The translations under genes were made by a program, and so were the position numbers. From the IMG/VR virus record IMGVR_UViG_3300025759_000072, positions 1-64,000 of that record: 64,000 bases of DNA, one strand, 5' to 3'. Below are positions 1 through 64,000 of the stretch, piece after piece. Positions within the stretch are counted from its first letter, which is position 1. The number at the start of each line of letters is the position of its first letter. The DNA comes from a virus. The notes beneath the pieces were generated by a model that ran no database searches, had not been told where the DNA came from, and saw only the letters and a list, made by a program, of their open reading frames with translations.

Positions 1-802
1 CAGGATCATTACTGCTAAAGTATGCGTTATTTGCGACCAGTGATCCAGAAGCAGTAACAATAAACTCTTGCATCAATGAACCACCTTCTTCTGTCAATAG
101 TTTCGTATCATCTTCAAGTAGCATCTCATATGCAAGAATATCGGTTGTGTTATTATCTTCAATAACATCGATGTTTGCATTACCTGTATTAATCTGCTCG
201 TTGCTATATGTAAACAACTCACAACGAAGATCGTATGTTTGTAGTCTACCTGTTTGATAGAATACTTGTTCATGCTCAACAAACATAATCTCAAACAGTT
301 TATCAACCATTGGAAAGTATATTAGATCGCCTTCTTGTGGTCGATTTGCAGTGATAGAATATCCATCACCAGTACCTTCTTCAAGAACAATCGAGTCGCC
401 TTCATATGTTTGATCAAGAAACTGTCTTGATGGCGCGTTTGTATCAGCATCTTCTGTAACATAGTTATAACCAACTTCAGTTGTTAGTTTCTCAGAAGCA
501 GCCTGATTGAATCTTTTTCTTGCTACTGTAAAGGTAACTTGATCGTTGATCTGTAGATTGAACTTGGAAAGAAAATCGCCCTCGCCTTCAAACCCTTCAA
601 CATTTTTAATGTACATCTCAAGGTCAACAGCATCATCAAATTTACGAAGCGTATCTTCACCAAACAATGGATCTTCACGCACGAATACGCTCGGAATATA
701 CTTGACATTATATCCGTAAATCTTGATTGCTTCCAAACAAAGGTCTTCAACGAGGTCTTGTTCACGACCATAATTGAAGTTGTTGAAGTATGCGTTGAGC
801 AT
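1..802 (-). CDS. gp14: Neck protein gp14 (runs off the left window edge)
   Basis: Not in ORF track; manual translation from ATG at 802: MLNAYFNNFNYGREQDLVEDLCLEAIKIYGYNVKYIP...DPLFGED...EMYIKNVEGFEGEGDFLSKF...RPQEGDLIYFP...FYQTGRLQTYDLRCELF; downstream of gp13; TAATG overlap with the upstream gene. Confidence 0.92.
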   Translation of the reverse strand, partial: MLNAYFNNFNYGREQDLVEDLCLEAIKIYGYNVKYIPSVFVREDPLFGEDTLRKFDDAVDLEMYIKNVEGFEGEGDFLSKFNLQINDQVTFTVARKRFNQAASEKLTTEVGYNYVTEDADTNAPSRQFLDQTYEGDSIVLEEGTGDGYSITANRPQEGDLIYFPMVDKLFEIMFVEHEQVFYQTGRLQTYDLRCELFTYSNEQINTGNANIDVIEDNNTTDILAYEMLLEDDTKLLTEEGGSLMQEFIVTASGSLVANNAYFSSNDP

Positions 803-1527
803 TATAATACCTTATTTTTTCTATTTCTCTCGGCAAGATCAGGACGTTTTCGACCCTTATTCCCATGCTCTTTATATTTATAATTTTCCACATCATCAGT
901 ATATCGCCATTCTTTCCATTTGTATTTTTTATTATGAAGTCGATAACTTATAGTTCCAATTTTTATATTTAATTCTTCAGCCGCATCAGATTTTAATTCA
1001 TAATATTTTCCATTAATGAAAAACGGTCTATATGTTCCTCGTTTTTTTAATAAAACTATTCTTTCTTGTCGAGACATAACAACACCATATCTTGGATTGC
1101 CATTTCCTGAATATTGTTCAGACCTTTTCATTTTATCATCATTACACCACAATTTCCCAGTATTTGCGTCAGATATTTTTTTACTATGTTCGATTGATCT
1201 TGGAGGTAATGTGTATCCACCTTTATTCATAAAAGTTTTACCGCCATCATGACAATTAAAAAATCTATCATCATCAACCATACCACAACGACGAATTGCA
1301 GTATGTTCCCAAATTCTTGCTTTTTCTTTAGTTTGGAATGTTTTTCTTATTTGAATAATATCAGGTTCACCATATTCTTTTCGGAAATGGTCTACTCTTT
1401 TTGATGATGTGAAATATGAAACCCAAAAATCGTCTGGATGACAACCTTTACCATAGCGAACACCATAATAGTATTTCTGGTGTTTGGACCATCCAATAAG
1501 ATATGTATATGGGGTATAAATAGACAT
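802..1527 (-). mobile_element. Free-standing homing endonuclease, GIY-YIG/Seg-like with NUMOD-type DNA-binding tail
   Basis: YTYLIGW...YYYGVR...YFTSS...ARIWE...FFN catalytic-type N-terminus; EHSKKISDANTGK and SGNGNPRYG NUMOD3-like segments; sits between gp13 and gp14. Confidence 0.75.
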
Positions 1528-1595
1528 GCTGATGCTCCTTGAAAGCGTTAGAGTGGTTGGGGACTGGTACTCCCGTGAACCACATTTTATCTATA
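1528..1595 (-). promoter_or_regulatory. Late-promoter variant (TATAGATA) plus stem-loop leader and AAGGAG RBS of the endonuclease
   Basis: Minus strand: TATAGATA-aaat-GTGGTT-cac-GGGA-gtaccag-TCCC-c-AACCAC-TCTAA-cgctttc-AAGGAG-catcagc-ATG. Confidence 0.7.
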
Positions 1596-1607
1596 AAAAT
1601 GGTACTT

Positions 1608-2351
1608 TTAACCTGTCATGTCATTGACGGGCAGACTGTAACTCACTATCATTTCTTCTTCGAGTTTTTGAATCTCTGCTTCAGCATCGTCATAAATCTT
1701 TGCACCATTGAACGTCAAACCACCAGGGAGTTGTACACCTTCAAATTTAGTAAGATTGCTTCCCCACTGACGTTTAATCAATGCTGTTGCATATCTTGCT
1801 AACCAACGATCACCCCATACATCAGAATATGTATTAGGATCTGTAATCGAATAACAGTCAACAACAATATACTCACCAACAAGAACATCAGTTCCCCATG
1901 ACATATCGATATGAAGTTTATTAACATGACGATTATAACGTAGTGGCTTCTTACCAACAAATAGTTCTTCTAAGAAAGAAACATGCTGCATTGCCATTAC
2001 GTATGTTACATATGAACTTGATGATAGATCAAATAGATCATTGAGATGAATCTGATATCGAACGCTAAAGAAGTTCGATGAGTTCATTGATTGACCAATA
2101 GGAACAACGGTATTCACACCAATAATATTCTGTGGTAATGTGATATATCCGTTATCAATATCGGTTTGTGTTACAACGTGTTTATACAGAATTCTTTCAC
2201 AACCATCGAAGTGATAATCCTGATAGTAGATGAGTGCTTCGTCAATACGGTCTTCTACCTGTTCATCATCGACGTTAATATCGATTACAGGATCGCCGAG
2301 TCTACGAAGGCAATATGCTTTGAACTCTGCACGAGTAGATGGGACTGCCAT
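1608..2351 (-). CDS. gp13: Neck protein gp13
   Basis: YCLRRLGDPVIDINVDDEQVEDRIDEA...WLARYATALIKRQWGSNLTKFEGVQLPGGLTFNG, T4-like gp13 motifs. Confidence 0.93.
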   Translation of the reverse strand: MAVPSTRAEFKAYCLRRLGDPVIDINVDDEQVEDRIDEALIYYQDYHFDGCERILYKHVVTQTDIDNGYITLPQNIIGVNTVVPIGQSMNSSNFFSVRYQIHLNDLFDLSSSSYVTYVMAMQHVSFLEELFVGKKPLRYNRHVNKLHIDMSWGTDVLVGEYIVVDCYSITDPNTYSDVWGDRWLARYATALIKRQWGSNLTKFEGVQLPGGLTFNGAKIYDDAEAEIQKLEEEMIVSYSLPVNDMTG

Positions 2352-2375
2352 GTGTATACTCCAGTCATTTTTTAT

Positions 2376-2383
2376 TATTTATA
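2376..2383 (-). promoter_or_regulatory. T4-type late promoter TATAAATA (gp13)
   Basis: Exact TATAAATA about 25 nt upstream of the gp13 ATG. Confidence 0.8.
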
Positions 2384-2395
2384 ATGACTAGAGTT

Positions 2396-3949
2396 TTATC
2401 TTGCTCTCGCGTATTTGAAGGGAGCTTCAGCAATGTGAATCGTCACGTAAGAGCCACCACTTGCGTTACCATTACCCTGTATGCTCCGTTCTTTACGTCC
2501 ATTTGAAAGTATATCAAAGTCACCATAGAAACTTTCCGCTGCATTGGACGTTAAACTAAGAAGTTCAGGGTTGGGTTTGTTGTAGGGAGTAGACGCGGCG
2601 TTCCACCAATTCCAGTCATACCCGGAAGCAGCGTCAATACGATGGTTGATACTAAGCGCTGGGCGGAAATCCAAAGGATCAAATGGACCATCGGTCGACC
2701 CGTTTCCAACGTATAATCCTAACTCAACAAATCCCGCAGTTTCTGGGATAACCAAATAATCCCGCGTTCCTGTTGCTTCCCCTGTGTCTATGTCAAAGGT
2801 GTTGGTCGTCACATTTTTAATTGCGACATCTACGGTTTCACCAACACTATTGTTAAACACGGTCAGTTTCCCCGCCGTGTATTCTGGATGGTACGAAATA
2901 ATGTCGCCGCCATTAGTACGGTCAAACAACAGAATAAACACTCGCGCATTACCCGCATTGTGCGTTACAGTCGTATCGGCACCATTTGTATGCGCCACAC
3001 TTCCCGTTTTAAAATACGTGTCGCAGTTAAATTCCGCTCCCATAAAAGCGTCACCACCAGATAGTGTCGGAAACGCGACACTGGTGCTTGAACTAAGCGC
3101 CACGCTATAGGCGTTGCTGTTATCGTGGCTGAATTGCCAATACCAGTTTTCTATACTATCTCGGTTCTTATAGACGCGAACATAATTTGTTGCGTTCGTC
3201 TCTGCGGCAAGTGTCGCGACAATGTTTGTCTCTGTATCGGTTACGACCGCAAACTGGGCGCTCGGATCAATGATCGCCAAGGCTGGTAGGTGCGCGGTGC
3301 AGAGGGGTTTGAAGCCGGTCGTTGGCGTCCCCGCGAACGCACTCGCACCAAAGTTCCAAGTCGCTGTTCCGAAGTGTCGCGACTGGAACGCGAAAAAGAT
3401 ATTACGGCTATCAAAGGTGTTTGTGAACGTCCCCTGACTTACCCCATTCTTGAAAAATTCGATAGACGTGGGAACAGCCGTGCAATCCACTTCAATGCGG
3501 ATCACATCCCCGGTCGTGTACGATGCACCATAGGCGGATGATGATCCGTCTATGTCCTTATTTCCACCTGAATTATAAACGGCATAATCCGCGCTGGAGT
3601 CCGTTTCAATAACCAACCCCTCGCCACAAAGTCCGGGGTTAAGAGACGCAGATGCTACGTCATTGTCCCATGTAATTTCGGCAACCCATTTACCGCCACC
3701 AAGTGTGTCTATCGGGATAGTGCCAGGAAGCCACCAATATGCTGCACCCGGATCACTTGCCGAAACAATTTTGGTATTCGCTTCTGATATTGTCCATGTG
3801 CTTGCTACACGCTCAACAAGAGTATTCAACACACAGTAATTCCCAATATTACGCACCACATGGTTCGTCGGGGAGTCGAGCAGTTGGTCTGTCGTATTTA
3901 AACTTACAGCGCCGAAATCGTTTGGTGTATTAATATGTGGTCGTGCCAT
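2396..3949 (-). CDS. SPRY/ConA-like virion adhesin, N-terminally short paralogue of 3949-7746 and 8997-12146
   Basis: DQLLDSPTN, YGASYTTGDVI...FFKNGVSQG, NFGASAF...LCTAHLP, YVGNGSTDGPF, C-terminal FKYARAR shared with paralogues. Confidence 0.65.
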   Translation of the reverse strand: MARPHINTPNDFGAVSLNTTDQLLDSPTNHVVRNIGNYCVLNTLVERVASTWTISEANTKIVSASDPGAAYWWLPGTIPIDTLGGGKWVAEITWDNDVASASLNPGLCGEGLVIETDSSADYAVYNSGGNKDIDGSSSAYGASYTTGDVIRIEVDCTAVPTSIEFFKNGVSQGTFTNTFDSRNIFFAFQSRHFGTATWNFGASAFAGTPTTGFKPLCTAHLPALAIIDPSAQFAVVTDTETNIVATLAAETNATNYVRVYKNRDSIENWYWQFSHDNSNAYSVALSSSTSVAFPTLSGGDAFMGAEFNCDTYFKTGSVAHTNGADTTVTHNAGNARVFILLFDRTNGGDIISYHPEYTAGKLTVFNNSVGETVDVAIKNVTTNTFDIDTGEATGTRDYLVIPETAGFVELGLYVGNGSTDGPFDPLDFRPALSINHRIDAASGYDWNWWNAASTPYNKPNPELLSLTSNAAESFYGDFDILSNGRKERSIQGNGNASGGSYVTIHIAEAPFKYARAR

Positions 3950-6900
3950 TATCGTGCTCTCGACTCTTTAAATGGATAGTCAGCCCAGGCAATACCGATG
4001 TAGGTAGCACTAGAACCGTTTGTGGACGTGCCCGTGGTTACAGGCTTGAACCCATTCGAGAAAAATTGAATAGAGTGAGTTGTAGATTCTGCGGAAGCGG
4101 TACTAGGTTGCAAGCGTGAGGGTAATGTGCCAGAGGGAGTAATATTGTAGGGCATTCGACCAGAGTCGTGCATTTCCCAATCTTGCCCCGCAGCACTTGA
4201 TTGCTTCAATATCACAGCATTTGGACGGAAATCGAGCGGGATGAATGTACCATCAGCATCACCGTTGCCAAAGTAGGAAAAGACTTTACAGTAGCCGGGG
4301 ACGGAGTGAAAACAGTAAGCAATATACGCTTGGTTCAACGTATTAACATCGGCTCCCGTACCTACAGAAAAGAGTGATGTCGTGGGAGCCGTGCTTTGCC
4401 AATAGAGCGCATTAACAGCAAAGGCGTTATTCAAATTAAGCTGACCGCCGCCTCCCCAACCATAAGCCTCATGACCTACTGCCCAGTTATCTGTACCAGT
4501 GTCAGTATTCTTGACGATAATGAATTCCGGCGCTTGACTCAAGCCGTGTCCAATTGTCGCGTTTGCACCTGTCCCTGTATAAGAAACGATTGAAAACCCC
4601 GCCGTTTGATTGGCGCTCACTGTCGACGTAATGCTGCCGTCCATGTTACTGGAACCAGCGCCGCCAGCCTTGAAGCACCATGCGACATAACTTTCTGCTG
4701 CTGTATTTACTTCATCAGTTGTACCCAATGTAAATCCACCAGAAACAAATGATTTTAAGTTTTCCGTTTGTGTATTAGCAGCTACTGTTGTATTTGTGTG
4801 TAATGCGTTATTAGGTCCACGTAACACATCATATAACTGATGTTTATCAGCAGCATCTCTATTCTTAATCCAAACCAGATCAGGCGTCCAGGCAGTTCCT
4901 GTACTATCATAACATTCACGAACTGATGTTTGCCCAGCATTTCCTTCATATAAAGAAGTAACGAAATACTTTGTTGGATCGGCGATTGTTGGTGCTGGAA
5001 GGTTCGCGGTGGAGATTGCTTTGAAGCCGGCCGGCGCGGTGTAATTCCAATTCGCTTCATCAATAATTTCTAAGAAGTCGTTAGGAAAGGTATTGTTAGC
5101 GTTCCGGTGGGCAATCAGAGTAACCTCGCCAAGCGCTGAAAGTAGATCGGTAAATGCCGCGTTTGTAGTCGTTCCGGCTTCTATTTCGCTCCGCGTTGCG
5201 CTGTTTTGTATCGTGTCGTCCACACCGAACCAGATAGCCCCGTTGTCCATATCTAAGAAAATCTGTACTCGGACTGTAGACGGTGAACCTGTAAAGGCGC
5301 TGCCGTACGCAGTGTTAACACTTGAAACCTTAGTGCCATCAAAACTTGAATATCCACGAACGTAAGTATCAGTAGTGCTCCCACCAGTTAAGTAAGTTGA
5401 AGCAATAAGGTTAGGGTTGCATACACCAATGATTTGCCCCGATCCGCCCGTCGAGGCTTGGGTGTATTCTAACTCTATGTAATATTTTCCACTCGTAACA
5501 AGGAAGTTTCCGAGCGTCCCACTATCTGCGTCGTATTCTGCTTTTTTATTGCCAAGCGTGTAACCAACAAAGTTCGGACCTTCGAAAACATTAGGGTTCC
5601 AGCGCTCAAGGTTGCCGTACCCGTTTGCCGCTGAGTTGGTCGGGCTGTCTAACAGTTGGTCGGTGGTAGTTAATCCGGAAGCGGCCCATGAAACCCCATC
5701 GTAGGCTTGTGTCGGGACAGTGAAATTACTGGTCCATATGGCTGTGCCCTTGACGAAAAGGATTTCATCCATCCAGCCAGCCCAAGTGCCAAGGTGGCCG
5801 TCCGTTCCTGCAATTTGCAGGACAGCCGTTCCATCATAATAGGTCGCGGAAGCAGATACCGCCGTCCCTAACTCCACCCCGTCAACGAAGAGATAATGGT
5901 TCGTGCCCGAACGGACAACGGCGACATGATACCAAGTGTCAGCGACGGGTGCCCAGGGTTCCGCACGGACCCAGTTCCGAGTCCCGGTGGTCCCGTCCGT
6001 TGAGTAGACAAAAACTAATGCCGCCTGACCAGCGCCCGATTGTGACCCGTCGTGTTCGTAGCCAAACTCGTAAGACCTATTATTGCCGATTATGTCCCAT
6101 TTAGCGATGAACGAAGCGTTGCCAACCGTACCGTTCCATCGAACCCAAGCTGCCAGTGTGAAGGCACCGGAACCGAGTTCAAAGTCTGCGTGATCGGCTA
6201 AAGTGAGGTAGTCTCCTGTGCCGTCAAAGTAGATCGCCGTAGTTCCAAATTTTGCTTGGTCGGTGTCGTGCTGGACATCCCCATTCGCCGTGATCGTCTT
6301 TCCCTTCGCGCTATCCGTGAACGTCGTCGAGGCGTCTGTTGTATTGGAATGGATGAGCAGCGTCGTATTCGGGTCAGCCGCCAGGGTCCAGCGAGCATCC
6401 TTGCCGAAATCCGCACTGTCCGCGAAGTCGAACCAGAAGCCGTTGGTGCCGAAGGTAAGACCGCTCGGGTCTATCGGATTCCAGTTCCCGTTCGCGTCAA
6501 ATCTCCCAAAAGAACTAGGTGTCCGCGCAATCCCATCGAAAATAAGTAATTCGGCAACGCCTCCATCGAAATAGCCATATGTCTGAATATACCCGATTTC
6601 AACGAGTTGGGTTGTCCCAAAATCCTGCGTTTCATTAAGCGCAGGCCATGTCGCAGAGTTCGTCGATGTGATTTGTTGGCCGTTAAGCCAGAGTTTTACG
6701 CGATCAGTATTAGTTGCTTCTGTCGTGTCTATCGTGACGGCAATATGTATCCATGCACCCGGATCACGTAGCTTTGGCGACCATGTAACATCCCAGGTCG
6801 TCGCGCCGCCTTCGACGAGGCTTGCGCGAGGATTTCCATCATAAATCTCGACGCGAGTGTAATTGTTGCCGTCTGTACCCCATGTCACTAGACCGCGATC

Positions 6901-7746
6901 CGTCGCTGCGGTCAGGTCGCCTAGCTTAACCCATGCCCCAATGCTACATATTTTATCACTATCCCCCGTCGTCCCTGGCGTCCTGTATAGTCTTGAGGCA
7001 CCATCAAACAGCAGCGATTGTCCAATCTTATAAGTATTTACTGGTGCTGTATATTCTGTTTTTGATTTGTAATCATCGCCAAATGTTGTCGAATTGGTAA
7101 ATGGTAGATAAAAACCGTTGGTGCCAAACGTCAGACCAGAAACATCTATCGGATTCCAGTTCCCGTTCGCGTTAAATTCCCCAAAAGAACTAGGCGTTAG
7201 TACCTGTCCATCAATGAAGATCGCTTCCGCGATAAGCCCATCCCAATACTGTGATGGTCCATTTTGCGATCCTATCCACATTGGAACCGATGCTTGATTA
7301 AGTTTGCTGTCTGTACTCGCTGGTGGATGCGTTTCTGTGGAAAACGCAGTTATCTGTACGCCATTCAAATACAGGGCCATCGCCCCGGTATTCCCATCCC
7401 AAGACCCGACAATATGATACCACGCGCCAGGATCACGAATTAGTTGCGTTGTTGTCAGTCGATAAACACCGCCGTCGCCAATAAAATCCAAAGCGTCGTT
7501 TTCTATTCTTATGCTATCTTCGTCTGTAGAGCCGCCGCCCGAAAACAGATTCGCATCCGTAAGCCCGAGATTTCCGCGCTTAAACCAGCAAGAGAACGTC
7601 CATAGACGCCGACTGCCCGCGCCGCTTGGGGTCCATGTCAGATATGCACTATCATCGTCATTAAACAGCAGCGATTGTTCAATTAAATACTGTTGATCAC
7701 CAGAAGCACCAGCCATAACTCCTTGAGCAAAATTATAAAGAGACAT
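3949..7746 (-). CDS. Large multi-LamG/ConA + SPRY virion adhesin (tail-fibre-associated)
   Basis: Two QSLLF..RDPGAW.H..GNWNPID..GTNGF modules, an LLIHS..DS..WYHVAVVR LamG module, SPRY-like region, PDLVWIKNRD and AGFSIVSYTG C-terminal repeats. Confidence 0.7.
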   Translation of the reverse strand: MSLYNFAQGVMAGASGDQQYLIEQSLLFNDDDSAYLTWTPSGAGSRRLWTFSCWFKRGNLGLTDANLFSGGGSTDEDSIRIENDALDFIGDGGVYRLTTTQLIRDPGAWYHIVGSWDGNTGAMALYLNGVQITAFSTETHPPASTDSKLNQASVPMWIGSQNGPSQYWDGLIAEAIFIDGQVLTPSSFGEFNANGNWNPIDVSGLTFGTNGFYLPFTNSTTFGDDYKSKTEYTAPVNTYKIGQSLLFDGASRLYRTPGTTGDSDKICSIGAWVKLGDLTAATDRGLVTWGTDGNNYTRVEIYDGNPRASLVEGGATTWDVTWSPKLRDPGAWIHIAVTIDTTEATNTDRVKLWLNGQQITSTNSATWPALNETQDFGTTQLVEIGYIQTYGYFDGGVAELLIFDGIARTPSSFGRFDANGNWNPIDPSGLTFGTNGFWFDFADSADFGKDARWTLAADPNTTLLIHSNTTDASTTFTDSAKGKTITANGDVQHDTDQAKFGTTAIYFDGTGDYLTLADHADFELGSGAFTLAAWVRWNGTVGNASFIAKWDIIGNNRSYEFGYEHDGSQSGAGQAALVFVYSTDGTTGTRNWVRAEPWAPVADTWYHVAVVRSGTNHYLFVDGVELGTAVSASATYYDGTAVLQIAGTDGHLGTWAGWMDEILFVKGTAIWTSNFTVPTQAYDGVSWAASGLTTTDQLLDSPTNSAANGYGNLERWNPNVFEGPNFVGYTLGNKKAEYDADSGTLGNFLVTSGKYYIELEYTQASTGGSGQIIGVCNPNLIASTYLTGGSTTDTYVRGYSSFDGTKVSSVNTAYGSAFTGSPSTVRVQIFLDMDNGAIWFGVDDTIQNSATRSEIEAGTTTNAAFTDLLSALGEVTLIAHRNANNTFPNDFLEIIDEANWNYTAPAGFKAISTANLPAPTIADPTKYFVTSLYEGNAGQTSVRECYDSTGTAWTPDLVWIKNRDAADKHQLYDVLRGPNNALHTNTTVAANTQTENLKSFVSGGFTLGTTDEVNTAAESYVAWCFKAGGAGSSNMDGSITSTVSANQTAGFSIVSYTGTGANATIGHGLSQAPEFIIVKNTDTGTDNWAVGHEAYGWGGGGQLNLNNAFAVNALYWQSTAPTTSLFSVGTGADVNTLNQAYIAYCFHSVPGYCKVFSYFGNGDADGTFIPLDFRPNAVILKQSSAAGQDWEMHDSGRMPYNITPSGTLPSRLQPSTASAESTTHSIQFFSNGFKPVTTGTSTNGSSATYIGIAWADYPFKESRAR

Positions 7747-7760
7747 TCAAGAAAAACTCC

Positions 7761-8237
7761 TTATGAAGTACCAAGCAGATCAATCGTGGCTACCGCATGA
7801 ATTGTGTTTGATGTTTGAACTACGTAGTCTACTCTATCAACCTTACCAGCAACTGTTGACATTGTTGGTACAGTTGCACCAGCAAATCGCCAGTAAGATC
7901 CCCATGATGTCGTATACACACCATTTGCATTAACAAATAATGATCCTGCTTGACCAACACTAATACTTGTTGGATTCGCAATAGTAAGATTCGAGTTAGC
8001 AACCAATGTATAGTAGTTACTTGTATTTAATGCAATCGTTACTGTATTACCAGCAGTGCCCCATCGAACACCGAGGTCGTATACACTACCACTTTGAGCA
8101 GTAGTGTATACGTTATTACGATCTGTATGAGCAGTATTGGCACTTAATTTATCATAATCAACAGCTCCATCTTTAATAGCTGGACCCAAAACACTCGAAG
8201 TGCCGAATGCTGTATTTCCTAGTTTTGTAAGTGCCAT
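7761..8237 (-). CDS. Short fibre/adaptor protein, paralogue of the C-terminus of 12158-12967
   Basis: Shared C-terminal domain AGNTVT..ANPT..VGQ.GS..YTTSWGS.WRF..PTMSTVAGK.DR.DY.V..SNTIHA.ATID.LGT. Confidence 0.6.
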   Translation of the reverse strand: MALTKLGNTAFGTSSVLGPAIKDGAVDYDKLSANTAHTDRNNVYTTAQSGSVYDLGVRWGTAGNTVTIALNTSNYYTLVANSNLTIANPTSISVGQAGSLFVNANGVYTTSWGSYWRFAGATVPTMSTVAGKVDRVDYVVQTSNTIHAVATIDLLGTS

Positions 8238-8250
8238 TTACTTATTATCC

Positions 8251-8934
8251 TCAAGCAGTATTAGCTGTTGGTTCTGGTGTTGGTTCTGGTTCTGGCTCAG
8301 GAGCTGGTTCTGGCTCAGGAGCTGGTTCTGGCTCAGGAGCTGGTTCTGGCTCAGGAGCTGGTTCTGGCTCAGGAGCTGGTTCTGGCTCAGGAGCTGGTTC
8401 AGGAGCAGCAGCAGGATCAACATAATCCTCTAATGTTGGCCAAGCACTAACACCATCCATATGTGCCTTTAGAGCAGCAACATCAGCAGCAGCATTAATA
8501 CCTGCTTCTACGTCGTTTGAATGAGTGCGAACAGCAGCACGATGCCATGCGACATCAGCAGGAACTGCAGTGCCACCTTCAGCAGCACGGATTACCATCC
8601 AATCAGTTGATGATAGTGTACCACCAGCTTGTTGTTTTGTCTGTGCTACTAACTGTTCTTTAACAGCGTCTAAATCTTTTTCTTTATGTTCCCACGTCTT
8701 TGTGACGGTACCAGCAGCATCGTCAACAACCATAGAATAAGCACCAAGAGTGTAGTATTTTGAATCTACGTTTTTATTGACTTCATTGTAGTCATAAATG
8801 CCATGTGCTTTCTTTGTTGCTTTATTCCACACGGTGAAAATATTTGCAGGATGCTGAATACCATCAAGCGTAATCGCTTTTGGACGATTATACATTGTGG
8901 TAACATTCCCGTCTTTTACGAGTGCCCAAGCCAT
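8251..8934 (-). CDS. Tail-fibre assembly chaperone-like protein with Pro/Glu-rich tail
   Basis: [10 protein letters not shown]...HRAAVR...WP motif typical of phage tail-assembly chaperones; late promoter TATAAATA at 8988-8995. Confidence 0.6.
8281..8407. repeat. 18-bp tandem repeat (ggttctggctcaggagct)n encoding PEPEPA
   Basis: About six perfect consecutive units plus partial flanking units. Confidence 0.95.
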
Positions 8935-8996
8935 TTTATATTGTCTCCTTATTGCTTGATTGCATAATATAGTAGTTCAATTTTATTTATTTATAA

Positions 8997-11900
8997 CTAT
9001 CTTGCTCGTGCTTGGCTAGTGCCAATGCCGCCGAACGGCGCATCCGCCCAGGCTATCCCGACGTAGGTGACGCCGCTACTGTTTTCTTGACTACTCGTTG
9101 TGCGGATTTTGATCCCGTTAGAGTTGATGTCTATCACGGTCCCAGCCTGCTCAGCGTTGTTGTTAGAGGGCTGTTGAGTAAGTGCGACCGGGTTATACGG
9201 GCTGACCTCTGTGTTGTACGAACCCCAGTTATTCTCCGTTGCGCTGGTATCTTTTATGATGGCGTACTTCGCCAAAAAGTCGAGCGGGATGAATGGCCCA
9301 TCCGCACTGCCGTTTCCGGTATAGGAGAATACTTTGCTGAAACCAGCGACACTATGGAAACAATAGGCGATCACTCGATTGCCGTAAGACGCCATATTAT
9401 TGTCAGTTGTTGAAAAAACTGTAGCCGTTGGAGTCGTGTTGCCATAAGCCTCACTGGGGGTGCTGGCAGCAGTCAGGTTAAGTCTCACGATACTTAACGC
9501 ACCCAAACTCGCATGATAAACCACCCAATCATTGGCCCCGTTATCCAAATCTCTTGCGATAATCAATTCTGGCGTTTCGTCTAGCCCGTGACCGATTGTT
9601 GATGTTCCTGCACCGCCATGCATCGTGAAACTTACGATGGAAAAACCCGCCGCAGTATTGGTCGAAACTGTCGATGTAATCGAACCGTCCGTATTGCTCG
9701 CGCCGGTCGAGCCGTCACCTTTCCAGCCATAGGTTACGAAATCTTCACCGCTGTCATTGTAACCGTCAGCACCGGTTCCGAGTCCGAACCCGTCCGAAAC
9801 GCTCAAGTCGTCAATACCGTTCGCGTCCGTGCTTTCAGCGTTGCTGCTGTCGGTGTTGATCTCTTTAGTCGCACCGCGAATACGATCAACAACCTTCCAT
9901 TCGTCCACCGTGTCCCGGTTCTTACGCCACAAAAGATCAGCCGTCAGCGTCGAGTTGCCGCCAAAGGTCACATCCTTGGCAACACCTGTTCCGGCGTCGC
10001 CGACGACGCCGAAGTGCGCGGACGGGTCCTTGATCGTCGGGGCGGGAAGGTGCGCGGTGCAGAGGGCGGTATAGTCGGATGTCACAGCGTCCGTGAAGCC
10101 ACTCTGGCCGAAATTTAAGACCGCCGTGAAGCCGCGATTGGCGTTTGACGCATTACCGATTGCTATGATGTAGGGCTCGTCAAGAAGGGCTTGAGAGGTA
10201 TTCGTCGTCTCTAAGCTGCCGTCTTTCCACACCTTGAAATTGGCGGCGGTCATGGTCGTGAAGTCGAATTCTACCGTCCAACGCCCCGTGCCCTGCGATA
10301 GCCCTGTGCTAACATTGGAACCTGCCAGAATAGTTCGTGAATTGTTCACGGCCCCCGTCTTGAAAATATTAACGAGATACACCCCGGAACTATAAAATAT
10401 ATCCCCTCGTGACAACCATGTCGAAAGTGGAATAAACATGATTTCAACCGACGTATCCGCGTCGGAGCCAAAGCTGCTCAACGTGACCTCCAAGTGGTAC
10501 TTGCCGGACTGGAGGGGCGGAACGGTCGTCGCAGCCGCCGCGTCCCCGGCTCCAGACGCGGAACTCCGCACAAGTTGGAGGTTGCCTTCCGAGAAAGTGA
10601 AATAAGTCGGGATCGCGACTGAACTTGTTATTGCCATGTTTAAGGGGTTAAAGGTCGGGTAGTTCCCAACATCATTCGCCGCGTCGTCGGTCGGGCTGTC
10701 GGAGAGTTGATCGGCGGCAGTGAAGCCGATTGATGCAAAAGAGAAGCCATCGTATGCAGCGGTGGGTGGGGTAAAGTTAGACAGCCAGGGTTGGTTAAAA
10801 GTAACCGCCGTAGGATTAGAAAGTCGTATTTCGTCCATCCATCCGTTTAAATCACCGCCCCCGCTGCCGTCAGCGCGACTCCCGCCGAATACAAGTTCTG
10901 AGGCGTTATTGTGTAAATTATCATTGAAATCCCCCGTAGCCCCGACTTGGGTTCCGTCTACAAACACATACCAAACGTTACCGTTCCTTACCAGCGCGAT
11001 ATGGTACCAAGTATTTAGAGAAGGTGTCCAAGTGTTGTTAATAGGTTGGGACTCTGAGGAACCATCAGTCGAAACGTCTACAACTAGGCTCGTAGTCGAA
11101 TGTGAATAGAAAAACCTAAAGGACTTCGTTGACACGCCACCCCACTTACTTGCAAAGTAATGGTTCCCGGAAATGGCGGCAAAGCGTACCCGAAATTCAA
11201 GTAGAAAGTTGTTTCCCGCCAATTCAAAATGGGCGTCATCAGCTAGGTAAATACGATCCCCTGCACCGTCGAATAAAATGGAGGACGCCCCGAAGACCGC
11301 TTGAGCTGTATCGTGTTGCGCCTGATTTGTTACCGAAATAGTTTTCCCGCCCCAACTATCTACAAACGTGGTCGAGCCATCCGTCGTATCAGAGTGAATT
11401 AGTAAACGGGTAAACCCATCGGCAGACTGTGTCGCCCTAACGTCTTTTCCGTAGTCACTACTATCAGCGAAGTCGAGCCAGAAGCCGTTGGCGCCGAAGT
11501 TGAGGGCGCTTGGGTCGATTGGATTCCAGTTCCCGTTCGCGTCAAATCTCCCAAAAGAACTAGGTGTCAGCGCCTGTCCGTCAATGAATATAAATTCGGC
11601 AAGCAGCCCATGGAAAAACTGTACTGGTTGCGCATCATATATACCCGCGCCGATGCGGTGTACAACCGCATCCATCATATTACCGACCGCGTTCAGTGCT
11701 GGATCAAGGCTGCTACTGAATGATGTAACCTCGACGCCATTCACGTAAAGTTTGATACGGTCCCCCGCCGTCCCGTCGGTCGTGTCCTTTGCGTAGACCA
11801 CATGATACCAGGAGCCTACATCGCGATAAATAGCCGACGTGGTGCGAAACCCGTTTCCCGTACCATCAACGCCGTTGACATAAAGCGGCGTGTCCACCGA

Positions 11901-12146
11901 ACCTGTAAAACGCACACCCTCTCCATTCGCCAGCGCATTCCCCGCTTCGATGAGATACCCGTTCGTCGTATTATTATTTGTCAACTTAGCCCAAACGGAT
12001 ACCGTGTATGTCGTCTTGGTCCCCGCGCTTCCGAAAGTTTTTTCGAGATGAGAAGCACCATCAAACAGCAGCGATTGTTCAATTAAATACTCATTAGCAC
12101 CGCCGAATCCAGCAAATAGAGTAGAAGTATCACCTATCAATGGCAT
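8997..12146 (-). CDS. Large LamG/ConA + SPRY virion adhesin (paralogue of 3949-7746)
   Basis: Same module order: EQSLLFDG, RDVGSWYH, GNWNPID, LLIHSD, WYHIALVR, DSPT, LCTAHLP, AGFSIVSF, QARAR. Confidence 0.7.
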   Translation of the reverse strand: MPLIGDTSTLFAGFGGANEYLIEQSLLFDGASHLEKTFGSAGTKTTYTVSVWAKLTNNNTTNGYLIEAGNALANGEGVRFTGSVDTPLYVNGVDGTGNGFRTTSAIYRDVGSWYHVVYAKDTTDGTAGDRIKLYVNGVEVTSFSSSLDPALNAVGNMMDAVVHRIGAGIYDAQPVQFFHGLLAEFIFIDGQALTPSSFGRFDANGNWNPIDPSALNFGANGFWLDFADSSDYGKDVRATQSADGFTRLLIHSDTTDGSTTFVDSWGGKTISVTNQAQHDTAQAVFGASSILFDGAGDRIYLADDAHFELAGNNFLLEFRVRFAAISGNHYFASKWGGVSTKSFRFFYSHSTTSLVVDVSTDGSSESQPINNTWTPSLNTWYHIALVRNGNVWYVFVDGTQVGATGDFNDNLHNNASELVFGGSRADGSGGGDLNGWMDEIRLSNPTAVTFNQPWLSNFTPPTAAYDGFSFASIGFTAADQLSDSPTDDAANDVGNYPTFNPLNMAITSSVAIPTYFTFSEGNLQLVRSSASGAGDAAAATTVPPLQSGKYHLEVTLSSFGSDADTSVEIMFIPLSTWLSRGDIFYSSGVYLVNIFKTGAVNNSRTILAGSNVSTGLSQGTGRWTVEFDFTTMTAANFKVWKDGSLETTNTSQALLDEPYIIAIGNASNANRGFTAVLNFGQSGFTDAVTSDYTALCTAHLPAPTIKDPSAHFGVVGDAGTGVAKDVTFGGNSTLTADLLWRKNRDTVDEWKVVDRIRGATKEINTDSSNAESTDANGIDDLSVSDGFGLGTGADGYNDSGEDFVTYGWKGDGSTGASNTDGSITSTVSTNTAAGFSIVSFTMHGGAGTSTIGHGLDETPELIIARDLDNGANDWVVYHASLGALSIVRLNLTAASTPSEAYGNTTPTATVFSTTDNNMASYGNRVIAYCFHSVAGFSKVFSYTGNGSADGPFIPLDFLAKYAIIKDTSATENNWGSYNTEVSPYNPVALTQQPSNNNAEQAGTVIDINSNGIKIRTTSSQENSSGVTYVGIAWADAPFGGIGTSQARAR

Positions 12147-12157
12147 AATTTTTACTC

Positions 12158-12967
12158 CTAAGCTGTACCGAGCATGTCAATCGTAGCAGCTGCGTGAATT
12201 GTGTTAGAAGAAACAACTTGGTAATCAATACGATCCTGTTTACCAGCAACCGTACTCATTGTAGGAGCAACACCAGTTTTAAATCTCCAGAAAGATCCCC
12301 ATGATGTTGTATATGAACCATTTGCCGTAACAATAATACTACCACCTTGACCAACAACACCAGATAGTGTTGGATTTGCCATTGTGATATTAGCGTTTGC
12401 GGTAAGACTAAAGTGATTGGAATCAGTTAGTGTTAGTGTTACTGTATTACCAGCAGCACCATTACGAACACCAAGATTATCAATCTCACCTCTTTGTGAT
12501 TTTGTAAATGCATTATTGTTATGTGTAAATACGCCATTCGATGTGGTAACAGAAGCAATATCCAGTTTTGCACCAGTGATATTAGCATCAGCAATCTTAA
12601 CTGTCGTTACATTTGAATCTGCAATCTTAACTGTTGTTACAGCATTGTCTTGTAACTTAGCAGTTGTTACTGTATTGTCAGAAGGAGTACCAATATTTAA
12701 CGTATCACCAAGAGCAACACCAAAAAATGATGCATTAGTTGCAGGCGCTGAAGTAAATGTAATATTTTGATCTGTTACTGTATAAGCAACTTCAGGTTCT
12801 TGTAAAACACCATCAATTGAAATAAGTAATTGAGTTGCAGAACTGGCAATGAAATTCTGCGCTGCAACTTGCAAAGTAAACTGAGTATCACTGCTATTAA
12901 AGAATGCAGAGATATCGTCTAGTTTGCTATAATTACCAATTTGTGGCGATCTTCCAATGTATGGCAT
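12158..12967 (-). CDS. Fibre/structural protein (MPYIG N-terminus, VTTAKI repeats)
   Basis: MPYIGRSP..LLISIDGVLQEP..AYT; decapeptide D..VTT.KI fibre repeats. Confidence 0.65.
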   Translation of the reverse strand: MPYIGRSPQIGNYSKLDDISAFFNSSDTQFTLQVAAQNFIASSATQLLISIDGVLQEPEVAYTVTDQNITFTSAPATNASFFGVALGDTLNIGTPSDNTVTTAKLQDNAVTTVKIADSNVTTVKIADANITGAKLDIASVTTSNGVFTHNNNAFTKSQRGEIDNLGVRNGAAGNTVTLTLTDSNHFSLTANANITMANPTLSGVVGQGGSIIVTANGSYTTSWGSFWRFKTGVAPTMSTVAGKQDRIDYQVVSSNTIHAAATIDMLGTA

Positions 12968-13000
12968 CTGTTATTAACCTTTAATCGAAATTCATTTTGT

Positions 13001-13078
13001 TTATTTATTAATCTTTATTTGATCATTGATCTCACCTAAGACACCGGCAATAAGGTTCTTTGAGATTGTAGTTGCCAT
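13001..13078 (-). pseudogene. 25-codon remnant resembling a fibre-gene start
   Basis: MATTISKNLIAGVLGEINDQIKINK*; resembles the MATTKITSGVLG start of 13083-14054 and begins 4 nt after its stop. Confidence 0.35.
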
Positions 13079-13082
13079 AGCC

Positions 13083-14054
13083 TTAACTCCAATTCACGCC
13101 GAATAAGGCGAACACGCCATCAAGATTGCCTGACGTTGTAGTGACGCGAATTCCGTTGTGAGTTTCGTTTGTGTTGTACGCGCCTTTGGCATCTATCCAG
13201 TTCATTAGTGATCCCTGGTCTTCGCCAATAGACTTCACGAAGCACGTAGTCTTCGCCGCGCTATCATCAAACTGGCGAATTACAGCTTCACCTGTGCCTG
13301 TGTTCTTACCTCCACCGTAGTCGTCCCAAAGGAACGGGAAGCCCGTCGTGACCGACCCCGCTTGGTTAATGCCGTTATAGGCAGTGCCGGATGTTTGATC
13401 GCCCTGGTGTCCTGAGTAGACGTAACCCGAGGTGCGCCATGTTGACACGTTACGGAATTGAATAACACCAAAAGCACCTGTCGTTTTAAGTTCTGCAATG
13501 CGCCACTTGAGAAGTAACTCATCGAACCCGCTGACATTGGTTGTGAAATCAAGATTAGCTGACGCGGTGGCTGTTTGTGTTTCGAGTAGAACAGGAACAC
13601 CAACAGGACGCGGAGTGTAGAAACCCGTTGCATCATGCGCTCGATATTCTCGGCTCTCTTTCGGTTGCAACGGAACTGGATCACGGGCGTCTGTTGTGCC
13701 TTCGTTGATAGCGTCGCCCGACGCAGGCCAAACCCACGCAGCAGCAGCACCGGAGTTGGTGATACAAACATTTCGACCGGCTACGGCAGATGGAAGCGTT
13801 ACACTGTCACCCGCTGTCGCACAAGTAGAGATCAATACGTGATCGGTCGTGAGGGCAGTACCACCAACCTGGGTTTGCGTAGCAGATGCGGACACCGTGC
13901 CAACATCCATGATTAAATTATCGGTGACAGTCAGATTGCCAGGGACAACAAGGTTGCCGCTCAATTTGTCAGACGTAATTGAACTGGCACTCAATTTGTC
14001 AGACGTAATTGAACTGGATCCTAAAACACCGCTTGTAATCTTTGTTGTTGCCAT
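13083..14054 (-). CDS. Tail fibre-like protein
   Basis: SITSDKL repeats; ~110-aa block shared with 14400-15719; divergent C-terminal head. Confidence 0.6.
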   Translation of the reverse strand: MATTKITSGVLGSSSITSDKLSASSITSDKLSGNLVVPGNLTVTDNLIMDVGTVSASATQTQVGGTALTTDHVLISTCATAGDSVTLPSAVAGRNVCITNSGAAAAWVWPASGDAINEGTTDARDPVPLQPKESREYRAHDATGFYTPRPVGVPVLLETQTATASANLDFTTNVSGFDELLLKWRIAELKTTGAFGVIQFRNVSTWRTSGYVYSGHQGDQTSGTAYNGINQAGSVTTGFPFLWDDYGGGKNTGTGEAVIRQFDDSAAKTTCFVKSIGEDQGSLMNWIDAKGAYNTNETHNGIRVTTTSGNLDGVFALFGVNWS

Positions 14055-14087
14055 CGATAGTACCTTTGTTAAATCTTTTACTATTAC

Positions 14088-14390
14088 TTAGGATGGTTCA
14101 ATTGGCCAAGTAATCTCGCCTTGAACAGTTGTATCATCGTAGTTTGCTGGTAAATCTCTTAGTGCTTGTCTATATGCGCTCCATTCCGCAGAAAGAGTTA
14201 GGTCGTTTGATGCACGCCAATCAGTAGTAGCAATCTTACGATCTCTTTCATCACGAAGACTTTTCCATGCTCTATCTGCAGCACCAGCATTCCATGCTTC
14301 TTCGCGAGCAACATGCTCGTCAATTTCAGTTTCTGTCAATGGGACTTTTTTTCCGTTAACTAATTTATGTGTATAATCTTCGCGAGGCAT
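14088..14390 (-). CDS. Phage tail (fibre) assembly chaperone
   Basis: LRDERDRKIATTDW...WSAYRQALRDLP...WP motif. Confidence 0.8.
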   Translation of the reverse strand: MPREDYTHKLVNGKKVPLTETEIDEHVAREEAWNAGAADRAWKSLRDERDRKIATTDWRASNDLTLSAEWSAYRQALRDLPANYDDTTVQGEITWPIEPS

Positions 14391-14399
14391 AACTTTCTC

Positions 14400-15719
14400 C
14401 TATTTGTTGATGCCGTAGACAGCGATGGTGCCGCTAGCCATGTTGCCGCCGAACTTAAATTGCAGACCGTTGTAGGCAGCAGCGACTAAAAAATTACCTC
14501 CAGAGTTGAAAGTGCGGTAGCCGGGGACATCTTGCACGTATGTGCCGCGACAATGGTAGCTGAAAAAGGTTGACGCGTTTGCCATTTGACAGTGCATGTC
14601 AAATGATACGCCAGACTCCCCCGCTGCATTCCCCGCTCCCCCCGCCATCAATACGAAACTCACTTGAGAAGCGTTATAGTTTCCGATAAGCGCGCCAGCT
14701 TGGTTGCTATCGTAGCCTGAATAATTGTAACTCGCCGCCGTTTCGTAAGTAACGCCAAGATCGTCGGAGACTAACATTTCCAACCCTTGACCGTCCACGG
14801 ACGGGATAATGTTCGTGCCGATAACTTCGATGACATCAAACGTGCCATCACCCATAGAGGCGTCTGCGAAGTCTAACGAAGCGGATGTGCTTGCAGTCTG
14901 CGTGTCCAAAAGAACACGACTTCCTGATGGACGCGGCGTATAGAACCCAGTCGCATCATGCGCTCGATATTCTCGGCTCTCATTTGGCCAAAGAGGGGCA
15001 GGATCGCGGGCGTCGGTCGTACCCTCGTTAATCGCATCACCACTCGCGGGCCAGACCCATGCTGCAGCAGCGCCGCTATTCGTAATCCAGACACTGCGCC
15101 CAGCTACAGCAGATGGGAGCGTTACACTATCTCCAGCCGTGGCACAGGTAGAGATCAACACATTATCGGTTGTGATTGCAGTACCGCCCACTTGTGTTTG
15201 CGTAGCGGATGCTGACACTGTTCCGACATCCATGATGAAGTTATCAGTAACGGTTAGATCACCAGGAGCAACGAGATCGCCGCTCAATTTGGCAGACGTA
15301 ATTGAATTGTCACTCAATTTGGCAGTAGTTATATTTAAATCAGCAATCTTAGCAGTAGTTATATTTAAATCAGCAATCTTTGATGTAATAACTACGTTAT
15401 CATCTAACATTGCGCTGCTATTAATCGCACCAGATGAAATCGTATTCAGAGTTGTCTTAATGTAATACTGAACTTCAATATTAGAAACACCAGTCGGAAT
15501 CGCTTCACTAAAGGTTAGGGTAGTACTTGATAGTGAAAACGTATTGTGATGCTGAGTTACACCATCCATTGAAACAAGGATAGCATTTTCTGTTGCTGGT
15601 GAACTTGATAACGTTAATTGTGTAGAACTACCTGCAGTAAAATCAGCACCTGCCGCAAAGTTATCGATTATAAAATCGTCACCACCGCGAGTAACTGGAG
15701 ATACACCAATATAAGGCAT
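14400..15719 (-). CDS. Tail fibre-like protein
   Basis: MPYIG start, ITTAKIAD repeats, block shared with 13083-14054, C-terminal SGTIAVYG head; followed by chaperone. Confidence 0.65.
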   Translation of the reverse strand: MPYIGVSPVTRGGDDFIIDNFAAGADFTAGSSTQLTLSSSPATENAILVSMDGVTQHHNTFSLSSTTLTFSEAIPTGVSNIEVQYYIKTTLNTISSGAINSSAMLDDNVVITSKIADLNITTAKIADLNITTAKLSDNSITSAKLSGDLVAPGDLTVTDNFIMDVGTVSASATQTQVGGTAITTDNVLISTCATAGDSVTLPSAVAGRSVWITNSGAAAAWVWPASGDAINEGTTDARDPAPLWPNESREYRAHDATGFYTPRPSGSRVLLDTQTASTSASLDFADASMGDGTFDVIEVIGTNIIPSVDGQGLEMLVSDDLGVTYETAASYNYSGYDSNQAGALIGNYNASQVSFVLMAGGAGNAAGESGVSFDMHCQMANASTFFSYHCRGTYVQDVPGYRTFNSGGNFLVAAAYNGLQFKFGGNMASGTIAVYGINK

Positions 15720-15732
15720 TCGTTAACTCCTA

Positions 15733-16068
15733 TCAGGTTTGTTCAAGCAATGACATTACAGCATCAATTGAAGCAGAAGCGTTGTCTGATGCTACCTTAA
15801 TTGAATGCCCTGTTTCAAGAACGATTTTCTGATCGCCGCCGATTGGAACAATAGAACTACCTGCTGGTAGTGGAGCATCTTTTAGAATATGTGTATCATT
15901 TGCTCCATCATTATGTGTAACAGTTACATTAACTGCTGTGCCAAGAATGTTCGAAACTGTTAGACCAATTACTGTCTCAGTCGTTGAAGCACCAGTGGTG
16001 TGTGAACCAACCGCAGTCAACGAATTCGTTACGTTTCTTGAAGTATATGTTTTGAAAGCGTTTGCCAT
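15733..16068 (-). CDS. Small virion structural protein
   Basis: MANAFK...TVIGLTVSN...GGDQKIVLETG type seen in fibre regions of marine phages. Confidence 0.55.
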   Translation of the reverse strand: MANAFKTYTSRNVTNSLTAVGSHTTGASTTETVIGLTVSNILGTAVNVTVTHNDGANDTHILKDAPLPAGSSIVPIGGDQKIVLETGHSIKVASDNASASIDAVMSLLEQT

Positions 16069-16078
16069 ATTTTTTTAC

Positions 16079-16450
16079 CTAGCCTAGTGCAATTGCGAAT
16101 GCTAAAGCGTTGTCATCTGTTCCTGGTGGAACACCATTGATTAGAACATTTGTTGCATTGATGTTTGTGTTTGCAGTAATCAATAATCTATTACCGAAAA
16201 TATTTGTGTTTGCTGAACTAAATGTAGTATTTGCAGCAACTGAAACAGTAACGCCACTTAATGTTACAGGACCAGAAAGAGTAGATGTTCCAGTCGCATT
16301 AAGTGTATTTGTCGTTACAGAGTTAGCAGCATTAACCGTATTTGCATTAACAAAAAACTGATTGACACGATCTGTTAATAGATTCGTATTAATCCGCCAC
16401 TCATCAAAAGTAGTATTCGCTAATGCTGTGTTTGAAAGCAAGTCAGCCAT
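16079..16450 (-). CDS. Small virion structural protein
   Basis: NTTFDEWRINTN N-terminus and ALAFAIALG C-terminus typical of fibre-region proteins. Confidence 0.5.
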   Translation of the reverse strand: MADLLSNTALANTTFDEWRINTNLLTDRVNQFFVNANTVNAANSVTTNTLNATGTSTLSGPVTLSGVTVSVAANTTFSSANTNIFGNRLLITANTNINATNVLINGVPPGTDDNALAFAIALG

Positions 16451-16453
16451 TTA

Positions 16454-16663
16454 TTAATTACCTTGTTTCGATACGATCAACCGAAGCATATCTCGTATTT
16501 CTTTTAGTTCATCTTTGATATTATTTATATCAGATATCAATTCGTTCTGATGTTGTTTTTTCTTTTTATATGCAGTAAGAGCAGTATTATCAATTGATAA
16601 AATAGCTCCAGTATCTATATCTTTTCGAAATCCTTCTACATCTTTAATCGGTTGAAGTTTCAT
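16454..16663 (-). CDS. Conserved small coiled-coil protein
   Basis: KDIDTGAILS..INNIKDELKEIRDML; typical gene following the DUF4815 protein. Confidence 0.55.
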   Translation of the reverse strand: MKLQPIKDVEGFRKDIDTGAILSIDNTALTAYKKKKQHQNELISDINNIKDELKEIRDMLRLIVSKQGN

Positions 16664-16671
16664 ATCTTCCT

Positions 16672-19600
16672 CTAAATCTGTAATGCAATTGCTCTAAAGT
16701 CTCTTACTCTTGGCACATTAGATGTTGTGCTTGAGAGTAGAACGATCTTGATTGCAAAGTATTTAAATCCAGTATATGTTACACTTTCACTATTTACATA
16801 TTGAACTTCACCGCCAGTACCTGTTAGATTTGCAGTTGGAATATTGTACTCATATTCCTTTAGATCATTACGATTTTCAGAGTCAGAAACAGTAACAGCA
16901 CTTGTTGTCTGTGTCATCTGAGTCCATGATTGATCATCAAGTGTATCACTATCCTCAGCATTGAGAATCTTATAGTATAGTTGAATATCAGAAGTGCCTG
17001 GTTTATATGCTGTTAAGAAAATCTTTAAGTCTTCAGCATCTTGTCCATCTGCAAGTGTCACTGTTCTTGTGATATACTTAGCAGTAGCATTACCACCAAA
17101 CGTTGAGTTCTCATTAGTTGAGTCATTATTTACAAGGTTCTCAACAGTGAACAGAGCCGCCCGTTCGTTATCAATAGCAGGAGAATGACGTTTGTTTGTG
17201 CTATTTGATAAAGCAACTTTTAGATCAACTGTTTTAGAACCAGAATGATTTGTTGTTTCATTACTTTTACTTGCAACATATCTTGGTGTGTCATATTCTG
17301 TATCACCATTATCATTTACATTGCGATAAACAGAATCAAGAGTAGTAGTACCTGTTGCAAGTTTACCAGTGATTGATGACTCAGTTCCTTGAAGATCAAG
17401 TTTACTCATATGAGTGTGGAAAATATCAATTTGAAGATCATCAATAGAAACGATGTTAGCATCTAGACCACCTGTCTGTGTACGTAGTTGAGTACCAGCA
17501 ACAAATGTACCAGATGGTTCTGAAAGATGTAGATAGTTATTAGCAGACGTTACACCATCATAGAAGTAAACTTTACCTGTTGGTGTTGCTTGACTGCTTA
17601 GAGTACTCGTCGTTCCAGTAGCAGCACCTGATTGATACAGTGTAATCGTTTCAGTATTAGTGAACTTATCTGCTGTTGTGACTTCTTTGACACGATAGTT
17701 TGTGCCACTAATATCACTGATTGTACCGTTAGCAGAAGATGTCGCGCCAACCAATGTATCACCAACAATAGCGCCAGCCAGTGTTCCAGCAAGAGTCAAT
17801 GTAGTTTCGCCATGTACACTTTCACCAACTACATTAAACATCGTTGTTGAGTCAAGCGTGTTGACTGTGAGATATTCTTTATCGGTGTTCTTAAATACTG
17901 CCGTACCAGATTGAGATGTACCAAAGTTACCAAAGTACATTTTAAACTTGAGGTCTTCTTCTTGAATAGGTGTCCATGTACGATCATTTGCAGATGCGAA
18001 TAGAGTACCGGAATATGGTTGACTTACAATCCTATTACCTGTTGTAAGATCATCTTCGCCAAGTCTTGCAGTAAATACTGTGTAGTTTGGATTATTACCA
18101 CCTGGTTTGATAACGATTGCATATTCTGCATCATTCAATAAGAATACTGGTGTATCAAAAACGATTGGTGTTGGTTTTGAAGCGTCTGTACTTGTATTTA
18201 CATCAGCAGAAGCAACAGATTGTTTGCCGAAAGGAACAACCTTTTTAGTGATAAGTGATGTGCTTGGATCAACTTCACGAATCTCAATATCGACTGGTAG
18301 ATTTGCGTCTTTTGATGAGAAGTATAAATCAAGTTTTGTTAAATAAACACCAGATGAAATGCCAGATCCAAAGTTATCAGATGTGTCAACTATAAATGTT
18401 TGCGCTATAGGATCGTCGCCGCCGCCGTCGTCCACGAACCGCCGCTCAAATCTAGTTGAAGAAGATGTGGTTGTTCTTGTTTCTGTTACTGTGTTAAATT
18501 CAAGACTCACATTACGAGTACCAATTACGGTATCTTGTACTACTTGACTGAGACCAGAAGCAGAATAGTTTGCTGAAGCCCATGTTGTTGTAGCACTTTG
18601 ATCTTCGCTTCCTGTAACACTATCAACGAGTTTAAATAATAGAGTACCAACTCTAAACCTTAGAGTATCATTATTTGGAATACGGAAGTTACCGTGTAGA
18701 ACACCGTTTGCATCAGTTACAAGATTTGATCCTTCTGACGCTGTTGGAACGAAAGATGAATCAGTTGGTGTTACATATGCGTTCACATCTTCACTATCAA
18801 AGAAAGCATATACTCTTGTTGATGGTTTCATACCAGTAACAGTAAAGTTGATTACTCTTGACCGCATGAATGGAATCAGATTTACATCACGAACAGACTC
18901 GCCAATACTTTGTGTTTGTGTTTGTGGTACACCAATCTCAGCACGAAGACCTTGTCTCTGTTGACCAACCGTGGTCGTTGAAGTGATTTGTTGTGCTTGA
19001 TTGTCGCGAACAAGTTGTCGAGTTTCTGTTGTGCCGCCTGTCCAAATCGTGTTCCAATCACCAAACTGTGTGCCCCAAGCATTTGCTAGATTTTGCCATG
19101 CTTGTGTATTAAAGTCAAAATCAATCTGAACCTCTGGACGAACTGTTGTATCAACCCAGTAATCAGTTTCTGGTGTAAGTTCTAGATTACCATGATAGTT
19201 ATAGAAAGTACCAGCAGTATTTCTTGTTGTAGAAGCAAGTGACTGATTAATAACTAAATCATGATTATAAGGTAGTGTAATCAGTTTACTATTATCTGGT
19301 AATGTTACATTTGAGATAGATGATGAAGCACCTGAGTCACCACCAACAGCAGTTCCAGAAAGAGTACCTGAGACTTGTTCAAGATATAGTTTAGCATCAA
19401 CTTGATAGACAAGTTTACCAGTTCCAGCGCCACAAGTTACTGTCTCGCCAACTGTATATGTCTGAGTTGAATCAGCAATCGTTACTGTTGCATCTTTAGA
19501 CTTAACTGATACACCAGAGGATGATGCTGAGTTAAATTCAACTTGAACATCATCAAGTTTAAATGGTGGGCGTAGTTCGTTTTTCTGTGGATCAACAGCA

Positions 19601-22600
19601 ATATTATAGTCTGGATTAAATACGTTACCAACACTGTGACCTGTAAACGCGTCTACAAGAATGCCATTTTTGAATCTATCATTACCGGAACCATCGGCTA
19701 AGAATGTTGACTTTGTATCTGCTTCGAGTAGAGATAATGAAGTGTAGTATTCAAGATTTTCGATACGATTTTTAAGTACACCAATATCACGCATTGTATG
19801 TCTAACTTGTCGAACTGGTGTGATTGTATTAGCAAGGTCCGTACGACCATTTGGTGCAGTAGCAGTACTTACACGTTTTGCGTTTTCAAATGGTAGTGAT
19901 GGATAAGGAGCAACATCAATGATTGCTAGAGTAAGTCCATCAGAAGCAGGTTTTGGTGTTTGTGGATTAAGAGAAGGAACACCACGAACAACACGAATCT
20001 GACCCTTTGAAGTAATGACGACACGATCTTTTCTTGGTAGATAATACTCAAAGTCAGTAATGAAGTCTTCGTTTGGAGCCATATAACGTAGACCACCAGA
20101 AGGTTCAACTACTGTATTAGCCGTAGCTGGATTCGTTGTAATACCAGTAAGTGTTGTTGTATCAGTTGCTGTATCGGTGATACGTGGACGAATATCAACA
20201 TAGTTACGAAGATCATAACGAGCACCAGTAACTGGTGATGTATAAACTGGAATCTCTTCTGTGCGAATCTGACTTGATGTTGGTGATGTGTCATTCACAG
20301 GATAAGAATCAACTGAGAAGTAACCAACACCAGCAGATGTATCATGAGAGAAATAATCAAACTTGGCAAGATAAACATTACCGTTTGCAACTACATGGGA
20401 AGCAGATGTTTTGAGTTTCAGTTTACCATGATTGTATAGGTTATCACGCATACCAGTATCGATTTCAAACTGATTTGTAACATCAGTACCTTCGCCTGTT
20501 GTAACGAATGACGTGTTGCCAGTTTTGACACGAACTTCTTTCAATTCATGAATATCAGCAAAACCTAAGTTCCATGGACCAGCAAGACCCGGAGAACCAA
20601 GATTTGTATTTGCAAAAGCAGCAGAAACATTCAACTCAACATAACGATCAGGATTTAGATTCTTATCAATCTCTTGCCCATCTGTTTTACTTAACTCAAC
20701 AAATACTGAAGCATTGACAGTACCACCTAATGTTTCTTGGATATCAATCGTTGCGCTTGTTGAAGAGTTAATATTGACTGAACGTTCAGCACTATCACCA
20801 CCAACACCGTTCAATGAAATCACTTGACCGGGCTGGAATGATTTTGTTACATCACCAGAACCTGTACCAAACGTATCGTTTACTGTGAGTGTAGTAGTAC
20901 CAACCGTTGTAACAACAAGCGTATTTGCTATACCAGCAATAGAGATTGCATCACCTACATTGTATTTCGTTGTGCCTGATGTAATACCTGAGATTGTATC
21001 TGAACCAGCGGTTTTTGATGTTCCAGTATCAACAGGCGCTGCACTTGTAGCAGCTGCTTGAAGAACAACATGGAAGTTATCGCGTTCTTGTGTATTGTTC
21101 AGTAATCCAGGTGAGAATGGATATACTTCTGAAGAAGCACCTGTAGGAATCGTAACAGTACCATCGGCAGCGATTGTAACATCAAACTCTCTTAGGAATC
21201 TAAACGTATTATCGATTGTTCCTGTGCTATCTCTAAGACGTTTAATATTGCTTGCAGGAATAGCAAACAATGAACGGTTGAATGAAGTTTCTTTTAGTAC
21301 AGCATTACCACCTTCAAGAACAATGTCTGCAAACGCATCATAAGCACCATTGTCATAATAAACAGAACGAACTGATGAAAAATCAGAAGTCCACATATTG
21401 ATATCATAGAGATATAGATTATACTGACCTGCAGGAGCTCCTTTTGTGCCACTGGCATATTCCATTGCTCTTACACGAGCTTCACCAATCTTTGAACCAG
21501 ATGGCGCAGTTGATGAAAAGTGTGTATTAGAGATAGCAAAATGTAATGTATCATATAATGAAACACGATCATGCCCATTTAGATCCCATGAACCAACTGC
21601 TTCATTGACGATAACGTAGTTGCCGTAGTTTGCAGGAATAGAAAGATCACCAACATCTTCTGTATCAACACCTTTATCGATTTTGATATGATCTGTTCTG
21701 TATAGTTCGTTCTCATAACCCTTTACATATGCTTTACCAGGACCGATGCCAACAGAAAGACTATTAGCAGTACCACCTTTTGCGAGAGTTAAATAACCTT
21801 GGTTTGAACCATCATTAAGATGTTCACGAAGCCGAACATTCAGACCACTTACGATATAATCACCAGACTCATCGGATGTTCTACGAGCAATATAGTCATT
21901 GATTACTGAGTATAATGGTTTATCAAACTTGTACTGTGGTGTTCCATTCTGAATGCGAATACGTTCAACAAAGTTATCAGTAGAAGTATCTGTGATTTCT
22001 TTTTTAGCAATAGTAGCAGTAAGTTTAAGACGATCTGCGCCAGGAGCAGCATAGTTGTAAGCGCCCTGAGCTGGATCAAGAAGTGTCGTATCTGCGGCGC
22101 TGTTAACAATAGTCTCAACAATATCAAAACCAACTTTTACACTTGTATTAGCAGAGTAACGACCAACAATAGTCGATTGAGTGTCTACACGAATGAAGTG
22201 ATCTTTTGCGTATAGAATACCATCACCAAATGTTATTCTTGAACCTTTACCGATAACGTTAGTTGATTGAACACCTTCAGTGATAACGTTAGCAGATAAT
22301 GCACCGGTAGTAAACTTCTCACCACTAAGTAAAGTCTTTGTTGTATTGTTAGCGCCAGAGTTTGTATACTTTACATAAAGAACTTTAGTATTTGTATCGG
22401 TTTCAGAACCAGTAAGTGAATCGATAACTTCAGCAGTAACGCTTGATGTAGCACCAGTAATAGTAGTTCCTTTAAAAAGAGAAACATCTACAGGATTAGT
22501 ATTTTCATCATCATCTCGAATCTTGATATAATCAATACTCGAATCATAATTCATTTCTAATCCGCGAACAGTACTTCCTTCTTTGAAGATATGTTCGGCA

Positions 22601-22773
22601 AATCGATCAATCTGATTCTGTTGAATCGTCTGCATCTGAGTAAGTTCACGAGCCTGAACAGCGAGTCCGGGGCGGAATAATACTCTATGGAAATTCTTAG
22701 TTTCGTCAAAGTCATCATAATATGGATCGACATTAAAGTTAGTCGATAAAGATGCAGTATTTGCGAGTGCCAT
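16672..22773 (-). CDS. Very large baseplate/virion structural protein (DUF4815/VrlC-like)
   Basis: NVDPYYDDFD..FHRVLFRPG.AVQARELTQMQ N-terminus; MRDIG.L..RIENLEYYTSLSLLE; DRFKNG..VD.F; DPIAQTF. Confidence 0.85.
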   Translation of the reverse strand: MALANTASLSTNFNVDPYYDDFDETKNFHRVLFRPGLAVQARELTQMQTIQQNQIDRFAEHIFKEGSTVRGLEMNYDSSIDYIKIRDDDENTNPVDVSLFKGTTITGATSSVTAEVIDSLTGSETDTNTKVLYVKYTNSGANNTTKTLLSGEKFTTGALSANVITEGVQSTNVIGKGSRITFGDGILYAKDHFIRVDTQSTIVGRYSANTSVKVGFDIVETIVNSAADTTLLDPAQGAYNYAAPGADRLKLTATIAKKEITDTSTDNFVERIRIQNGTPQYKFDKPLYSVINDYIARRTSDESGDYIVSGLNVRLREHLNDGSNQGYLTLAKGGTANSLSVGIGPGKAYVKGYENELYRTDHIKIDKGVDTEDVGDLSIPANYGNYVIVNEAVGSWDLNGHDRVSLYDTLHFAISNTHFSSTAPSGSKIGEARVRAMEYASGTKGAPAGQYNLYLYDINMWTSDFSSVRSVYYDNGAYDAFADIVLEGGNAVLKETSFNRSLFAIPASNIKRLRDSTGTIDNTFRFLREFDVTIAADGTVTIPTGASSEVYPFSPGLLNNTQERDNFHVVLQAAATSAAPVDTGTSKTAGSDTISGITSGTTKYNVGDAISIAGIANTLVVTTVGTTTLTVNDTFGTGSGDVTKSFQPGQVISLNGVGGDSAERSVNINSSTSATIDIQETLGGTVNASVFVELSKTDGQEIDKNLNPDRYVELNVSAAFANTNLGSPGLAGPWNLGFADIHELKEVRVKTGNTSFVTTGEGTDVTNQFEIDTGMRDNLYNHGKLKLKTSASHVVANGNVYLAKFDYFSHDTSAGVGYFSVDSYPVNDTSPTSSQIRTEEIPVYTSPVTGARYDLRNYVDIRPRITDTATDTTTLTGITTNPATANTVVEPSGGLRYMAPNEDFITDFEYYLPRKDRVVITSKGQIRVVRGVPSLNPQTPKPASDGLTLAIIDVAPYPSLPFENAKRVSTATAPNGRTDLANTITPVRQVRHTMRDIGVLKNRIENLEYYTSLSLLEADTKSTFLADGSGNDRFKNGILVDAFTGHSVGNVFNPDYNIAVDPQKNELRPPFKLDDVQVEFNSASSSGVSVKSKDATVTIADSTQTYTVGETVTCGAGTGKLVYQVDAKLYLEQVSGTLSGTAVGGDSGASSSISNVTLPDNSKLITLPYNHDLVINQSLASTTRNTAGTFYNYHGNLELTPETDYWVDTTVRPEVQIDFDFNTQAWQNLANAWGTQFGDWNTIWTGGTTETRQLVRDNQAQQITSTTTVGQQRQGLRAEIGVPQTQTQSIGESVRDVNLIPFMRSRVINFTVTGMKPSTRVYAFFDSEDVNAYVTPTDSSFVPTASEGSNLVTDANGVLHGNFRIPNNDTLRFRVGTLLFKLVDSVTGSEDQSATTTWASANYSASGLSQVVQDTVIGTRNVSLEFNTVTETRTTTSSSTRFERRFVDDGGGDDPIAQTFIVDTSDNFGSGISSGVYLTKLDLYFSSKDANLPVDIEIREVDPSTSLITKKVVPFGKQSVASADVNTSTDASKPTPIVFDTPVFLLNDAEYAIVIKPGGNNPNYTVFTARLGEDDLTTGNRIVSQPYSGTLFASANDRTWTPIQEEDLKFKMYFGNFGTSQSGTAVFKNTDKEYLTVNTLDSTTMFNVVGESVHGETTLTLAGTLAGAIVGDTLVGATSSANGTISDISGTNYRVKEVTTADKFTNTETITLYQSGAATGTTSTLSSQATPTGKVYFYDGVTSANNYLHLSEPSGTFVAGTQLRTQTGGLDANIVSIDDLQIDIFHTHMSKLDLQGTESSITGKLATGTTTLDSVYRNVNDNGDTEYDTPRYVASKSNETTNHSGSKTVDLKVALSNSTNKRHSPAIDNERAALFTVENLVNNDSTNENSTFGGNATAKYITRTVTLADGQDAEDLKIFLTAYKPGTSDIQLYYKILNAEDSDTLDDQSWTQMTQTTSAVTVSDSENRNDLKEYEYNIPTANLTGTGGEVQYVNSESVTYTGFKYFAIKIVLLSSTTSNVPRVRDFRAIALQI

Positions 22774-22785
22774 TCAATTTATTCC

Positions 22786-24357
22786 TTAGAACTTCACGAT
22801 AAGTTTGATATCTTCGATCTGATCTTCTGCTCTTGAAATAGGACCACGGTTTTCAGTGTATACAACATCACCCGTGTTTTCTTTGAGTTCACCATATGTT
22901 GTACTGTCAAGTGTTGCTGTAATACCACTCGAAAGACCAGTAACTGTTTCAGCAGACTGGAACGTTCCATTTGCGCTTGTATATAGTGTGTGTACAGCAC
23001 CAGATGTGTTTGCAAGGTTTGTGTTTGCAAATCGAACAACAATGCCTGTAGCACCTGAAGTATTACCACGAACAACTTCATCAAGAGTATAGTTACCAGA
23101 TGATGTAACACTTGAAACATTGAGTTTCGTTGTTTGTGTATATGTTGAATCTGTAGCAACAACACCAGCACGAGTAAGTGGATCACGCATTAGACCAAGT
23201 GTGCGGAACTCGTTAGTGGCTGGGAAATCACCTGATTCAGAACCAGTTAACTGGACGTTTAGAATGACGTTATGACCACCAAGTTCATCAACAGGATCAG
23301 CACCATGCCCAAGTGGTGGCGCAACATATGCTTGTGCAGTTGCAGCAGAACCATGAGATGAGTTTGCAGTAATAGCAACATCAGCAAATGAATATTTTGA
23401 ACCAACGTTGACCATGTTGATGTAGTTGACAGCGCCAGAAGCAACATTAGCATAAGCCTCTGCGCCAGAACCATCGCCTGTGATAGTAATTGTTGGACCA
23501 ACGACATATGTTGATAAAGTTGTTGGTGTGACTGTGAATGCTGGAGATACTGTTACACGTTTGTTTGCGCCAACATAATCTACAATCTTACGAACCTGAC
23601 CAGCACCTGTACCGGAAGCGATATACAATGAAGAGTCGTTGTAAATGTTATCAGTAGCAGATGCACCAGCCGCTAGATCCATAATCGTTGATGATGTTAC
23701 ATCAGTAAAAGTACCAACGTTTGTTAGATAACTTGAACCACCAGCACGAACATCGATGATATTAATCGCACCGTTTGCAGCCGCCGCTTGAACATCCCAC
23801 TGAGCAGAACCATCATCGGCTGTTAGCGTTTTGACAGGAATCCATGAGTCTGTTAAAAACTTGAGTGCAGAACCTGCATCAACTGAATACATGAACTTCC
23901 ATTGATAACCATCACCAGTAACAAGAGTTGATGTTGATGTTCCAGTTGGTTCAACGGTTGAAGCGCCACCTTTATTATTGAAAAGACATTTGTATACGTT
24001 ATAAGAACTATTGATTACATAAAACGTATTTGAACTAGCAGGAGCATCGAAAAGAGTTGTTGACTGATCATCGTATTCGCGGTATACTTTACTAGTCGTC
24101 CAGTTGTATCTTGGAACAGCGTATGTAACATCACCAGCCTGAACACGTTTAGCAGCAATCATTCTGCGCCATGCATCATATTCTGTATTCTGAATTGAAT
24201 CTGTTGGTGTTGGTGGACTGTTATCATCATCCCATGGTGTTACACGAGAGATGAAGACATACATATTAGTTGAAGCAGTTTCACTGAACGCTTCATGGAA
24301 CTGCTCTGCATTATGAATACGAAAGCGTCTTGTTACGATTCCTGGCATTCTTTTCAA
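22786..24357 (-). CDS. gp8: Baseplate wedge subunit gp8
   Basis: VPRYNW, YNVYKCL.N, DGYQWKFMY, GHGADPVDELG, ENR.PI.R..DQIEDIKLIVKF; late promoter at 24381-24388. Confidence 0.88.
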   Translation of the reverse strand: MKRMPGIVTRRFRIHNAEQFHEAFSETASTNMYVFISRVTPWDDDNSPPTPTDSIQNTEYDAWRRMIAAKRVQAGDVTYAVPRYNWTTSKVYREYDDQSTTLFDAPASSNTFYVINSSYNVYKCLFNNKGGASTVEPTGTSTSTLVTGDGYQWKFMYSVDAGSALKFLTDSWIPVKTLTADDGSAQWDVQAAAANGAINIIDVRAGGSSYLTNVGTFTDVTSSTIMDLAAGASATDNIYNDSSLYIASGTGAGQVRKIVDYVGANKRVTVSPAFTVTPTTLSTYVVGPTITITGDGSGAEAYANVASGAVNYINMVNVGSKYSFADVAITANSSHGSAATAQAYVAPPLGHGADPVDELGGHNVILNVQLTGSESGDFPATNEFRTLGLMRDPLTRAGVVATDSTYTQTTKLNVSSVTSSGNYTLDEVVRGNTSGATGIVVRFANTNLANTSGAVHTLYTSANGTFQSAETVTGLSSGITATLDSTTYGELKENTGDVVYTENRGPISRAEDQIEDIKLIVKF

Positions 24358-24397
24358 TCCTCTTGCCGAATGATTTTATTTATTTATAATCGAAATC

Positions 24398-26476
24398 TTA
24401 CGGACTTGTGTTTGCTAAGTAATAGAACGAACCATTTGCCAATGTAGTACCAGCATATGGAGTTGTAAGTGTAAGTGAAGTATTTGAGTAAACTGTATTT
24501 GTGAAGTACAATCCATTTGCCGTTGGTCCATATGTATCTATAATGAATAGACCCGACCCTGGATTTGGTACTTCTACCGAGAATACTGTATTGTTGCCGA
24601 CCAAGTGATATGGTGAACCCATTGCGCTGATTGGTGTATTTGCCCAAAGAGCAATAGTGTTACTTGAGTATGTGGATAGTAATGCACTATCAAGAACGAA
24701 TAGTTCGCCTGTTCCAGCAGAATACAACCATACATTTGACTCAACAGTAACTGTTGTCGTCTCAACTTCTGTATCAAGAATAACATCTGGATACGATTCA
24801 ATTGCACCATCATCAGCAACATAATCAGATTCGCCACCAGAAACAACTTCTGGAACACTCATTTCAATATCAGATTGTATTACAAATCTACCGAGTGATG
24901 TTGAGTCAACAGTAACAACAGTTGTTTCTGCTTCTGCAAACAACCGAATCCGACCAAACATTTTTGTACCGGCTGGATGCAGAATAGTATTGACAAGTTC
25001 ACGATATGTGTTAGTAAACTGATCTGAACGAATCTCGTATGAGAACTCTTGATAATAATAGTTATCTTGTAATCTGTTATTCCAAGACAACCAACCCTTT
25101 GTATCCCTATAAGAACCTGGAAGTGTTACAACACCAGAAACAAAAGGTATACCTAAACCAGAAGCAGTTCCACCACGAGTTAGGTTATTGATAGAAACTT
25201 GTTCGTATCTGTTATAATCTTGACCAAAGTTATTTACACGAACTGAAGTGATTGAACCTGGAGCATTCGTTGCTGTGATATCAGCGTTATCGCCTTTATA
25301 CCCACCACTTCCATCTGGAATATAAAGATCACGGATTTGTTCTTCAACCACTGTTGCGGTTGGAAGTATGAGATACCCTTGACCATAGTTCGTTACATTT
25401 ACACCAGTAATCGTGCCAACAGTAACAGTATCAAAATCAAATGCTGCGCTAAGTGTTGTGTTTATATTTGCTGCAGCAAGATTTGTACCGATAACAGCAG
25501 TATTTGCGCCAGCAGAAACAAATGTTGGGCTTGTATTGAGAACAACATCTTTCATAGGTTCGATTGTATTATTATTCACAGAAATGATTTCTGTTGAACC
25601 AATCGAACTTACTACAAAGTCTGCTCCTGTTCCGGAACCACCAGTAACTGTTACGGTTGCTCCGACTGTGTAACCGGAACCACCATCATTGATATTCCAC
25701 TGAACAGCACTGGTATCTGTTGTACCAGTAACAACACCATTTGCATTTACACCAGAAGTCGATGTGAATGAAACCACATCATCTGCACGATGGAAAGCAC
25801 CACCATATGTTACTTCTACATCTTGAAGTGGACCAATCGTGTTGATAATAGTAGCACTAACCGTTGGATCGTTGAGTAACTGAATTGTTTCATTGTCTTG
25901 GAATATTCCATTGATATCGAGAAGAACCAGTTCATTAACAACAGTACCGATAGCAAATGTTGTTGTGATTCTTTCTACACGAGCAGTTGCACCACTATCT
26001 AAACCTTCAATCGTATTACCAATCAGTAGATTTAAATCACCTACAATCGGACTACCAACACGAATGATTGTATCTTGAACCCAACGACCATCCGAAGCAC
26101 GAAGAATATCTTCGCCTGGATAATAAAACTCAATCTCTTCATTAAAAAGAATGCGGAATAAAAGTCGATATGATTGTTCTGAACCACGAGAACGATATAG
26201 GTCTTTAATGTGTTTTGCAAGAAGTGGTTTGTTCGCAATCATATCTCGTGGAATCGAGTTCATGATTTCACGATGAAAATATTCAAAATACTTATCAGGT
26301 GATGTATCGATATCTTGATAGGAAAGCAAACTCTTTGTCGTATCAATTACATTATTTGCTTGTTCCGTCCACTCGTAGTATGCTTTTATGAACGCAACAA
26401 GATTTGGACCCTCATCTCTTACGAACTGAGGAAACTGTTGCTCTACGAGATTGGATATCTTTTTATCTGTAGACAT
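24398..26476 (-). CDS. gp7: Baseplate wedge initiator gp7-like
   Basis: ISNLVEQQFPQFVR..FIKAYYEW, IKDLYRSRGSEQSYRLLFRILF, LQDNYYYQEFSY..HPAGTK; lies between gp6 and gp8. Confidence 0.75.
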   Translation of the reverse strand: MSTDKKISNLVEQQFPQFVRDEGPNLVAFIKAYYEWTEQANNVIDTTKSLLSYQDIDTSPDKYFEYFHREIMNSIPRDMIANKPLLAKHIKDLYRSRGSEQSYRLLFRILFNEEIEFYYPGEDILRASDGRWVQDTIIRVGSPIVGDLNLLIGNTIEGLDSGATARVERITTTFAIGTVVNELVLLDINGIFQDNETIQLLNDPTVSATIINTIGPLQDVEVTYGGAFHRADDVVSFTSTSGVNANGVVTGTTDTSAVQWNINDGGSGYTVGATVTVTGGSGTGADFVVSSIGSTEIISVNNNTIEPMKDVVLNTSPTFVSAGANTAVIGTNLAAANINTTLSAAFDFDTVTVGTITGVNVTNYGQGYLILPTATVVEEQIRDLYIPDGSGGYKGDNADITATNAPGSITSVRVNNFGQDYNRYEQVSINNLTRGGTASGLGIPFVSGVVTLPGSYRDTKGWLSWNNRLQDNYYYQEFSYEIRSDQFTNTYRELVNTILHPAGTKMFGRIRLFAEAETTVVTVDSTSLGRFVIQSDIEMSVPEVVSGGESDYVADDGAIESYPDVILDTEVETTTVTVESNVWLYSAGTGELFVLDSALLSTYSSNTIALWANTPISAMGSPYHLVGNNTVFSVEVPNPGSGLFIIDTYGPTANGLYFTNTVYSNTSLTLTTPYAGTTLANGSFYYLANTSP

Positions 26477-28323
26477 TAATAAACGACCGGATATAGACCT
26501 GAATCAATTACGTTAGTTGTCACACCAGAAGTAGTTGCTGTGACTGTTTGTGCTGTCACTACCGTCGTTGCATCATCAACAACAGTAACTCTTGCGTTTG
26601 CAATTAAAAGAATCTGATTTCGAATTGCTTTAATGTTATTATCTGCTGGATCAGCAAAAATACTTAGATAACTACCAGAATAAGCCGTAGGAGCAAATGA
26701 GTTAAGAGTTACAAGACCAGTTTGATAGTTTACAGTTCCTGCTGTCTCATCTAGATATACTGTTGTATTTGGTAACTGAATATAATAGATTCGAATATTA
26801 CCATTACCATCATCATCTAGATAACATGTCTTTCCTTGATATGTAAACGTACTTGAACTAATCGCAAACCGATGCCCTGTGTGTGGATTATTAATTGCGT
26901 TATTAAAGGAAATGTTATATGTCGATGCTGCTGTGACAGAAGGATTGAATCTCTTTTCCATAACTATCGTGGTATTGTTACTCTTAATAGAGTTATCAGC
27001 ATTATCAATCGCTGATGAAAACTTAGAATATCTAAATGTTGGATTCTCAAACACACCAAGATTATCATCTTCAAACTTTTCGATTGCATTAACAACCTTT
27101 GTCTGAACCGCAGTTGCAGATAGAGTTGTCAGAGAAGAATCCATATTGACTGTGGTTGTTGGTCTGATGTAAAGATAAGTAGCATTAACAAATTCTGGAT
27201 CGATTGATAAGACGTTATATTTTTTCAGTTGTGTCTTAATAGCATCTTTTCTATCAGAAGAAATAATCGTGCCACCAATCGGTTTAATCGATATAAACAC
27301 CTTACCATAAATGGCTGGTGTGTTTTGTTCTCCACCCCATACTGATACAGACTCAATATCACCATTGTTGTTTAGAATGATCTGTTTATAGTCACCAGCA
27401 AGAACAGCACGATTCTGTGTCTCGAAGTTCTTTGGAGCATTGAACTGAATCGATGTAACTGATTCAATACTTGATCCACCAGATGTTGCTGAGTTTACAA
27501 GAACAGAGAATGTTGACTCACCACCAATCGTTGATGGGTTTGTAAATGTAGAAATATCGTTACCATCTTCACCATTACATACACGATAACTAATGATAAC
27601 AATATTACCGTTTGTTGGTGTTTTACCTAATACATTATCCCCGAAATAGATTTCAAACTGCGAGTCTTCTGTTTCTTGTAAAAAGTAAACTGGTGATGTT
27701 GCAGTAACTTCAGTGATATCATTGGCAAGAGTATACGTTGTTGATGAAGTATCAACAGCAGATTCTTGAATAGTAACTGTAATAGATGTTGTATCAACGT
27801 TTTCATTGGGAAGAACATAACGAACAGGATTACTTGTGTCAACTGTCCAACGATTTGTAAGTGGTCGACCTTCTACGATTGAAATCGTACCAGTGTAGTT
27901 AGCAGCAGAGGAAAAAGTATACTCTTGTGGTGTTACAAACTTATAGATGATACCATCGACTGTAGCAGACCATTCTGTGTTTTTCGCAATCGTAATAGAG
28001 GCTGGTGAACCCACAGGTGTTACTGAAATATCAAGTGTTGTAGATGCTCCACGAGCAGAACGTGGCGTGTATCCAATCGCCTTTGCTCTTGAAACAACAC
28101 TGTCCCGTAACTGAGCGGAGTCAAGAAACATTTCGTTACCGACCATGCTTGTATAGTAAGCATTCTGGTAAGTGTTATACGCTAAGATATCCAATAACAG
28201 ACTGACGGTTGAACCTTCAAAGTTATAATCAAGAAACTCTGGCTTTCCGCTGATATAACCTTTCAACGATGTTTTAATATCATCGAAATCTAATTCTGTT
28301 ACACTGATAGTCGATTCGGGCAT
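26476..28323 (-). CDS. gp6: Baseplate wedge subunit gp6
   Basis: ELDFDDIKTSLK..DYNFEGS..LLDILAYNT..NEMFLDSAQLRDSVVSRAK.IGYTPRS; QNRAV..DY. Confidence 0.93.
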   Translation of the reverse strand: MPESTISVTELDFDDIKTSLKGYISGKPEFLDYNFEGSTVSLLLDILAYNTYQNAYYTSMVGNEMFLDSAQLRDSVVSRAKAIGYTPRSARGASTTLDISVTPVGSPASITIAKNTEWSATVDGIIYKFVTPQEYTFSSAANYTGTISIVEGRPLTNRWTVDTSNPVRYVLPNENVDTTSITVTIQESAVDTSSTTYTLANDITEVTATSPVYFLQETEDSQFEIYFGDNVLGKTPTNGNIVIISYRVCNGEDGNDISTFTNPSTIGGESTFSVLVNSATSGGSSIESVTSIQFNAPKNFETQNRAVLAGDYKQIILNNNGDIESVSVWGGEQNTPAIYGKVFISIKPIGGTIISSDRKDAIKTQLKKYNVLSIDPEFVNATYLYIRPTTTVNMDSSLTTLSATAVQTKVVNAIEKFEDDNLGVFENPTFRYSKFSSAIDNADNSIKSNNTTIVMEKRFNPSVTAASTYNISFNNAINNPHTGHRFAISSSTFTYQGKTCYLDDDGNGNIRIYYIQLPNTTVYLDETAGTVNYQTGLVTLNSFAPTAYSGSYLSIFADPADNNIKAIRNQILLIANARVTVVDDATTVVTAQTVTATTSGVTTNVIDSGLYPVVY

Positions 28324-28719
28324 TTATCGAACCCTTTCTAATAGAACATTGACTACAATTGGTTCTGGATCATTAGCGACTCTAAACCGTATTGTGACGT
28401 TTAAGGCATTTGAGTCTTGATTTGCAGATGTCTTAATATCGTCAATGATTGCTCTTGGTTCATAGTTATCTAATACTTGACGAATGTTCTTTGATATGTT
28501 ATACTCTGTAAGAGGATCCATATTTTCAAACAATTGAGAAAGAACATCGCCGCCTAGAATAGGATTGTATGGTCTCTCATAAAAGTTCGTCAGAACTAGA
28601 TTCTTTACACTCTGTTTTACAGACTCACGATTTGTTAATACTTTTACATTACCTGTCACTGGATGAGCAGTAAACTTTAAAGGTATATCTTTAAATACTG
28701 GTTCTTTAAGTTCAGGCAT
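28324..28719 (-). CDS. gp25: Baseplate wedge subunit gp25
   Basis: SVKQSVKNLVLTNFYERP...NYEPRA; late promoter at 28742-28749. Confidence 0.92.
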   Translation of the reverse strand: MPELKEPVFKDIPLKFTAHPVTGNVKVLTNRESVKQSVKNLVLTNFYERPYNPILGGDVLSQLFENMDPLTEYNISKNIRQVLDNYEPRAIIDDIKTSANQDSNALNVTIRFRVANDPEPIVVNVLLERVR

Positions 28720-28753
28720 ATTACATCTCTTTTGTTTTTATTATTTATATTGA

Positions 28754-30082
28754 TTATCTACCAAGACCACCTAGAATAAATGAAGTGTGATGACCGGCTG
28801 AACCCCAAGCATTATCTGGTTTTGGTGCTGTTTTTATTTCTTCTAATTTTTTAATATCTTCATTTAATTCTTTCTGACTTTGTTTCATTTGTTCTGATAA
28901 ATTACCCATAAAACTTGAAACACCTGAGTTAATGTTTTCTGTAGATACCAATCCACCAAGGTCTTTAAATAAACCATTAAATCCTTGCGAAGCTATCATA
29001 GCATCTTTTTGCACATCCCCTGTAGATTCTGATGGTAAGTTTCTCCAATCAGATCCTGTTGTAACTTCTTCCGTTTTTGGTACAGATTTTATTCTATCAT
29101 TAATCTCTTGTAGTTGATTTCTTTTCACTTGAAGTAGTTTATCCCTTTTTGCAAAGAATGATGCTTCATATTCCTCATTAGTTGTAAATCCTTCAGCTAC
29201 TAAATCACCAAGACCAGATGTTGTTTTTTCTATAACACCAGAATTTAATAATGACTGACCAGCTTCGGATAATCTATCAGTAATTTCCATAAATTTCACT
29301 TGCATACCACCCATTACTTCTGGAACAGGTACTGATTCTGTCTTTAAGTTTTTAGGCATAGTTGACAATTGAGGTGGAGCAAATGAACCAAATATTTTTT
29401 TGATTTCACCAGTTTTTGCAGTAATTGTTGGTTTTGCCTTGTTTACAACATCTTCGGCTTTCAATGCTACTTCTTCAAGACCCTTTTTCAACTTCTCTGT
29501 TGGCAACTTAATGGCATCTGTCGTTGGTACGTCTGGAACATATGCTTTTGTTGTGTACTCATATCCATTAATATTACCATCTTCATCATATGTTGGTGTT
29601 GCATCAATATTTGGAACTGCTTTGCAGATATCAAACGATGATAATGCGTTTTGAATTTCAGCAAACTTCGCTGTCAAATCTCCGGTAAATCCTGCAAGAC
29701 TTCCCTGCAACTCACTCAGACCGCCTGTAATTTCTTTTAAGATATCTTCAAGACCACTTGTTGCTTCGCCAAATACTTCGCGAATCTCAGCAAGTTTACT
29801 ATCAATCTGTGATGCATTTAATGGATTACCAAGCAGACCAACAAGTTCATTTAATTCTTTCTGAAGGTTTGGAAGTTCTGCTTTAATCTCTGGTATTAGA
29901 CCATTGAGTTCGCCAAGAGCATCATCAAGTGCACCACCTAACTCGCTCTGTAGACTAGCAATAGAATCAGCAATACCACCCGCTCCTGATGTTAAATTTG
30001 CAAGAGCATCCTCAATCGCTTTTTGTGCGTCATCTAATGCTTGTAAATCTAAACTTATTCCACATAAACCTAAATCAGCCAT
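28754..30082 (-). CDS. Hypothetical helical/coiled-coil protein
   Basis: 442-aa ORF translationally coupled to gp5; heptad-rich; no recognised motif. Confidence 0.5.
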   Translation of the reverse strand: MADLGLCGISLDLQALDDAQKAIEDALANLTSGAGGIADSIASLQSELGGALDDALGELNGLIPEIKAELPNLQKELNELVGLLGNPLNASQIDSKLAEIREVFGEATSGLEDILKEITGGLSELQGSLAGFTGDLTAKFAEIQNALSSFDICKAVPNIDATPTYDEDGNINGYEYTTKAYVPDVPTTDAIKLPTEKLKKGLEEVALKAEDVVNKAKPTITAKTGEIKKIFGSFAPPQLSTMPKNLKTESVPVPEVMGGMQVKFMEITDRLSEAGQSLLNSGVIEKTTSGLGDLVAEGFTTNEEYEASFFAKRDKLLQVKRNQLQEINDRIKSVPKTEEVTTGSDWRNLPSESTGDVQKDAMIASQGFNGLFKDLGGLVSTENINSGVSSFMGNLSEQMKQSQKELNEDIKKLEEIKTAPKPDNAWGSAGHHTSFILGGLGR

Positions 30083-31611
30083 TATAGATTATCCACTGTT
30101 GAGTTGGTAGTATCATTGATACCAGTTCTACCAATTGGTCCTGTTGCATTAGTATGATCATCAAAGTTATCTGCAATCCATGTATAAGTATCACCACCAA
30201 CATGTTTATAGTATGCTTGGTCATAGCGAATATGAGCGTCACCATTGTAATCAATAGAAGACTTCGCATTGTATTTTCTTGTAGCAGCACCAGTAAATGT
30301 CATTGAAGATGTTGACTGAAACTCTTCGTTAGCAGCGCCAGTTGATGTATGTTTAAATGTACCACCATTTGCAATACTCATGTTACCAGCCGCAGCAAAG
30401 TCAATGTTTTTAATTGAAACAATTTGTGTATTGCCAGTAACGGTAAGTTTACTGTTAACTTGAACTGTTTTTGCTTCACTATATTTAATCGTTGTTTTCT
30501 TATTTTTACCTACTATTTCAGTATAATTTCCATCAATAGTTGACCTACGATCACCAGTGACTCTTTCTGCTTTATTACCATTGATTTGTGTGGACTCGTT
30601 TGTCAATACTTCTTTTAGATCATTACCTTGAATCTTTGTAACACGATCACCACGAACTGTGACGTACTGATTGCCATCAACTTCTGTGTAATGATCTCCT
30701 TGAATATATAACTTGGCATTGCCTTTCACAGTAATGTTCTGTGTACCTTGAATGTATATGTTCTCATCACTAACTACAACTTCATAGTTCTTACCAACGA
30801 CTTTGGTAACACGAGTACCATCTGATTGAATTTCTTCAAATGTGCCAGCATTATGATACTGATGGATTCTACCAATACCTGGAGTATCATCAATTTCAAA
30901 CACATGACCTGACTCAGAACGATATACATGATTATATGGATAACTTGATGCTGAACCCTCTTCTCTTTGTGGACCTTCTCCACCATAACGAGCATTAGGT
31001 TCATGCCAATAAGGAGTTGTATCTTTACCTTCACTGTCTTCAGCATAGTCAGCATCAGCGCCAACTGTAGGACCAACAGCACCTTTTTGATAAGTGTCGC
31101 TCGTTCCATATCTTGATCTAAGAGAAGCAAGATCAGGAGCCGTTGCCGTTGGAACATCTCTTAATCGATTATTTCTTTTTGCGATTAATGAAGCATCTGA
31201 TTCAGCGACTATTCCGTTACGAGCGAGTCTTGGTGTATCTGGTTGAAACAAACTGTCAAGTGTTGGATAGTTACCTTTGGGATCTGAAAATCCATTTGTA
31301 GTCATTTCAGTTGGAATACCAGCCAACGAACCCATAATGACAGGTCTTTGTGCTTCTTTACCATCAGCAAAGAAACCAACAACCCAAGTTCCTTCTAACA
31401 ATCCAGTAGCAGACCTACCAATACCACTATTAGCAGCTGATGTGATTGGTTGTATTGGTTGTGCCCAAGGTAAATCTTTTGTTGGCAACTCTTTTAGATC
31501 ATCGGTATGCCAACCATAACAACGAACTCGCACACGACCAAGTTCAAGAGGATCAGCACGATCCTCTACAACTCCATACCACCATACAAATTCTTCACCT
31601 AAGTTTTTCAT
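30082..31611 (-). CDS. gp5: Baseplate hub/spike gp5 (OB fold + beta-helix; no lysozyme domain recognised)
   Basis: FVWWYGVVEDRADPLELGRVRVRCYGWH..LPWA; YPYNHV..SESGHVFEIDDTPG; V.G repeats. Confidence 0.92.
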   Translation of the reverse strand: MKNLGEEFVWWYGVVEDRADPLELGRVRVRCYGWHTDDLKELPTKDLPWAQPIQPITSAANSGIGRSATGLLEGTWVVGFFADGKEAQRPVIMGSLAGIPTEMTTNGFSDPKGNYPTLDSLFQPDTPRLARNGIVAESDASLIAKRNNRLRDVPTATAPDLASLRSRYGTSDTYQKGAVGPTVGADADYAEDSEGKDTTPYWHEPNARYGGEGPQREEGSASSYPYNHVYRSESGHVFEIDDTPGIGRIHQYHNAGTFEEIQSDGTRVTKVVGKNYEVVVSDENIYIQGTQNITVKGNAKLYIQGDHYTEVDGNQYVTVRGDRVTKIQGNDLKEVLTNESTQINGNKAERVTGDRRSTIDGNYTEIVGKNKKTTIKYSEAKTVQVNSKLTVTGNTQIVSIKNIDFAAAGNMSIANGGTFKHTSTGAANEEFQSTSSMTFTGAATRKYNAKSSIDYNGDAHIRYDQAYYKHVGGDTYTWIADNFDDHTNATGPIGRTGINDTTNSTVDNL

Positions 31612-33053
31612 TCTTCTGGTTCCATATTATCTGTAGTCAATTTTACTTCTTCACCAATTATATCTTTTGCGTACACGTCTTTGACACATTCTAATACAGT
31701 AAAAAAATTATCGTCTGCGCTGTTAATATTGTGACGAATTGCTGTTACGAAAAAACGATTTCCAAACAATAGATTTTCTTTATTTAAATATAATTCATTC
31801 TCTGTATTTTGGGGTATGTGTAAGTTGATGATATTTCCAATTTCAATATCAGTGTTGCCAGGAATAGTAACTTCAAGAACAATATTATTTAATTGTAATC
31901 TAGATGCATGATTGTATTTGAACCACTCATGAAGTTTTTTTGGATTTCGAATTTGCGAATCTGTTCCTTTTGCTTTTACAAGAAAATCTTGATTTGAATA
32001 ATCTTCGCCTATGTTACTAATCATATACAAAGAAGCTGATGTATCAATGTCTTCCGAATATATTGATTTTTTTGAAAACAAAGATTTATTTTTCTCGGTA
32101 TGACTAATATATTTTGCATCTTTACTATACGTGAATGTATCCGTTTTGAACCTTTTTGTAATAGGATCAATCGATTCAATTTTATGAAAGAACATACCAG
32201 TGTTTAATCTTTCAAGATTATCAAACTGACGAATCTTTTTAATCTCCATAATGATTTGATGAGATTTAATTTTTGATTTGATTTTATCTTGACCATCTAA
32301 AGAAGCATCCATTAGAAAAAAGTCTTCGACTTTTTCTTTATTTAATAAGTAATCAAGAGTATGTAGATACCATCCATCATAACTCTCATAAAATATGAAA
32401 TTAGAAGCAAGACTCGTTTCTTCGAATTCTATTTCTTCTTGTGGTTTTGAATATTTTTCATAAGCGTATTTTTTAATTGTGCCTCGACTTTTTGACTGTG
32501 TTTCTATAGAAACTTGATTAATAGCTTTTAAAGGAGAAACACCAGGAAAAACAAAAGACTTATTTTCAACCGTTTCTTGTAAATATAGATTTTTCTTTCT
32601 TACAATACCAAACTCTTCTTTTGGTTCTAGATAAGAAGCATATATTGCTTTAATAATATTATCGCCTGTCATATCTATATAAGATTTATTGACCGATTTT
32701 CTTCCATTATTAATTAGTTCTTGTGAACAAGCACACAACACAAACGCTTCAGACCTTCCACTTATTTCTCTTCTATTTTCGATTTTATATACACGAAAAA
32801 CATATTGAAGAAGTTTTTCAGTATTCGGTGTTTTAAAACGAACAACAAGCAATTCATCACCGACAATCGGTGCCATCTCAATAATGCCTTTGGAATCTAA
32901 TATAGCGACTTCACAATACACACCCTGTTGGTACATGTCATGAAAAATTACAAACTCTTGCGCGATAAAGCGAAGAGGTATTATTGTTCCATTATATGTA
33001 ATCAGTTCGATGCTGCGAATATCAACAGCATTCGGTGCACCTGGTTTTGCCAT
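31608..33053 (-). CDS. Probable baseplate hub protein (gp27-like)
   Basis: Between gp53 and gp5; PIVGDE, FIFYESYDG, IPGNTDIEIGNII..FFVTAIRH typical of hub proteins. Confidence 0.55.
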   Translation of the reverse strand: MAKPGAPNAVDIRSIELITYNGTIIPLRFIAQEFVIFHDMYQQGVYCEVAILDSKGIIEMAPIVGDELLVVRFKTPNTEKLLQYVFRVYKIENRREISGRSEAFVLCACSQELINNGRKSVNKSYIDMTGDNIIKAIYASYLEPKEEFGIVRKKNLYLQETVENKSFVFPGVSPLKAINQVSIETQSKSRGTIKKYAYEKYSKPQEEIEFEETSLASNFIFYESYDGWYLHTLDYLLNKEKVEDFFLMDASLDGQDKIKSKIKSHQIIMEIKKIRQFDNLERLNTGMFFHKIESIDPITKRFKTDTFTYSKDAKYISHTEKNKSLFSKKSIYSEDIDTSASLYMISNIGEDYSNQDFLVKAKGTDSQIRNPKKLHEWFKYNHASRLQLNNIVLEVTIPGNTDIEIGNIINLHIPQNTENELYLNKENLLFGNRFFVTAIRHNINSADDNFFTVLECVKDVYAKDIIGEEVKLTTDNMEPEE

Positions 33054-33619
33054 TATTCAAAAATACTTTCAGCTTCAGACAAAAATTGACCAAGATAATT
33101 TTTTTGTAAAATCTTTAATGTTCTTTTCTTTTCGTTTTCTTCAACTTCATATGTATAACTATCTACTTCACGTTTCTCATCAACTGGCAATCCAGCATAT
33201 GTGGTTGCATCAACATTCAATCGTTTTTCTGGTACAATGGTACCATCAAAAAGTTTTTGAAATGGTTGATAGATCCATTCATAATGGTGTGTTTGTTGCT
33301 GGGCTGTTTCAATAGAACCATACTTTCCTCTAACATAGTTTACAAAATCTTGATAACCAAGAGGTAAGTCATATTGTGGATCGATAATATCATTTGTAAT
33401 CATTATAACCCAATCAAGAGAAACATCACCATAATATCTATTAGCAACATATTGCAATGTTTGCCCTTCCTGTAAATCATATGTATAGTATAATGCAGTT
33501 CTATTTTTAAGAACATTAACAAGTTTAAATCTAACAAGAGGATTTTGAATGACTCTGTTAGTACCATCCTTTAACAAATCATATTGAATTGTTGGATGAT
33601 TTCGAAAATAAAAAGCCAT
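33053..33619 (-). CDS. gp53: Baseplate wedge subunit gp53
   Basis: YFRNHPTIQY, VANRYYGD..LDWVIMITNDIIDP, HHYE, YTYEVEENEKKR. Confidence 0.9.
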   Translation of the reverse strand: MAFYFRNHPTIQYDLLKDGTNRVIQNPLVRFKLVNVLKNRTALYYTYDLQEGQTLQYVANRYYGDVSLDWVIMITNDIIDPQYDLPLGYQDFVNYVRGKYGSIETAQQQTHHYEWIYQPFQKLFDGTIVPEKRLNVDATTYAGLPVDEKREVDSYTYEVEENEKKRTLKILQKNYLGQFLSEAESIFE

Positions 33620-33621
33620 TT

Positions 33622-34653
33622 TTACCTCTTATAATTATCGATTGATTCTTTTGTCAATGTCGTGACTTCTTGGAAAGACAAACCAATTTGAATTGATACT
33701 GGAACCTTTACAGTTTCTGAGGCTTGTTGTTCTTCTTCGCCGAGTTCATCTACAACAACTTCCTTTGTAAAGTATAATGGTTGACCTTCTGCATGGTAAT
33801 TAACCGAAACATTTTTTAATACAGATGGGCCAATATTAAACAAAAATTCATGGTGATGGAAATCAATTTCAAATTGTTCTGGATAATCATAGAAAAATTG
33901 AAGGAAACTACCAGCTCCTGCCGCTTGACTTGGAGCAGAATAGTATTTTAATAATTTAATAATATTCAAAATTGCTACAGATTCTTCAAAGTTTTTGGCA
34001 ACGACTTTCCATGAAAATTCGTGAACACGAAATTCTGGTTGAGAATATAATAACGCCATATATGGATTTCTTGCTAATCCAGCGCCGCCTAATGCTCCTT
34101 GACCATAAGGAGTTGCACCAGCAGCACCAGCTAATGTGTATACTCCATATGCTCCGGCTGTTTTCGCTGCTGAAGCAGGATCAGTTTTATCCCAAACTTC
34201 TTTTAATTTTTTACCTATAGTAGAAGCAGCGCCACCTGCAGCATCCAAACCTTTTGATAAATCTAAATTAAAAACAGCGTCAACAAGTTTATCAGCGTTA
34301 TTTCCTAAACTATTTATCGTACTTCTAAGTTTAGCGCCAGCAAGAGCGTTACCAATAGGACCGATACCCTCAGCGTTATATGTTTGATTATATGCAGTTG
34401 CTAAGTTTAATGGTAAAGGTAAAAATATTCTGGCCAAATCTGCATTTAGTAGATAATCTTGTTCTCGCCGCAAACTGCTTGATGATCTTTTTATGATACG
34501 AATAGCCATCCAATGATCTATTTCTTGTATATTTTCTGGAAAATAAAAACTTTCAGCAGAATTTGTTCCACCAAGAGCGGCAGCAAGTTCATCGTGTGCT
34601 GGTTTTTCATACGAAGCATTGTCTCCTAAAATTTCAGATGGTTTTTTGGACAT
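33622..34653 (-). CDS. gp48: Baseplate tail-tube cap gp48
   Basis: IFLPLP, NPYMALLYSQPEFRVHEFSWK, YPEQFEI, LSFQE; start moved to ATG at 34653 (AAGGA RBS, late promoter 34683-34690). Confidence 0.8.
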   Translation of the reverse strand: MSKKPSEILGDNASYEKPAHDELAAALGGTNSAESFYFPENIQEIDHWMAIRIIKRSSSSLRREQDYLLNADLARIFLPLPLNLATAYNQTYNAEGIGPIGNALAGAKLRSTINSLGNNADKLVDAVFNLDLSKGLDAAGGAASTIGKKLKEVWDKTDPASAAKTAGAYGVYTLAGAAGATPYGQGALGGAGLARNPYMALLYSQPEFRVHEFSWKVVAKNFEESVAILNIIKLLKYYSAPSQAAGAGSFLQFFYDYPEQFEIDFHHHEFLFNIGPSVLKNVSVNYHAEGQPLYFTKEVVVDELGEEEQQASETVKVPVSIQIGLSFQEVTTLTKESIDNYKR

Positions 34654-34690
34654 ATAAATAATCCTTGTAAACGGGGTTTGATTATTTATA
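34653..34690. promoter_or_regulatory. Two face-to-face late promoters for divergent gp48 and gp4
   Basis: TATAAATA on + at 34653-34660 and on - at 34683-34690. Confidence 0.8.
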
Positions 34691-35128
34691 ATGACTTCAC
34701 TCAAAGGCAGATATCGACCAACTCATCCACAGAAGTACAAAGGCGATCCGACGAACATTATCTATCGTAGTTCGTGGGAGTTAAAGTATATGAAGTGGTG
34801 TGATCATAATCAGGCTGTGATCCAGTGGCAGTCCGAAGAGTTTTCTATACCGTATCGTCATCCGATAGATGGTAAGGTGCATAGATATTTCCCTGACTTT
34901 CTTGTTAAAATAAAAACATCACATGATATCGTTGAGACATGGGTGATAGAAATCAAACCTATGTATCAAGTCAAAGAACCAAAGCCACAGAATCGTAAAA
35001 CAAAGAAGTATCTAACAGAAGTCAAGACGTATGCAATCAATCGTTACAAATGGGACTATGCTATTGAGTGGTGTAAAGATCGTGGATACAAGTTCATCAT
35101 ACTCACTGAGAAAGAGTTGAATGTTTAA
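34691..35128 (+). CDS. gp4: Head completion protein gp4 (TnsA-like nuclease fold)
   Basis: KYKGDPTNIIYRSSWE..WCD..HRYFPDF..IEIKP. Confidence 0.92.
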   Translation: MTSLKGRYRPTHPQKYKGDPTNIIYRSSWELKYMKWCDHNQAVIQWQSEEFSIPYRHPIDGKVHRYFPDFLVKIKTSHDIVETWVIEIKPMYQVKEPKPQNRKTKKYLTEVKTYAINRYKWDYAIEWCKDRGYKFIILTEKELNV

Positions 35129-35154
35129 TATAAATAATCAAAAGGAGTACTGCT

Positions 35155-35742
35155 TTGGTAGCATACATATTCGATAAGATGTTAGTACAGGGTGTTCGTT
35201 CTGGTCAAATCCCCGCTCGAACACAACAGTCTCGTGATTGGTTTCGTGATAAGGCTAAGAATGCAAGTGTGACTCCAACAAAGTTAATGAAAGAAGACGT
35301 TTCTCGGTTTGTGAATCGAGCAACAGTTGGTAAGATGTATCACTTTTACTATGATCCAAAACATAAGAAGACACTACCTTACTATGATACATTTCCATTG
35401 ATTTTTAAAGTGAAGAATGTTCCTAATGGATTTCTTGGTCTCAATCTTCACTATCTTCCATTAAGACAACGAGCAGTGTTGATGGATGCATTATATGATT
35501 TGACAACAAATACAAAGTATGATGAAACAACGAAGTTAAGAATCAGTTATGATATTTTGAATGGAGCGGCGAAGTATAAGTGGTTTAAACCAACATTGAA
35601 GATGTATCTAAACAAACATGTGCGATCAAGGTTTTTAGAGATTAGTTCTGTCGAATGGGATATGGCATTATTCCTTCCAACAGAAAGATTTGAGAAATCA
35701 AGTAAACGATCTGTCTGGAAAGACAGCAGACAAATGGTATAA
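35155..35742 (+). CDS. gp2: DNA end protector gp2
   Basis: YDPKHKKTLPYYDTFPL..GFLGLNLHYLP; late promoter 35129-35136. Confidence 0.92.
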   Translation: MVAYIFDKMLVQGVRSGQIPARTQQSRDWFRDKAKNASVTPTKLMKEDVSRFVNRATVGKMYHFYYDPKHKKTLPYYDTFPLIFKVKNVPNGFLGLNLHYLPLRQRAVLMDALYDLTTNTKYDETTKLRISYDILNGAAKYKWFKPTLKMYLNKHVRSRFLEISSVEWDMALFLPTERFEKSSKRSVWKDSRQMV

Positions 35743-35745
35743 CAA

Positions 35746-36522
35746 ATGGCATTTAACGTCAATCAATTTCAAGCAGAGATGACAAGAAACGGAATCGCTA
35801 AGACAAGTGATTTCGAAGTTGAGATTACAGGAGCACCAGTATCTGGTAATGTTCTTGAATCAAGTCAGTTATCTCTTGGTTCGATTCTTTCAAATCCAGT
35901 TGGTACTGTTACTGATGCTGTTGGTGATTTTCTTGGTGGTATTTTTGGTACAGGAACTGGTGGTGCAAGATCAATGTCGTTTAGAATTGATTCTGTAACT
36001 TTTCCACAACGGTCTCTTGGACGTATCGATTACAAAGATTATGGCGCACCATATAATATCGGCAGTCTTGCAAACTATGTTAATATCGATTTCTCTGTTA
36101 TTCTCAGCCCAGATTTAAGAGAACGTGAGTTCTTCATGCAATGGCAAGATCGTGTTACAGGTAATCATAGAACAGGTGGTTCGAACTTTGATATTGGTTA
36201 CTATGATCAGTATGTACTCAAACAAGGATTTACGATTTATCAGTTGAATCCAAACGGGCAAAGAACATATGCTATTCGTCTTGTTGATTGTTATCCAGAA
36301 CAGATTGCATCATTATCTGGAAACTGGAGTGCGACCGACGTACAAAAACAAAATGTCACAATGGCATATAGATACTTCACTGAAGAAAGACTTAAAACAT
36401 CATTCACCTTTGATCTTGACAATGTTGCTTCTGCTTTCAATGCTGTGAAGAATCTACCAAACCAAATAAAAGGAAGATCAAAAGACGCTCTGAACAGAGC
36501 AGGATTCCCATTGAATTTATAA
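35746..36522 (+). CDS. Tail-tube initiator gp54-like (gp19 family)
   Basis: EREFFMQWQD..IGYYDQY..IYQL..YPEQI; position after gp2. Confidence 0.65.
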   Translation: MAFNVNQFQAEMTRNGIAKTSDFEVEITGAPVSGNVLESSQLSLGSILSNPVGTVTDAVGDFLGGIFGTGTGGARSMSFRIDSVTFPQRSLGRIDYKDYGAPYNIGSLANYVNIDFSVILSPDLREREFFMQWQDRVTGNHRTGGSNFDIGYYDQYVLKQGFTIYQLNPNGQRTYAIRLVDCYPEQIASLSGNWSATDVQKQNVTMAYRYFTEERLKTSFTFDLDNVASAFNAVKNLPNQIKGRSKDALNRAGFPLNL

Positions 36523-36541
36523 TATTGACCTGGAGTAAAAT

Positions 36542-37255
36542 ATGGCTTTACCTAAATTAGTAACACCTGAGTTTGAGACTGTTATTCCTTCGACAAAAGA
36601 ACCGATTAAGTTTCGCCCGTTCTTAGTGAAAGAAGAAAAAATTTTGTATATGGCTCTTGAGGGCGGCGAAGAAAAAATTATACAAGAAGCAGTTTGTAAC
36701 ATTCTAGATTCTTGTATTCTAACATCAAATGTTGATGCTAAAAAACTTGCATCGTATGATATTGAATATTTGTTTTTACAATTAAGAAGTAAATCGGTTG
36801 GCGAGTCTGTTGAGTTAAATCTTCGTCATGGTGCGGATATTGAATGCAAACATATTACGGAAATGACTATACCTTATGGAAATATTGGTGTTACTTTTAA
36901 TGAAAAACATCAAAACAATATTAAGATAGATGACAAATATGGGATTAAATTGAGAGATCCATCTTACTTCGATATTACTAACACTATTAATGAAAATCAA
37001 GATGAGTTACAAAACATCTTTAATATCATTGTAAATTGTGTGGAATGTGTGTACGACGAAGAAAATGTATATGATGAGTTTACAAAAGAAGAGATGAATG
37101 ATTTTCTTTCAAACCTAACACAATCTCAATTTGAAAATATTAAAAATTTTTTTGATACATTACCAAAATTAGAACATGAAATTAGTTGGACATGTGAAGA
37201 ATGTGGTAAAGAAGAAAAATTAAAATTGGAAGGGTTGCAAAGTTTTTTTATGTAG
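36542..37255 (+). CDS. gp26: Baseplate hub assembly protein gp26
   Basis: MALPKL..FRPFLVKEEKIL..DIEYLFLQLRSKSVGE..CEECG..LEGLQSFF. Confidence 0.9.
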   Translation: MALPKLVTPEFETVIPSTKEPIKFRPFLVKEEKILYMALEGGEEKIIQEAVCNILDSCILTSNVDAKKLASYDIEYLFLQLRSKSVGESVELNLRHGADIECKHITEMTIPYGNIGVTFNEKHQNNIKIDDKYGIKLRDPSYFDITNTINENQDELQNIFNIIVNCVECVYDEENVYDEFTKEEMNDFLSNLTQSQFENIKNFFDTLPKLEHEISWTCEECGKEEKLKLEGLQSFFM

Positions 37256-37302
37256 GGCTCAGTCATGATTCGTTGATTAATCATTATTATACGAATTTTG
37301 CT

Positions 37303-37434
37303 ATGATGCAACATCACAAATATTCATTGACTGAGTTAGATAACATGATTCCTTTTGAAAGAAAAATATATGTTGATTTATTATTGCAACATCTAAAAGA
37401 AGAAAAAGAAAGATTAGAGAACCAAAATGTCTAG
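37303..37434 (+). CDS. gp51: Baseplate hub assembly catalyst gp51-like (possibly the frameshifted extension of gp26)
   Basis: Below ORF-track cutoff: MMQHHKYSLTELDNMIPFERKIYVDLLLQHLKEEKERLENQNV*; frame open upstream into the gp26 3' end. Confidence 0.8.
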   Translation: MMQHHKYSLTELDNMIPFERKIYVDLLLQHLKEEKERLENQNV

Positions 37435-38980
37435 TTTCGAAGCAGTAATTGATAGGATGAAACAAGAGGGTGATTTGACTCGCAACAGCGGGACAAATTC
37501 TCTCAAACAAATTAATAGAACTCTAGAATCTATCTTAGAGACTCTTAGTAAAAATTTTAAAACTCTTCAAAATATCAAAACCGCTACTCCATCTAGAACA
37601 ACACCTAGAGATGATACCCCCATACCAGAAAGAATTAGCCCTGAGTTTAAGACTCAGAGGAGTGGTGGTGTCATTTCAGCAATGAGTTCTGCAATATCTG
37701 GGCAAACGATTGGTAGATTAGGTATTGGTAGTTCAGGTAAAGCGCAACAAAAAAGAAAAGAGATTGCCGACGCCTCTGGTTTAACAAAACTCAGAGAAAT
37801 GAGAGAAGGCGCTATTGAAAAACTATATTCGTTTTCTGATTCAAAAACAAAAAACAAAAAAGAAGATGAATCGTTAAAAGAAGAGAAAGAACAAACTTCT
37901 TTATTAAGAGAACTTGTTGGTACTTTTAAAAAACGATTTTTCAAAGAAAAACAAGAAAACTTAAAAAGAGCAGATGTAGAATCTCAACAAAGAGAATTTG
38001 ATTTTGGTGGGGAACCTACCGCAGAACCAAAAGAAAAAAGTAAAGGTATTTTTGGTACTCTTTTTAGTTTATTAGGTTCTGGTCTAAGTACAATTTTTGG
38101 ACCTATTATTGCATTATTAACAAATCCTACCGTGTTGGCTTTACTTGTTGGGATTGGTGCTTTTCTTGTCGCAGTAAAAACTTATGAAAAAGATATACTT
38201 GCCGCCAGAGATGCTTTGGTTGAATGGTCAAAACCGTTTACAGATTGGTTACAAAAGACTGGAGGAAAATTAAGAAATACTTTAGGGATTGCAATTGATA
38301 CTGTAACAGGATTAACTAAATCACAAGAAAAAATGATGCAAGAAAGTCCAGGGACTGAATCCGATTTTCAAAGTAACGCTTGGAAGGGTAAAAGTCCCTA
38401 CATGACAAAAGAAGAAAGAGAACAATATAACAAACAATTAGAAACTGGTCAAGCAAAAATAACTTCTAAAAGAACAGAAGAAATAAAACAAGGATTATCT
38501 AGAAGCGAAGTTGAGTCTGCTTTAAAAACTGAAGAAGGAAAAAGAAGTGGTTTTTGGAATTCAATTGTTGGTCCCGGTGACAGGATAGTTAGTGGACCTC
38601 TTGCTGGATTAACAATGGATCAAGCTAGAGCATTACTTGAATCGACAGAATTGAAAGATACTGCTCCTAAAAAACAAATGCGTAACAGCGCCGCTGTCGT
38701 TATGCGAGGCCCCCCGCCGGCAGCATATAAGGAGGGAGCTGCTGATCCTGATGATATTTCGGGGAGAGTTGTTCCACGTGGAATTCCAGAATCTTCGCAA
38801 CAACTCGGTCAAGGATCTGGTCAACGACCAATCATCGTTAATAATGTTTCAGCACCTACAACAGTAGATGCATCAACAAACGCTCCAACCACAGTCAATG
38901 GTGGTGGTAATGGTTACAGTGCTCCTGCAGCAAGAAGACAAATGACATTATATCCATCGATGGATGCTACAGGCGCATAA
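37427..38980 (+). CDS. Probable tape-measure/hub protein (gp29-like)
   Basis: Follows gp26/gp51; helical with hydrophobic stretch GIFGTLFSLLGSG..LLVGIGAFLVAV; C-terminal IIVNNVSAPTTVDAS. Confidence 0.5.
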   Translation: MSSFEAVIDRMKQEGDLTRNSGTNSLKQINRTLESILETLSKNFKTLQNIKTATPSRTTPRDDTPIPERISPEFKTQRSGGVISAMSSAISGQTIGRLGIGSSGKAQQKRKEIADASGLTKLREMREGAIEKLYSFSDSKTKNKKEDESLKEEKEQTSLLRELVGTFKKRFFKEKQENLKRADVESQQREFDFGGEPTAEPKEKSKGIFGTLFSLLGSGLSTIFGPIIALLTNPTVLALLVGIGAFLVAVKTYEKDILAARDALVEWSKPFTDWLQKTGGKLRNTLGIAIDTVTGLTKSQEKMMQESPGTESDFQSNAWKGKSPYMTKEEREQYNKQLETGQAKITSKRTEEIKQGLSRSEVESALKTEEGKRSGFWNSIVGPGDRIVSGPLAGLTMDQARALLESTELKDTAPKKQMRNSAAVVMRGPPPAAYKEGAADPDDISGRVVPRGIPESSQQLGQGSGQRPIIVNNVSAPTTVDASTNAPTTVNGGGNGYSAPAARRQMTLYPSMDATGA

Positions 38981-39009
38981 AAAAGAGGGGACCCAGCGGA
39001 TCCCCTCTC
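38979..39009. terminator. Intrinsic terminator between convergent tape measure and gp32
   Basis: A-tract plus GAGGGGA/TCCCCTC stem; U-tract on the minus strand. Confidence 0.75.
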
Positions 39010-39033
39010 CAAAACGCATTGCGCTATTTTGTA

Positions 39034-39933
39034 TTAGTCTTCTTCTGCTAGCTGTTTGAAGAAGTCTAAGCTATCATCAGATGACTCTTCGCTCAAAGGT
39101 TGATCCTCTTCTTGAACCTTCGCGGATTGAACTTGACGAGGCTCCTCAAAAACTTCCTCGTCAACTTCGTCAGCAGTTGAGGATACTGCTGTGGCTCCAA
39201 GAACCCGATTTAGTCTTGCCTGTAGTTCGGCATAGGTCTTGAAGTTTTTACGATCTAGAAACTCTTGTAGGGAGTATTGTGAGTTCCAGACCTTTTCCAG
39301 CTCATCATCTTCTTCTGATAGAGCTGAAACTTTATCAAACTCTGACTTGTCGTAATTACGATAACCTTCGACATTACGAATCTTCAGTTTGAGATTAGCG
39401 CCTTCCCAAAGATCAAAAGGATTGGTTGGATCTTCATCTTCGAACTCAGGGTTCATTTGGTCGTTGATCTTATCCCAAATCTTCTTACCATACTTGTAAA
39501 GGAATACCTTACCCTCGTTTTCAGGATGAGCAGGATCTTTTACAATATAGATGTTTGAGATATAAGACAGACGACGCTTCTGCTTGCGAGCCTGTTCTTT
39601 ACCAGCTTCGTCACCACGATTCCAAAGAGTGGAGTTATACTCGCCAAGAGGATCTTTCTCATTGAGAGTCGTAAGCGAGTTCTCAATGTACCAGCCACCT
39701 GGACCTTGGAAACCATGAGAGAACAAACGCACCCAAGGAAGGTCTTCGCCTTTTGGTGCAGGAAGGAAACGAATCACAGCATAACCATTACCTGCCTTAT
39801 CGACTTCTGGTTGCCAGAAACGAGTATCAGCACCGCCTTGTTGAGAACTACTTTGAAGTTTGTTTGTCTCTGAAATGATCTTGTCGTAAACAGATTTGCG
39901 TGAACGCTTGAGGTCTTTAAAAGATGTAGTCAT
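39034..39933 (-). CDS. gp32: Single-stranded DNA-binding protein gp32
   Basis: DKAGNGYAVIRFLPAP..GPGGWYIENSLTT..NEGKVFLYKYGKKI..YRNYDKSEF; acidic tail; promoter 40003-40033. Confidence 0.96.
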   Translation of the reverse strand: MTTSFKDLKRSRKSVYDKIISETNKLQSSSQQGGADTRFWQPEVDKAGNGYAVIRFLPAPKGEDLPWVRLFSHGFQGPGGWYIENSLTTLNEKDPLGEYNSTLWNRGDEAGKEQARKQKRRLSYISNIYIVKDPAHPENEGKVFLYKYGKKIWDKINDQMNPEFEDEDPTNPFDLWEGANLKLKIRNVEGYRNYDKSEFDKVSALSEEDDELEKVWNSQYSLQEFLDRKNFKTYAELQARLNRVLGATAVSSTADEVDEEVFEEPRQVQSAKVQEEDQPLSEESSDDSLDFFKQLAEED

Positions 39934-40010
39934 ATGTATTTCTCCGTATTTCGATGTATGTTTGTATATTTACTTGTCCACAATATTCATCATATAATAT
40001 TCTATTTATA

Positions 40011-40637
40011 CTATATTTTCTCACCATTGTCAATAACTTTTTTCAAGATTTTTCGATATTCAAATTTATCATAGTGTAAAAACTGTCGGTATTTCTGTAT
40101 CTGTTTCTTCTTTTCCTCCCATACTATATCATCAAGTTTCGCATTCCAGTATCGAGTGAAGTGAAGGATATCGTCGAGGATAATCATCGTTTCAATACAT
40201 ATTTTCTTTTGAAGAAAAAGTTTTAACAATTGTGGATGATTATTGTCCTCGACGATTAATAGATCATTTAATGATTTATCATGAAGACGACTAAAGTCGA
40301 CCAAACAATCAACATCACTCCTAAACATATACGAAAGACTCTCTTGTCTTTTTTTGTAGGATACATAATTGTCCTCGCTTTCTTTTGAAATAAGATTGCC
40401 AATCCAATTATCACTCACTAAAAAGTTACTTACGAAAAATTCTACAAGTTCATTCTTATCATATTTCTTTTGTAACTTGCGAAAGAAAAACTTATCATTC
40501 CTCTTGAGAAAAGATTCGACATTCGCACGAATCTTTCCATTATATTTAAAGTAATCATAATCACTGGTAAAATGCTGCTTCAACGCAAGATACGTTTTGT
40601 AAGCATCAAAACCTTCATTCAAATCATATGCCATCAT
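40011..40637 (-). CDS. gp59: Helicase loader gp59
   Basis: YKTYLALKQHFT..YDYFKYNGK..KRNDKFFF; between gp33 and gp32. Confidence 0.9.
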   Translation of the reverse strand: MMAYDLNEGFDAYKTYLALKQHFTSDYDYFKYNGKIRANVESFLKRNDKFFFRKLQKKYDKNELVEFFVSNFLVSDNWIGNLISKESEDNYVSYKKRQESLSYMFRSDVDCLVDFSRLHDKSLNDLLIVEDNNHPQLLKLFLQKKICIETMIILDDILHFTRYWNAKLDDIVWEEKKKQIQKYRQFLHYDKFEYRKILKKVIDNGEKI

Positions 40638-40861
40638 ACTGGTAACTTATTAATCTTTTCTTTCATTAAATTTAGATCACTTGCTTCTGAAGCAATCGTT
40701 TCTTTTATTTTTTGATTTAAAAGTTTAGCAGCAGTTTCGATTTCCATACCTGTCTTATCACAGTAATGAACGATTGCGTCCATATATGGAATATCCAACT
40801 GATAAACCATTTCTTCAATTTCCATTGAAAAATTTTGTCTACTTAACATTATTTCTCCCAT
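40634..40861 (-). CDS. gp33: Late transcription coactivator gp33
   Basis: FSMEIE..YMDAIVHYC..IETAAKLLN..KLPV. Confidence 0.88.
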   Translation of the reverse strand: MGEIMLSRQNFSMEIEEMVYQLDIPYMDAIVHYCDKTGMEIETAAKLLNQKIKETIASEASDLNLMKEKINKLPV

Positions 40862-41346
40862 CTGTAAAATATATGATCTTCAATTTTTGCTGTGCGTGTT
40901 TTAGTTTTAGCCCATGCTGGTGTTACATAGTAAGCATGATAGTGAGTAGCACCATTTGTGATATCAATCGACCACTCCGCAATCAGAACAATAGCAAGTC
41001 TGTATATCTCTCTATAGGTTTCGATATCTCTTATAGTATCTGACTTACCATCACAGTACCAAGAAAACTGACAAAGGTTTCTAACCGGAATCATCTTCGT
41101 TTTGTCTTTCCAAGATTTCTTATGTGGACCCTGCATAACAACTTCACAGATGTTATTTGGAAATCTTGAATCATTAACACGATTCAATGTAACTTGCCCG
41201 ACAGCGACTTGACCCACCACTGGCTGATTTCGAGCCTCATGATAGATATTCAATGCCAGACAAGTTACATTGTCATTATCATCGTATGCTGCAGCGGTTT
41301 GAGAAAAACACAAAGCAACAAATATAGTTACTATCAACCTTTTCAT
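40849..41346 (-). CDS. Cell wall hydrolase, SleB/Hydrolase_2 family
   Basis: CLALNIYHEAR..GQVAV..VTLNRV..CQFSWYCDG..GATHYHA..HIFY; signal peptide; TTGACA-17-TATAAT promoter at 41353-41381 supports start at 41346. Confidence 0.9.
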   Translation of the reverse strand: MKRLIVTIFVALCFSQTAAAYDDNDNVTCLALNIYHEARNQPVVGQVAVGQVTLNRVNDSRFPNNICEVVMQGPHKKSWKDKTKMIPVRNLCQFSWYCDGKSDTIRDIETYREIYRLAIVLIAEWSIDITNGATHYHAYYVTPAWAKTKTRTAKIEDHIFYRWEK

Positions 41347-41381
41347 AAGTTGATTATAAACTGAATAATACAAAATGTCAA

Positions 41382-41531
41382 CTATTTTTTATTAACTATT
41401 TCGAAAAGGGTTTTCACCTTTTCTTGAAGCACTTCAATTGATGTATGCATTTTTGCTAAAACAATGACTAATGTTACAAATCCCACGGCAATCGGCCATA
41501 ACGAAGAGATTACTGTTACAATCTCTTCCAT
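41382..41531 (-). CDS. Small single-TM protein
   Basis: MEEIVTVISSLWPIAVGFVTLVIVLAKMHTSIEVLQEKVKTLFEIVNKK; TATAAATA at 41570-41577 upstream. Confidence 0.55.
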   Translation of the reverse strand: MEEIVTVISSLWPIAVGFVTLVIVLAKMHTSIEVLQEKVKTLFEIVNKK

Positions 41532-41601
41532 TGTTTTATTATACCTCTTATTGTGAATAGAAGTCAATATATTTATAATAAATATACAGAAAGGATAAAA
41601 A

Positions 41602-43797
41602 ATGGCTATTGGCACGATAACGACTCTTGAAGGATCCGCAAAGGTTGAGAAACCAAATGGCGATATTGTCGAGTTATCCGAAGGCGACACAGTTGATTCG
41701 AATGATATAATCATTACAGATGAAAATTCCGGAACAACAATCGAGTTTGTAGATAAATCTACTCTTGTTGTAACTGAAAATGGTAAAATCACATTAGACG
41801 AAATGGTATATGATCCTTCCACTCAGGAAGGAAATTTTGCCATTGATTTAGTGTCTGGTATTTTTGTATACATCAGTGGCGATATTGCTAAAACTGATCC
41901 AAACGCCATGACACTGAATACACCTGTTGCGACGATTGGTATTCGTGGAACGCAACTTGGTGTAAAAATCTTCGAAGGTGAAACAACATTTACACTAATG
42001 GCAGAAGCAGATGGAACAGTTGGTGAACTTATCATTACAGATTTGTTTGGTAATGTGATTGTATTGAATCAAGAAGGTCAAACGGTAAAAGCAACTGCTG
42101 AGGGCGGTCTTGGAGAAATTACAACATTATCTTTTGAAGAGATTGGTGAAATTTTTGATTTACCGTTAGAACATCTTGCAAGATCAGGTTCTTATAATGG
42201 TAATCCGTATGACAATTCATCAGAAAGTAAACAAGATGATGGTAGCGACTTAGCAGATTTTAACACTGAAGCTGGTGGTGATTCTGTTGAAGGTGGAGAT
42301 GTTTTCAGTGAAAACTTTACACAAATTGGATTAGACTCAAATCCAACCGTTGGGATTATTCCACCAACACCATTTTATCAAAACGAAGTTCCAACTTATG
42401 ATAGTAGAACACAGACTGTATCAGTGGATAGAGACAATCGAAGAGATGATCAATCTGTTGTTAATATTGAAACGCCTATTGAGGTTGTAATTCAAACGCC
42501 AGTAAAATTTGAGAAAACAATTGTCTCAACAACAACAACATTTGAGACAACAACCAATACATCACGTGGTGAAGAAACTCTGTTATCAACAATTTATGAA
42601 GATGATGTATCAAGAGAAAATGATTTAGAGAACAATCGTGAAGTAATTACTACTGACCGTCAATACACAGATACGTATAACACATTAGTAACTACAACGA
42701 CATCAATCACACCTGTTTATCTGATTACATACTCAGATGGCACAACTGAAATTGAAGATGGTGAAACCACAATCAATAAACAAGAAACAACTGAAACAAG
42801 AACTGATACAAGAACCGAGCAGATAGTACAATACGAATCGGTTCAAGTTACAACTAACTATGAAACACAGATAACAACCAGTATCATTTCAACAAATACA
42901 AACACGAGTTATATCGACGATACACAAAAAGAAAATGATTTAGAGAATAACATTACGAATGTAGAGGTTACTCGAAACTACACAGATACGATGATAGAAA
43001 CCGTTTCTGAAAAAACTATCACAACACCAGTTTACACCATTTCATATTCAGATGGTACAACTGAAATCGAGTATGGCGAACCTACGATTGAAGAAAATAT
43101 CTACGATAAAGAGCCAGAAGAAACCACACGTTCAGAGATTATCTATACAGGGACAGAAGAACCTAACATCATTACCACATATAATACAGTCACGGAAACA
43201 AATATACTAGACCCTGTGCTTGTTGATAGCGAAGTTAGTTCAGAATTTGATACGAAAAAAGATGGTAGGAATAAACAAGATATAACAACAGAAACGATTA
43301 CGACAGTAGAAACATATAATACAGAAACAGTAACAACCACTACAGAGACACCAGTCTATACGATTGTATATTTCGATGGTACCACAGAAACAGAATTCGG
43401 TGAATCAAATAGTACATCTTCATCGGAGTTTGAAACGAATACTGAAACAACATATTCTACTGGCAGTGTTACATACGAAGATTGGACCATTGGTACTGGT
43501 GCTAATAACGGTTTTGGTAATGGTGACCAAGATGCTCCTGGAAACAGCGGCGACAATAACAATGCAGAGAACAGTACAATGAGTTTATCTGGATTTGGAA
43601 TAGAAGAAGATGAAAGTATCGATCTTTCAAATATCTTAGGTCCAGAACCAGATCCTGTAATCGAAGAGACAAAATCAAATAAAGGTAAGGGTAAAGGTAA
43701 AGTAGAAGAAAATGTAGGAGAAAGTTTAATTTTCTCCGGAGAAAGTTATACCACAACCATATCCGATGATGTTATAACATCATTAGAATACACATAA
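41602..43797 (+). CDS. FecR-domain protein with acidic Thr/Glu-rich repeats
   Basis: IEFVDKSTLVVTENGKITLDEMVYDP..GIFVYISGDIAK..TPVATIGIRGT FecR-type motif; three TPVY.I.Y.DGTTE.E.GE repeats. Confidence 0.75.
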   Translation: MAIGTITTLEGSAKVEKPNGDIVELSEGDTVDSNDIIITDENSGTTIEFVDKSTLVVTENGKITLDEMVYDPSTQEGNFAIDLVSGIFVYISGDIAKTDPNAMTLNTPVATIGIRGTQLGVKIFEGETTFTLMAEADGTVGELIITDLFGNVIVLNQEGQTVKATAEGGLGEITTLSFEEIGEIFDLPLEHLARSGSYNGNPYDNSSESKQDDGSDLADFNTEAGGDSVEGGDVFSENFTQIGLDSNPTVGIIPPTPFYQNEVPTYDSRTQTVSVDRDNRRDDQSVVNIETPIEVVIQTPVKFEKTIVSTTTTFETTTNTSRGEETLLSTIYEDDVSRENDLENNREVITTDRQYTDTYNTLVTTTTSITPVYLITYSDGTTEIEDGETTINKQETTETRTDTRTEQIVQYESVQVTTNYETQITTSIISTNTNTSYIDDTQKENDLENNITNVEVTRNYTDTMIETVSEKTITTPVYTISYSDGTTEIEYGEPTIEENIYDKEPEETTRSEIIYTGTEEPNIITTYNTVTETNILDPVLVDSEVSSEFDTKKDGRNKQDITTETITTVETYNTETVTTTTETPVYTIVYFDGTTETEFGESNSTSSSEFETNTETTYSTGSVTYEDWTIGTGANNGFGNGDQDAPGNSGDNNNAENSTMSLSGFGIEEDESIDLSNILGPEPDPVIEETKSNKGKGKGKVEENVGESLIFSGESYTTTISDDVITSLEYT

Positions 43798-43826
43798 AAA
43801 ATGAGGGGCTAACCGTGACCCCTCGC
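43797..43826. terminator. Probable terminator between convergent genes
   Basis: A-tract plus GAGGGG/CCCCTC stem. Confidence 0.55.
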
Positions 43827-43857
43827 GCACTTATTAAGTAGTGACCCTTAGTATTTA

Positions 43858-44091
43858 TTAGTCTTTCTTATTAATGAACTTCTGAAGACGTTCAGCCTGA
43901 TCGATAATCTCTTCAGGTGAAAACATCTTAGGAACGTACTTGTCAACTTCTTTATAAAGTGACTCGTTCGTTTCCATTGCTTTGGTCATAGTTTCCCATG
44001 CCATTGCTGCTGATTGCTCATATTGACGATCAAGCATATCTTTAGCCATTTTCAATAGGTCAAAACGAATTTCGTATGGGTTCTTAGTCAT
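43858..44091 (-). CDS. Conserved small phage protein
   Basis: MTKNPYEIRFDLLKMAKDML..EIIDQAERLQKF; AAGGAG RBS. Confidence 0.65.
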   Translation of the reverse strand: MTKNPYEIRFDLLKMAKDMLDRQYEQSAAMAWETMTKAMETNESLYKEVDKYVPKMFSPEEIIDQAERLQKFINKKD

Positions 44092-44120
44092 AGTCTTTAC
44101 TCCTTTGTGTGTTGTGTGTG

Positions 44121-44252
44121 TTAATATTTCAATAAACGTTGACGCATTAGTCTTTGGGCATCAGTATGCATACCCTCACGTGCTAAGGCTTCTGCAGCTT
44201 TAGCAGTTCCAATAAGTTCAAAATATTTGATTAGACTTTCGAAAAAGTGCAT
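44121..44252 (-). CDS. 43-aa hypothetical protein
   Basis: MHFFESLIKYFELIGTAKAAEALAREGMHTDAQRLMRQRLLKY*; AGGAG RBS; late promoter 44299-44306. Confidence 0.55.
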   Translation of the reverse strand: MHFFESLIKYFELIGTAKAAEALAREGMHTDAQRLMRQRLLKY

Positions 44253-44304
44253 GGCGGGTCTCCTGTGTGTTGTGTGTAAAGCAATTATTGCTTCGATTTA
44301 TTTA

Positions 44305-44612
44305 TAATGGCAGTTTTTCTGTTTCTAGGAAAACTGCCAAACCCAAGAAAGATTAAGCCGCTAGGCGGTAATCCTCAATGTAATTATCGTTTGCTGCGAC
44401 AATTATAGTGTTTGACCTATTACGCGGTCAGCCGTGTTACTCCAATTCGCTATACACCATCAGTCGATCCTAGCACACCCCCAAAAGCACACCGAGATTC
44501 TTTATACCCAGCCTAGGAAAGGAACCTTTCGGTGCCCGATGTGCTTTTGGTGGAGGTGCGGGGATTTGCACCCCGGTCCTGTCTAGCTTTCGCTCCTCTT
44601 CAACGTAACATA
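44305..44612 (-). ncRNA. ssrA: Circularly permuted (two-piece) tmRNA
   Basis: Minus strand: acceptor piece ending GACCGGGGTGCAAATCCCGCACCTCCACCA (CCA 44550-44548), intervening hairpin, coding piece from GGGGGTG (44482) pairing with CACCTCC including G3-U; tag ORF 44394-44353 ANDNYIEDYRLAA*; 3' hairpin TGGCAGTTTT/AAAACTGCCA. Confidence 0.93.
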
Positions 44613-44879
44613 TTATTTATTATAATTTACTTTTTTATCATTGTCAATAGATTTTTCAGTTTTATCCCATTCAAAGGTATCTCGCATTTCCAACAGACGT
44701 TTCTTATCCTTAGACCTATCGATAATGATGTAGTTGTCTTCCTTGCACTTAATCTCTTTACAGATTACAGGCGAGAGAACAGCACCAGCAAGAGTAGCAA
44801 TGATCGATACAGGCTCAATCGCTTTTGCTGGTTGACTCAGGAAGACCAGCGGCAGCACGAAGAGAAGTCTTTTCTTCAT
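44613..44879 (-). CDS. Hypothetical exported protein
   Basis: Signal-peptide-like MKKRLLFVLPLVFLSQPAKA; GGAGG RBS. Confidence 0.5.
   Translation of the reverse strand: MKKRLLFVLPLVFLSQPAKAIEPVSIIATLAGAVLSPVICKEIKCKEDNYIIIDRSKDKKRLLEMRDTFEWDKTEKSIDNDKKVNYNK
44619..44647 (-). promoter_or_regulatory. Sigma70-type promoter of the tmRNA
   Basis: TTGACA (44647-44642), 17 bp, TATAAT (44624-44619). Confidence 0.8.
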
Positions 44880-45462
44880 CCTTAACCTCCTTTGAAACCT
44901 TGTCTAGTTCTTTCCATGCTTTCTCAGACTGAAACTTAGACTGCATAGCACGAACGGTCATTAGACGATTACGAATGATCTTTGCTGCTTCCTTAGAGTC
45001 GAATGCAAGAAGAACATATGAACTATACTGAATGCCATTAGGAATGACTTCAATCTTACGCTGCTCGTATCCATTGACTTCAGCATCAGAAACAATGTTC
45101 TTCGTCGCCTTTTCTACTTCATTAAGTACAGCAACATCAAAATCATCACCGCCGATCTTAGCAGTGTATGTCTTTGTCTGACTCCGCAATTTAGAATAGA
45201 TACGATCTGCCAGTTGCTCCTTTGCATTCAATCGAGCGATATCGATTGATAACTGTAGATCAGGCATCGTTGCCGTACCAACAGAGAATACCACATCCTT
45301 ATCCTCATGGTTCTCAAGGAACCAACTTGGAATCGAAGATGTAGTTTCCTTGACTTGCTTCTGCTTATACTCAAACATCTCTTTGTTCGCTACCATCTCA
45401 GGTGTGGTAGATGAACACGCAGCCAGAGATAACGCTCCAGCAATCACACAAATATTCTTCAT
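44815..45462 (-). CDS. Lipoprotein (LPP20-like)
   Basis: Lipobox LSLAAC; IPSWF..FSVGTA..DLQLSIDIARLNAK.QLADRI. Confidence 0.7.
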   Translation of the reverse strand: MKNICVIAGALSLAACSSTTPEMVANKEMFEYKQKQVKETTSSIPSWFLENHEDKDVVFSVGTATMPDLQLSIDIARLNAKEQLADRIYSKLRSQTKTYTAKIGGDDFDVAVLNEVEKATKNIVSDAEVNGYEQRKIEVIPNGIQYSSYVLLAFDSKEAAKIIRNRLMTVRAMQSKFQSEKAWKELDKVSKEVKDEEKTSLRAAAGLPESTSKSD

Positions 45463-45593
45463 TTTATAATCCTCCATTCTGTATTTTTAACTCCACAAAA
45501 CTTGTCATATACTTGATCAGTATATGGCATCCATTCAGGCATAGTATATACTAAACCAACACCAATAACAACACCAACAATAACCTTAATCAT
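45459..45593 (-). CDS. 44-aa membrane protein
   Basis: MIKVIVGVVIGVGLVYTMPEW...; fills the gap and overlaps both neighbours. Confidence 0.5.
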   Translation of the reverse strand: MIKVIVGVVIGVGLVYTMPEWMPYTDQVYDKFCGVKNTEWRIIK

Positions 45594-46113
45594 TACAAAC
45601 TTCCTTGTAACCTTTCAGTCTATATCCTTCACCATATTGAACTGTTGCTTCTACTAACTTACATTTTTTATTCAAAACAACTTCCTGAACCTCACCATAC
45701 TTCGGCAATCGATGGGGTAATGGAATCTTGAGTTGATTATCAGTCTTTCCAATCTTTGTATTACACTTCATAGATGTTGTTGATGAAAACATCTCAGGCG
45801 ACACTCGGCGATAGATAGAATCTTTGGCTCTTGTAATAGCCCTATCACACGCCTCGTCTTCAGCCATGGATGTATCAAACACGAACGAAGAAATACCACG
45901 ATGCCATTCACCATCGACCTTGCTGCGAATAATAATAAGGCATTTCTTTGCACCATGAAAGTCAATTACCTTCCGCTTCTCAATATTCGTCTGTTCAATC
46001 TTCTTTACATGAACAGAAGAGACATCGCGGTCATAGTTACATTCACCATACGCTACTGTAGGAATGAGTAACAGAGGCGTAAACTTACTGTATCGAATGA
46101 GAGATTTTAACAT
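45586..46113 (-). CDS. Cys-containing exported hypothetical protein
   Basis: Signal-like LLLIPTVAYG; paired cysteines. Confidence 0.5.
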   Translation of the reverse strand: MLKSLIRYSKFTPLLLIPTVAYGECNYDRDVSSVHVKKIEQTNIEKRKVIDFHGAKKCLIIIRSKVDGEWHRGISSFVFDTSMAEDEACDRAITRAKDSIYRRVSPEMFSSTTSMKCNTKIGKTDNQLKIPLPHRLPKYGEVQEVVLNKKCKLVEATVQYGEGYRLKGYKEVCND

Positions 46114-46501
46114 CGATCTTATCGCTTTCCGGTTTCAACTTAGTTCTTGTTTGATACACTTTACCACCAAGTTCATATGTCACAAGGAATCCTTCAAGCA
46201 CCGTTTGGACTTCTGTGCGGTGTAGAGTCTTACACTCCTCAACATAGATCGTCGCTGTTGGAGCAGTGACTTTCTTGAACATCCTTTGAAAGATATCATC
46301 TGTGTTATAGATTTGGTTCGCACCCTTTGTGATCGGGATTACCTTTCTTATCATATCACATTTTTCATATGGTATCGATACTGTTGTGTTTCGAGTCAAG
46401 GGTTGTGTTTCAATGATCGTGCCAGATAATGTTTCAGCGTTTGCTTGGTCAATCATTAAGATTGATGTGAAAAACATAATGGATGCTAGTTTATTTTTCA
46501 T
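46085..46501 (-). CDS. Exported hypothetical protein (YcfJ-like without glycine zipper)
   Basis: Start reassigned to MKNKLA; IPYEKC...EECKT...GFLVTYELGG. Confidence 0.45.
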   Translation of the reverse strand: MKNKLASIMFFTSILMIDQANAETLSGTIIETQPLTRNTTVSIPYEKCDMIRKVIPITKGANQIYNTDDIFQRMFKKVTAPTATIYVEECKTLHRTEVQTVLEGFLVTYELGGKVYQTRTKLKPESDKIDVKISHSIQ

Positions 46502-46525
46502 AACAAACTCCGAAATCTTGTTTAT

Positions 46526-46592
46526 TATAAATAGTGTTAGTCGCGGAGAGGCAACTCCCACTAACTCTAAACCTGTAAAGGAGGTCCAGCAT
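46526..46592 (+). promoter_or_regulatory. Late promoter plus stem-loop leader of the HNH endonuclease
   Basis: TATAAATA-gt-GTTAGT-cgc-GGAG-aggcaa-CTCC-c-ACTAAC-TCTAA-acctgta-AAGGAG-gtccagcat-ATG. Confidence 0.75.
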
Positions 46593-47120
46593 ATGACTAT
46601 ATATCACAATCACCACATCATTCCTAAACACATAGGTGGTACTGACGACCCATCAAATCTTGTTCGTTTGACTGTAGAAGAACATGCCGAAGCACATCAA
46701 AAACTCTATGAAGAACACGGTCGTTGGCAAGATTATTGCGCATGGAAATCACTCAGTGGTCAAATAACTGATTCTGAACGTAATATACTTCGTTCTAAGA
46801 ACAGAGATACCAGTTACATGCAATCCGAAGAGTATAGTAAGAAAGTATCGGAAGCATGTAAGGGAAGGTCTCCAACTAAAGGTTGTTTTCAAAAAGGACA
46901 CAAACGTTCCAAACAGTCTATTGAAAAACAGAAATCTAAAATAACTGGCAAAAAACGTGGACCTTACAAATACAATCATGAGAAATGTTCAAAAAAAGTT
47001 ACTGTTTATGGTAAAGAATACCCCAGTGTCGCCGCTGCTAAACGGGACACTGGGCACTCCTATTATACTATCATGCGGCTTCAGCCATCTCAATGGCAGT
47101 TTCAAGAGCCTTTGCTTTGA
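46593..47120 (+). mobile_element. Free-standing HNH homing endonuclease (Mob-like)
   Basis: HHIIPKHIGGTDDPSNLVRLTVEEHAEAH; NUMOD-like tail; true start MTIYH at 46593; inverted relative to neighbours. Confidence 0.88.
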
Positions 47121-48018
47121 GTTTGGAGTTATAACCATACCAAGCAGAGGTTAGGCGAGTGTCGTCAGAACGACCCAGAGTGTGGTCGGTCATGTAGGTG
47201 ACGGTATTGAATGCCGCCCAAAAAGTACCAGCACCAAACTCTGCACCAGGCTGAGTGTGAAGAACTTCCATTGCCTCTTTAGAGTTACGAGAGACAGCAT
47301 TTTCCTTGCCCTTCGCATTGGAGGTAACAGGGAAGATACGATTGAAGTACTCAACGATGTTATCGTTAGTGAACCGCTTGGAACCAAGGAACTGAGCAGC
47401 CTCCTTGTAGGTATCCAACTTCTCCTTAGCAACACCGAGTTGTGCTTTCACCTCATCGGCGTCGAAGACACGACGGTGATTGACCTTCACAGCGTAGTTA
47501 GTCACACCCTGAAGAGCCATCGAAAGCGTATTCCAGCAAACGACACGAGTCGGCGTCATCTTCACGTCAATGGTCTGACCATACTTGTGAGGATTAGAGA
47601 ACAGAAGGTACTGTTCAACAACATCGTTCTTAAACACTTCGAAAGCATCATTGACCTTCGCAAGTGCCCATACACGGGAACCATCAGTCAACGCACCAGC
47701 GGTATGCATTTCCATATCGCCAGCAGCAACGAAGTCATTAAAGAAATCGAATGCTTCGGTATTCTGAAGCGGATTCCAGTCTTCGCCGATAACGTCAAAG
47801 AACTTGTCATCGGAAGAACGGTAGAGAGCTTTCTTGCCAGGAACGACGATTTGTTCGCCATCAGAACCAGTAACGGTCATGTCACGAACTTCGACTTCCC
47901 AGTCAAGACCAGCCTTTTCGAGCATCTGCTCTGGAGTCAGATCAGAACTGACCGGAACACCAAGACCGTGCCACGGAACTTCACCTGCGTATGCCATTGT
48001 TTCAACTGCTGCAACCAT
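47071..48018 (-). CDS. DUF932 (LGT_TIGR03299-type) protein
   Basis: VPWHGLG..AGLDWEV..LQNTEAFDFF..TAGAL..TPTRVVCWNTL. Confidence 0.88.
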   Translation of the reverse strand: MVAAVETMAYAGEVPWHGLGVPVSSDLTPEQMLEKAGLDWEVEVRDMTVTGSDGEQIVVPGKKALYRSSDDKFFDVIGEDWNPLQNTEAFDFFNDFVAAGDMEMHTAGALTDGSRVWALAKVNDAFEVFKNDVVEQYLLFSNPHKYGQTIDVKMTPTRVVCWNTLSMALQGVTNYAVKVNHRRVFDADEVKAQLGVAKEKLDTYKEAAQFLGSKRFTNDNIVEYFNRIFPVTSNAKGKENAVSRNSKEAMEVLHTQPGAEFGAGTFWAAFNTVTYMTDHTLGRSDDTRLTSAWYGYNSKLKAKALETAIEMAEAA

Positions 48019-48108
48019 AATATATCTCCTGTTAGGTTGTTTCACTCAATCAATATAATAACTATAACTTATTTTGATAAAAAAGTCAATAGTTATTTTT
48101 AAAAAAGA

Positions 48109-48447
48109 TTAAGCGCCAGTCCAACTGGCGCTATAAGTTTCGTCAAAGATGTTGCCACGAGCAAAGTTCCGAGCAGGAGTTTTCCAACTTGCGGCTTTCA
48201 GAATGTCGCCAAAAGCAAACTTTGGGTCATCGTGGGTGTTCACAATGAACGAGTGAACAGAACCTTTCTGAACAACCTTGACATATTTGCTACCCATCTT
48301 GAATGACAGACTTTCTGTAAAGTCGGCAATCATGCGTTCTTTCGTTTCAATCTTGCCAAACTTGCCACGATTCATCCATTCTGTGTAGTCAGTATAAATG
48401 TGGTCAAGATAACGACGAAGTGAGGTTTTGATTTCAGTGTTGCTCAT
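48109..48447 (-). CDS. Conserved early hypothetical protein
   Basis: GSKYVKVV..SVHSFIV..GDILKAASWKTPARNFARGNIF; start MSNTE with GGAG RBS behind a promoter repeat. Confidence 0.7.
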   Translation of the reverse strand: MSNTEIKTSLRRYLDHIYTDYTEWMNRGKFGKIETKERMIADFTESLSFKMGSKYVKVVQKGSVHSFIVNTHDDPKFAFGDILKAASWKTPARNFARGNIFDETYSASWTGA

Positions 48448-48505
48448 TTGAGTCTCCGTTTGTTTTCTCATCATATATACATTATATCTTGTTTTTAAAA
48501 ATAAG

Positions 48506-48694
48506 TCAACCCCTAAAATCACTTTTTTCAATAAAATGTATTTTATATGGAAAGTCTTCGCCGAACCGCCATTTAGCAAGTTCTCGTGCGATTCGTGTAT
48601 TTGGCGCACGGACCACCATCGTCTGATCTTTGCGGTTGGCAAAGTCATATCCAATCGTGTAGAGATCGTAGTCTTCGAACGTGTAGGTGCTCAT
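48506..48694 (-). CDS. Hypothetical protein
   Basis: 62-aa ORF with GGAGG RBS. Confidence 0.5.
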   Translation of the reverse strand: MSTYTFEDYDLYTIGYDFANRKDQTMVVRAPNTRIARELAKWRFGEDFPYKIHFIEKSDFRG

Positions 48695-48697
48695 TAC

Positions 48698-48910
48698 TCA
48701 ACCTCCAGAAATCTTAACAGAACGTTCGAGAACACCATCAAGAGCATCAAGAGTCTTGACAAACGTCATCAACTGATCGTGTAAATCGTGTGATCCAGTG
48801 GTGGTTGTGTCTTGATCAAGAGCAGTAAGCACGTTCAGTTTCTGGCGAATCTGCTCAGAAAGACCAGACATGTTACCAAGAATTTCGAGTTTCATATGTT
48901 CGTTTTTCAT
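48698..48910 (-). CDS. Hypothetical protein
   Basis: 70-aa ORF with AGGAG RBS. Confidence 0.55.
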   Translation of the reverse strand: MKNEHMKLEILGNMSGLSEQIRQKLNVLTALDQDTTTTGSHDLHDQLMTFVKTLDALDGVLERSVKISGG

Positions 48911-49000
48911 TATATATCTCCTATCAAAGGTCTAAAAAGAGAGATTAGCAGTGGCTCTTAACCCTAACCCGAAGGTGCCAGAAATCTCTCTAATCGTTCG

Positions 49001-49240
49001 CTACTTTACAGCGCGAACGTAACGTTGGACATCGCTGTCTACAAACTTGCCCGTGGAAGCCCACGAACGGAATGCAGAACACTCTAGGAAACCAGCTTCA
49101 CACTTCTGAGCGTGTTCACAAGTCTCACAGGGCATAGCCATGTCGTCAATCATCGTTTCAGGTTGAAACGATTTCTTAGTGGCTTTCTCGAACTGAAACT
49201 CAGAATCGTAGCCGATAGAAAAGTAATCACGAGACATCAT
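49001..49240 (-). CDS. Cys-rich early protein
   Basis: PCETC..KC..LEC; AAGGAG RBS directly behind a promoter repeat. Confidence 0.6.
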   Translation of the reverse strand: MMSRDYFSIGYDSEFQFEKATKKSFQPETMIDDMAMPCETCEHAQKCEAGFLECSAFRSWASTGKFVDSDVQRYVRAVK

Positions 49241-49338
49241 ATACTCCTTTTTTCATCTCATCATATACACAGTATATCTTATTTTTAAAAATAAGTCAAC
49301 CCCTAAAATGCATTATTTTTAAAAAAAATTATATCTTT

Positions 49339-49375
49339 GGATACTCGTCGGAAATCAAACGTTCGACGAGTATCC
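49339..49375. terminator. Hairpin, probable terminator
   Basis: GGATACTCGTCG / CGACGAGTATCC 12-bp perfect inverted repeat just after the 49386 ORF. Confidence 0.6.
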
Positions 49376-49385
49376 ATTGATATTT

Positions 49386-49565
49386 TTATGCTCGGCCCGC
49401 ATAGTAACCCATAGAAGCAAGGTTTACTTGCTTACGGCCGCGATTGGTAACGCTGGAAGAATTACGGAAAGTCTTCACTTTCTTCTTTGAAGCGGGTAAT
49501 ACAGTAATCTTAATGCCCGTTTCAAGTTCTTTAGCGATCAGTTTACGGATTTCAGATTTGGTCAT
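49386..49565 (-). CDS. Small basic early protein
   Basis: MTKSEIRKLIAKELETGIKITVLPASKK; behind a promoter repeat. Confidence 0.55.
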   Translation of the reverse strand: MTKSEIRKLIAKELETGIKITVLPASKKKVKTFRNSSSVTNRGRKQVNLASMGYYAGRA

Positions 49566-49711
49566 CTCAATTCTCTCTTTCGTGGTGTGTGTCTGTTTTC
49601 TCATCATATACACAGTATATCTTGTTTTTAAAAATAAGTCAACTGTTTTTTTCAATAAAAACAAAAAAAGTTTTGTTTAAAATCAATAGGTTAGAATTTT
49701 TTTGTATTTTT

Positions 49712-49993
49712 TCAACCTACCATCGAATCAACGAATTTCACCATATCTTCAGCGAAAACGTCTTCTTCACGTTTTAACACTTTGTATTCAAACTTGCGAA
49801 CCTTACCGAACTCAATATCGTATAGATCACGACCGTTCAGTTTGATGGTCACATAACCTTTATTCTTTACCATACCAGTGGTTTTAAACCGCAAACCATC
49901 TTCCATGGCAACCATATCTTTAGCGCCCCAAGCCCAAGTAGCCATCGGGTCAATCATCCTAATCTGTTCAAGGATCGTTTTTGCTATGCTCAT
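49712..49993 (-). CDS. Conserved hypothetical protein
   Basis: IAKTILEQI..WGAK..V.IKLNGRDLYDIEF. Confidence 0.65.
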   Translation of the reverse strand: MSIAKTILEQIRMIDPMATWAWGAKDMVAMEDGLRFKTTGMVKNKGYVTIKLNGRDLYDIEFGKVRKFEYKVLKREEDVFAEDMVKFVDSMVG

Positions 49994-49998
49994 TTGAA

Positions 49999-50166
49999 TC
50001 AACCTTTCAATCCGTCAGTGAGACCCATCATTTCACATTCGCGGGGAAATTCAATCCACATTTGCTTGATTAGGTCTTCACGCTGTTTCTGAATCTCGGG
50101 AATTTCACAAATTTCCGAAAGTTCGAAGACCAGTTCAATCATGCTTTTAAACTTTTCCATGTTCAT
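49999..50166 (-). CDS. Hypothetical protein
   Basis: Short ORF behind a promoter repeat. Confidence 0.5.
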   Translation of the reverse strand: MNMEKFKSMIELVFELSEICEIPEIQKQREDLIKQMWIEFPRECEMMGLTDGLKG

Positions 50167-50235
50167 CTCTCTCTGTTTTCTCATCATATACACAGTATAT
50201 CTTGTTTTTAAAAATAAGTCAACCCTTAAAATGCA

Positions 50236-50538
50236 TTATTTTGTTTTAATAATGTATGCAGGCTTAGACGAATCCATCTTGATATCGTCATTGATTACCT
50301 CTACATCTTCTTTAACGAAGACTCCAATAGGAGAACCGTTGATGGAGGTTTCACCTTCACGCTTGATTTCACCGAAAGGATAAGAGCAGGTGATCGTTTC
50401 AGCACCAGAGTACTCGTCTTCCTCTGCCCATTCTACGGTGTATCCGCTTTCAGTAACAGCGACAACAACACCTTCTGAGATAGGATACATCGCACCCCAG
50501 TTTCCGATAACTTCTGTTCCAACTTCAATCATGTTCAT
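50236..50538 (-). CDS. Hypothetical protein
   Basis: VGTEVIGNWGAMYP..NGSPIGVF; behind a promoter repeat. Confidence 0.55.
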   Translation of the reverse strand: MNMIEVGTEVIGNWGAMYPISEGVVVAVTESGYTVEWAEEDEYSGAETITCSYPFGEIKREGETSINGSPIGVFVKEDVEVINDDIKMDSSKPAYIIKTK

Positions 50539-50634
50539 CTCTCTCTGTTTTCTCATCATATATACATTATATCTTGTTTTTAAAAATAAGTCAACTGTTT
50601 TTTTAATAAAAACTAAAAAAAGTTTTGTTTAAAA

Positions 50635-50766
50635 TCAATAGGTTAGAACTTTTTTGTATTTTTCTTTTCGAGTGTACTTCGTCCTATCCCGGACAACACG
50701 GGGCTTGAAGGCGCTATCCTTAGTGAACAGCATCTTGGCGAGGCGAATTTTCTTTTGTTTTCTCAT
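50635..50766 (-). CDS. 43-aa basic protein resembling ribosome-rescue factor ArfA
   Basis: Not in ORF track: MRKQKKIRLAKMLFTKDSAFKPRVVRDRTKYTRKEKYKKVLTY*; ATGA-coupled to the upstream gene. Confidence 0.5.
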   Translation of the reverse strand: MRKQKKIRLAKMLFTKDSAFKPRVVRDRTKYTRKEKYKKVLTY

Positions 50767-51143
50767 AATCTCAACGCAATGTCGTCAGCAATCATCTGGT
50801 CCATACCAGCGGGAGTCATCGGATAACCACGCTGTTTGAGGATCTTAGCGACATGGGGAGATACGTAACCCTTAGTCTGAAGAGCCTGGAGAGGAGCCAA
50901 ACCACTTTCTAACAGCGCAAGGTATTCTTCAACCGTGAAGTTTTCACACAAGAACTTTTTGAAAGCAACCATGCCACCACGCTTGAATCGAGCAATGAAG
51001 GCTTCTTTCGGCATACCAATTCGACTAGGGTGGATCTTGTCTGCACCATAGACCTCATCGTATGTCTTCTGACCAGCAAAGGGTCCGACGTAGTTGAGGT
51101 ACATACCGTCAAATTGGAAATTCTTGTTCACAAACTTAGTCAT
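50763..51143 (-). CDS. Hypothetical early protein
   Basis: FIARFK..FLCENFTVEEY..APLQALQTKGY; AAGGAG RBS behind a promoter. Confidence 0.65.
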   Translation of the reverse strand: MTKFVNKNFQFDGMYLNYVGPFAGQKTYDEVYGADKIHPSRIGMPKEAFIARFKRGGMVAFKKFLCENFTVEEYLALLESGLAPLQALQTKGYVSPHVAKILKQRGYPMTPAGMDQMIADDIALRL

Positions 51144-51246
51144 CTCAATCTCCTTATCAATCATCATAAGTGTATAATAACTTATGCTGAGAAATAAGTC
51201 AACTGTTTTTTTAATAAAAACTAAAAAAAGTTTTGTTTAAAATCAA

Positions 51247-51726
51247 CTACTTAGCGTTTTTAGGGAATATTTTTTGAACTGGGAAGTCATAAAAGACGAA
51301 AATTTGATCAGACGTTTCAAGACGCTGATTCTTTTTACCCTCTTTTTTCTTCAATTTACCGACCTGAGGAATACCAGCCGCTGCTCGTTTTTGAGCCTTT
51401 TTGAGAGATTTCTGTTTTTCTTCGGACCACTCGAATCGAATCAGTTTATCGTCGGTATCATCGATGATCCACATAGTGATATATTTCTGCCCGTTAACCT
51501 TCGTCACTGAATATGACTTAAAAATAAACTCATCTTTCGGCATCTCGTATTTGGCTCGACCAATGAACTGCTCGTTAACCTGAAATGATAAAAAGACAGA
51601 AAATAGAATGAATGGTACGGCAGCATACCTCAACCATGTCTTTTGTACAATAAAAGGAAGAAAGCAGATTGCGCCTGTCACGATCCATAAGATCATCAGG
51701 TTTGTGGTTGTGAACATCATAATCAT
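51247..51726 (-). CDS. Two-TM membrane protein (third gene of the MotA/TolQ-type trio)
   Basis: Two N-terminal hydrophobic segments; ATGA-coupled to the upstream gene. Confidence 0.6.
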   Translation of the reverse strand: MIMMFTTTNLMILWIVTGAICFLPFIVQKTWLRYAAVPFILFSVFLSFQVNEQFIGRAKYEMPKDEFIFKSYSVTKVNGQKYITMWIIDDTDDKLIRFEWSEEKQKSLKKAQKRAAAGIPQVGKLKKKEGKKNQRLETSDQIFVFYDFPVQKIFPKNAK

Positions 51727-52361
51727 GGCGCGCCGTACTTCATATACATTTGTTTTGATGTTGCAATTCTTGTCTCATTGTCTGTAAAAATAACGTTACC
51801 ATTTCGAACATCAAATGACGCTACAAACTTCTCGACGCCTTTCTCTTCAAGATCGAACTTTTTGACTTTAAGAATCTTATATGGATTCACTTGAATGATC
51901 TCTACAGTCACATCTTTCTCTATTCCATAACCGTCGTAGTAATGTGTGGTTACCGAAAACGATCTATCTGATTTTGAACGAATGCTAATCACTTCACGAT
52001 TAACGAAGATTTCTTCTTTACTCTCTTGTGGTTTATTGTCAACTGAAGTATTAAGTGTATCATTCTTTTGGCCTAAATCATCTCTATCGAGATTCATTAG
52101 AGCGATATCTTTACTACGGAAACTTACGATGTTATCTGCATCATCCTTTATCCACAAATCAATATCGTTACCGCTTTCATCATTCCATTTTAGAACAATC
52201 AAATATTCAGCCTTTGGTTCAAAGGTATCCTTCTTAGCAACTGGATTGATTAGAATGAAAGCAAGCAGAAACAGAAATACGAATCCAATCAGCAGATTGA
52301 ATAGTAAATCAACGAATCCAAGTGTGCTTTTATATCTACTCGTTTTGTTCACTGTTTTCAT
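51723..52361 (-). CDS. MotB/ExbD/TolR-like single-TM partner
   Basis: TLGFVDLLFNLLIGFVFLF with intramembrane Asp; soluble WND..DIDLW..LDRDDLG..NRE domain. Confidence 0.6.
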   Translation of the reverse strand: MKTVNKTSRYKSTLGFVDLLFNLLIGFVFLFLLAFILINPVAKKDTFEPKAEYLIVLKWNDESGNDIDLWIKDDADNIVSFRSKDIALMNLDRDDLGQKNDTLNTSVDNKPQESKEEIFVNREVISIRSKSDRSFSVTTHYYDGYGIEKDVTVEIIQVNPYKILKVKKFDLEEKGVEKFVASFDVRNGNVIFTDNETRIATSKQMYMKYGAP

Positions 52362-52797
52362 ACACCACCAACTGAATCTGTGTGAGAGTTGAGCAAACAA
52401 GGCCAACTAACGTAGTTACCAGAGCGGTGCTCATACCAACTGCCATTGCCTGAATTGAATCTTGAACATTCTTAACATTTGATACATCAAGCGTCTCAAA
52501 CGCTGTACCAAGCATAAGAAGGAATCCAGCAACAGTACCAATCATACCAAGACGTGTCATTGCTTCTGCAGCAAATGAAACATAATCAACGATCTTATCA
52601 TTTGTCAGTTCCCATGTTGATCGAGAACTTAACCAACCAACAGAAAGTGTAGATAGAACGAAGATAAAAATAATCAGAAAACTGATCTTTGTAAGATCAG
52701 CATCATACATCATCTCCCACCAATCATAGTGATACATCAGACCAGTGGCAAATGCGGTCAACGAAAACTGAATCCACCACTTCAACATTGCGTTCAT
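52336..52797 (-). CDS. MotA/TolQ/ExbB proton-channel family protein
   Basis: LGMIGTVAGFL...GMSTALVTTLVGL signature helices. Confidence 0.82.
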   Translation of the reverse strand: MNAMLKWWIQFSLTAFATGLMYHYDWWEMMYDADLTKISFLIIFIFVLSTLSVGWLSSRSTWELTNDKIVDYVSFAAEAMTRLGMIGTVAGFLLMLGTAFETLDVSNVKNVQDSIQAMAVGMSTALVTTLVGLVCSTLTQIQLVVYENSEQNE

Positions 52798-53123
52798 AAT
52801 TTTGGTCCTTTATTTTTTTCAGGTTCACCATGACCCGTTGCTATGATACATGATACTTTTTCAATGTGCGTTTCGACTATCGAAAATGAACCTGTTTTAA
52901 TATTACGAAAAATACTCAACACTATTTTATCGTTTGGTTTATCATTAGGTCCAGAACTAAATCCAAAAAATTCAAAACTACTTTCACCAAACTGATTCAA
53001 TTTATTCATAACATCATCACTTGGACCACATATAATATTTTTCTTTGTTGGACCAATAGGTGGATGAGCATATACATTACAAGAAAACAATACCACAGTG
53101 ATTATGGTAATTATTGTTTTCAT
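52794..53123 (-). CDS. Exported hypothetical protein
   Basis: Signal peptide; IICG..GE..N.KTGSFSIVE..SCIIATG. Confidence 0.55.
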   Translation of the reverse strand: MKTIITIITVVLFSCNVYAHPPIGPTKKNIICGPSDDVMNKLNQFGESSFEFFGFSSGPNDKPNDKIVLSIFRNIKTGSFSIVETHIEKVSCIIATGHGEPEKNKGPKL

Positions 53124-53126
53124 TTT

Positions 53127-53801
53127 TTATCCAATCAATCTGGATGTGAAAAATTCATGTTCTTTATATTTATATGGGTCCGACATAAAGATTTGTGGTG
53201 AATCCCCTTCAACAGCAATCAATATGATATTTTGTTCTACTCTCTCGCCATACATCTCTTCTATCATATATGAGTATGTTGCACACTGTAGAAAATAGTC
53301 TTCAATCCATTCTCGTTTTTTTGTTTTACGAGATGTTTTAAAATCAAGCACGGTTAGTTTATTATTGATTTGACAAACCATGTCTACTCTTCCAGCCAAT
53401 CGATACTCATGGCTGAATAGAGCGCACTCCTGCATGAACACTTTTTGTATTGATTGTAAAAGAATTGGTTGAATATTAAAAAACATTTGAACAGCATCTG
53501 GCATCTGCCCTTTGATGATGTCTTCTAAACTTACATTATCGATAAAGTCTTCGAGCATCTTATGAACAGCAGTACCACGAGATGCTGATTGATGACTGAT
53601 ACGATTGGCTTCTGCTTCACCAACCTTTCGGCGCCACTCCATCAATCCTTCTTTCTTTCCAGGAAGGTTGCCGAGCGCAGTCGTTACTGATTCGTATAAG
53701 ACTTCGGAAGGTCCATTTGGTACTCGATACCTGCGACCCTCCTCCGTCGTGATTGCTTCTATGTCGTACTTTTCAAATCTATCTTCATGTATAAATTGCA
53801 T
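53127..53801 (-). CDS. PD-(D/E)xK exonuclease (Cas4/RecB-like)
   Basis: SVTT..EWRRKVGE.EANRI..RGT.VH..AGRVD..DFKTS..YFLQCATY. Confidence 0.85.
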   Translation of the reverse strand: MQFIHEDRFEKYDIEAITTEEGRRYRVPNGPSEVLYESVTTALGNLPGKKEGLMEWRRKVGEAEANRISHQSASRGTAVHKMLEDFIDNVSLEDIIKGQMPDAVQMFFNIQPILLQSIQKVFMQECALFSHEYRLAGRVDMVCQINNKLTVLDFKTSRKTKKREWIEDYFLQCATYSYMIEEMYGERVEQNIILIAVEGDSPQIFMSDPYKYKEHEFFTSRLIG

Positions 53802-54552
53802 GATCGATTTTAGCCATAATATAAGATTTCACAAGTTCGCTACGCACGATATCATCCTCATTAAAATAAATTGTTTTAAAGTACGGAATTGATGTTAATA
53901 CCTTCATGAATGATAATAATCCACTACCTTCTCTCATGTTCTGTAAATCACTTTGTCTAAAGTCACCGGAAAAAATAATACGACAGTTATCACCGATGCG
54001 AGTTATAATAGAGTCGAGTTCGTGGAATGTCATGTTCTGACATTCATCGACGATAACAATAGAATCATTAAGAGTAATTCCCCGTATGAAGGATGTAGAT
54101 ATAAACTCAACCATTCCTCGACTTTTAATCGTTTCATATGCGTCTCCGCGTCCAAATAATTCTGTAAAGATGTTATAGTATGGTTGCTCATACGCTTTCA
54201 TCTTTTCTTTTTGGTTTCCTGGTAGAAACCCCATGTCCCTTGTTGGGACTATTGATCGTACAATGACTAACTTTTGTTTAGTAGATGAATGTGTTAGGAT
54301 TTCTTTTAAAGCAAGATATATTGAGATAAACGTTTTACCAGTACCAGCCAATCCTTGAAGTAACAAGTGTTTATCTTTACGGTATTCATCGAACGTTCTT
54401 GATTGGTTTTTTGTTTTTGGTTCGATATTTTTTAAGTTCAATCCTGTGTTAACACCTTTCTTTTTTGCTTTACGTTTTTGTTTTCTTGATAGTTTTTCTT
54501 CAAAAAAGTTATAGTTATCTTCTACAAAAGCTAAGTTAGAGTGATTGTACAT
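53785..54552 (-). CDS. phoH: PhoH-family ATPase
   Basis: GLAGTGKT Walker A, MGFLPG, FIRGITL, IVDECQN, GDFRQSD, DIVRS. Confidence 0.95.
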   Translation of the reverse strand: MYNHSNLAFVEDNYNFFEEKLSRKQKRKAKKKGVNTGLNLKNIEPKTKNQSRTFDEYRKDKHLLLQGLAGTGKTFISIYLALKEILTHSSTKQKLVIVRSIVPTRDMGFLPGNQKEKMKAYEQPYYNIFTELFGRGDAYETIKSRGMVEFISTSFIRGITLNDSIVIVDECQNMTFHELDSIITRIGDNCRIIFSGDFRQSDLQNMREGSGLLSFMKVLTSIPYFKTIYFNEDDIVRSELVKSYIMAKIDHAIYT

Positions 54553-54571
54553 GATACCTCCTAGGTAATCA

Positions 54572-54892
54572 TTACAAAGTATCTGCGGCTCTTTTCTTTC
54601 TCCATTTCTCTACTGCATCACGGGTCTTAACAGCCTTAACAGATTTTGCACCATATTGCTCGCCGAGTTTGCTATTTGGATTAGCCTCGGCGATTCTTGC
54701 AAGTTGTTCCCTCCAACCATCATCAGTACGCAGTGATTTATTCACTGATGTACCAGCAACGATATTCATCTGTGTTGAAGGGAGTTGACGGATGTGTGGA
54801 TTGTCAGAAAGGAATGCCTCACGTTCAGCCATAGACATGAATTCAGTAAACTCTTCTTTAGTTTTTTCATTAATAAAAGAATATGTAGGCAT
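54572..54892 (-). CDS. Conserved phage protein (FmdB-like N-terminus without cysteines)
   Basis: MPTYSF..E.FMS..E.FL.DNP; TDDGWRE. Confidence 0.6.
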   Translation of the reverse strand: MPTYSFINEKTKEEFTEFMSMAEREAFLSDNPHIRQLPSTQMNIVAGTSVNKSLRTDDGWREQLARIAEANPNSKLGEQYGAKSVKAVKTRDAVEKWRKKRAADTL

Positions 54893-54917
54893 TGCACCTC
54901 CTTATTTGTATTTATTA

Positions 54918-55481
54918 TTATGCTGTTTTACCCAAATACCAGTATGGAACTTGACGATTAGTCCATTTGGCAAACGATGCTTTTGCTACATTGTAGTAGT
55001 TACGATACGATTGAATAGGATCATCTGTTACGATACATTCTGGAAAGTTTTTCATAGCAATCGCAAATGGAGTTCGTGGACCTTCTGGAATATTACGAGG
55101 AGGCGCCATTAGATAACAACCAATACCTTTATTTGACCAAGCACCATGTGTTTTACCATACCGACGATTGTATTCTACAGCAAGAGCCATATAATGCTGT
55201 ACGTGCCATTTGTAGTTCTCTGTTGACTGCATGGTCCATACGGTACAAGGATGACCCATATGGACTGCTTTCATTAGAACGTCTTCTAGTGGACCATCGA
55301 GTTTCCAGTATTTGATCATTCGCTTACCAGATTTAGATGGTCGCATTTCCATAACACCATCGAGCATACGATGCGCTGTTGATAACATCTGTGCTGATTC
55401 GGTAACCATTTTCACTACGTGTTTGTCACACAGAGCACGAGCGGACTCTTGTGGGCAATCACTCACTGCAAAGATATTCAT
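54918..55481 (-). CDS. Pyrimidine-dimer DNA glycosylase/endonuclease V family protein
   Basis: MNIF..DKHVVKM..ESAQMLSTAHR..HPCTVW..EY..RYGK.H..YRNYY. Confidence 0.8.
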   Translation of the reverse strand: MNIFAVSDCPQESARALCDKHVVKMVTESAQMLSTAHRMLDGVMEMRPSKSGKRMIKYWKLDGPLEDVLMKAVHMGHPCTVWTMQSTENYKWHVQHYMALAVEYNRRYGKTHGAWSNKGIGCYLMAPPRNIPEGPRTPFAIAMKNFPECIVTDDPIQSYRNYYNVAKASFAKWTNRQVPYWYLGKTA

Positions 55482-55756
55482 CGTTTCGTTTTCCTACTTT
55501 TGATATTTTTTTCCCAAGTATTTTTTCCCCAAGTATTTTTCTTATTATAAACTCCATTATCTTTCGGTTTTTTAGATATATAAGACCCACCGAACATCGA
55601 ACCGGTTTGTCCTTTATCAAATACTGGTCTATCCATCGGATAATCTTTATCTAATTGTTCCAGTCGTTCTTTAGTTTTCTTTTCTCGCCACCACTTATCT
55701 GCTGCTTTTTTTCCATCTTTCTTTAGAATTTTTCCGTATATATTATCCACAATCAA
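55478..55756 (-). CDS. Hypothetical basic protein
   Basis: 92-aa ORF coupled to downstream gene. Confidence 0.5.
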   Translation of the reverse strand: MIVDNIYGKILKKDGKKAADKWWREKKTKERLEQLDKDYPMDRPVFDKGQTGSMFGGSYISKKPKDNGVYNKKNTWGKNTWEKNIKSRKTKR

Positions 55757-55764
55757 TCCTCAAA

Positions 55765-56004
55765 CTAATAATTAAAACGAAAAGGAGACAACTTCTTCAT
55801 CTCATCTTCTGTAGGGCGCTTAGTACCAGCGTACACTACCAGATCGTCATCTTCGTTTTCATAACATTCAACAATATTATCCTTAGCAAGGATCGAAAGT
55901 GATACTTGGATCATATGATCGATATCATATGATTTACGACCAAGATAAAATGAAAGACCAACCAAAGATATTAGACCTGCAAGTATTAGAATATCATGAT
56001 ACAT
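55765..56004 (-). CDS. Hypothetical membrane protein
   Basis: N-terminal TM; AAGGAG RBS; promoter TTGACT-17-TATAAT at 56031-56059. Confidence 0.6.
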   Translation of the reverse strand: MYHDILILAGLISLVGLSFYLGRKSYDIDHMIQVSLSILAKDNIVECYENEDDDLVVYAGTKRPTEDEMKKLSPFRFNY

Positions 56005-56055
56005 TTTTTTCTCCTTTAGAATATATATTCATTATACTTTAAAAACAAAAAAAAG

Positions 56056-56682
56056 TCAATGATTTTCCAATAATTTTTTTAACTCTTCTAAATTATTTCT
56101 GTATGAATTGCGAATCAATGGTTGATATGACTTATTTTTTTCTGGATAAACAAACACGAAATCAACATCTTCGTGTTTTTCAATCAACCATCCAATATAA
56201 TCTAGTCGATTACGAGTATCGACCAGCGAGGCTCTTGTATTCTCTTCATACGCATTCGTACCATCAAATAGATTTGATAATGCCACTTTATTATCAACAA
56301 TCATCGAATCAAATCCCAACATGAACAATTGCTTGTATCCCATCTTGATTGCCTCAAGCATCGCATTGACACCAGCATTGGAACGAGAAGTTAAACCAGG
56401 TTTACCATTTTTCTTCCAATGAATCTCGAAGGGTTCATACTGTTCATCTTTTGGAGGTACAATAAATCTTTTTGATGGAAAATCAGAAGATTCAATCTCC
56501 GTTATTATCTTATCATCAATCGCCACAAGGTAATCTGGCAAATCATAATTTGGTCTGAACTCTCGATAAAGAGCATTGCAACCAAATACTGTACCTTTGT
56601 CTTTTAGATCCATCAAGTCAAAATCTTTTCTTGATGATCCGTTACCGATTATAAATGCTCTCTTCGCCATAGGCTTCATCAT
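56056..56682 (-). CDS. GT29/DUF115-like nucleotide-sugar-fold protein
   Basis: AFIIGNGSSR..FGCNALYR..DYLVAID..NAG.NA..LFMLGFD. Confidence 0.6.
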   Translation of the reverse strand: MMKPMAKRAFIIGNGSSRKDFDLMDLKDKGTVFGCNALYREFRPNYDLPDYLVAIDDKIITEIESSDFPSKRFIVPPKDEQYEPFEIHWKKNGKPGLTSRSNAGVNAMLEAIKMGYKQLFMLGFDSMIVDNKVALSNLFDGTNAYEENTRASLVDTRNRLDYIGWLIEKHEDVDFVFVYPEKNKSYQPLIRNSYRNNLEELKKLLENH

Positions 56683-56797
56683 ATTTTTTCGCTTTTGGTT
56701 TACGATACTTCTTCACAATTTGTTTGCGTTTAGTGGGTTTCTTATCAAAAGAATATTCATTGTCCCATGACTTTTCACGCCGAAACGTCTTACCCAT
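56642..56797 (-). CDS. 51-aa basic protein
   Basis: MGKTFRREKSWDNEYSFDKK...; below ORF-track cutoff. Confidence 0.45.
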   Translation of the reverse strand: MGKTFRREKSWDNEYSFDKKPTKRKQIVKKYRKPKAKKYDEAYGEESIYNR

Positions 56798-56803
56798 TTT
56801 AGT

Positions 56804-57013
56804 TTATTTCTCTTTCTTTAACTTCCATAAAATATATGGATCGTTTTTTTCTACTTGTAGAGGAATTTGTTTTGCTTTTGGATCAATTGGTGTTGGACCA
56901 ACATAATGCCATGTTGCTCCGTTGTTTACATCTTTTTCAACGGCTTTAATAAATTCTTGGTTATCAACGACAAATAATCCAAAAAATAATGCTAATACTG
57001 AAATTACAATCAT
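56804..57013 (-). CDS. Small membrane protein
   Basis: N-terminal hydrophobic segment; GATWHYVG. Confidence 0.55.
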   Translation of the reverse strand: MIVISVLALFFGLFVVDNQEFIKAVEKDVNNGATWHYVGPTPIDPKAKQIPLQVEKNDPYILWKLKKEK

Positions 57014-57463
57014 TTATTTATTTTCCTCTGTTTTCCATGTTGATGCTAATGTTGGCCATGCTTCTTCGAATAGTTTTTGTGTGATACCTTTATATGGCAT
57101 CTTCTTATCTTTAATTGCTAATACTAATTTTGCATCATCTGGATCCAATGATTCAAGAAACTGAACAAACTGAGATTCTCTTTGGATAGATTTCATATCC
57201 GGATATGGTCCATCTTTTAGAAAGATGCGAAACTTACGTACATTTGCATACAACGATGTTTGTAAATCCGATTCTTTTGGTTGCGCTTTATATGGTGGAT
57301 CTCCTTCTGGTAAAACAAACTGATGCTTTGGATTGAAACAAATGTCAACCACTGCTTCAAGTGTTGTATTATGATCCTTCCTTAACGTTTCAATTTGTTG
57401 TTTTCGAGATTTAATATCTGAAACCCTCTTTAAGATTTCAGCCACACTTTCTTTCATTGCCAT
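57014..57463 (-). CDS. Conserved T4-like phage hypothetical protein
   Basis: LPEGDPPYK..RE.QF.Q.LE.L...DA.L....KDK; directly after RNase H. Confidence 0.7.
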   Translation of the reverse strand: MAMKESVAEILKRVSDIKSRKQQIETLRKDHNTTLEAVVDICFNPKHQFVLPEGDPPYKAQPKESDLQTSLYANVRKFRIFLKDGPYPDMKSIQRESQFVQFLESLDPDDAKLVLAIKDKKMPYKGITQKLFEEAWPTLASTWKTEENK

Positions 57464-58330
57464 TTAGAACTCCTGAATCACGTCCATAAGATTTTTCAAT
57501 CTATTCTGAACAAAATAGTTAAATAATTTATCTCTACGATTACATTTATAATTTTCAAACTTTTCAAGTACCTGATCTTGAATCTCTTGAGGTACAAAAT
57601 CAAGATTTACAAGTTGCTCATTGCGTCGATAGTTGCGAAGCATTCTTTCATTACAAAAGTCTTCCGGTGAATGACCGTTCCAACCATCGATCTTTTTAGC
57701 AGACAAAGGTTTCTGTCTCTTATCAACAACGAACGTATCGTCATCTGACAAAAAGTTAGGAACACCATCACCTCTATCGCCACGAAGAATATGCTCATGC
57801 ATGTAACGAGCAGGATTGCTACACGTCACAAACTTCTTTTGCATTGGGCTGTACTGTTCAACGTTAGCATACTTCTGTAACTGAACAAAGTCTTTATCAG
57901 ATGAAAGAATCAGAATCGGTTCAGATGATCCATTCGTAACACCAAGATGCCCATACTCATGACAGATGGTAGCAATGATATCATCAGCCTCTGCTCTATC
58001 AATCTGTATTACCTTGTAAGGGAAAACTTCTTTGAGATCATCACGAATACCATTGAGCACTTCAAAGATCGTATGCCAGTCAAGACCTGACTCTTCACGA
58101 TCCTTCTTACGATGATGCTTATAGTATGGAAAAATATCTCGACGCCAGTAGTTCTTATCATCACAACAGATAACAAGTTCGCCATACTTCTCGCCAAACT
58201 TATTACGATATAGACGAAGAGAGTTGAGTACCATATGCCGAACCAAGTCAGGTTCGATAGGTACGTTTTTACCTCCAATCTGTTTCATAAGATTGGAAAT
58301 CATAACTTGATTTAAATCAACGAGTATCAT
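57464..58330 (-). CDS. rnh: T4-type RNase H (5'-3' exonuclease)
   Basis: MILVDLNQ..RHMVLNS..YWRRDIFPYYK..EADDII..SSDKDF.QL..GDRGDGVPN; promoter TTGACT-17-TATAAT at 58363-58391. Confidence 0.95.
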   Translation of the reverse strand: MILVDLNQVMISNLMKQIGGKNVPIEPDLVRHMVLNSLRLYRNKFGEKYGELVICCDDKNYWRRDIFPYYKHHRKKDREESGLDWHTIFEVLNGIRDDLKEVFPYKVIQIDRAEADDIIATICHEYGHLGVTNGSSEPILILSSDKDFVQLQKYANVEQYSPMQKKFVTCSNPARYMHEHILRGDRGDGVPNFLSDDDTFVVDKRQKPLSAKKIDGWNGHSPEDFCNERMLRNYRRNEQLVNLDFVPQEIQDQVLEKFENYKCNRRDKLFNYFVQNRLKNLMDVIQEF

Positions 58331-58380
58331 TTTTTATCTCAGTTTCAATTCAATATACTATTATTATATATTATTATGAT

Positions 58381-58746
58381 TTAGAAGTCAATATCTTCTT
58401 CGTCTGTTTCTGAAACAAAATTCATCCTATCAATCTCTTCATTCGTTAACACTTCATATACTTTATCGATGTGACTTTGCAATGGATGTGGCATATTTAA
58501 AGTACCATAAACCGTTGAACGAAGACACTCAATCGTAAACGAATAACGATCAATGAAACTATCTTCAAAGATAGGAAATCCATGTATACCGATTTTATTG
58601 ATCAACTGTGTAGCATAGTGATCTACTATCTCATCAATGAATGCTTTCTTATTCTCATCCATAAAATCTCCAAGCTGCTCCTTATCCATAACCTTTGGGT
58701 TTGGAGACAGCAAGGGGAATTTGATTACATTGTTTGCTTGTGTCAT
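58381..58746 (-). CDS. Hypothetical protein
   Basis: NNVIKFP start; HPLQ motif. Confidence 0.6.
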   Translation of the reverse strand: MTQANNVIKFPLLSPNPKVMDKEQLGDFMDENKKAFIDEIVDHYATQLINKIGIHGFPIFEDSFIDRYSFTIECLRSTVYGTLNMPHPLQSHIDKVYEVLTNEEIDRMNFVSETDEEDIDF

Positions 58747-59894
58747 TTAATTACTTTGAGCAAGATAGTTTCCTTATTCAACCTTCCGTTCATAGATGCT
58801 TCTTTTGTATTTATTTCATCCATGACTTTGTTCATAACTCTTTTACCACCAGTCAGAACACGAGGTAGAATTTGGTCAGGTTTACGGAGTTTCTTACGAA
58901 CAGAGTTCTCTTCATCGTAACCCTGTAGTGTGGTTCCTTTGATAGAAAATCCTGCAGGACCCAACGCATCATATCGAGTGAGCAATCGGTACTTAGTGTT
59001 GAAAGTCCACAACTGATTCGCTCCGATAATATCAGCAGGATTGATACTGACTAACTTGAACTCAGCAGCATCCTTTTGATACTGCACTTTAGCAATCTGT
59101 TTTTGTAAAGACGCAGGTTTCTTTGCGCGAGTTTTACGAACCGTTTTCTGATTCTGTGATTGCTTACGAGCATCATCTACAATCATACGAACGAAATCGA
59201 TGAACCGAGTTACCCCACGAGGTTTCATATTAGAGTAACCTTCAGTGAGTTGTTCGTCAGATTTTGACTTAACCTCTTCCAGTTCAGACAGCAGAGGTTC
59301 ATAGTGATCAGCGATAGCATTTGCCTGTTGCGATTTAACCTCTTTGCTACGCAACCATGCATACATATCAAACTCAGATTTATATTTGTTTTCAGTAAAA
59401 ATATCAATCTCGTTTTCTAATTCTGCAATGTATTCACTGATCTGCTCACGAATACGATCTTGAATGGAAACGACGGGCGCTTTTCGTTTTTCCTGCTTCT
59501 TGATTTCAGACACAACTTTCTTAGCGAGTTTCAGATATCCTTCAATTTTATCATTGAAGAACTCCTGACTCTCGCTCGGCATTTTGCATCCGTTCGCGAC
59601 CATACGCGCCTGATAACAGACAGTAGGGCTGATCTTATCGCTTACCTTGCGAAGCTGTGCGACCTCTTTCTTGTTACGAGGATAATTATCGAACAGCAAT
59701 TTAAGAGCATCCTTCTGGTTGTAGAAATAGTTGTACCAGTTGTATGCTTTTAACATATCCATAGATGTAACTTCAACATCTGTCCACGTAGGTTCATCAC
59801 CAAGATACTTGGTGTCAAAAGATTTCGGTCCAGAACGAACCTTCTTCTTTCGTTTTACAGCAAGAGTACTTTTAGCCATTATGACTCCTTTCAT
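58743..59894 (-). CDS. Conserved early protein of T4-like phages
   Basis: YLGDEP, AYNWYNY, SIQDR, LVSINP..IIGA..LW.FNTKYR, KGTTL, NGRLN; early promoter 59911-59939. Confidence 0.7.
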   Translation of the reverse strand: MKGVIMAKSTLAVKRKKKVRSGPKSFDTKYLGDEPTWTDVEVTSMDMLKAYNWYNYFYNQKDALKLLFDNYPRNKKEVAQLRKVSDKISPTVCYQARMVANGCKMPSESQEFFNDKIEGYLKLAKKVVSEIKKQEKRKAPVVSIQDRIREQISEYIAELENEIDIFTENKYKSEFDMYAWLRSKEVKSQQANAIADHYEPLLSELEEVKSKSDEQLTEGYSNMKPRGVTRFIDFVRMIVDDARKQSQNQKTVRKTRAKKPASLQKQIAKVQYQKDAAEFKLVSINPADIIGANQLWTFNTKYRLLTRYDALGPAGFSIKGTTLQGYDEENSVRKKLRKPDQILPRVLTGGKRVMNKVMDEINTKEASMNGRLNKETILLKVIK

Positions 59895-59969
59895 CTCTCA
59901 TCATATATACATTTTAGATGGAAAAGAAAAATAAGTCAATAGTTTTTTTAAAAAAAAATTTGTTTGAAA

Positions 59970-60932
59970 TCAAAGGGTTGCAAGAAAGTTTGACCATTCC
60001 CTTGCTCGGTTATCCCAGTTGAAGAAGTTATTCGCATAAATCTTTTGGAACTGGAGTTTCTGTGTATGCTGATCATGCCAATATTCATTCAACACAGCAT
60101 CAAACAATTGAGCGAACCGATTTGCATGGGTATTAGTATCTTCGTGCCACTGATATGTATTTGCGAAACCAGCAGTCGTTTCAGGAAGAGCAGCATAGTT
60201 TGGGCAAATAATACACACACCAGCACTCATCGCTTCCATAGCAGCAATACAAGATGTCTCTTGCCAGATGTTTGGATAAGCAAAGATATGTGCTTTCTTC
60301 AATGCTTCACGAACCTCATCGTTTGATACAGTACCATGATATGAGATACCAGGATGTTCTTTACATTTAGTAAACAACTCACGATACTGTTCATCTCGTT
60401 GTGGCCAGCCATAGATATTGAATGATGAATAAACGTCAAGATGAATCTTATCTTTCCATCCATTATCCCACAGATACTCATATACAGGAACAAGAAGTTC
60501 TAAACCACGATGTGGTGTTGTATGATAGATTAGATTGATTACACCATCGTTTGGTTTCTCGTGTTCTTCAATTGGCACGATTGCATTCTTGAGAACAACA
60601 GATTTAGAATATGGAATCTGATGGGCAAGATGATATGTCTGCCATTGATAATCAGAAACGAAAACAAGTTTCTCAAATCGATCTAAAGATGATTGGTCGC
60701 GAATATGTTGTACTTCAGGATCAGACCAAGTATCGTGCAACCACAACACATTCTTCTTATCTTTTGGAACTTCACGAACACGAGATGAGATGATATTGAT
60801 ATTATCTGGAATGTTGACACGAGAGAATAGACCCTCTCGCATCATTTCAGTACCGCCTTTAGCACCAACCACATTGCCATTTGAATCAATAGAACCAGAT
60901 TCTTCGTCCAGCCCTGTAATTGTAAATTTCAT
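59970..60932 (-). CDS. GT-B (GT4-like) glycosyltransferase
   Basis: GGTE, LWLHD, IYHTTPHRGL, AYPNIWQETSCIAAMEAMSAG (EX7E). Confidence 0.88.
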   Translation of the reverse strand: MKFTITGLDEESGSIDSNGNVVGAKGGTEMMREGLFSRVNIPDNINIISSRVREVPKDKKNVLWLHDTWSDPEVQHIRDQSSLDRFEKLVFVSDYQWQTYHLAHQIPYSKSVVLKNAIVPIEEHEKPNDGVINLIYHTTPHRGLELLVPVYEYLWDNGWKDKIHLDVYSSFNIYGWPQRDEQYRELFTKCKEHPGISYHGTVSNDEVREALKKAHIFAYPNIWQETSCIAAMEAMSAGVCIICPNYAALPETTAGFANTYQWHEDTNTHANRFAQLFDAVLNEYWHDQHTQKLQFQKIYANNFFNWDNRAREWSNFLATL

Positions 60933-60941
60933 TTTTTTTCC

Positions 60942-61190
60942 TTATACCATAACTGTCTGTACCGATGATACAGAATCAACACGGAAAGAACGCCATGCAT
61001 TCTTATCAATATCCCACACTGGAAGAACCGACTCATTCACTGTTCTATTTCTTTCAGGTTTGTCAACAGGTGCTGGAACAAGATCAGATTTCAGAGTACA
61101 ACGCATTACTCGTTCACTACCATCGACTTTTGTGAAAGCAACATCAGCAACATGTTTTTGAAGAATTTCATAAATTTCATTTCGTGTCAT
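60942..61190 (-). CDS. SH3-barrel/WYL_2-like protein
   Basis: FTKVDGSERVMRCTL..VWDIDKNAWRSFR. Confidence 0.8.
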   Translation of the reverse strand: MTRNEIYEILQKHVADVAFTKVDGSERVMRCTLKSDLVPAPVDKPERNRTVNESVLPVWDIDKNAWRSFRVDSVSSVQTVMV

Positions 61191-61298
61191 AATATTTGTC
61201 CTATATCTATAATAACTTCAACTATGTGAATAACGATTTCAATAATCAATAACACAATTATAATGTTATATGGTGTAAATGTAAATAAATTTTTAAAT

Positions 61299-61586
61299 CT
61301 ATTCACCAGAACTTATTTTCATCCTATAAGAAGAATTCTTTGGATCACCCCATACTTCAGTAGCAGGAACACGAATGAACGGCATCTTCTTAGCATCACC
61401 GCCAGTATTTGGCACAGTAAGCATTACACGCTTACCTTTCCGCCATGCTTTCTGTTGATTGATGATACGAAGCAAAGAATTTGCCATATACTCCCGACGC
61501 ATCGCTTTTGTTAATGATTTACTAACATTAGGGCGTTCGCCTTTAGAAATATATCCATTTGACTTACCGCCTTTTTTCTTACCCAT
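61299..61586 (-). CDS. Basic hypothetical protein
   Basis: YISKGERPNV..AWRKGKRVMLTVPN..PFIRV. Confidence 0.6.
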   Translation of the reverse strand: MGKKKGGKSNGYISKGERPNVSKSLTKAMRREYMANSLLRIINQQKAWRKGKRVMLTVPNTGGDAKKMPFIRVPATEVWGDPKNSSYRMKISSGE

Positions 61587-61587
61587 T

Positions 61588-61860
61588 TTAGTATTCCTCT
61601 TCTAATGTTTGAATGTATTCGTTGAGTTTATGTTGTAGAGATTTTTCACAATACTGATTGCCGTCTAAAAACCTGTGAGTTCTACAATCTTCCTGCTTTA
61701 TTTCACTGATCACGTGGTCTGTGGTTGTTTTTTCATCATTTATAATTGCTCCAATATCCCAGGTAGTTTTTGCGGTGCTTACTACGTTAAGTAATGGCGG
61801 CATTACACACCCTGATATTATTATACAAGCAATTAGAAAAATCATCAACCTTTTTGCCAA
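61588..61860 (-). CDS. Putative lipoprotein
   Basis: Lipobox-like IISGC; KTTTDHVIS..DC. Confidence 0.55.
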   Translation of the reverse strand: MAKRLMIFLIACIIISGCVMPPLLNVVSTAKTTWDIGAIINDEKTTTDHVISEIKQEDCRTHRFLDGNQYCEKSLQHKLNEYIQTLEEEY

Positions 61861-61893
61861 AACTCCACTCCAAATAATGCGCCTGCAACCACA

Positions 61894-62163
61894 CTATACT
61901 TCATCCGTGCCATTTTTTAATTTTTCAAATTTTTCTTTTTCCATATTATAACTTAGTACTTTTTCATATCCTTTTAGATGTTCTTCGATCTCAGCAATAT
62001 CTTCTTCTTTGTCTGATGAAAAAATACCATAAATTTCTGTATCATCAGTTCTATTTTGTAAATCTTTTCGCAAACTCTTATACTGATCTTTTAATAACTC
62101 TAGTACGATTTTATCTGCTGTTTCATAATCTATTTCAATATTAAACCCCATTATATCATACAT
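61894..62163 (-). CDS. Hypothetical protein
   Basis: Acidic ORF; start reassigned to MYDIMG. Confidence 0.5.
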   Translation of the reverse strand: MYDIMGFNIEIDYETADKIVLELLKDQYKSLRKDLQNRTDDTEIYGIFSSDKEEDIAEIEEHLKGYEKVLSYNMEKEKFEKLKNGTDEV

Positions 62164-62473
62164 CCTTTCCTGTATCAAGTTGTTTTCTAACCCATTCAAT
62201 CTTTTTGTCTTTAGTCCAGTCTTTAAGATAATCATTATCTTTGTCGAACAATTCCAACATCTCTTCTTCAGAGATAAGATTGTTATCTACAATATACTCG
62301 CCCATCCATTCCTGTGAGAACTCATCACACTCTTCCATATTTACTGTGTTATTTGCCCACTCAACCATATCTACTTCAGCATCAGGATTCATCTTCTGCA
62401 AATCATCCTTATGCATTACGTAACGCATACGATATGATGAAATACAGGTTACAACAACATAATCTTTACTCAT
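62156..62473 (-). CDS. Hypothetical protein
   Basis: YVVVTCISSYRMRYV..EFSQEWMGE..FDKDNDYL..W. Confidence 0.6.
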   Translation of the reverse strand: MSKDYVVVTCISSYRMRYVMHKDDLQKMNPDAEVDMVEWANNTVNMEECDEFSQEWMGEYIVDNNLISEEEMLELFDKDNDYLKDWTKDKKIEWVRKQLDTGKDV

Positions 62474-62696
62474 CTTTCTTTTCCATCATTTCACGATTTT
62501 TACAGTCTATTATTTCAGAAATTATTGGCGGCAAATTGTCTAAATTTTCCTCACGACCATGGTTACATCTGGGTCCCAAGCCCAGTGCTATAAGATTTGC
62601 CAAATACTTACAATCCTTACAGTACTCAAGTTTCACTACATATCTCTTTTCTGTAAAATACAGGTTACAACAACATAATCTTTACTCATCTTTCTT
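62440..62696. repeat. 41-bp perfect direct repeat flanking a small ORF
   Basis: aaatacaggttacaacaacataatctttactcatctttctt at 62440-62480 and 62656-62696. Confidence 0.92.
62466..62636 (-). CDS. 56-aa Cys-rich ORF between the direct repeats
   Basis: GTG start; (M)KLEYCKDCKYL..RC..DCKNREMMEKKDE*. Confidence 0.4.
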   Translation of the reverse strand: MKLEYCKDCKYLANLIALGLGPRCNHGREENLDNLPPIISEIIDCKNREMMEKKDE

Positions 62697-63104
62697 CTCC
62701 ACCATTTCACCATCACGAACAACGTAGTGTTTAACTTCACACATACTTGACTTAATATAAGCACGACCTCCGTCAATCATATTGCCGTTCTCAAACCGTT
62801 TATAATCATGGCGATGTGCGCTGTACTGTAGATTGCCATCATCATCTTCTATTAGACCAAACTCTGCTTGTTCAATCTTGTCAGCATTGGTAATCATAAG
62901 ATTATCATTAAATGCGTCACGAAAAAGACCAAAGTACCGATTACCAAACTCAGGGTGTGGAGTTTCTCTGTAAAAGATATCCATTGCTCGTGCTTCGCCT
63001 CTTAACGCACTGGTACACACATAGGTAACAGGAACACCATCTTTCTTAGAATAGAGTTCGCAAACCTTGTCAGTATCAAAAAGTGGTTCGTGTTGGATGT
63101 TCAT
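62682..63104 (-). CDS. Conserved hypothetical protein
   Basis: DIFYRETPHPEFGNRYFGL..YSAHRHDY..IDGGRAY; start MNIQHEP with AAGGA RBS. Confidence 0.65.
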   Translation of the reverse strand: MNIQHEPLFDTDKVCELYSKKDGVPVTYVCTSALRGEARAMDIFYRETPHPEFGNRYFGLFRDAFNDNLMITNADKIEQAEFGLIEDDDGNLQYSAHRHDYKRFENGNMIDGGRAYIKSSMCEVKHYVVRDGEMVEKKDE

Positions 63105-63339
63105 TGGGGTTCCTTTTGCTTGTTTTATCGTTTTTACGAGAAAGACAACTGTCGCATACAAAAATATTTAAAGTGCTTCCATCTAATGGATCAAAAAATG
63201 TAGAGCCATAATGGCCATACGTTAAGAAATGTAAACCTCCCACCGGTTGTAGGTCATCAATTTTTTCTAAAGGTATATCACAAACAATACAATTATAAGT
63301 CAATTGTTCAATCCCATAGTGATTCGTAGTATTTGCCAA
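63076..63339 (-). CDS. Zinc-ribbon hypothetical protein (start uncertain)
   Basis: CIVC...GHYGSTFFD...VCDSC. Confidence 0.5.
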   Translation of the reverse strand: MANTTNHYGIEQLTYNCIVCDIPLEKIDDLQPVGGLHFLTYGHYGSTFFDPLDGSTLNIFVCDSCLSRKNDKTSKRNPNEHPTRTTF

Positions 63340-63931
63340 ACAGTCTAAAACCGTTGCTCATACGTTCTTGGTGTTTCTTTCTACCTTCGTCGTCTGTCCA
63401 TTCAAAATGTCCGCCTAAGATTCCGTCACCTTCACCTTCAATATATGGACCGTAATAATCTTCTTCCCAGTCCTCACGGCACTTTTGTTCAAAAGCCCAA
63501 ATCATTTCGTTCAAGACCCAATCCCAGCGTTCGAAATGTTTGTCATCTACCTCGCCCTGTTCTTTCTGCTTCTTGGTAAGTTTCTTACCGTGTAGTTCCT
63601 TGGGTACATCTTCCAAATCAACATGTGGAGCACCGTGCTTGGTTTCCTTTAATTGTACTAGCATAGGCAAAATAATAGGAGCAAGAGTATGATCCATACT
63701 CCATGTGTCCCATGGATCAATACGCACTTTTACTTTTTGTGTTCGTCGATCAAACCAAATCCAGTTAAACACATTATAAACATCTTGCATACGATCTTCC
63801 ACCCAGTCAAGTGTGTTTTCAAATCGTGAATGCTCATTGGGCCAACTCACATAACCATACTTCTTGCTCATATAGTTCTCATAAACACGAGATCGGAGTC
63901 TGTTTGGATAAGAGCTTATTTTAACTTTCAT
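63308..63931 (-). CDS. Conserved phage hypothetical protein
   Basis: IDPWDTWSMDHTLAPIILPML.QL..RWDWVL.EMIWAF..NGFRLFGKYY..LWD. Confidence 0.7.
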   Translation of the reverse strand: MKVKISSYPNRLRSRVYENYMSKKYGYVSWPNEHSRFENTLDWVEDRMQDVYNVFNWIWFDRRTQKVKVRIDPWDTWSMDHTLAPIILPMLVQLKETKHGAPHVDLEDVPKELHGKKLTKKQKEQGEVDDKHFERWDWVLNEMIWAFEQKCREDWEEDYYGPYIEGEGDGILGGHFEWTDDEGRKKHQERMSNGFRLFGKYYESLWD

Positions 63932-64000
63932 AATCGCCTCAAATAATCCAATCTATGGCTAGCCAGTCTGTTTCTTCTGGCATCATTTCAACTTTGTCAC

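What the first reader, a model, noticed from the sequence alone, without database searches (positions are those of the whole stretch)
1525..1595. One covarying structured leader sits in front of two unrelated homing endonuclease genes (here and at 46526-46595)
Seen: both free-standing endonuclease genes, one GIY-YIG-like and one HNH, 45 kb apart and on opposite strands, have the same leader layout: late promoter TATA(A/G)ATA, 6-bp stem (GTGGTT/AACCAC vs GTTAGT/ACTAAC), asymmetric C(A/G)C/C internal loop, 4-bp stem (GGGA/TCCC vs GGAG/CTCC), invariant TCTAA, 7 nt, AAGGAG, CAGCAT, and proteins starting M(S/T)IY. The stem differences are compensatory. Known: T4 I-TevI-type genes use a hairpin that hides the RBS on early transcripts; here the hairpin is downstream of the late promoter and does not include the RBS. 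Inference: a portable expression cassette or cis-regulatory RNA that travels with different nuclease domains.
Basis: partly seen in the sequence, partly recalled or inferred. Interest (0 to 1): 0.78.

Follow-up and report, generated by a model that had tools for sequence, protein, structure and literature searches.

The report
Antisense-folding control cassette of homing endonucleases
Both selfish DNA-cutting-enzyme genes in this T4-like phage start with the same portable ~90-base cassette, which also heads well over a hundred unrelated nuclease genes in uncultured phages. Its conserved fold fits the strand opposite the gene best, so it probably makes an antisense RNA that restrains the nuclease.

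Summary
Both leaders exist as described (1515-1595 minus strand; 46526-46604 plus strand) and are the only two matches in the 89-kb phage contig.

They belong to a large family. One strict pattern found at least 120 viral loci, and a covariance model found about 140 distinct copies, 1-13 per phage. They precede HNH, HNH_3, GIY-YIG and SegE-type genes. Rfam 15 has no match, 185,579 prokaryote genomes have none, and one divergent copy sits in cultured Caulobacter phage Cr30. Covariation is strong.

HEG-less relatives show that the insert begins within 4 nt of the promoter box.

The sense-leader reading is only partly right:
- Non-Watson-Crick cells are A·C (97), not G·U (4).
- The ribosome-site hairpin is stable only on the opposite strand (-7.1 vs -2.5 kcal/mol, 110/110).
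- The shared M-x-I-Y start is a nucleotide motif, TATTTAT, the mirror image of the late-promoter core.

My reading is two late promoters that face each other, with an antisense transcript covering the nuclease's ribosome site, as in IS10 RNA-OUT. That transcript often runs on toward a divergent neighbour gene.

No transcript data exist. Earlier agents of this scan reached the same reading on other genomes.

The parts
1588..1595 (-). Copy A: outer (sense) late-promoter-like box TATAGATA, one mismatch to TATAAATA. The predicted HEG mRNA start is about 1582-1583, at the base of P1.
   Evidence: Perfect TATAAATA boxes precede the structural genes of this contig. The start site is inferred from T4 late-promoter geometry.
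1553..1583 (.). Copy A: hairpin P1/P2. It is a 6-bp outer stem, a C-A-C opposite C1559, a 4-bp inner stem and a 7-nt loop.
   Evidence: Folds. Covariation across 101 copies. Stability is about equal on both strands.
1529..1551 (+). Copy A: helix P3, 8 bp when read on the + strand (antisense to the HEG). Its loop CCUUGAA is complementary to the HEG Shine-Dalgarno AAGGAG (1535-1540).
   Evidence: antisense fold, -20.6 kcal/mol against -15.9 for the sense strand. Family-wide asymmetry.
1515..1522 (+). Copy A: inner (antisense) perfect late-promoter box TATAAATA. It is the complement of TATTTATA, which spans the last base of HEG codon 2, codons 3-4 and the first base of codon 5. The predicted antisense start is G1528.
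   Evidence: TATTTAT is constrained at the nucleotide level across the family.
1584..1595 (+). Copy A: U-rich tail (AUUUUAUCUAUA) after the hairpin on the antisense strand. It is a possible weak terminator.
   Evidence: Family tail statistics. The simple terminator scan did not call it.
802..1527 (-). Copy A: free-standing homing endonuclease gene, 241 aa, starting MSIY. It is inserted between neck genes gp13 (1608-2351) and gp14 (2-802). The gp14 late box at 875-882 lies inside its 3' end.
   Evidence: In 78 of 80 relatives gp13 and gp14 are adjacent.
46526..46533 (+). Copy B: outer (sense) perfect late box TATAAATA, only 2 nt before P1. The predicted mRNA start, about 46539, falls inside the 5' arm of P1.
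   Evidence: The start site is inferred.
46536..46565 (.). Copy B: hairpin P1/P2, GTTAGT-CGC-GGAG ... CTCC-C-ACTAAC.
46567..46589 (-). Copy B: helix P3, 8 bp on the minus strand (antisense). Its loop is complementary to the SD AAGGAG (46578-46583).
   Evidence: The antisense fold is -22.8 kcal/mol, z -3.75, with 0 of 200 shuffles as good. The sense fold is -17.1.
46598..46604 (-). Copy B: inner (antisense) box, degenerate here. ATATATA replaces ATAAATA because codon 3 is ATA. The predicted antisense start is about 46592.
   Evidence: This copy is one of the minority that lack a perfect TATTTAT.
46593..47120 (+). Copy B: HNH homing endonuclease gene, 175 aa, starting MTIYHNHHIIPKH. It is oriented opposite to both neighbours, 46085-46501(-) and the DUF932 gene 47071-48045(-).
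46085..46501 (-). Divergent neighbour of copy B, 138 aa with a signal-peptide-like N-terminus. Its SD and ATG lie 35 nt beyond the hairpin on the antisense strand, with no late box of its own between them.

Best explanation
The two sites are members of a large family of a portable 85-90-bp cassette. The cassette forms the 5' end of free-standing homing endonuclease genes (HEGs) of several nuclease families in uncultured T4-like and jumbo phages.

Its parts, in order on the HEG strand:
- a late-promoter box
- hairpin P1/P2, with an invariant C-R-C opposite a single Y
- TCTAA
- the SD AAGGAG
- CAGC-ATG
- TATTTAT, from the last base of codon 2 through codon 4

TATTTAT is the mirror image of the late-promoter core, so the cassette is bracketed by two late boxes that face each other.

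Proposed mechanism:
- The outer box starts the HEG mRNA at or just inside the base of P1.
- The inner box starts an RNA on the other strand, at the complement of CAGC|ATG.
- That RNA folds into a stable 8-bp hairpin (P3') whose loop CCUUNNN is an anti-Shine-Dalgarno, followed by P1'/P2' and a U-rich stretch.
- It is fully complementary to the HEG 5' UTR, SD and AUG.
- It therefore damps HEG translation through RBS occlusion, cleavage of the duplex and/or promoter collision, as IS10 RNA-OUT does for RNA-IN.
- In about two thirds of cassettes the same transcript points at a divergent neighbour gene whose start codon lies 20-76 nt beyond the hairpin. There it probably also serves as that gene's promoter and leader.

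Shown here: the family, the covariation, the strand asymmetry, the nucleotide-level constraint on TATTTAT, the insertion boundary and the neighbour orientations.

Inferred: both start sites, the existence of the antisense RNA, its 3' end and its repressive effect.
For: Family size:
Nearly all have the same layout.
- The CM adds variant copies, with 1-13 per record in all 18 large records searched.
- The own contig holds only the two copies.

Covariation:
- 92% of cells are paired, against 30-50% when the partners are slid.
- 344 cells changed on both sides, against 6-33 in the slid controls.
- Mutual information picks out only these helices.

Strand:
- There are 97 A·C against 4 G·U cells. In the 12 core pairs the count is 23 against 3, or roughly 12 independent events against 1.
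- On the antisense strand, R30:Y52 and columns 60-67/75-82 all pair.
- P3 energy is -2.5 kcal/mol sense and -7.1 antisense. Antisense is better in 110 of 110 copies, including 37 of 37 that my pattern did not select.
- Those variants show compensatory changes at column pair 63:79: A-U, U-A and G-C.

Inner box:
- Codon 2 encodes 9 different residues but ends in T in 99 of 102 genes (p = 9e-43).
- Codon 3 is ATT in 80 of 87 Ile codons, against a 41% background.
- Codon 4 is TAT in 90 of 95 Tyr codons, against 71%.
- TATTTAT is kept in 10 copies that lack the outer box.
- It is kept in 22 of 26 cassettes whose upstream neighbour is co-oriented.
- Both boxes share the same ATAAATA-N4-T-G(+1) geometry (column counts).

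Window copies: the antisense folds are -20.6 and -22.8 kcal/mol, against -15.9 and -17.1 for the sense strand.

Precedent within this genome: another facing pair of perfect boxes sits at 34653(+)/34690(-), between two divergent genes.

Analogue: IS10 RNA-OUT is a 69-nt asRNA made from a promoter facing pIN, and it is complementary to the transposase TIR (PMC5006887).
Against: - No transcript evidence. The RNA libraries found hold the phage only as unstranded contigs, and none covers 1400-1800.
- The simple terminator scan calls nothing on either strand.
- In divergent contexts the neighbour gene starts 20-76 nt beyond the hairpin, with no late box of its own in 97 of 109 cases. The hairpin therefore cannot be a strong terminator there, and a discrete ~65-nt RNA is doubtful.
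- P1/P2 is equally stable on both strands, so it may act in the sense mRNA too.
- Perfect TATAAATA is not more frequent in this contig than base composition predicts: 16 seen against about 13 expected by my own estimate. Promoter status rests on position only.
- Copy B's inner box is degenerate.
- Copies are related, so cell counts overstate independent events.
Confidence: 0.55

Rival explanations
1. Promoter and leader for the neighbour only. The inner box and the antisense-strand fold exist to restore expression, and a stabilising 5'-terminal stem-loop, for the host gene that the insertion cut off from its own promoter. Overlap with the HEG ribosome site is incidental and does not regulate the nuclease.
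For: - 78 cassettes have a divergent upstream neighbour, against 40 co-oriented.
- That neighbour's start codon lies 20-76 nt beyond the hairpin, usually with no other late box: 97 of 109.
- P3' begins 1 nt from the predicted 5' end, the position of a classic 5' stabiliser (inference).
- T4 HEGs are known to embed promoters for downstream host genes (PMC2988022).
Against: - The inner box is kept in 22 of 26 cassettes whose upstream neighbour is co-oriented. Copy A is one of these, and there the transcript would only run antisense into gp13.
- A neighbour leader would not need its first hairpin to be the exact complement of the HEG SD and AUG.
- Any such transcript is still a perfect antisense to the HEG TIR.
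Confidence: 0.2
2. Sense leader. P1/P2 is a 5'-terminal stabiliser or protein-binding site of the HEG mRNA, and P3 mildly masks the SD. In read-through transcripts the promoter box AUAAAUA pairs with UAUUUAU after the AUG (helix P0) and closes off the ribosome site, as in I-TevI and mobE.
For: - P1/P2 is stable on the sense strand at -9.2 kcal/mol and starts at the predicted +1 in most copies (spacer 5 in 58 of 99).
- The fold of copy A with its flanks draws P0.
- The T-even precedent is described in PMC2988022.
- Dassa et al. 2009 proposed this for metagenomic HEG hairpins (PMC2677866).
Against: - A·C greatly outnumbers G·U, which is the wrong way round for a sense RNA.
- Sense P3 is only -2.5 kcal/mol.
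- TATTTAT persists in 10 copies without the outer box, and the outer box persists in 11 without TATTTAT, so P0 is not obligatory.
- With spacers of 2-4 nt (39 copies, including both window copies at 4 and 2 nt) the predicted late start falls inside P1, by up to 3 nt at the shortest spacings.
- P0 is seven A-U pairs only, and no P0 appears in the fold of copy B.
Confidence: 0.15
3. A DNA-level element. The hairpins form in single-stranded DNA or as a cruciform. They would serve as a recombination hot spot or cassette end for shuffling nuclease genes (a late-promoter analogue of PeSLs), or as a protein-binding site.
For: - The cassette sits exactly at the insertion boundary and is shared by unrelated nuclease domains.
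- G·T wobble is tolerated in DNA hairpins too (general knowledge).
- PeSL cassettes in T4-type phages are thought to mediate modular shuffling (abstracts of PMC2839356 and PMC4122927, listed).
Against: - Recombination homology needs no base pairing, yet stems covary with little sequence identity.
- The promoter-like boxes, the predicted +1 geometry and the anti-SD loop fit an RNA better.
- The invariant C29 and C31 bulges are not explained either way.
Confidence: 0.07

Closest known systems
IS10/Tn10 RNA-OUT acting on RNA-IN (PMC5006887, read)
   Same: - A mobile-element nuclease gene whose translation-initiation region is covered by a small, stably folded RNA.
- That RNA comes from a promoter facing the gene's own promoter, at the 5' end of the coding region.
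- The loop or 5' part of the RNA is complementary to the SD and AUG.
- The antisense RNA is diffusible and could act on other copies.
   Different: - The setting is lytic phage homing endonucleases and T4-type late promoters.
- The RNA has two hairpins rather than one.
- The cassette is shared by unrelated nuclease families.
- The transcript may continue into a neighbour gene.
- Nothing here is shown experimentally.
RBS-masking hairpins with embedded late promoters of T-even and Aeh1 HEGs: I-TevI, I-TevII, I-TevIII, segB, mobE (PMC2988022)
   Same: - HEGs of T4-type phages with a late promoter, an RNA structure and a consensus SD close together.
- The apparent purpose is to restrict nuclease synthesis.
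- A late promoter for the downstream host gene is embedded in the HEG (gp14 box at 875-882).
   Different: - In those systems a very stable sense hairpin hides the SD, and the late start removes its 5' arm.
- Here the sense SD helix is weak, at -2.5 kcal/mol.
- The big hairpin lies between the promoter and the SD.
- The selected fold is on the other strand.
- seg43(25) of Aeromonas phage 25 also has a hairpin upstream of a free SD, and it remains unexplained.
Hairpins with TATAAATA and two MEME motifs in 5' UTRs of metagenomic free-standing GIY-YIG and Vsr-like HEGs in 'fractured genes' (Dassa et al. 2009, PMC2677866)
   Same: - Aquatic metagenomic phage HEGs of different families.
- A hairpin upstream of the start in 15 of 16.
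- A late box in 10.
- Conserved motifs that pair in the stem.
- The invading element brings its own control regions.
- This may be the same element.
   Different: - Their sequences are only in figures, which are not held here, so identity could not be tested.
- They read it as an I-TevI/mobE-type sense hairpin.
- They report no family-wide covariation, no strand analysis and no inner box.
Phage cis-antisense RNAs: P22 sar (68/69 nt, against ant) and cyanophage S-PM2 CfrI (~225 nt, linked to HEG F-CphI and psbA) (review PMC12197685)
   Same: Small phage-encoded antisense RNAs. sar covers a ribosome site, and CfrI is associated with a HEG in a T4-like cyanophage.
   Different: There is no sequence or structure relation. 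Those are single loci rather than a portable multi-copy cassette. CfrI is antisense to the HEG body and the end of psbA, not to the TIR.
PeSL mobile regulatory cassettes of T4-type phages (PMC2839356 and PMC4122927; abstracts only)
   Same: A composite promoter-plus-stem-loop motif that flanks variable genes and travels with them.
   Different: PeSLs carry early promoters and terminator stem-loops and are proposed to act as recombination substrates. Here the promoters are late boxes, they face each other, and the RNA fold covaries.

Membership tests
Any Rfam 15 family | A match to a curated covariance model | tested here: not met
   cmscan in E-value mode over 5 loci holding 7 copies, including both window copies, gave nothing at the leaders.
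T-even/Aeh1 HEG RBS-masking hairpin | A stable sense-strand hairpin sequesters the Shine-Dalgarno | tested here: not met
   Sense P3 averages -2.5 kcal/mol, and most of the SD lies in its loop.
T-even/Aeh1 HEG RBS-masking hairpin | The late promoter lies in the 5' arm of the masking hairpin, so late transcripts cannot form it | tested here: inconclusive
   - The box lies 2-5 nt upstream of P1, not inside the SD helix.
- A 7-bp A-U helix P0 (box with TATTTAT) could play this role.
- Each half of P0 persists without the other in 21 of 110 copies.
T-even/Aeh1 HEG RBS-masking hairpin | A free-standing or intron HEG of a T4-type phage with its own late promoter and consensus SD | tested here: met
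   Neck genes gp13 and gp14 are present, TATAAATA boxes sit before the structural genes, and AAGGAG lies 7-9 nt before the ATG.
IS10 RNA-OUT-type cis-antisense control | A promoter at the 5' end of the coding region that faces the gene's own promoter | tested here: met
   This is met at the sequence level only. ATAAATA on the opposite strand spans the last base of codon 2 through codon 4, is under nucleotide-level constraint, and has the same spacing to a T-G(+1) as the outer box. Promoter activity was not tested.
IS10 RNA-OUT-type cis-antisense control | The antisense RNA forms a stable stem-loop that presents bases complementary to the target TIR | tested here: met
   P3' is 8 bp with loop CCUUNNN, averages -7.1 kcal/mol, is better than the sense strand in 110 of 110 copies, and shows compensatory changes.
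IS10 RNA-OUT-type cis-antisense control | A discrete short transcript with a defined 3' end | tested here: inconclusive
   - The tail after the hairpin is U-rich, with at least 5 U in 8 nt in 75% of copies.
- No terminator was called by the simple scan.
- Neighbour genes follow closely.
IS10 RNA-OUT-type cis-antisense control | The antisense RNA is made and lowers translation of the nuclease | not testable with these tools
   Only unstranded contigs from RNA libraries were available, and none covers the leader.
GIY-YIG homing endonuclease (product of copy A) | A match to a GIY-YIG catalytic-domain model | tested here: not met
   - The Pfam scan at E up to 0.01 returned only I-TevI_DNA-bd, below its cut-off.
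- The Pfam GIY-YIG search of the whole contig hit only 75337-75597.
- PHROG 314 'homing endonuclease' matches at 3e-16.
- The gene is a HEG, but the catalytic family is not proven.
HNH homing endonuclease (product of copy B) | A match to an HNH model | tested here: met
   PF01844 scores 23.2 bits, over its cut-off, in the genome search. PHROG 655 matches at 1.4e-18.

The most novel reading that the evidence does not exclude
The cassettes could form a phage-wide, trans-acting antisense network. The 5' third of the predicted antisense RNA (complement of CAGCAUG...AAGGAG) is nearly identical between cassettes, so each RNA could pair with the ribosome sites of all HEG cassettes in the genome (up to 13 in one phage) and in co-infecting relatives.

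That would give copy-number control like IS10 multi-copy inhibition. It could also let a resident phage silence the homing endonucleases of a superinfecting competitor.
Probability: 0.15. Interest if true: 0.85.

Novelty: new variant of a known kind. Interest (0 to 1): 0.7.

Why it matters
Homing endonucleases are the main selfish elements of large lytic phages, and how they are kept harmless is known only for a few T-even genes.

A single exchangeable control cassette used by hundreds of unrelated nuclease genes, with its selected fold on the opposite strand, would have three consequences:
- It would add a new, widespread phage RNA family.
- It would provide a first antisense-based control system for homing endonucleases.
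- It would explain how these genes invade new sites without disrupting neighbours, because the cassette brings promoters for both directions.

It is directly testable. One divergent copy sits in a cultured phage of a tractable host, Caulobacter phage Cr30. The key mutations are synonymous.

Tried and rejected
1. Chance similarity of two leaders: rejected.
2. Known RNA family: no Rfam hit. Four literature searches (a fifth call failed on term syntax) found only Dassa 2009, the T-even hairpins, CfrI, sar and IS10.
3. M-x-I-Y as a protein motif (the 'GIY' strand): rejected.
   - Residue 2 varies but its third base does not.
   - The true GIY motif often lies further in.
   - HNH proteins carry the same start.
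4. Pseudoknot or extra long-range pairs: mutual information shows none.
5. Expression evidence: seven RNA runs hold small shares of the phage. The four laid are contigs without strand information, and none covers 1400-1800, so this is uninformative.
6. Simple terminator scan: nothing called. The tool cannot handle the bulged stem.
7. HEG-less allele for copy B: DUF932 relatives are at most 75% identical and lack the 138-aa neighbour, so no boundary could be drawn.
8. Cultured phages:
   - blastn of a typical leader found nothing useful.
   - The CM found a copy only in Cr30 among 10 relatives.
9. Prokaryote genomes: 0 exact matches of a 25-base pattern.
10. Protein clustering to count nuclease families failed, because shared NUMOD3 modules link everything.

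Full report
**What is there.** The window is the first 64 kb of an 89.4-kb uncultured viral contig.
- It has T4-type neck genes gp13 and gp14.
- Perfect TATAAATA boxes sit just upstream of many genes, including gp13 and gp14.
- Its nearest cultured relatives are only 44-60% identical in gp13: Stenotrophomonas DLP6, Caulobacter Cr30, Sinorhizobium phiM12/phiN3, cyanophages, and Methylophilales and Pelagibacter myophages.
- Copy A (minus strand) heads a 241-aa gene inserted between gp13 and gp14.
- Copy B (plus strand) heads a 175-aa HNH gene that lies opposite to both of its neighbours.
- A third GIY-YIG gene, outside the window at 75337-75597, has no such leader.

**It is a large family.**
- All but one sequence (present in two loci, L054 and L087) show the same layout: late box, 6-bp stem, C-R-C, inner stem, loop, single Y, closing arm, TCTAA, SD, CAGCATG and ATG-NNT-ATT-TAT.
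- A covariance model from 101 distinct copies finds only the two window copies in the own contig, at E 6e-22 and 9e-20.
- It also finds further variant copies in the loci.
- It finds 1-13 copies in each of 18 large viral records, including 13 in a complete 360-kb phage.
- Rfam 15 has no match.
- A 25-base version of the pattern has no match in 185,579 prokaryote genomes.
- Of ten cultured relatives only Caulobacter phage Cr30 has a copy. It is divergent and lies upstream of an annotated homing endonuclease.
- The products carry HNH, HNH_3, GIY-YIG, SegE-type and NUMOD3 modules.
- Several leaders precede truncated ORFs of 11-56 aa.

**The structure is real.**
- RNAalifold and my own pair counts agree: 92% of cells are paired, against 30-50% when partners are slid.
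- 344 cells changed on both sides, against 6-33 in the slid controls.
- Mutual information singles out exactly these helices and shows no pseudoknot.
- C29 and C31 are invariant although my pattern did not force them.

**The cassette is the mobile unit.**
- In 78 of 80 relatives, gp13 and gp14 are 5-17 nt apart.
- The closest HEG-less allele reads TAAAAGTACC-ATG. The window reads TAAAAGTACCAT, then TTTTATAGATA....
- The insert therefore begins at most 4 nt before the promoter box. It ends by supplying a new late box (875-882) and start region for gp14.

**The fold belongs to the other strand.**
- Read on the HEG strand, non-Watson-Crick cells are A·C (97) rather than G·U (4). In the 12 core pairs the count is 23 against 3, or roughly 12 independent events against 1.
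- A·C on one strand is G·U on the other.
- On the antisense strand, R30:Y52 always pairs. The 'invariant' TCTAA and CAGCAT become the two halves of an 8-bp helix (columns 60-67 with 75-82).
- 45 copies were not selected by my pattern. In nearly all of them this helix is predicted, and several show compensatory changes at column pair 63:79: A-U, U-A or G-C.
- Taken separately, P1/P2 is equally stable on both strands (-9.2 and -9.7 kcal/mol).
- P3 is -2.5 kcal/mol sense and -7.1 antisense. Antisense is better in 110 of 110 copies, including 37 of 37 unselected variants.
- The window copies follow the same rule: -20.6 and -22.8 kcal/mol antisense, against -15.9 and -17.1 sense.

**The shared M-x-I-Y start is a nucleotide motif.**
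- Residue 2 takes nine identities, yet its codon ends in T in 99 of 102 genes (p = 9e-43).
- Ile is ATT in 80 of 87 cases, against a 41% background.
- Tyr is TAT in 90 of 95 cases, against 71%.
- TATTTAT is the complement of ATAAATA, the conserved core of the outer box.
- Both boxes are followed by four bases and then T-G, so both predict a G start. For the outer box this is the first base of P1. For the inner box it is the complement of C in CAGC|ATG (T4 geometry is from general knowledge).
- 88 of 110 copies have both boxes, 11 only the outer and 10 only the inner. An obligatory pairing between the two boxes (an I-TevI-like mask) is therefore unlikely.
- Copy A has an imperfect outer box and a perfect inner box. 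Copy B is the reverse.

**Context.**
- Of 143 distinct cassettes, 58 lie opposite to both neighbours and 28 lie in the same direction as both. The upstream neighbour is divergent in 78 and co-oriented in 40.
- In a stricter re-parse that kept 51 divergent cases, the neighbour's start codon lies 20-76 nt beyond P1 in 44 of them.
- 97 of 109 cassettes analysed have no other late box within 130 nt beyond the hairpin on that strand.
- The inner box therefore probably also drives that neighbour gene, and the hairpin cannot be a strong terminator there.
- The inner box is nevertheless kept in 22 of 26 co-oriented cassettes such as copy A.
- The contig holds another facing pair of perfect boxes between two divergent ordinary genes, at 34653/34690. 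Crossed late promoters are thus a habit of this phage.

**Mechanism.**
- I favour (0.55) a convergent-promoter sense/antisense unit. The antisense transcript has a 5' hairpin presenting an anti-SD loop and covers the HEG leader, SD and AUG.
- It would restrain the nuclease, as IS10 RNA-OUT restrains RNA-IN (PMC5006887).
- In many contexts the same transcript would serve the neighbour gene.
- The asymmetry lets one DNA sequence give an open ribosome site on the mRNA and a stable hairpin on the antisense RNA.
- The rivals are a neighbour-only promoter and leader (0.2), a sense leader or I-TevI-type mask (0.15) and a DNA-level element (0.07).
- No transcript evidence could be obtained. The 3' end is unresolved. 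The invariant C-R-C bulges remain unexplained.

**Prior knowledge.**
- T-even and Aeh1 HEG hairpins with embedded late promoters are known (PMC2988022).
- Dassa et al. 2009 saw hairpins, late boxes and two paired motifs in metagenomic HEG leaders. This may be the same element, but their sequences are not held here.
- Antisense RNAs sar and CfrI are known in phages.
- I found no description of this family, of its strand asymmetry or of the inner box.
- After I had reached the antisense reading, the scan's own notes showed that earlier agents reached the same reading on other genomes. These are unchecked AI notes, not independent evidence.

Noticed in passing
window 34653-34690: Two perfect TATAAATA boxes face each other 22 nt apart, at 34653(+) and 34690(-). 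Each abuts the start codon of the other's divergent gene (ORFs 34691-35128 + and about 33622-34652 -). This is crossed late promoters with overlapping 5' UTRs in a non-HEG context.
   Followed up: partly
window 875-882 (minus strand): The perfect late box that precedes gp14 lies inside the 3' end of the copy-A endonuclease ORF. The inserted cassette therefore supplies the promoter and start region of the downstream host gene.
   Followed up: partly
L243:2381-3190: A relative at 68% gp13 identity has a different HNH gene inserted at the same gp13/gp14 junction (810-nt gap). It has no leader, and its start overlaps the gp13 stop (TAATG).
   Followed up: no
own contig 75337-75597 (minus strand; outside the window), locus L003: A third, short (~144 aa) GIY-YIG gene has no leader. 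Its start region overlaps the end of the upstream gene.
   Followed up: partly
L014, L026, L036, L092, L105, L107, L015: Intact leaders precede ORFs of only 11-56 aa, for example a GIY-YIG cut at residue 30. The cassette appears to outlive the nuclease gene.
   Followed up: no
G008 (360,683-bp record with direct terminal repeats; loci L150, L158, L165, L167-L176): A complete jumbo phage carries 13 copies of the cassette, so the family is not confined to ~170-kb T4-like genomes.
   Followed up: partly
window 1515-1595 and 46526-46604: The imperfections are reciprocal. Copy A has an imperfect outer box (TATAGATA) and a perfect inner box. Copy B has a perfect outer box and a degenerate inner one (ATATATA).
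   Followed up: no
alignment A2 columns 29-31 and 52 (window 1575-1577 with 1559; 46542-46544 with 46559): C29 and C31 are invariant (100/101 and 101/101) and flank a covarying R:Y pair. On the antisense strand they are two bulged G. No explanation tried here accounts for them, and a protein-binding site is possible.
   Followed up: no
window 1-6000: Short, near-identical contigs of this phage occur in marine, freshwater and aquatic RNA libraries. They cover gp14, the HEG body at 783-1292, gp13 and the tail-fibre region. They are unstranded, and DNA carry-over is not excluded.
   Followed up: partly

Follow-up and report, generated by a model that had tools for sequence, protein, structure and literature searches.

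A 43-residue phage peptide of the DUF7230 family as a remote short-loop homologue of the ribosome-rescue factor ArfA

ArfA of Escherichia coli (YhdL; PF03889; PDB 5MGP, 5U4I, 5MDV, 5H5U) is a small, basic protein that has been seen in complex with RF2 and the ribosome. Its residues 15–24 form a short helix, F25 lies in a pocket made by V198 and F217 of RF2, Q27–E30 add a strand to the RF2 sheet, and the Lys/Arg tail, with its KGKGS segment and K-H motif, occupies the empty mRNA channel; residues 1–14 become ordered only upon RF2 opening (PMC8012679, PMC6299226). The solved structures order only 46–48 ArfA residues, and an ArfA of 40 residues is inactive (PMC8012679, PMC6299226). The substitution A18T blocks RF2 activation (PMC8012679), and no single residue of KGKGS is essential (PMC6299226). 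Two other factors, BrfA of Bacillus subtilis and ArfT of Francisella tularensis, are regarded in the literature as independently evolved. BrfA combines a KH motif with beta-strand addition to RF2, as in ArfA (PMC8012679), and ArfT has a KKGGSTNKK tail, has no F25 equivalent and also uses RF1 (PMC6299226).

In phage genomes, the name ArfA has so far been given through annotation only, to g10 of Citromicrobium phage RXM (PMC8953757) and to a gene of Pseudoalteromonas phage J2-1 that GenBank calls 'alternative ribosome-rescue factor A' (ATN93434.1, MF988720.1 63035-63190). A tmRNA has already been published for the clade of Melnitz-like and pelagibacter myophages, in a paper that does not mention ArfA (Buchholz et al. 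2022, PMC9004378). Here we describe a 43-codon gene from an uncultured phage that carries such a tmRNA as well. We suggest that its product adds a short-loop, unregulated, phage-borne branch to ArfA, a proposal for which the homology argument, made from sequence profiles, is solid. By their descriptions, BrfA and ArfT are like this peptide in being small and, in the arrangement proposed below for the peptide, in placing a basic tail in the mRNA channel and recruiting a release factor.

A small early gene of a marine T4-like phage

The window analysed is a stretch of 64,000 nucleotides from an IMG/VR record of 89,418 bases that is estimated to be 52% complete. The large proteins of this record match baseplate and tail families of the T4 type, including a gp6-like wedge (phrog_219, E 1.9e-168) and a gp5-like hub. 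By gp6 identity the closest cultured phages are Methylophilales phage Melnitz (43%), Pelagibacter phage HTVC008M (42%) and Mosig (38%), all three of them Kyanoviridae, and the host is probably a marine proteobacterium. The tmRNA gene that a reading made from the letters of the window (the sequence-only reading) had reported is real: the Rfam model tmRNA_permuted (RF04321) matches positions 44353–44610 of the minus strand with 89.8 bits, and a promoter, TTGACA-17-TATAAT, lies directly upstream at 44647–44619 and agrees with the sigma-70 consensus at 12/12 positions. ARAGORN found no tmRNA in the window, a negative result that we set aside because Rfam detected the gene. The tmRNA is of the same two-piece type as that of the Melnitz-like and pelagibacter myophages, to which the phage is related at about 43% gp6 identity. 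A search of the 89-kb record (estimated 52% complete) for SmpB and release-factor domains found neither.

The peptide gene (Table 1) runs on the minus strand from an ATG at 50766–50764 to a TGA at 50637–50635. Lysine and arginine (11 and 6 residues) make up 17 of the 43 residues (40%), and the peptide includes the strings LAKML and FKPRVVRDRTKYTRKEKYK; a Lys/Arg-rich ORF of 43 residues with an LAKML string is thus present as first reported. In the sequence ATGA, this start codon overlaps with the TGA that ends the 134-codon ORF upstream. Seven promoter-like copies of the form TTGACT-17-TATAxT occur on the minus strand of the window between 48058 and 51253, each ahead of one to three small ORFs. 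Since one stands before the pair and the next follows the stop codon, the peptide gene is the second and last of a short unit, and this unit stands behind a host-type promoter within a block of small early-type genes. Given the ATGA overlap and the promoter-like copies on either side, the earlier description of the ORF as translationally coupled in an early unit is a fair one.

Table 1. Features of the window and residues of the peptide aligned with ArfA.
Feature	Position in window	Strand	Family members with the residue
Two-piece (permuted) tmRNA gene with its own promoter, 6 kb from the peptide gene	44306..44651	-	
Promoter-like copy TTGACT-17-TATAAT, directly downstream of the peptide stop	50566..50594	-	
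43-codon basic-peptide gene, DUF7230 / PHROG 2701 family, short-loop ArfA homologue	50635..50766	-	
Upstream gene of the same transcription unit, weak PHROG 22119 match	50763..51167	-	
Sigma-70-type promoter-like site TTGACT-17-TATTAT, heads the two-gene unit	51174..51202	-	
Peptide F20 = ArfA F25			F/Y/L 86/90
Peptide R23 = ArfA R28			R/K 78/90
Peptide V24 = ArfA V29			V/I 86/90
Peptide Y31 = ArfA Y39			Y 89/90
Peptide R33 = ArfA R41			R 90/90
Peptide K34 = ArfA K42			K 88/90
Peptide K36 = ArfA K44			K 83/90
Peptide Y37 = ArfA H45			H 72/90 (Tyr in the window peptide)

The ORF is only 43 codons long in a genome of 39% G+C, and a frame kept open by chance has to be considered. That it holds no gene is, however, vanishingly improbable. 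A family HMM of 87 members, built after removal of the window peptide and the two relatives nearest to it, gives this frame 66.7 bits and the next best of the 1030 frames of the window 5.9; as those members were recruited by a peptide-seeded search, the independent support is that of the Pfam and PHROG matches described below. The homologous genes of eight other viral contigs (L002–L009) differ from that of the window at 17–21 of 51 core nucleotides (33–41%). Of the 17 core codons, 3 to 9 carry synonymous changes, five of the seven contigs compared having 8 or 9, and the amino-acid identity of the last seven codons is partly by construction, as these are in the search pattern. Relatives therefore keep the protein sequence despite many synonymous changes, 89 homologues are found at E<=1e-3, matches exist in both Pfam and PHROG, and the start codon is coupled with the stop codon of the preceding gene. 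On our reading, the conservation data have already refuted a chance ORF, and the 43 codons form a genuine early gene of an uncultured, T4-like marine myophage.

The surroundings of the gene vary between phages. Synteny with 13 related loci revealed no shared neighbour of the peptide apart from a single exception (contig L002), a homologue of the 224-codon ORF at 53127–53801, and the upstream 134-codon gene is not conserved beside the peptide in other phages; because the neighbours are unshared, context yields no functional clue.

Several minor features of the region may be recorded. For the upstream ORF, the likely start codon is the ATG at 51143, which has AAGGAG six bases ahead of it (51155–51150), and not the ATGATG at 51167; the first eight codons of the ORF (51141–51167 region) resemble a leader that is shared by a repeat cassette. 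This promoter-carrying cassette begins at TTGATTTTAAAC, which contains the TGA of the peptide gene, so that the cassette provides the stop codon of the 43-codon gene. The cassette leader ATGATGAGAAAACAG and the first codons of the peptide gene have ATGAGAAAACA in common, which may mark a recombination seam or else be due to chance. Just upstream of the peptide unit, a MotA/TolQ/ExbB-family protein is encoded at 52336–52797 (Pfam E 4.9e-8), surrounded by overlapping small membrane-protein ORFs (51247–53123, minus strand).

The DUF7230 family and its relation to ArfA

The core of the peptide, residues 19–39, matches Pfam DUF7230 (PF23876) with E 2e-5 and 25.0 bits against a cut-off of 27, and phrog_2701 matches nearly its full length with E 2.4e-6; the matches to PHROGs 18092 and 6310 are weaker, and NCBIfam gave no match to the peptide at E<=10. 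We take DUF7230 / PHROG 2701 to be the peptide's own family and place the peptide in a divergent DUF7230 subgroup, 2 bits below the Pfam cut-off. To our knowledge, no function has been assigned to DUF7230 or to PHROGs 2701, 18092 or 6310, and DUF7230 was not mentioned in the literature searched.

With the peptide and its nearest relative (P0002, 67% identical, with a DUF7230 score of 44.5 bits) as seeds, a profile search of 1.84 billion representative proteins gave 89 matches at E<=1e-3, almost all of them 35–60 residues in length; two metagenomic proteins, P0150 and P0220, are also among the nearest relatives. The family follows the pattern R-N-P-V-A-K-x-L-R-x-P-x-F-K-P-R-V-V-R-D-R-T-K-Y-T-R-K-x-K-H-K, and in the subgroup of the window K-x-R-x-A-K-x-L-F-x-K-D-S-P-F replaces the first part, R-N-P-V-A-K-A-L-R-T-P-x-F. 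A word-based homologue search with the peptide found two proteins only, and neither megablast of its 3-kb neighbourhood nor tblastn of the peptide found a match in 50,697 phage records. Other family members used as queries did retrieve phages, namely about 63 T4-like phages of Acinetobacter (133 and ZZ1 among them), the Pseudomonas jumbo phage PA5oct with its relatives, and Roseobacter phage CRP-13, in whose records the genes are labelled hypothetical or left uncalled. Bacterial occurrence is rare (2/401 sampled Pseudomonadota genomes, both lacking ArfA). The family is mostly phage-borne and rare in bacteria. The peptide gene stands on its own, as a small gene that passes from phage to phage.

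In two of the phage records the DUF7230-type match lies in another frame than the CDS that overlaps it: Acj133p022 in Acinetobacter phage 133 (HM114315.1 12487-12585) and CRP13_gp52 in Roseobacter phage CRP-13 (MW514247.1 39919-40020). The small gene appears to be unannotated in both, and the 313-codon call of CRP-13 may be wrong. A bacterial genome (G176, L122:1480-1710), in which no ArfA match was found, encodes a DUF7230 member of 76 residues (46 bits) that has a hydrophobic C-terminal extension beyond the basic tail, as in full-length ArfA; its gene is flanked by a Fic/DOC gene and a gene for an Mrr-type restriction endonuclease.

For comparison with ArfA we used the E. coli protein from NC_000913, against which the ArfA string quoted in the sequence-only reading was checked and found correct, together with 29 diverse ArfA genes. 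The latter come from 401 sampled Pseudomonadota genomes, in 37 of which ArfA scored above the Pfam cut-off. When the alignment of 90 family sequences was compared with that of the 29 ArfA proteins by hhalign, the probability was 95.9%, with E 6.2e-9 and a score of 43.6 over 36 columns, and the single gap, three residues long, coincides with the G-K-G of KGKGS. With either alignment reversed the score was 11, and shuffling the ArfA columns (100 full and 100 core-only shuffles) gave means of 7.8 and 8.9, with a standard deviation of about 1.8 and a maximum of 14.9.

These controls bear on the alternative that the peptide is a generic basic nucleic-acid-binding mini-protein whose likeness to ArfA stems from its Lys/Arg-rich composition; an origin of the likeness in basic composition was also named in the sequence-only reading. 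Lysine and arginine do account for 40% of its residues, the single sequence matches neither the PDB nor Pfam ArfA, and its language-model neighbours include Phage_L5_Gp78 at the same score as DUF7230. However, since sequences of the same composition, reversed or shuffled, scored 8–15 against 43.6, composition does not explain the match. The non-basic F20, V24, Y31 and T32 are among the most conserved positions, and a search of 177,635 distinct PDB sequences with the family profile (A3) returned six matches at E<=10, all of them ArfA (best E 6.6e-7), with no ribosomal or other basic protein up to E=10. The profile of the window's 13-member subgroup, from which bridging sequences had been excluded, found the same six ArfA entries only, at E 0.05–0.16. 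We therefore regard composition as very improbable and, by the shuffle and PDB-profile controls, as largely refuted.

Further support comes from proteins that bridge the two families. An HMM of the diverse ArfA set gave 45 bits to one family member, the metagenomic P0149, and 11–25 bits to about 30 more, and the family HMM conversely matched 28 of the 29 ArfA proteins at E<0.01. Two proteins exceed both Pfam cut-offs, 25.5 bits for ArfA and 27 for DUF7230: P0149 (47.7 and 35.3 bits) and the phage J2-1 protein (41.3 and 28.6 bits). Both join a complete ArfA-type N-terminus to the short-loop tail R-D-K-T-K-Y-x-R-K-x-K-H-K, which they have in common with the window peptide, as they do a normal stop after the tail; they differ from it in keeping the full ArfA N-terminus, H-x-R-G-x-x-x-D-N, where the peptide has a short, basic one. 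IMG names some family members 'stalled ribosome alternative rescue factor ArfA', and the idea of a phage ArfA is thus partly prior, a few relatives having already been called ArfA by automatic annotation.

Taken alone, the window peptide matches ArfA models weakly, so that its link to ArfA is transitive, through the family. It scored 3.7 bits with the diverse ArfA HMM, a phmmer search of the PDB with the single peptide was negative, the matches there requiring the family profile, and Pfam ArfA (PF03889, gathering score 25.5 bits) matched neither the peptide at E<=1 nor the 89-kb record at E<=10. At the family level, what had been a likeness seen by eye is, as judged from hhalign, the ArfA-only PDB matches and the bridging proteins, a true remote homology with ArfA that goes beyond composition; a profile comparison was the check that the sequence-only reading had suggested, and the hhalign score was 43.6 against shuffles of at most 14.9. 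As leads only, the language-model neighbours of the peptide were DUF7230 (0.93), Phage_L5_Gp78 (PF26884, 0.93) and ArfA (0.91); Phage_L5_Gp78 may be a related small basic phage family or a chance neighbour.

Features of ArfA kept and lost

The peptide and E. coli ArfA are both small and basic, and their cores correspond in a helix (residues of about 7–15 of the peptide are helix-like), in the aromatic F25/F20, in the R-V strand (Q27–E30 of ArfA, P22-R23-V24-V25 of the peptide) and in a tail of the form Y-x-R-K-x-K-[H/Y] (Y39–H45 and Y31–Y37), the basic tail of the peptide extending over Y31–K39. At the level of sequence, therefore, the aromatic anchor and the RF2-docking strand of ArfA are present. 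The segment KGKGS, which the sequence-only reading had found missing, has undergone a clean deletion of three residues that leaves D-R-T-K-Y. The K-H motif position is KY in the window peptide, and R33, K34 and K36 are nearly invariant in the family.

Other parts of ArfA are lost. Its first ~10 residues are absent, only four peptide residues preceding the aligned region, and the position of A18 appears to be taken by Lys or Met, with no small residue; hhalign and MAFFT disagree here, which leaves the helix register open to a shift of one residue. Proteins that lack the N-terminal segment exist also among those above the Pfam ArfA cut-off (L119–L121). Unlike E. coli ArfA, the peptide is encoded by a phage behind an early promoter and falls below the Pfam ArfA threshold, and its gene has no internal hairpin of the arfA kind or terminator, no RNase III site and no hydrophobic C-terminal extension, so that it would not be under trans-translation control. 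The TGA comes four residues past the basic tail. No terminator-like site or stable structure was found within or just after the ORF, the fold z-score of which was -0.8, with 40 of 200 shuffles folding at least as well.

Proposed function and the neighbouring tmRNA

As a shortened relative of ArfA, the peptide probably frees stalled ribosomes during infection. The solved ArfA-RF2-ribosome complexes serve as the model for a mechanism, from which we infer ribosome binding, RF2 recruitment and a benefit to the phage. Once a ribosome has stalled on reaching the 3' end of a broken message, the basic tail (Y31, R33, K34, K36, Y37, K38, K39) would enter the empty mRNA entry channel, P22-R23-V24-V25 would add a beta-strand to domain 2/4 of host RF2, and F20 would occupy the hydrophobic pocket of RF2; RF2 would then hydrolyse the peptidyl-tRNA, and the ribosome would be recycled. 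Because a normal stop follows the tail and no internal hairpin is present, the peptide would be made whenever the early promoter fires, independently of tmRNA. A plausible benefit would be the recovery of ribosomes stranded by mRNA cuts, whether from host mRNA shut-off or from RNase-type defences. On balance we favour this account, a constitutive minimal ArfA whose tail senses the empty mRNA channel and whose F20 and strand dock host RF2 so that the nascent chain is released, and think it rather more likely to be right than wrong.

A different outcome could follow from the same ArfA-like binding to the ribosome. The peptide may plug the mRNA channel, or bind RF2 without activating release; variants that we judge together with this are a competitor or inhibitor of tmRNA-SmpB, ArfA or ArfB, and a factor that steers ribosomes towards the phage tmRNA. 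Such a blocker would keep the tail and the RF2-docking strand, as the peptide does, and the features linked to activation are those that have changed, the N-terminal ~10 residues being absent and A18 replaced by Lys or Met (for A18T, see PMC8012679); the phage, moreover, makes a tmRNA of its own. Against this, some proteins above the Pfam ArfA cut-off also lack the N-terminal segment (L119–L121), the bridging proteins, with a complete ArfA N-terminus and a short-loop tail, suggest one functional continuum, and most family-carrying phages are without tmRNA in searches at the Rfam standard threshold and of contig flanks. We consider blocking in any of these forms unlikely, though not so much so as to be neglected.

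The constitutive minimal ArfA that we favour may have a wider counterpart. The lineages that carry the family include marine T4-like phages, Acinetobacter T4-like phages, PA5oct and a roseophage, and one can speculate that many phage lineages carry an always-on, trimmed ArfA that reclaims ribosomes after mRNA or tRNA cleavage and counters RNase-based abortive-infection defences, here alongside a phage tmRNA and in hosts that may be free of ArfA, or else that they carry a rescue blocker; we offer this broader reading tentatively and rate it as rather doubtful. Should the peptide recruit a release factor, the rescue of ribosomes would join the functions that phages routinely bring. The Pfam family DUF7230 would then be a minimal ArfA and, at 35–50 residues and without KGKGS or the ArfA N-terminus, the smallest sensor of the empty channel that docks RF2; so minimal a family would be useful for studies of release-factor activation and of rescue as an antibiotic target. 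It would also provide a testable link from host mRNA shut-off and RNase-type defences to phage-encoded translation factors, and a function for genes that are unannotated or 'hypothetical' in the well-studied phages of Acinetobacter and Pseudomonas.

It had further been proposed that the peptide and the tmRNA form two linked routes of rescue, and that co-occurrence with phage tmRNAs be examined. The locus itself invites a reading as a dedicated, co-inherited two-arm phage system, both genes lying within 6.5 kb on the same strand of the early region, each with a host-type promoter. However, Melnitz, HTVC008M and Mosig each carry a permuted tmRNA, and neither the Pfam model at E<=1 nor the family alignment found a family member in them, which sets these Melnitz-like and pelagibacter myophages apart from the window phage. 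Conversely, the peptide-bearing CRP-13, PA5oct and Acinetobacter phage 133 showed no tmRNA above the Rfam standard threshold in a search confined to non-permuted tmRNA, and in eight viral contigs with the peptide the flanking sequence was free of tmRNA. Added to this, the neighbours of the peptide are not conserved, the two genes are 6 kb apart in the window with separate promoters, and no smpB was found in the 89-kb record (52% complete). With no systematic co-occurrence in the phages tested, the proposed linkage is not supported and a dedicated system seems improbable; the peptide beside a tmRNA is here not a conserved pairing, and the samples point against association. The two could act in the same infection.

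One minor observation on ArfA itself touches on the tmRNA: among the diverse ArfA loci, several frames (at L110, L111, L116, L118, L119 and L121) end in ...AA, for example LLAA or LMAA, and so recall the end of the ssrA degradation tag.
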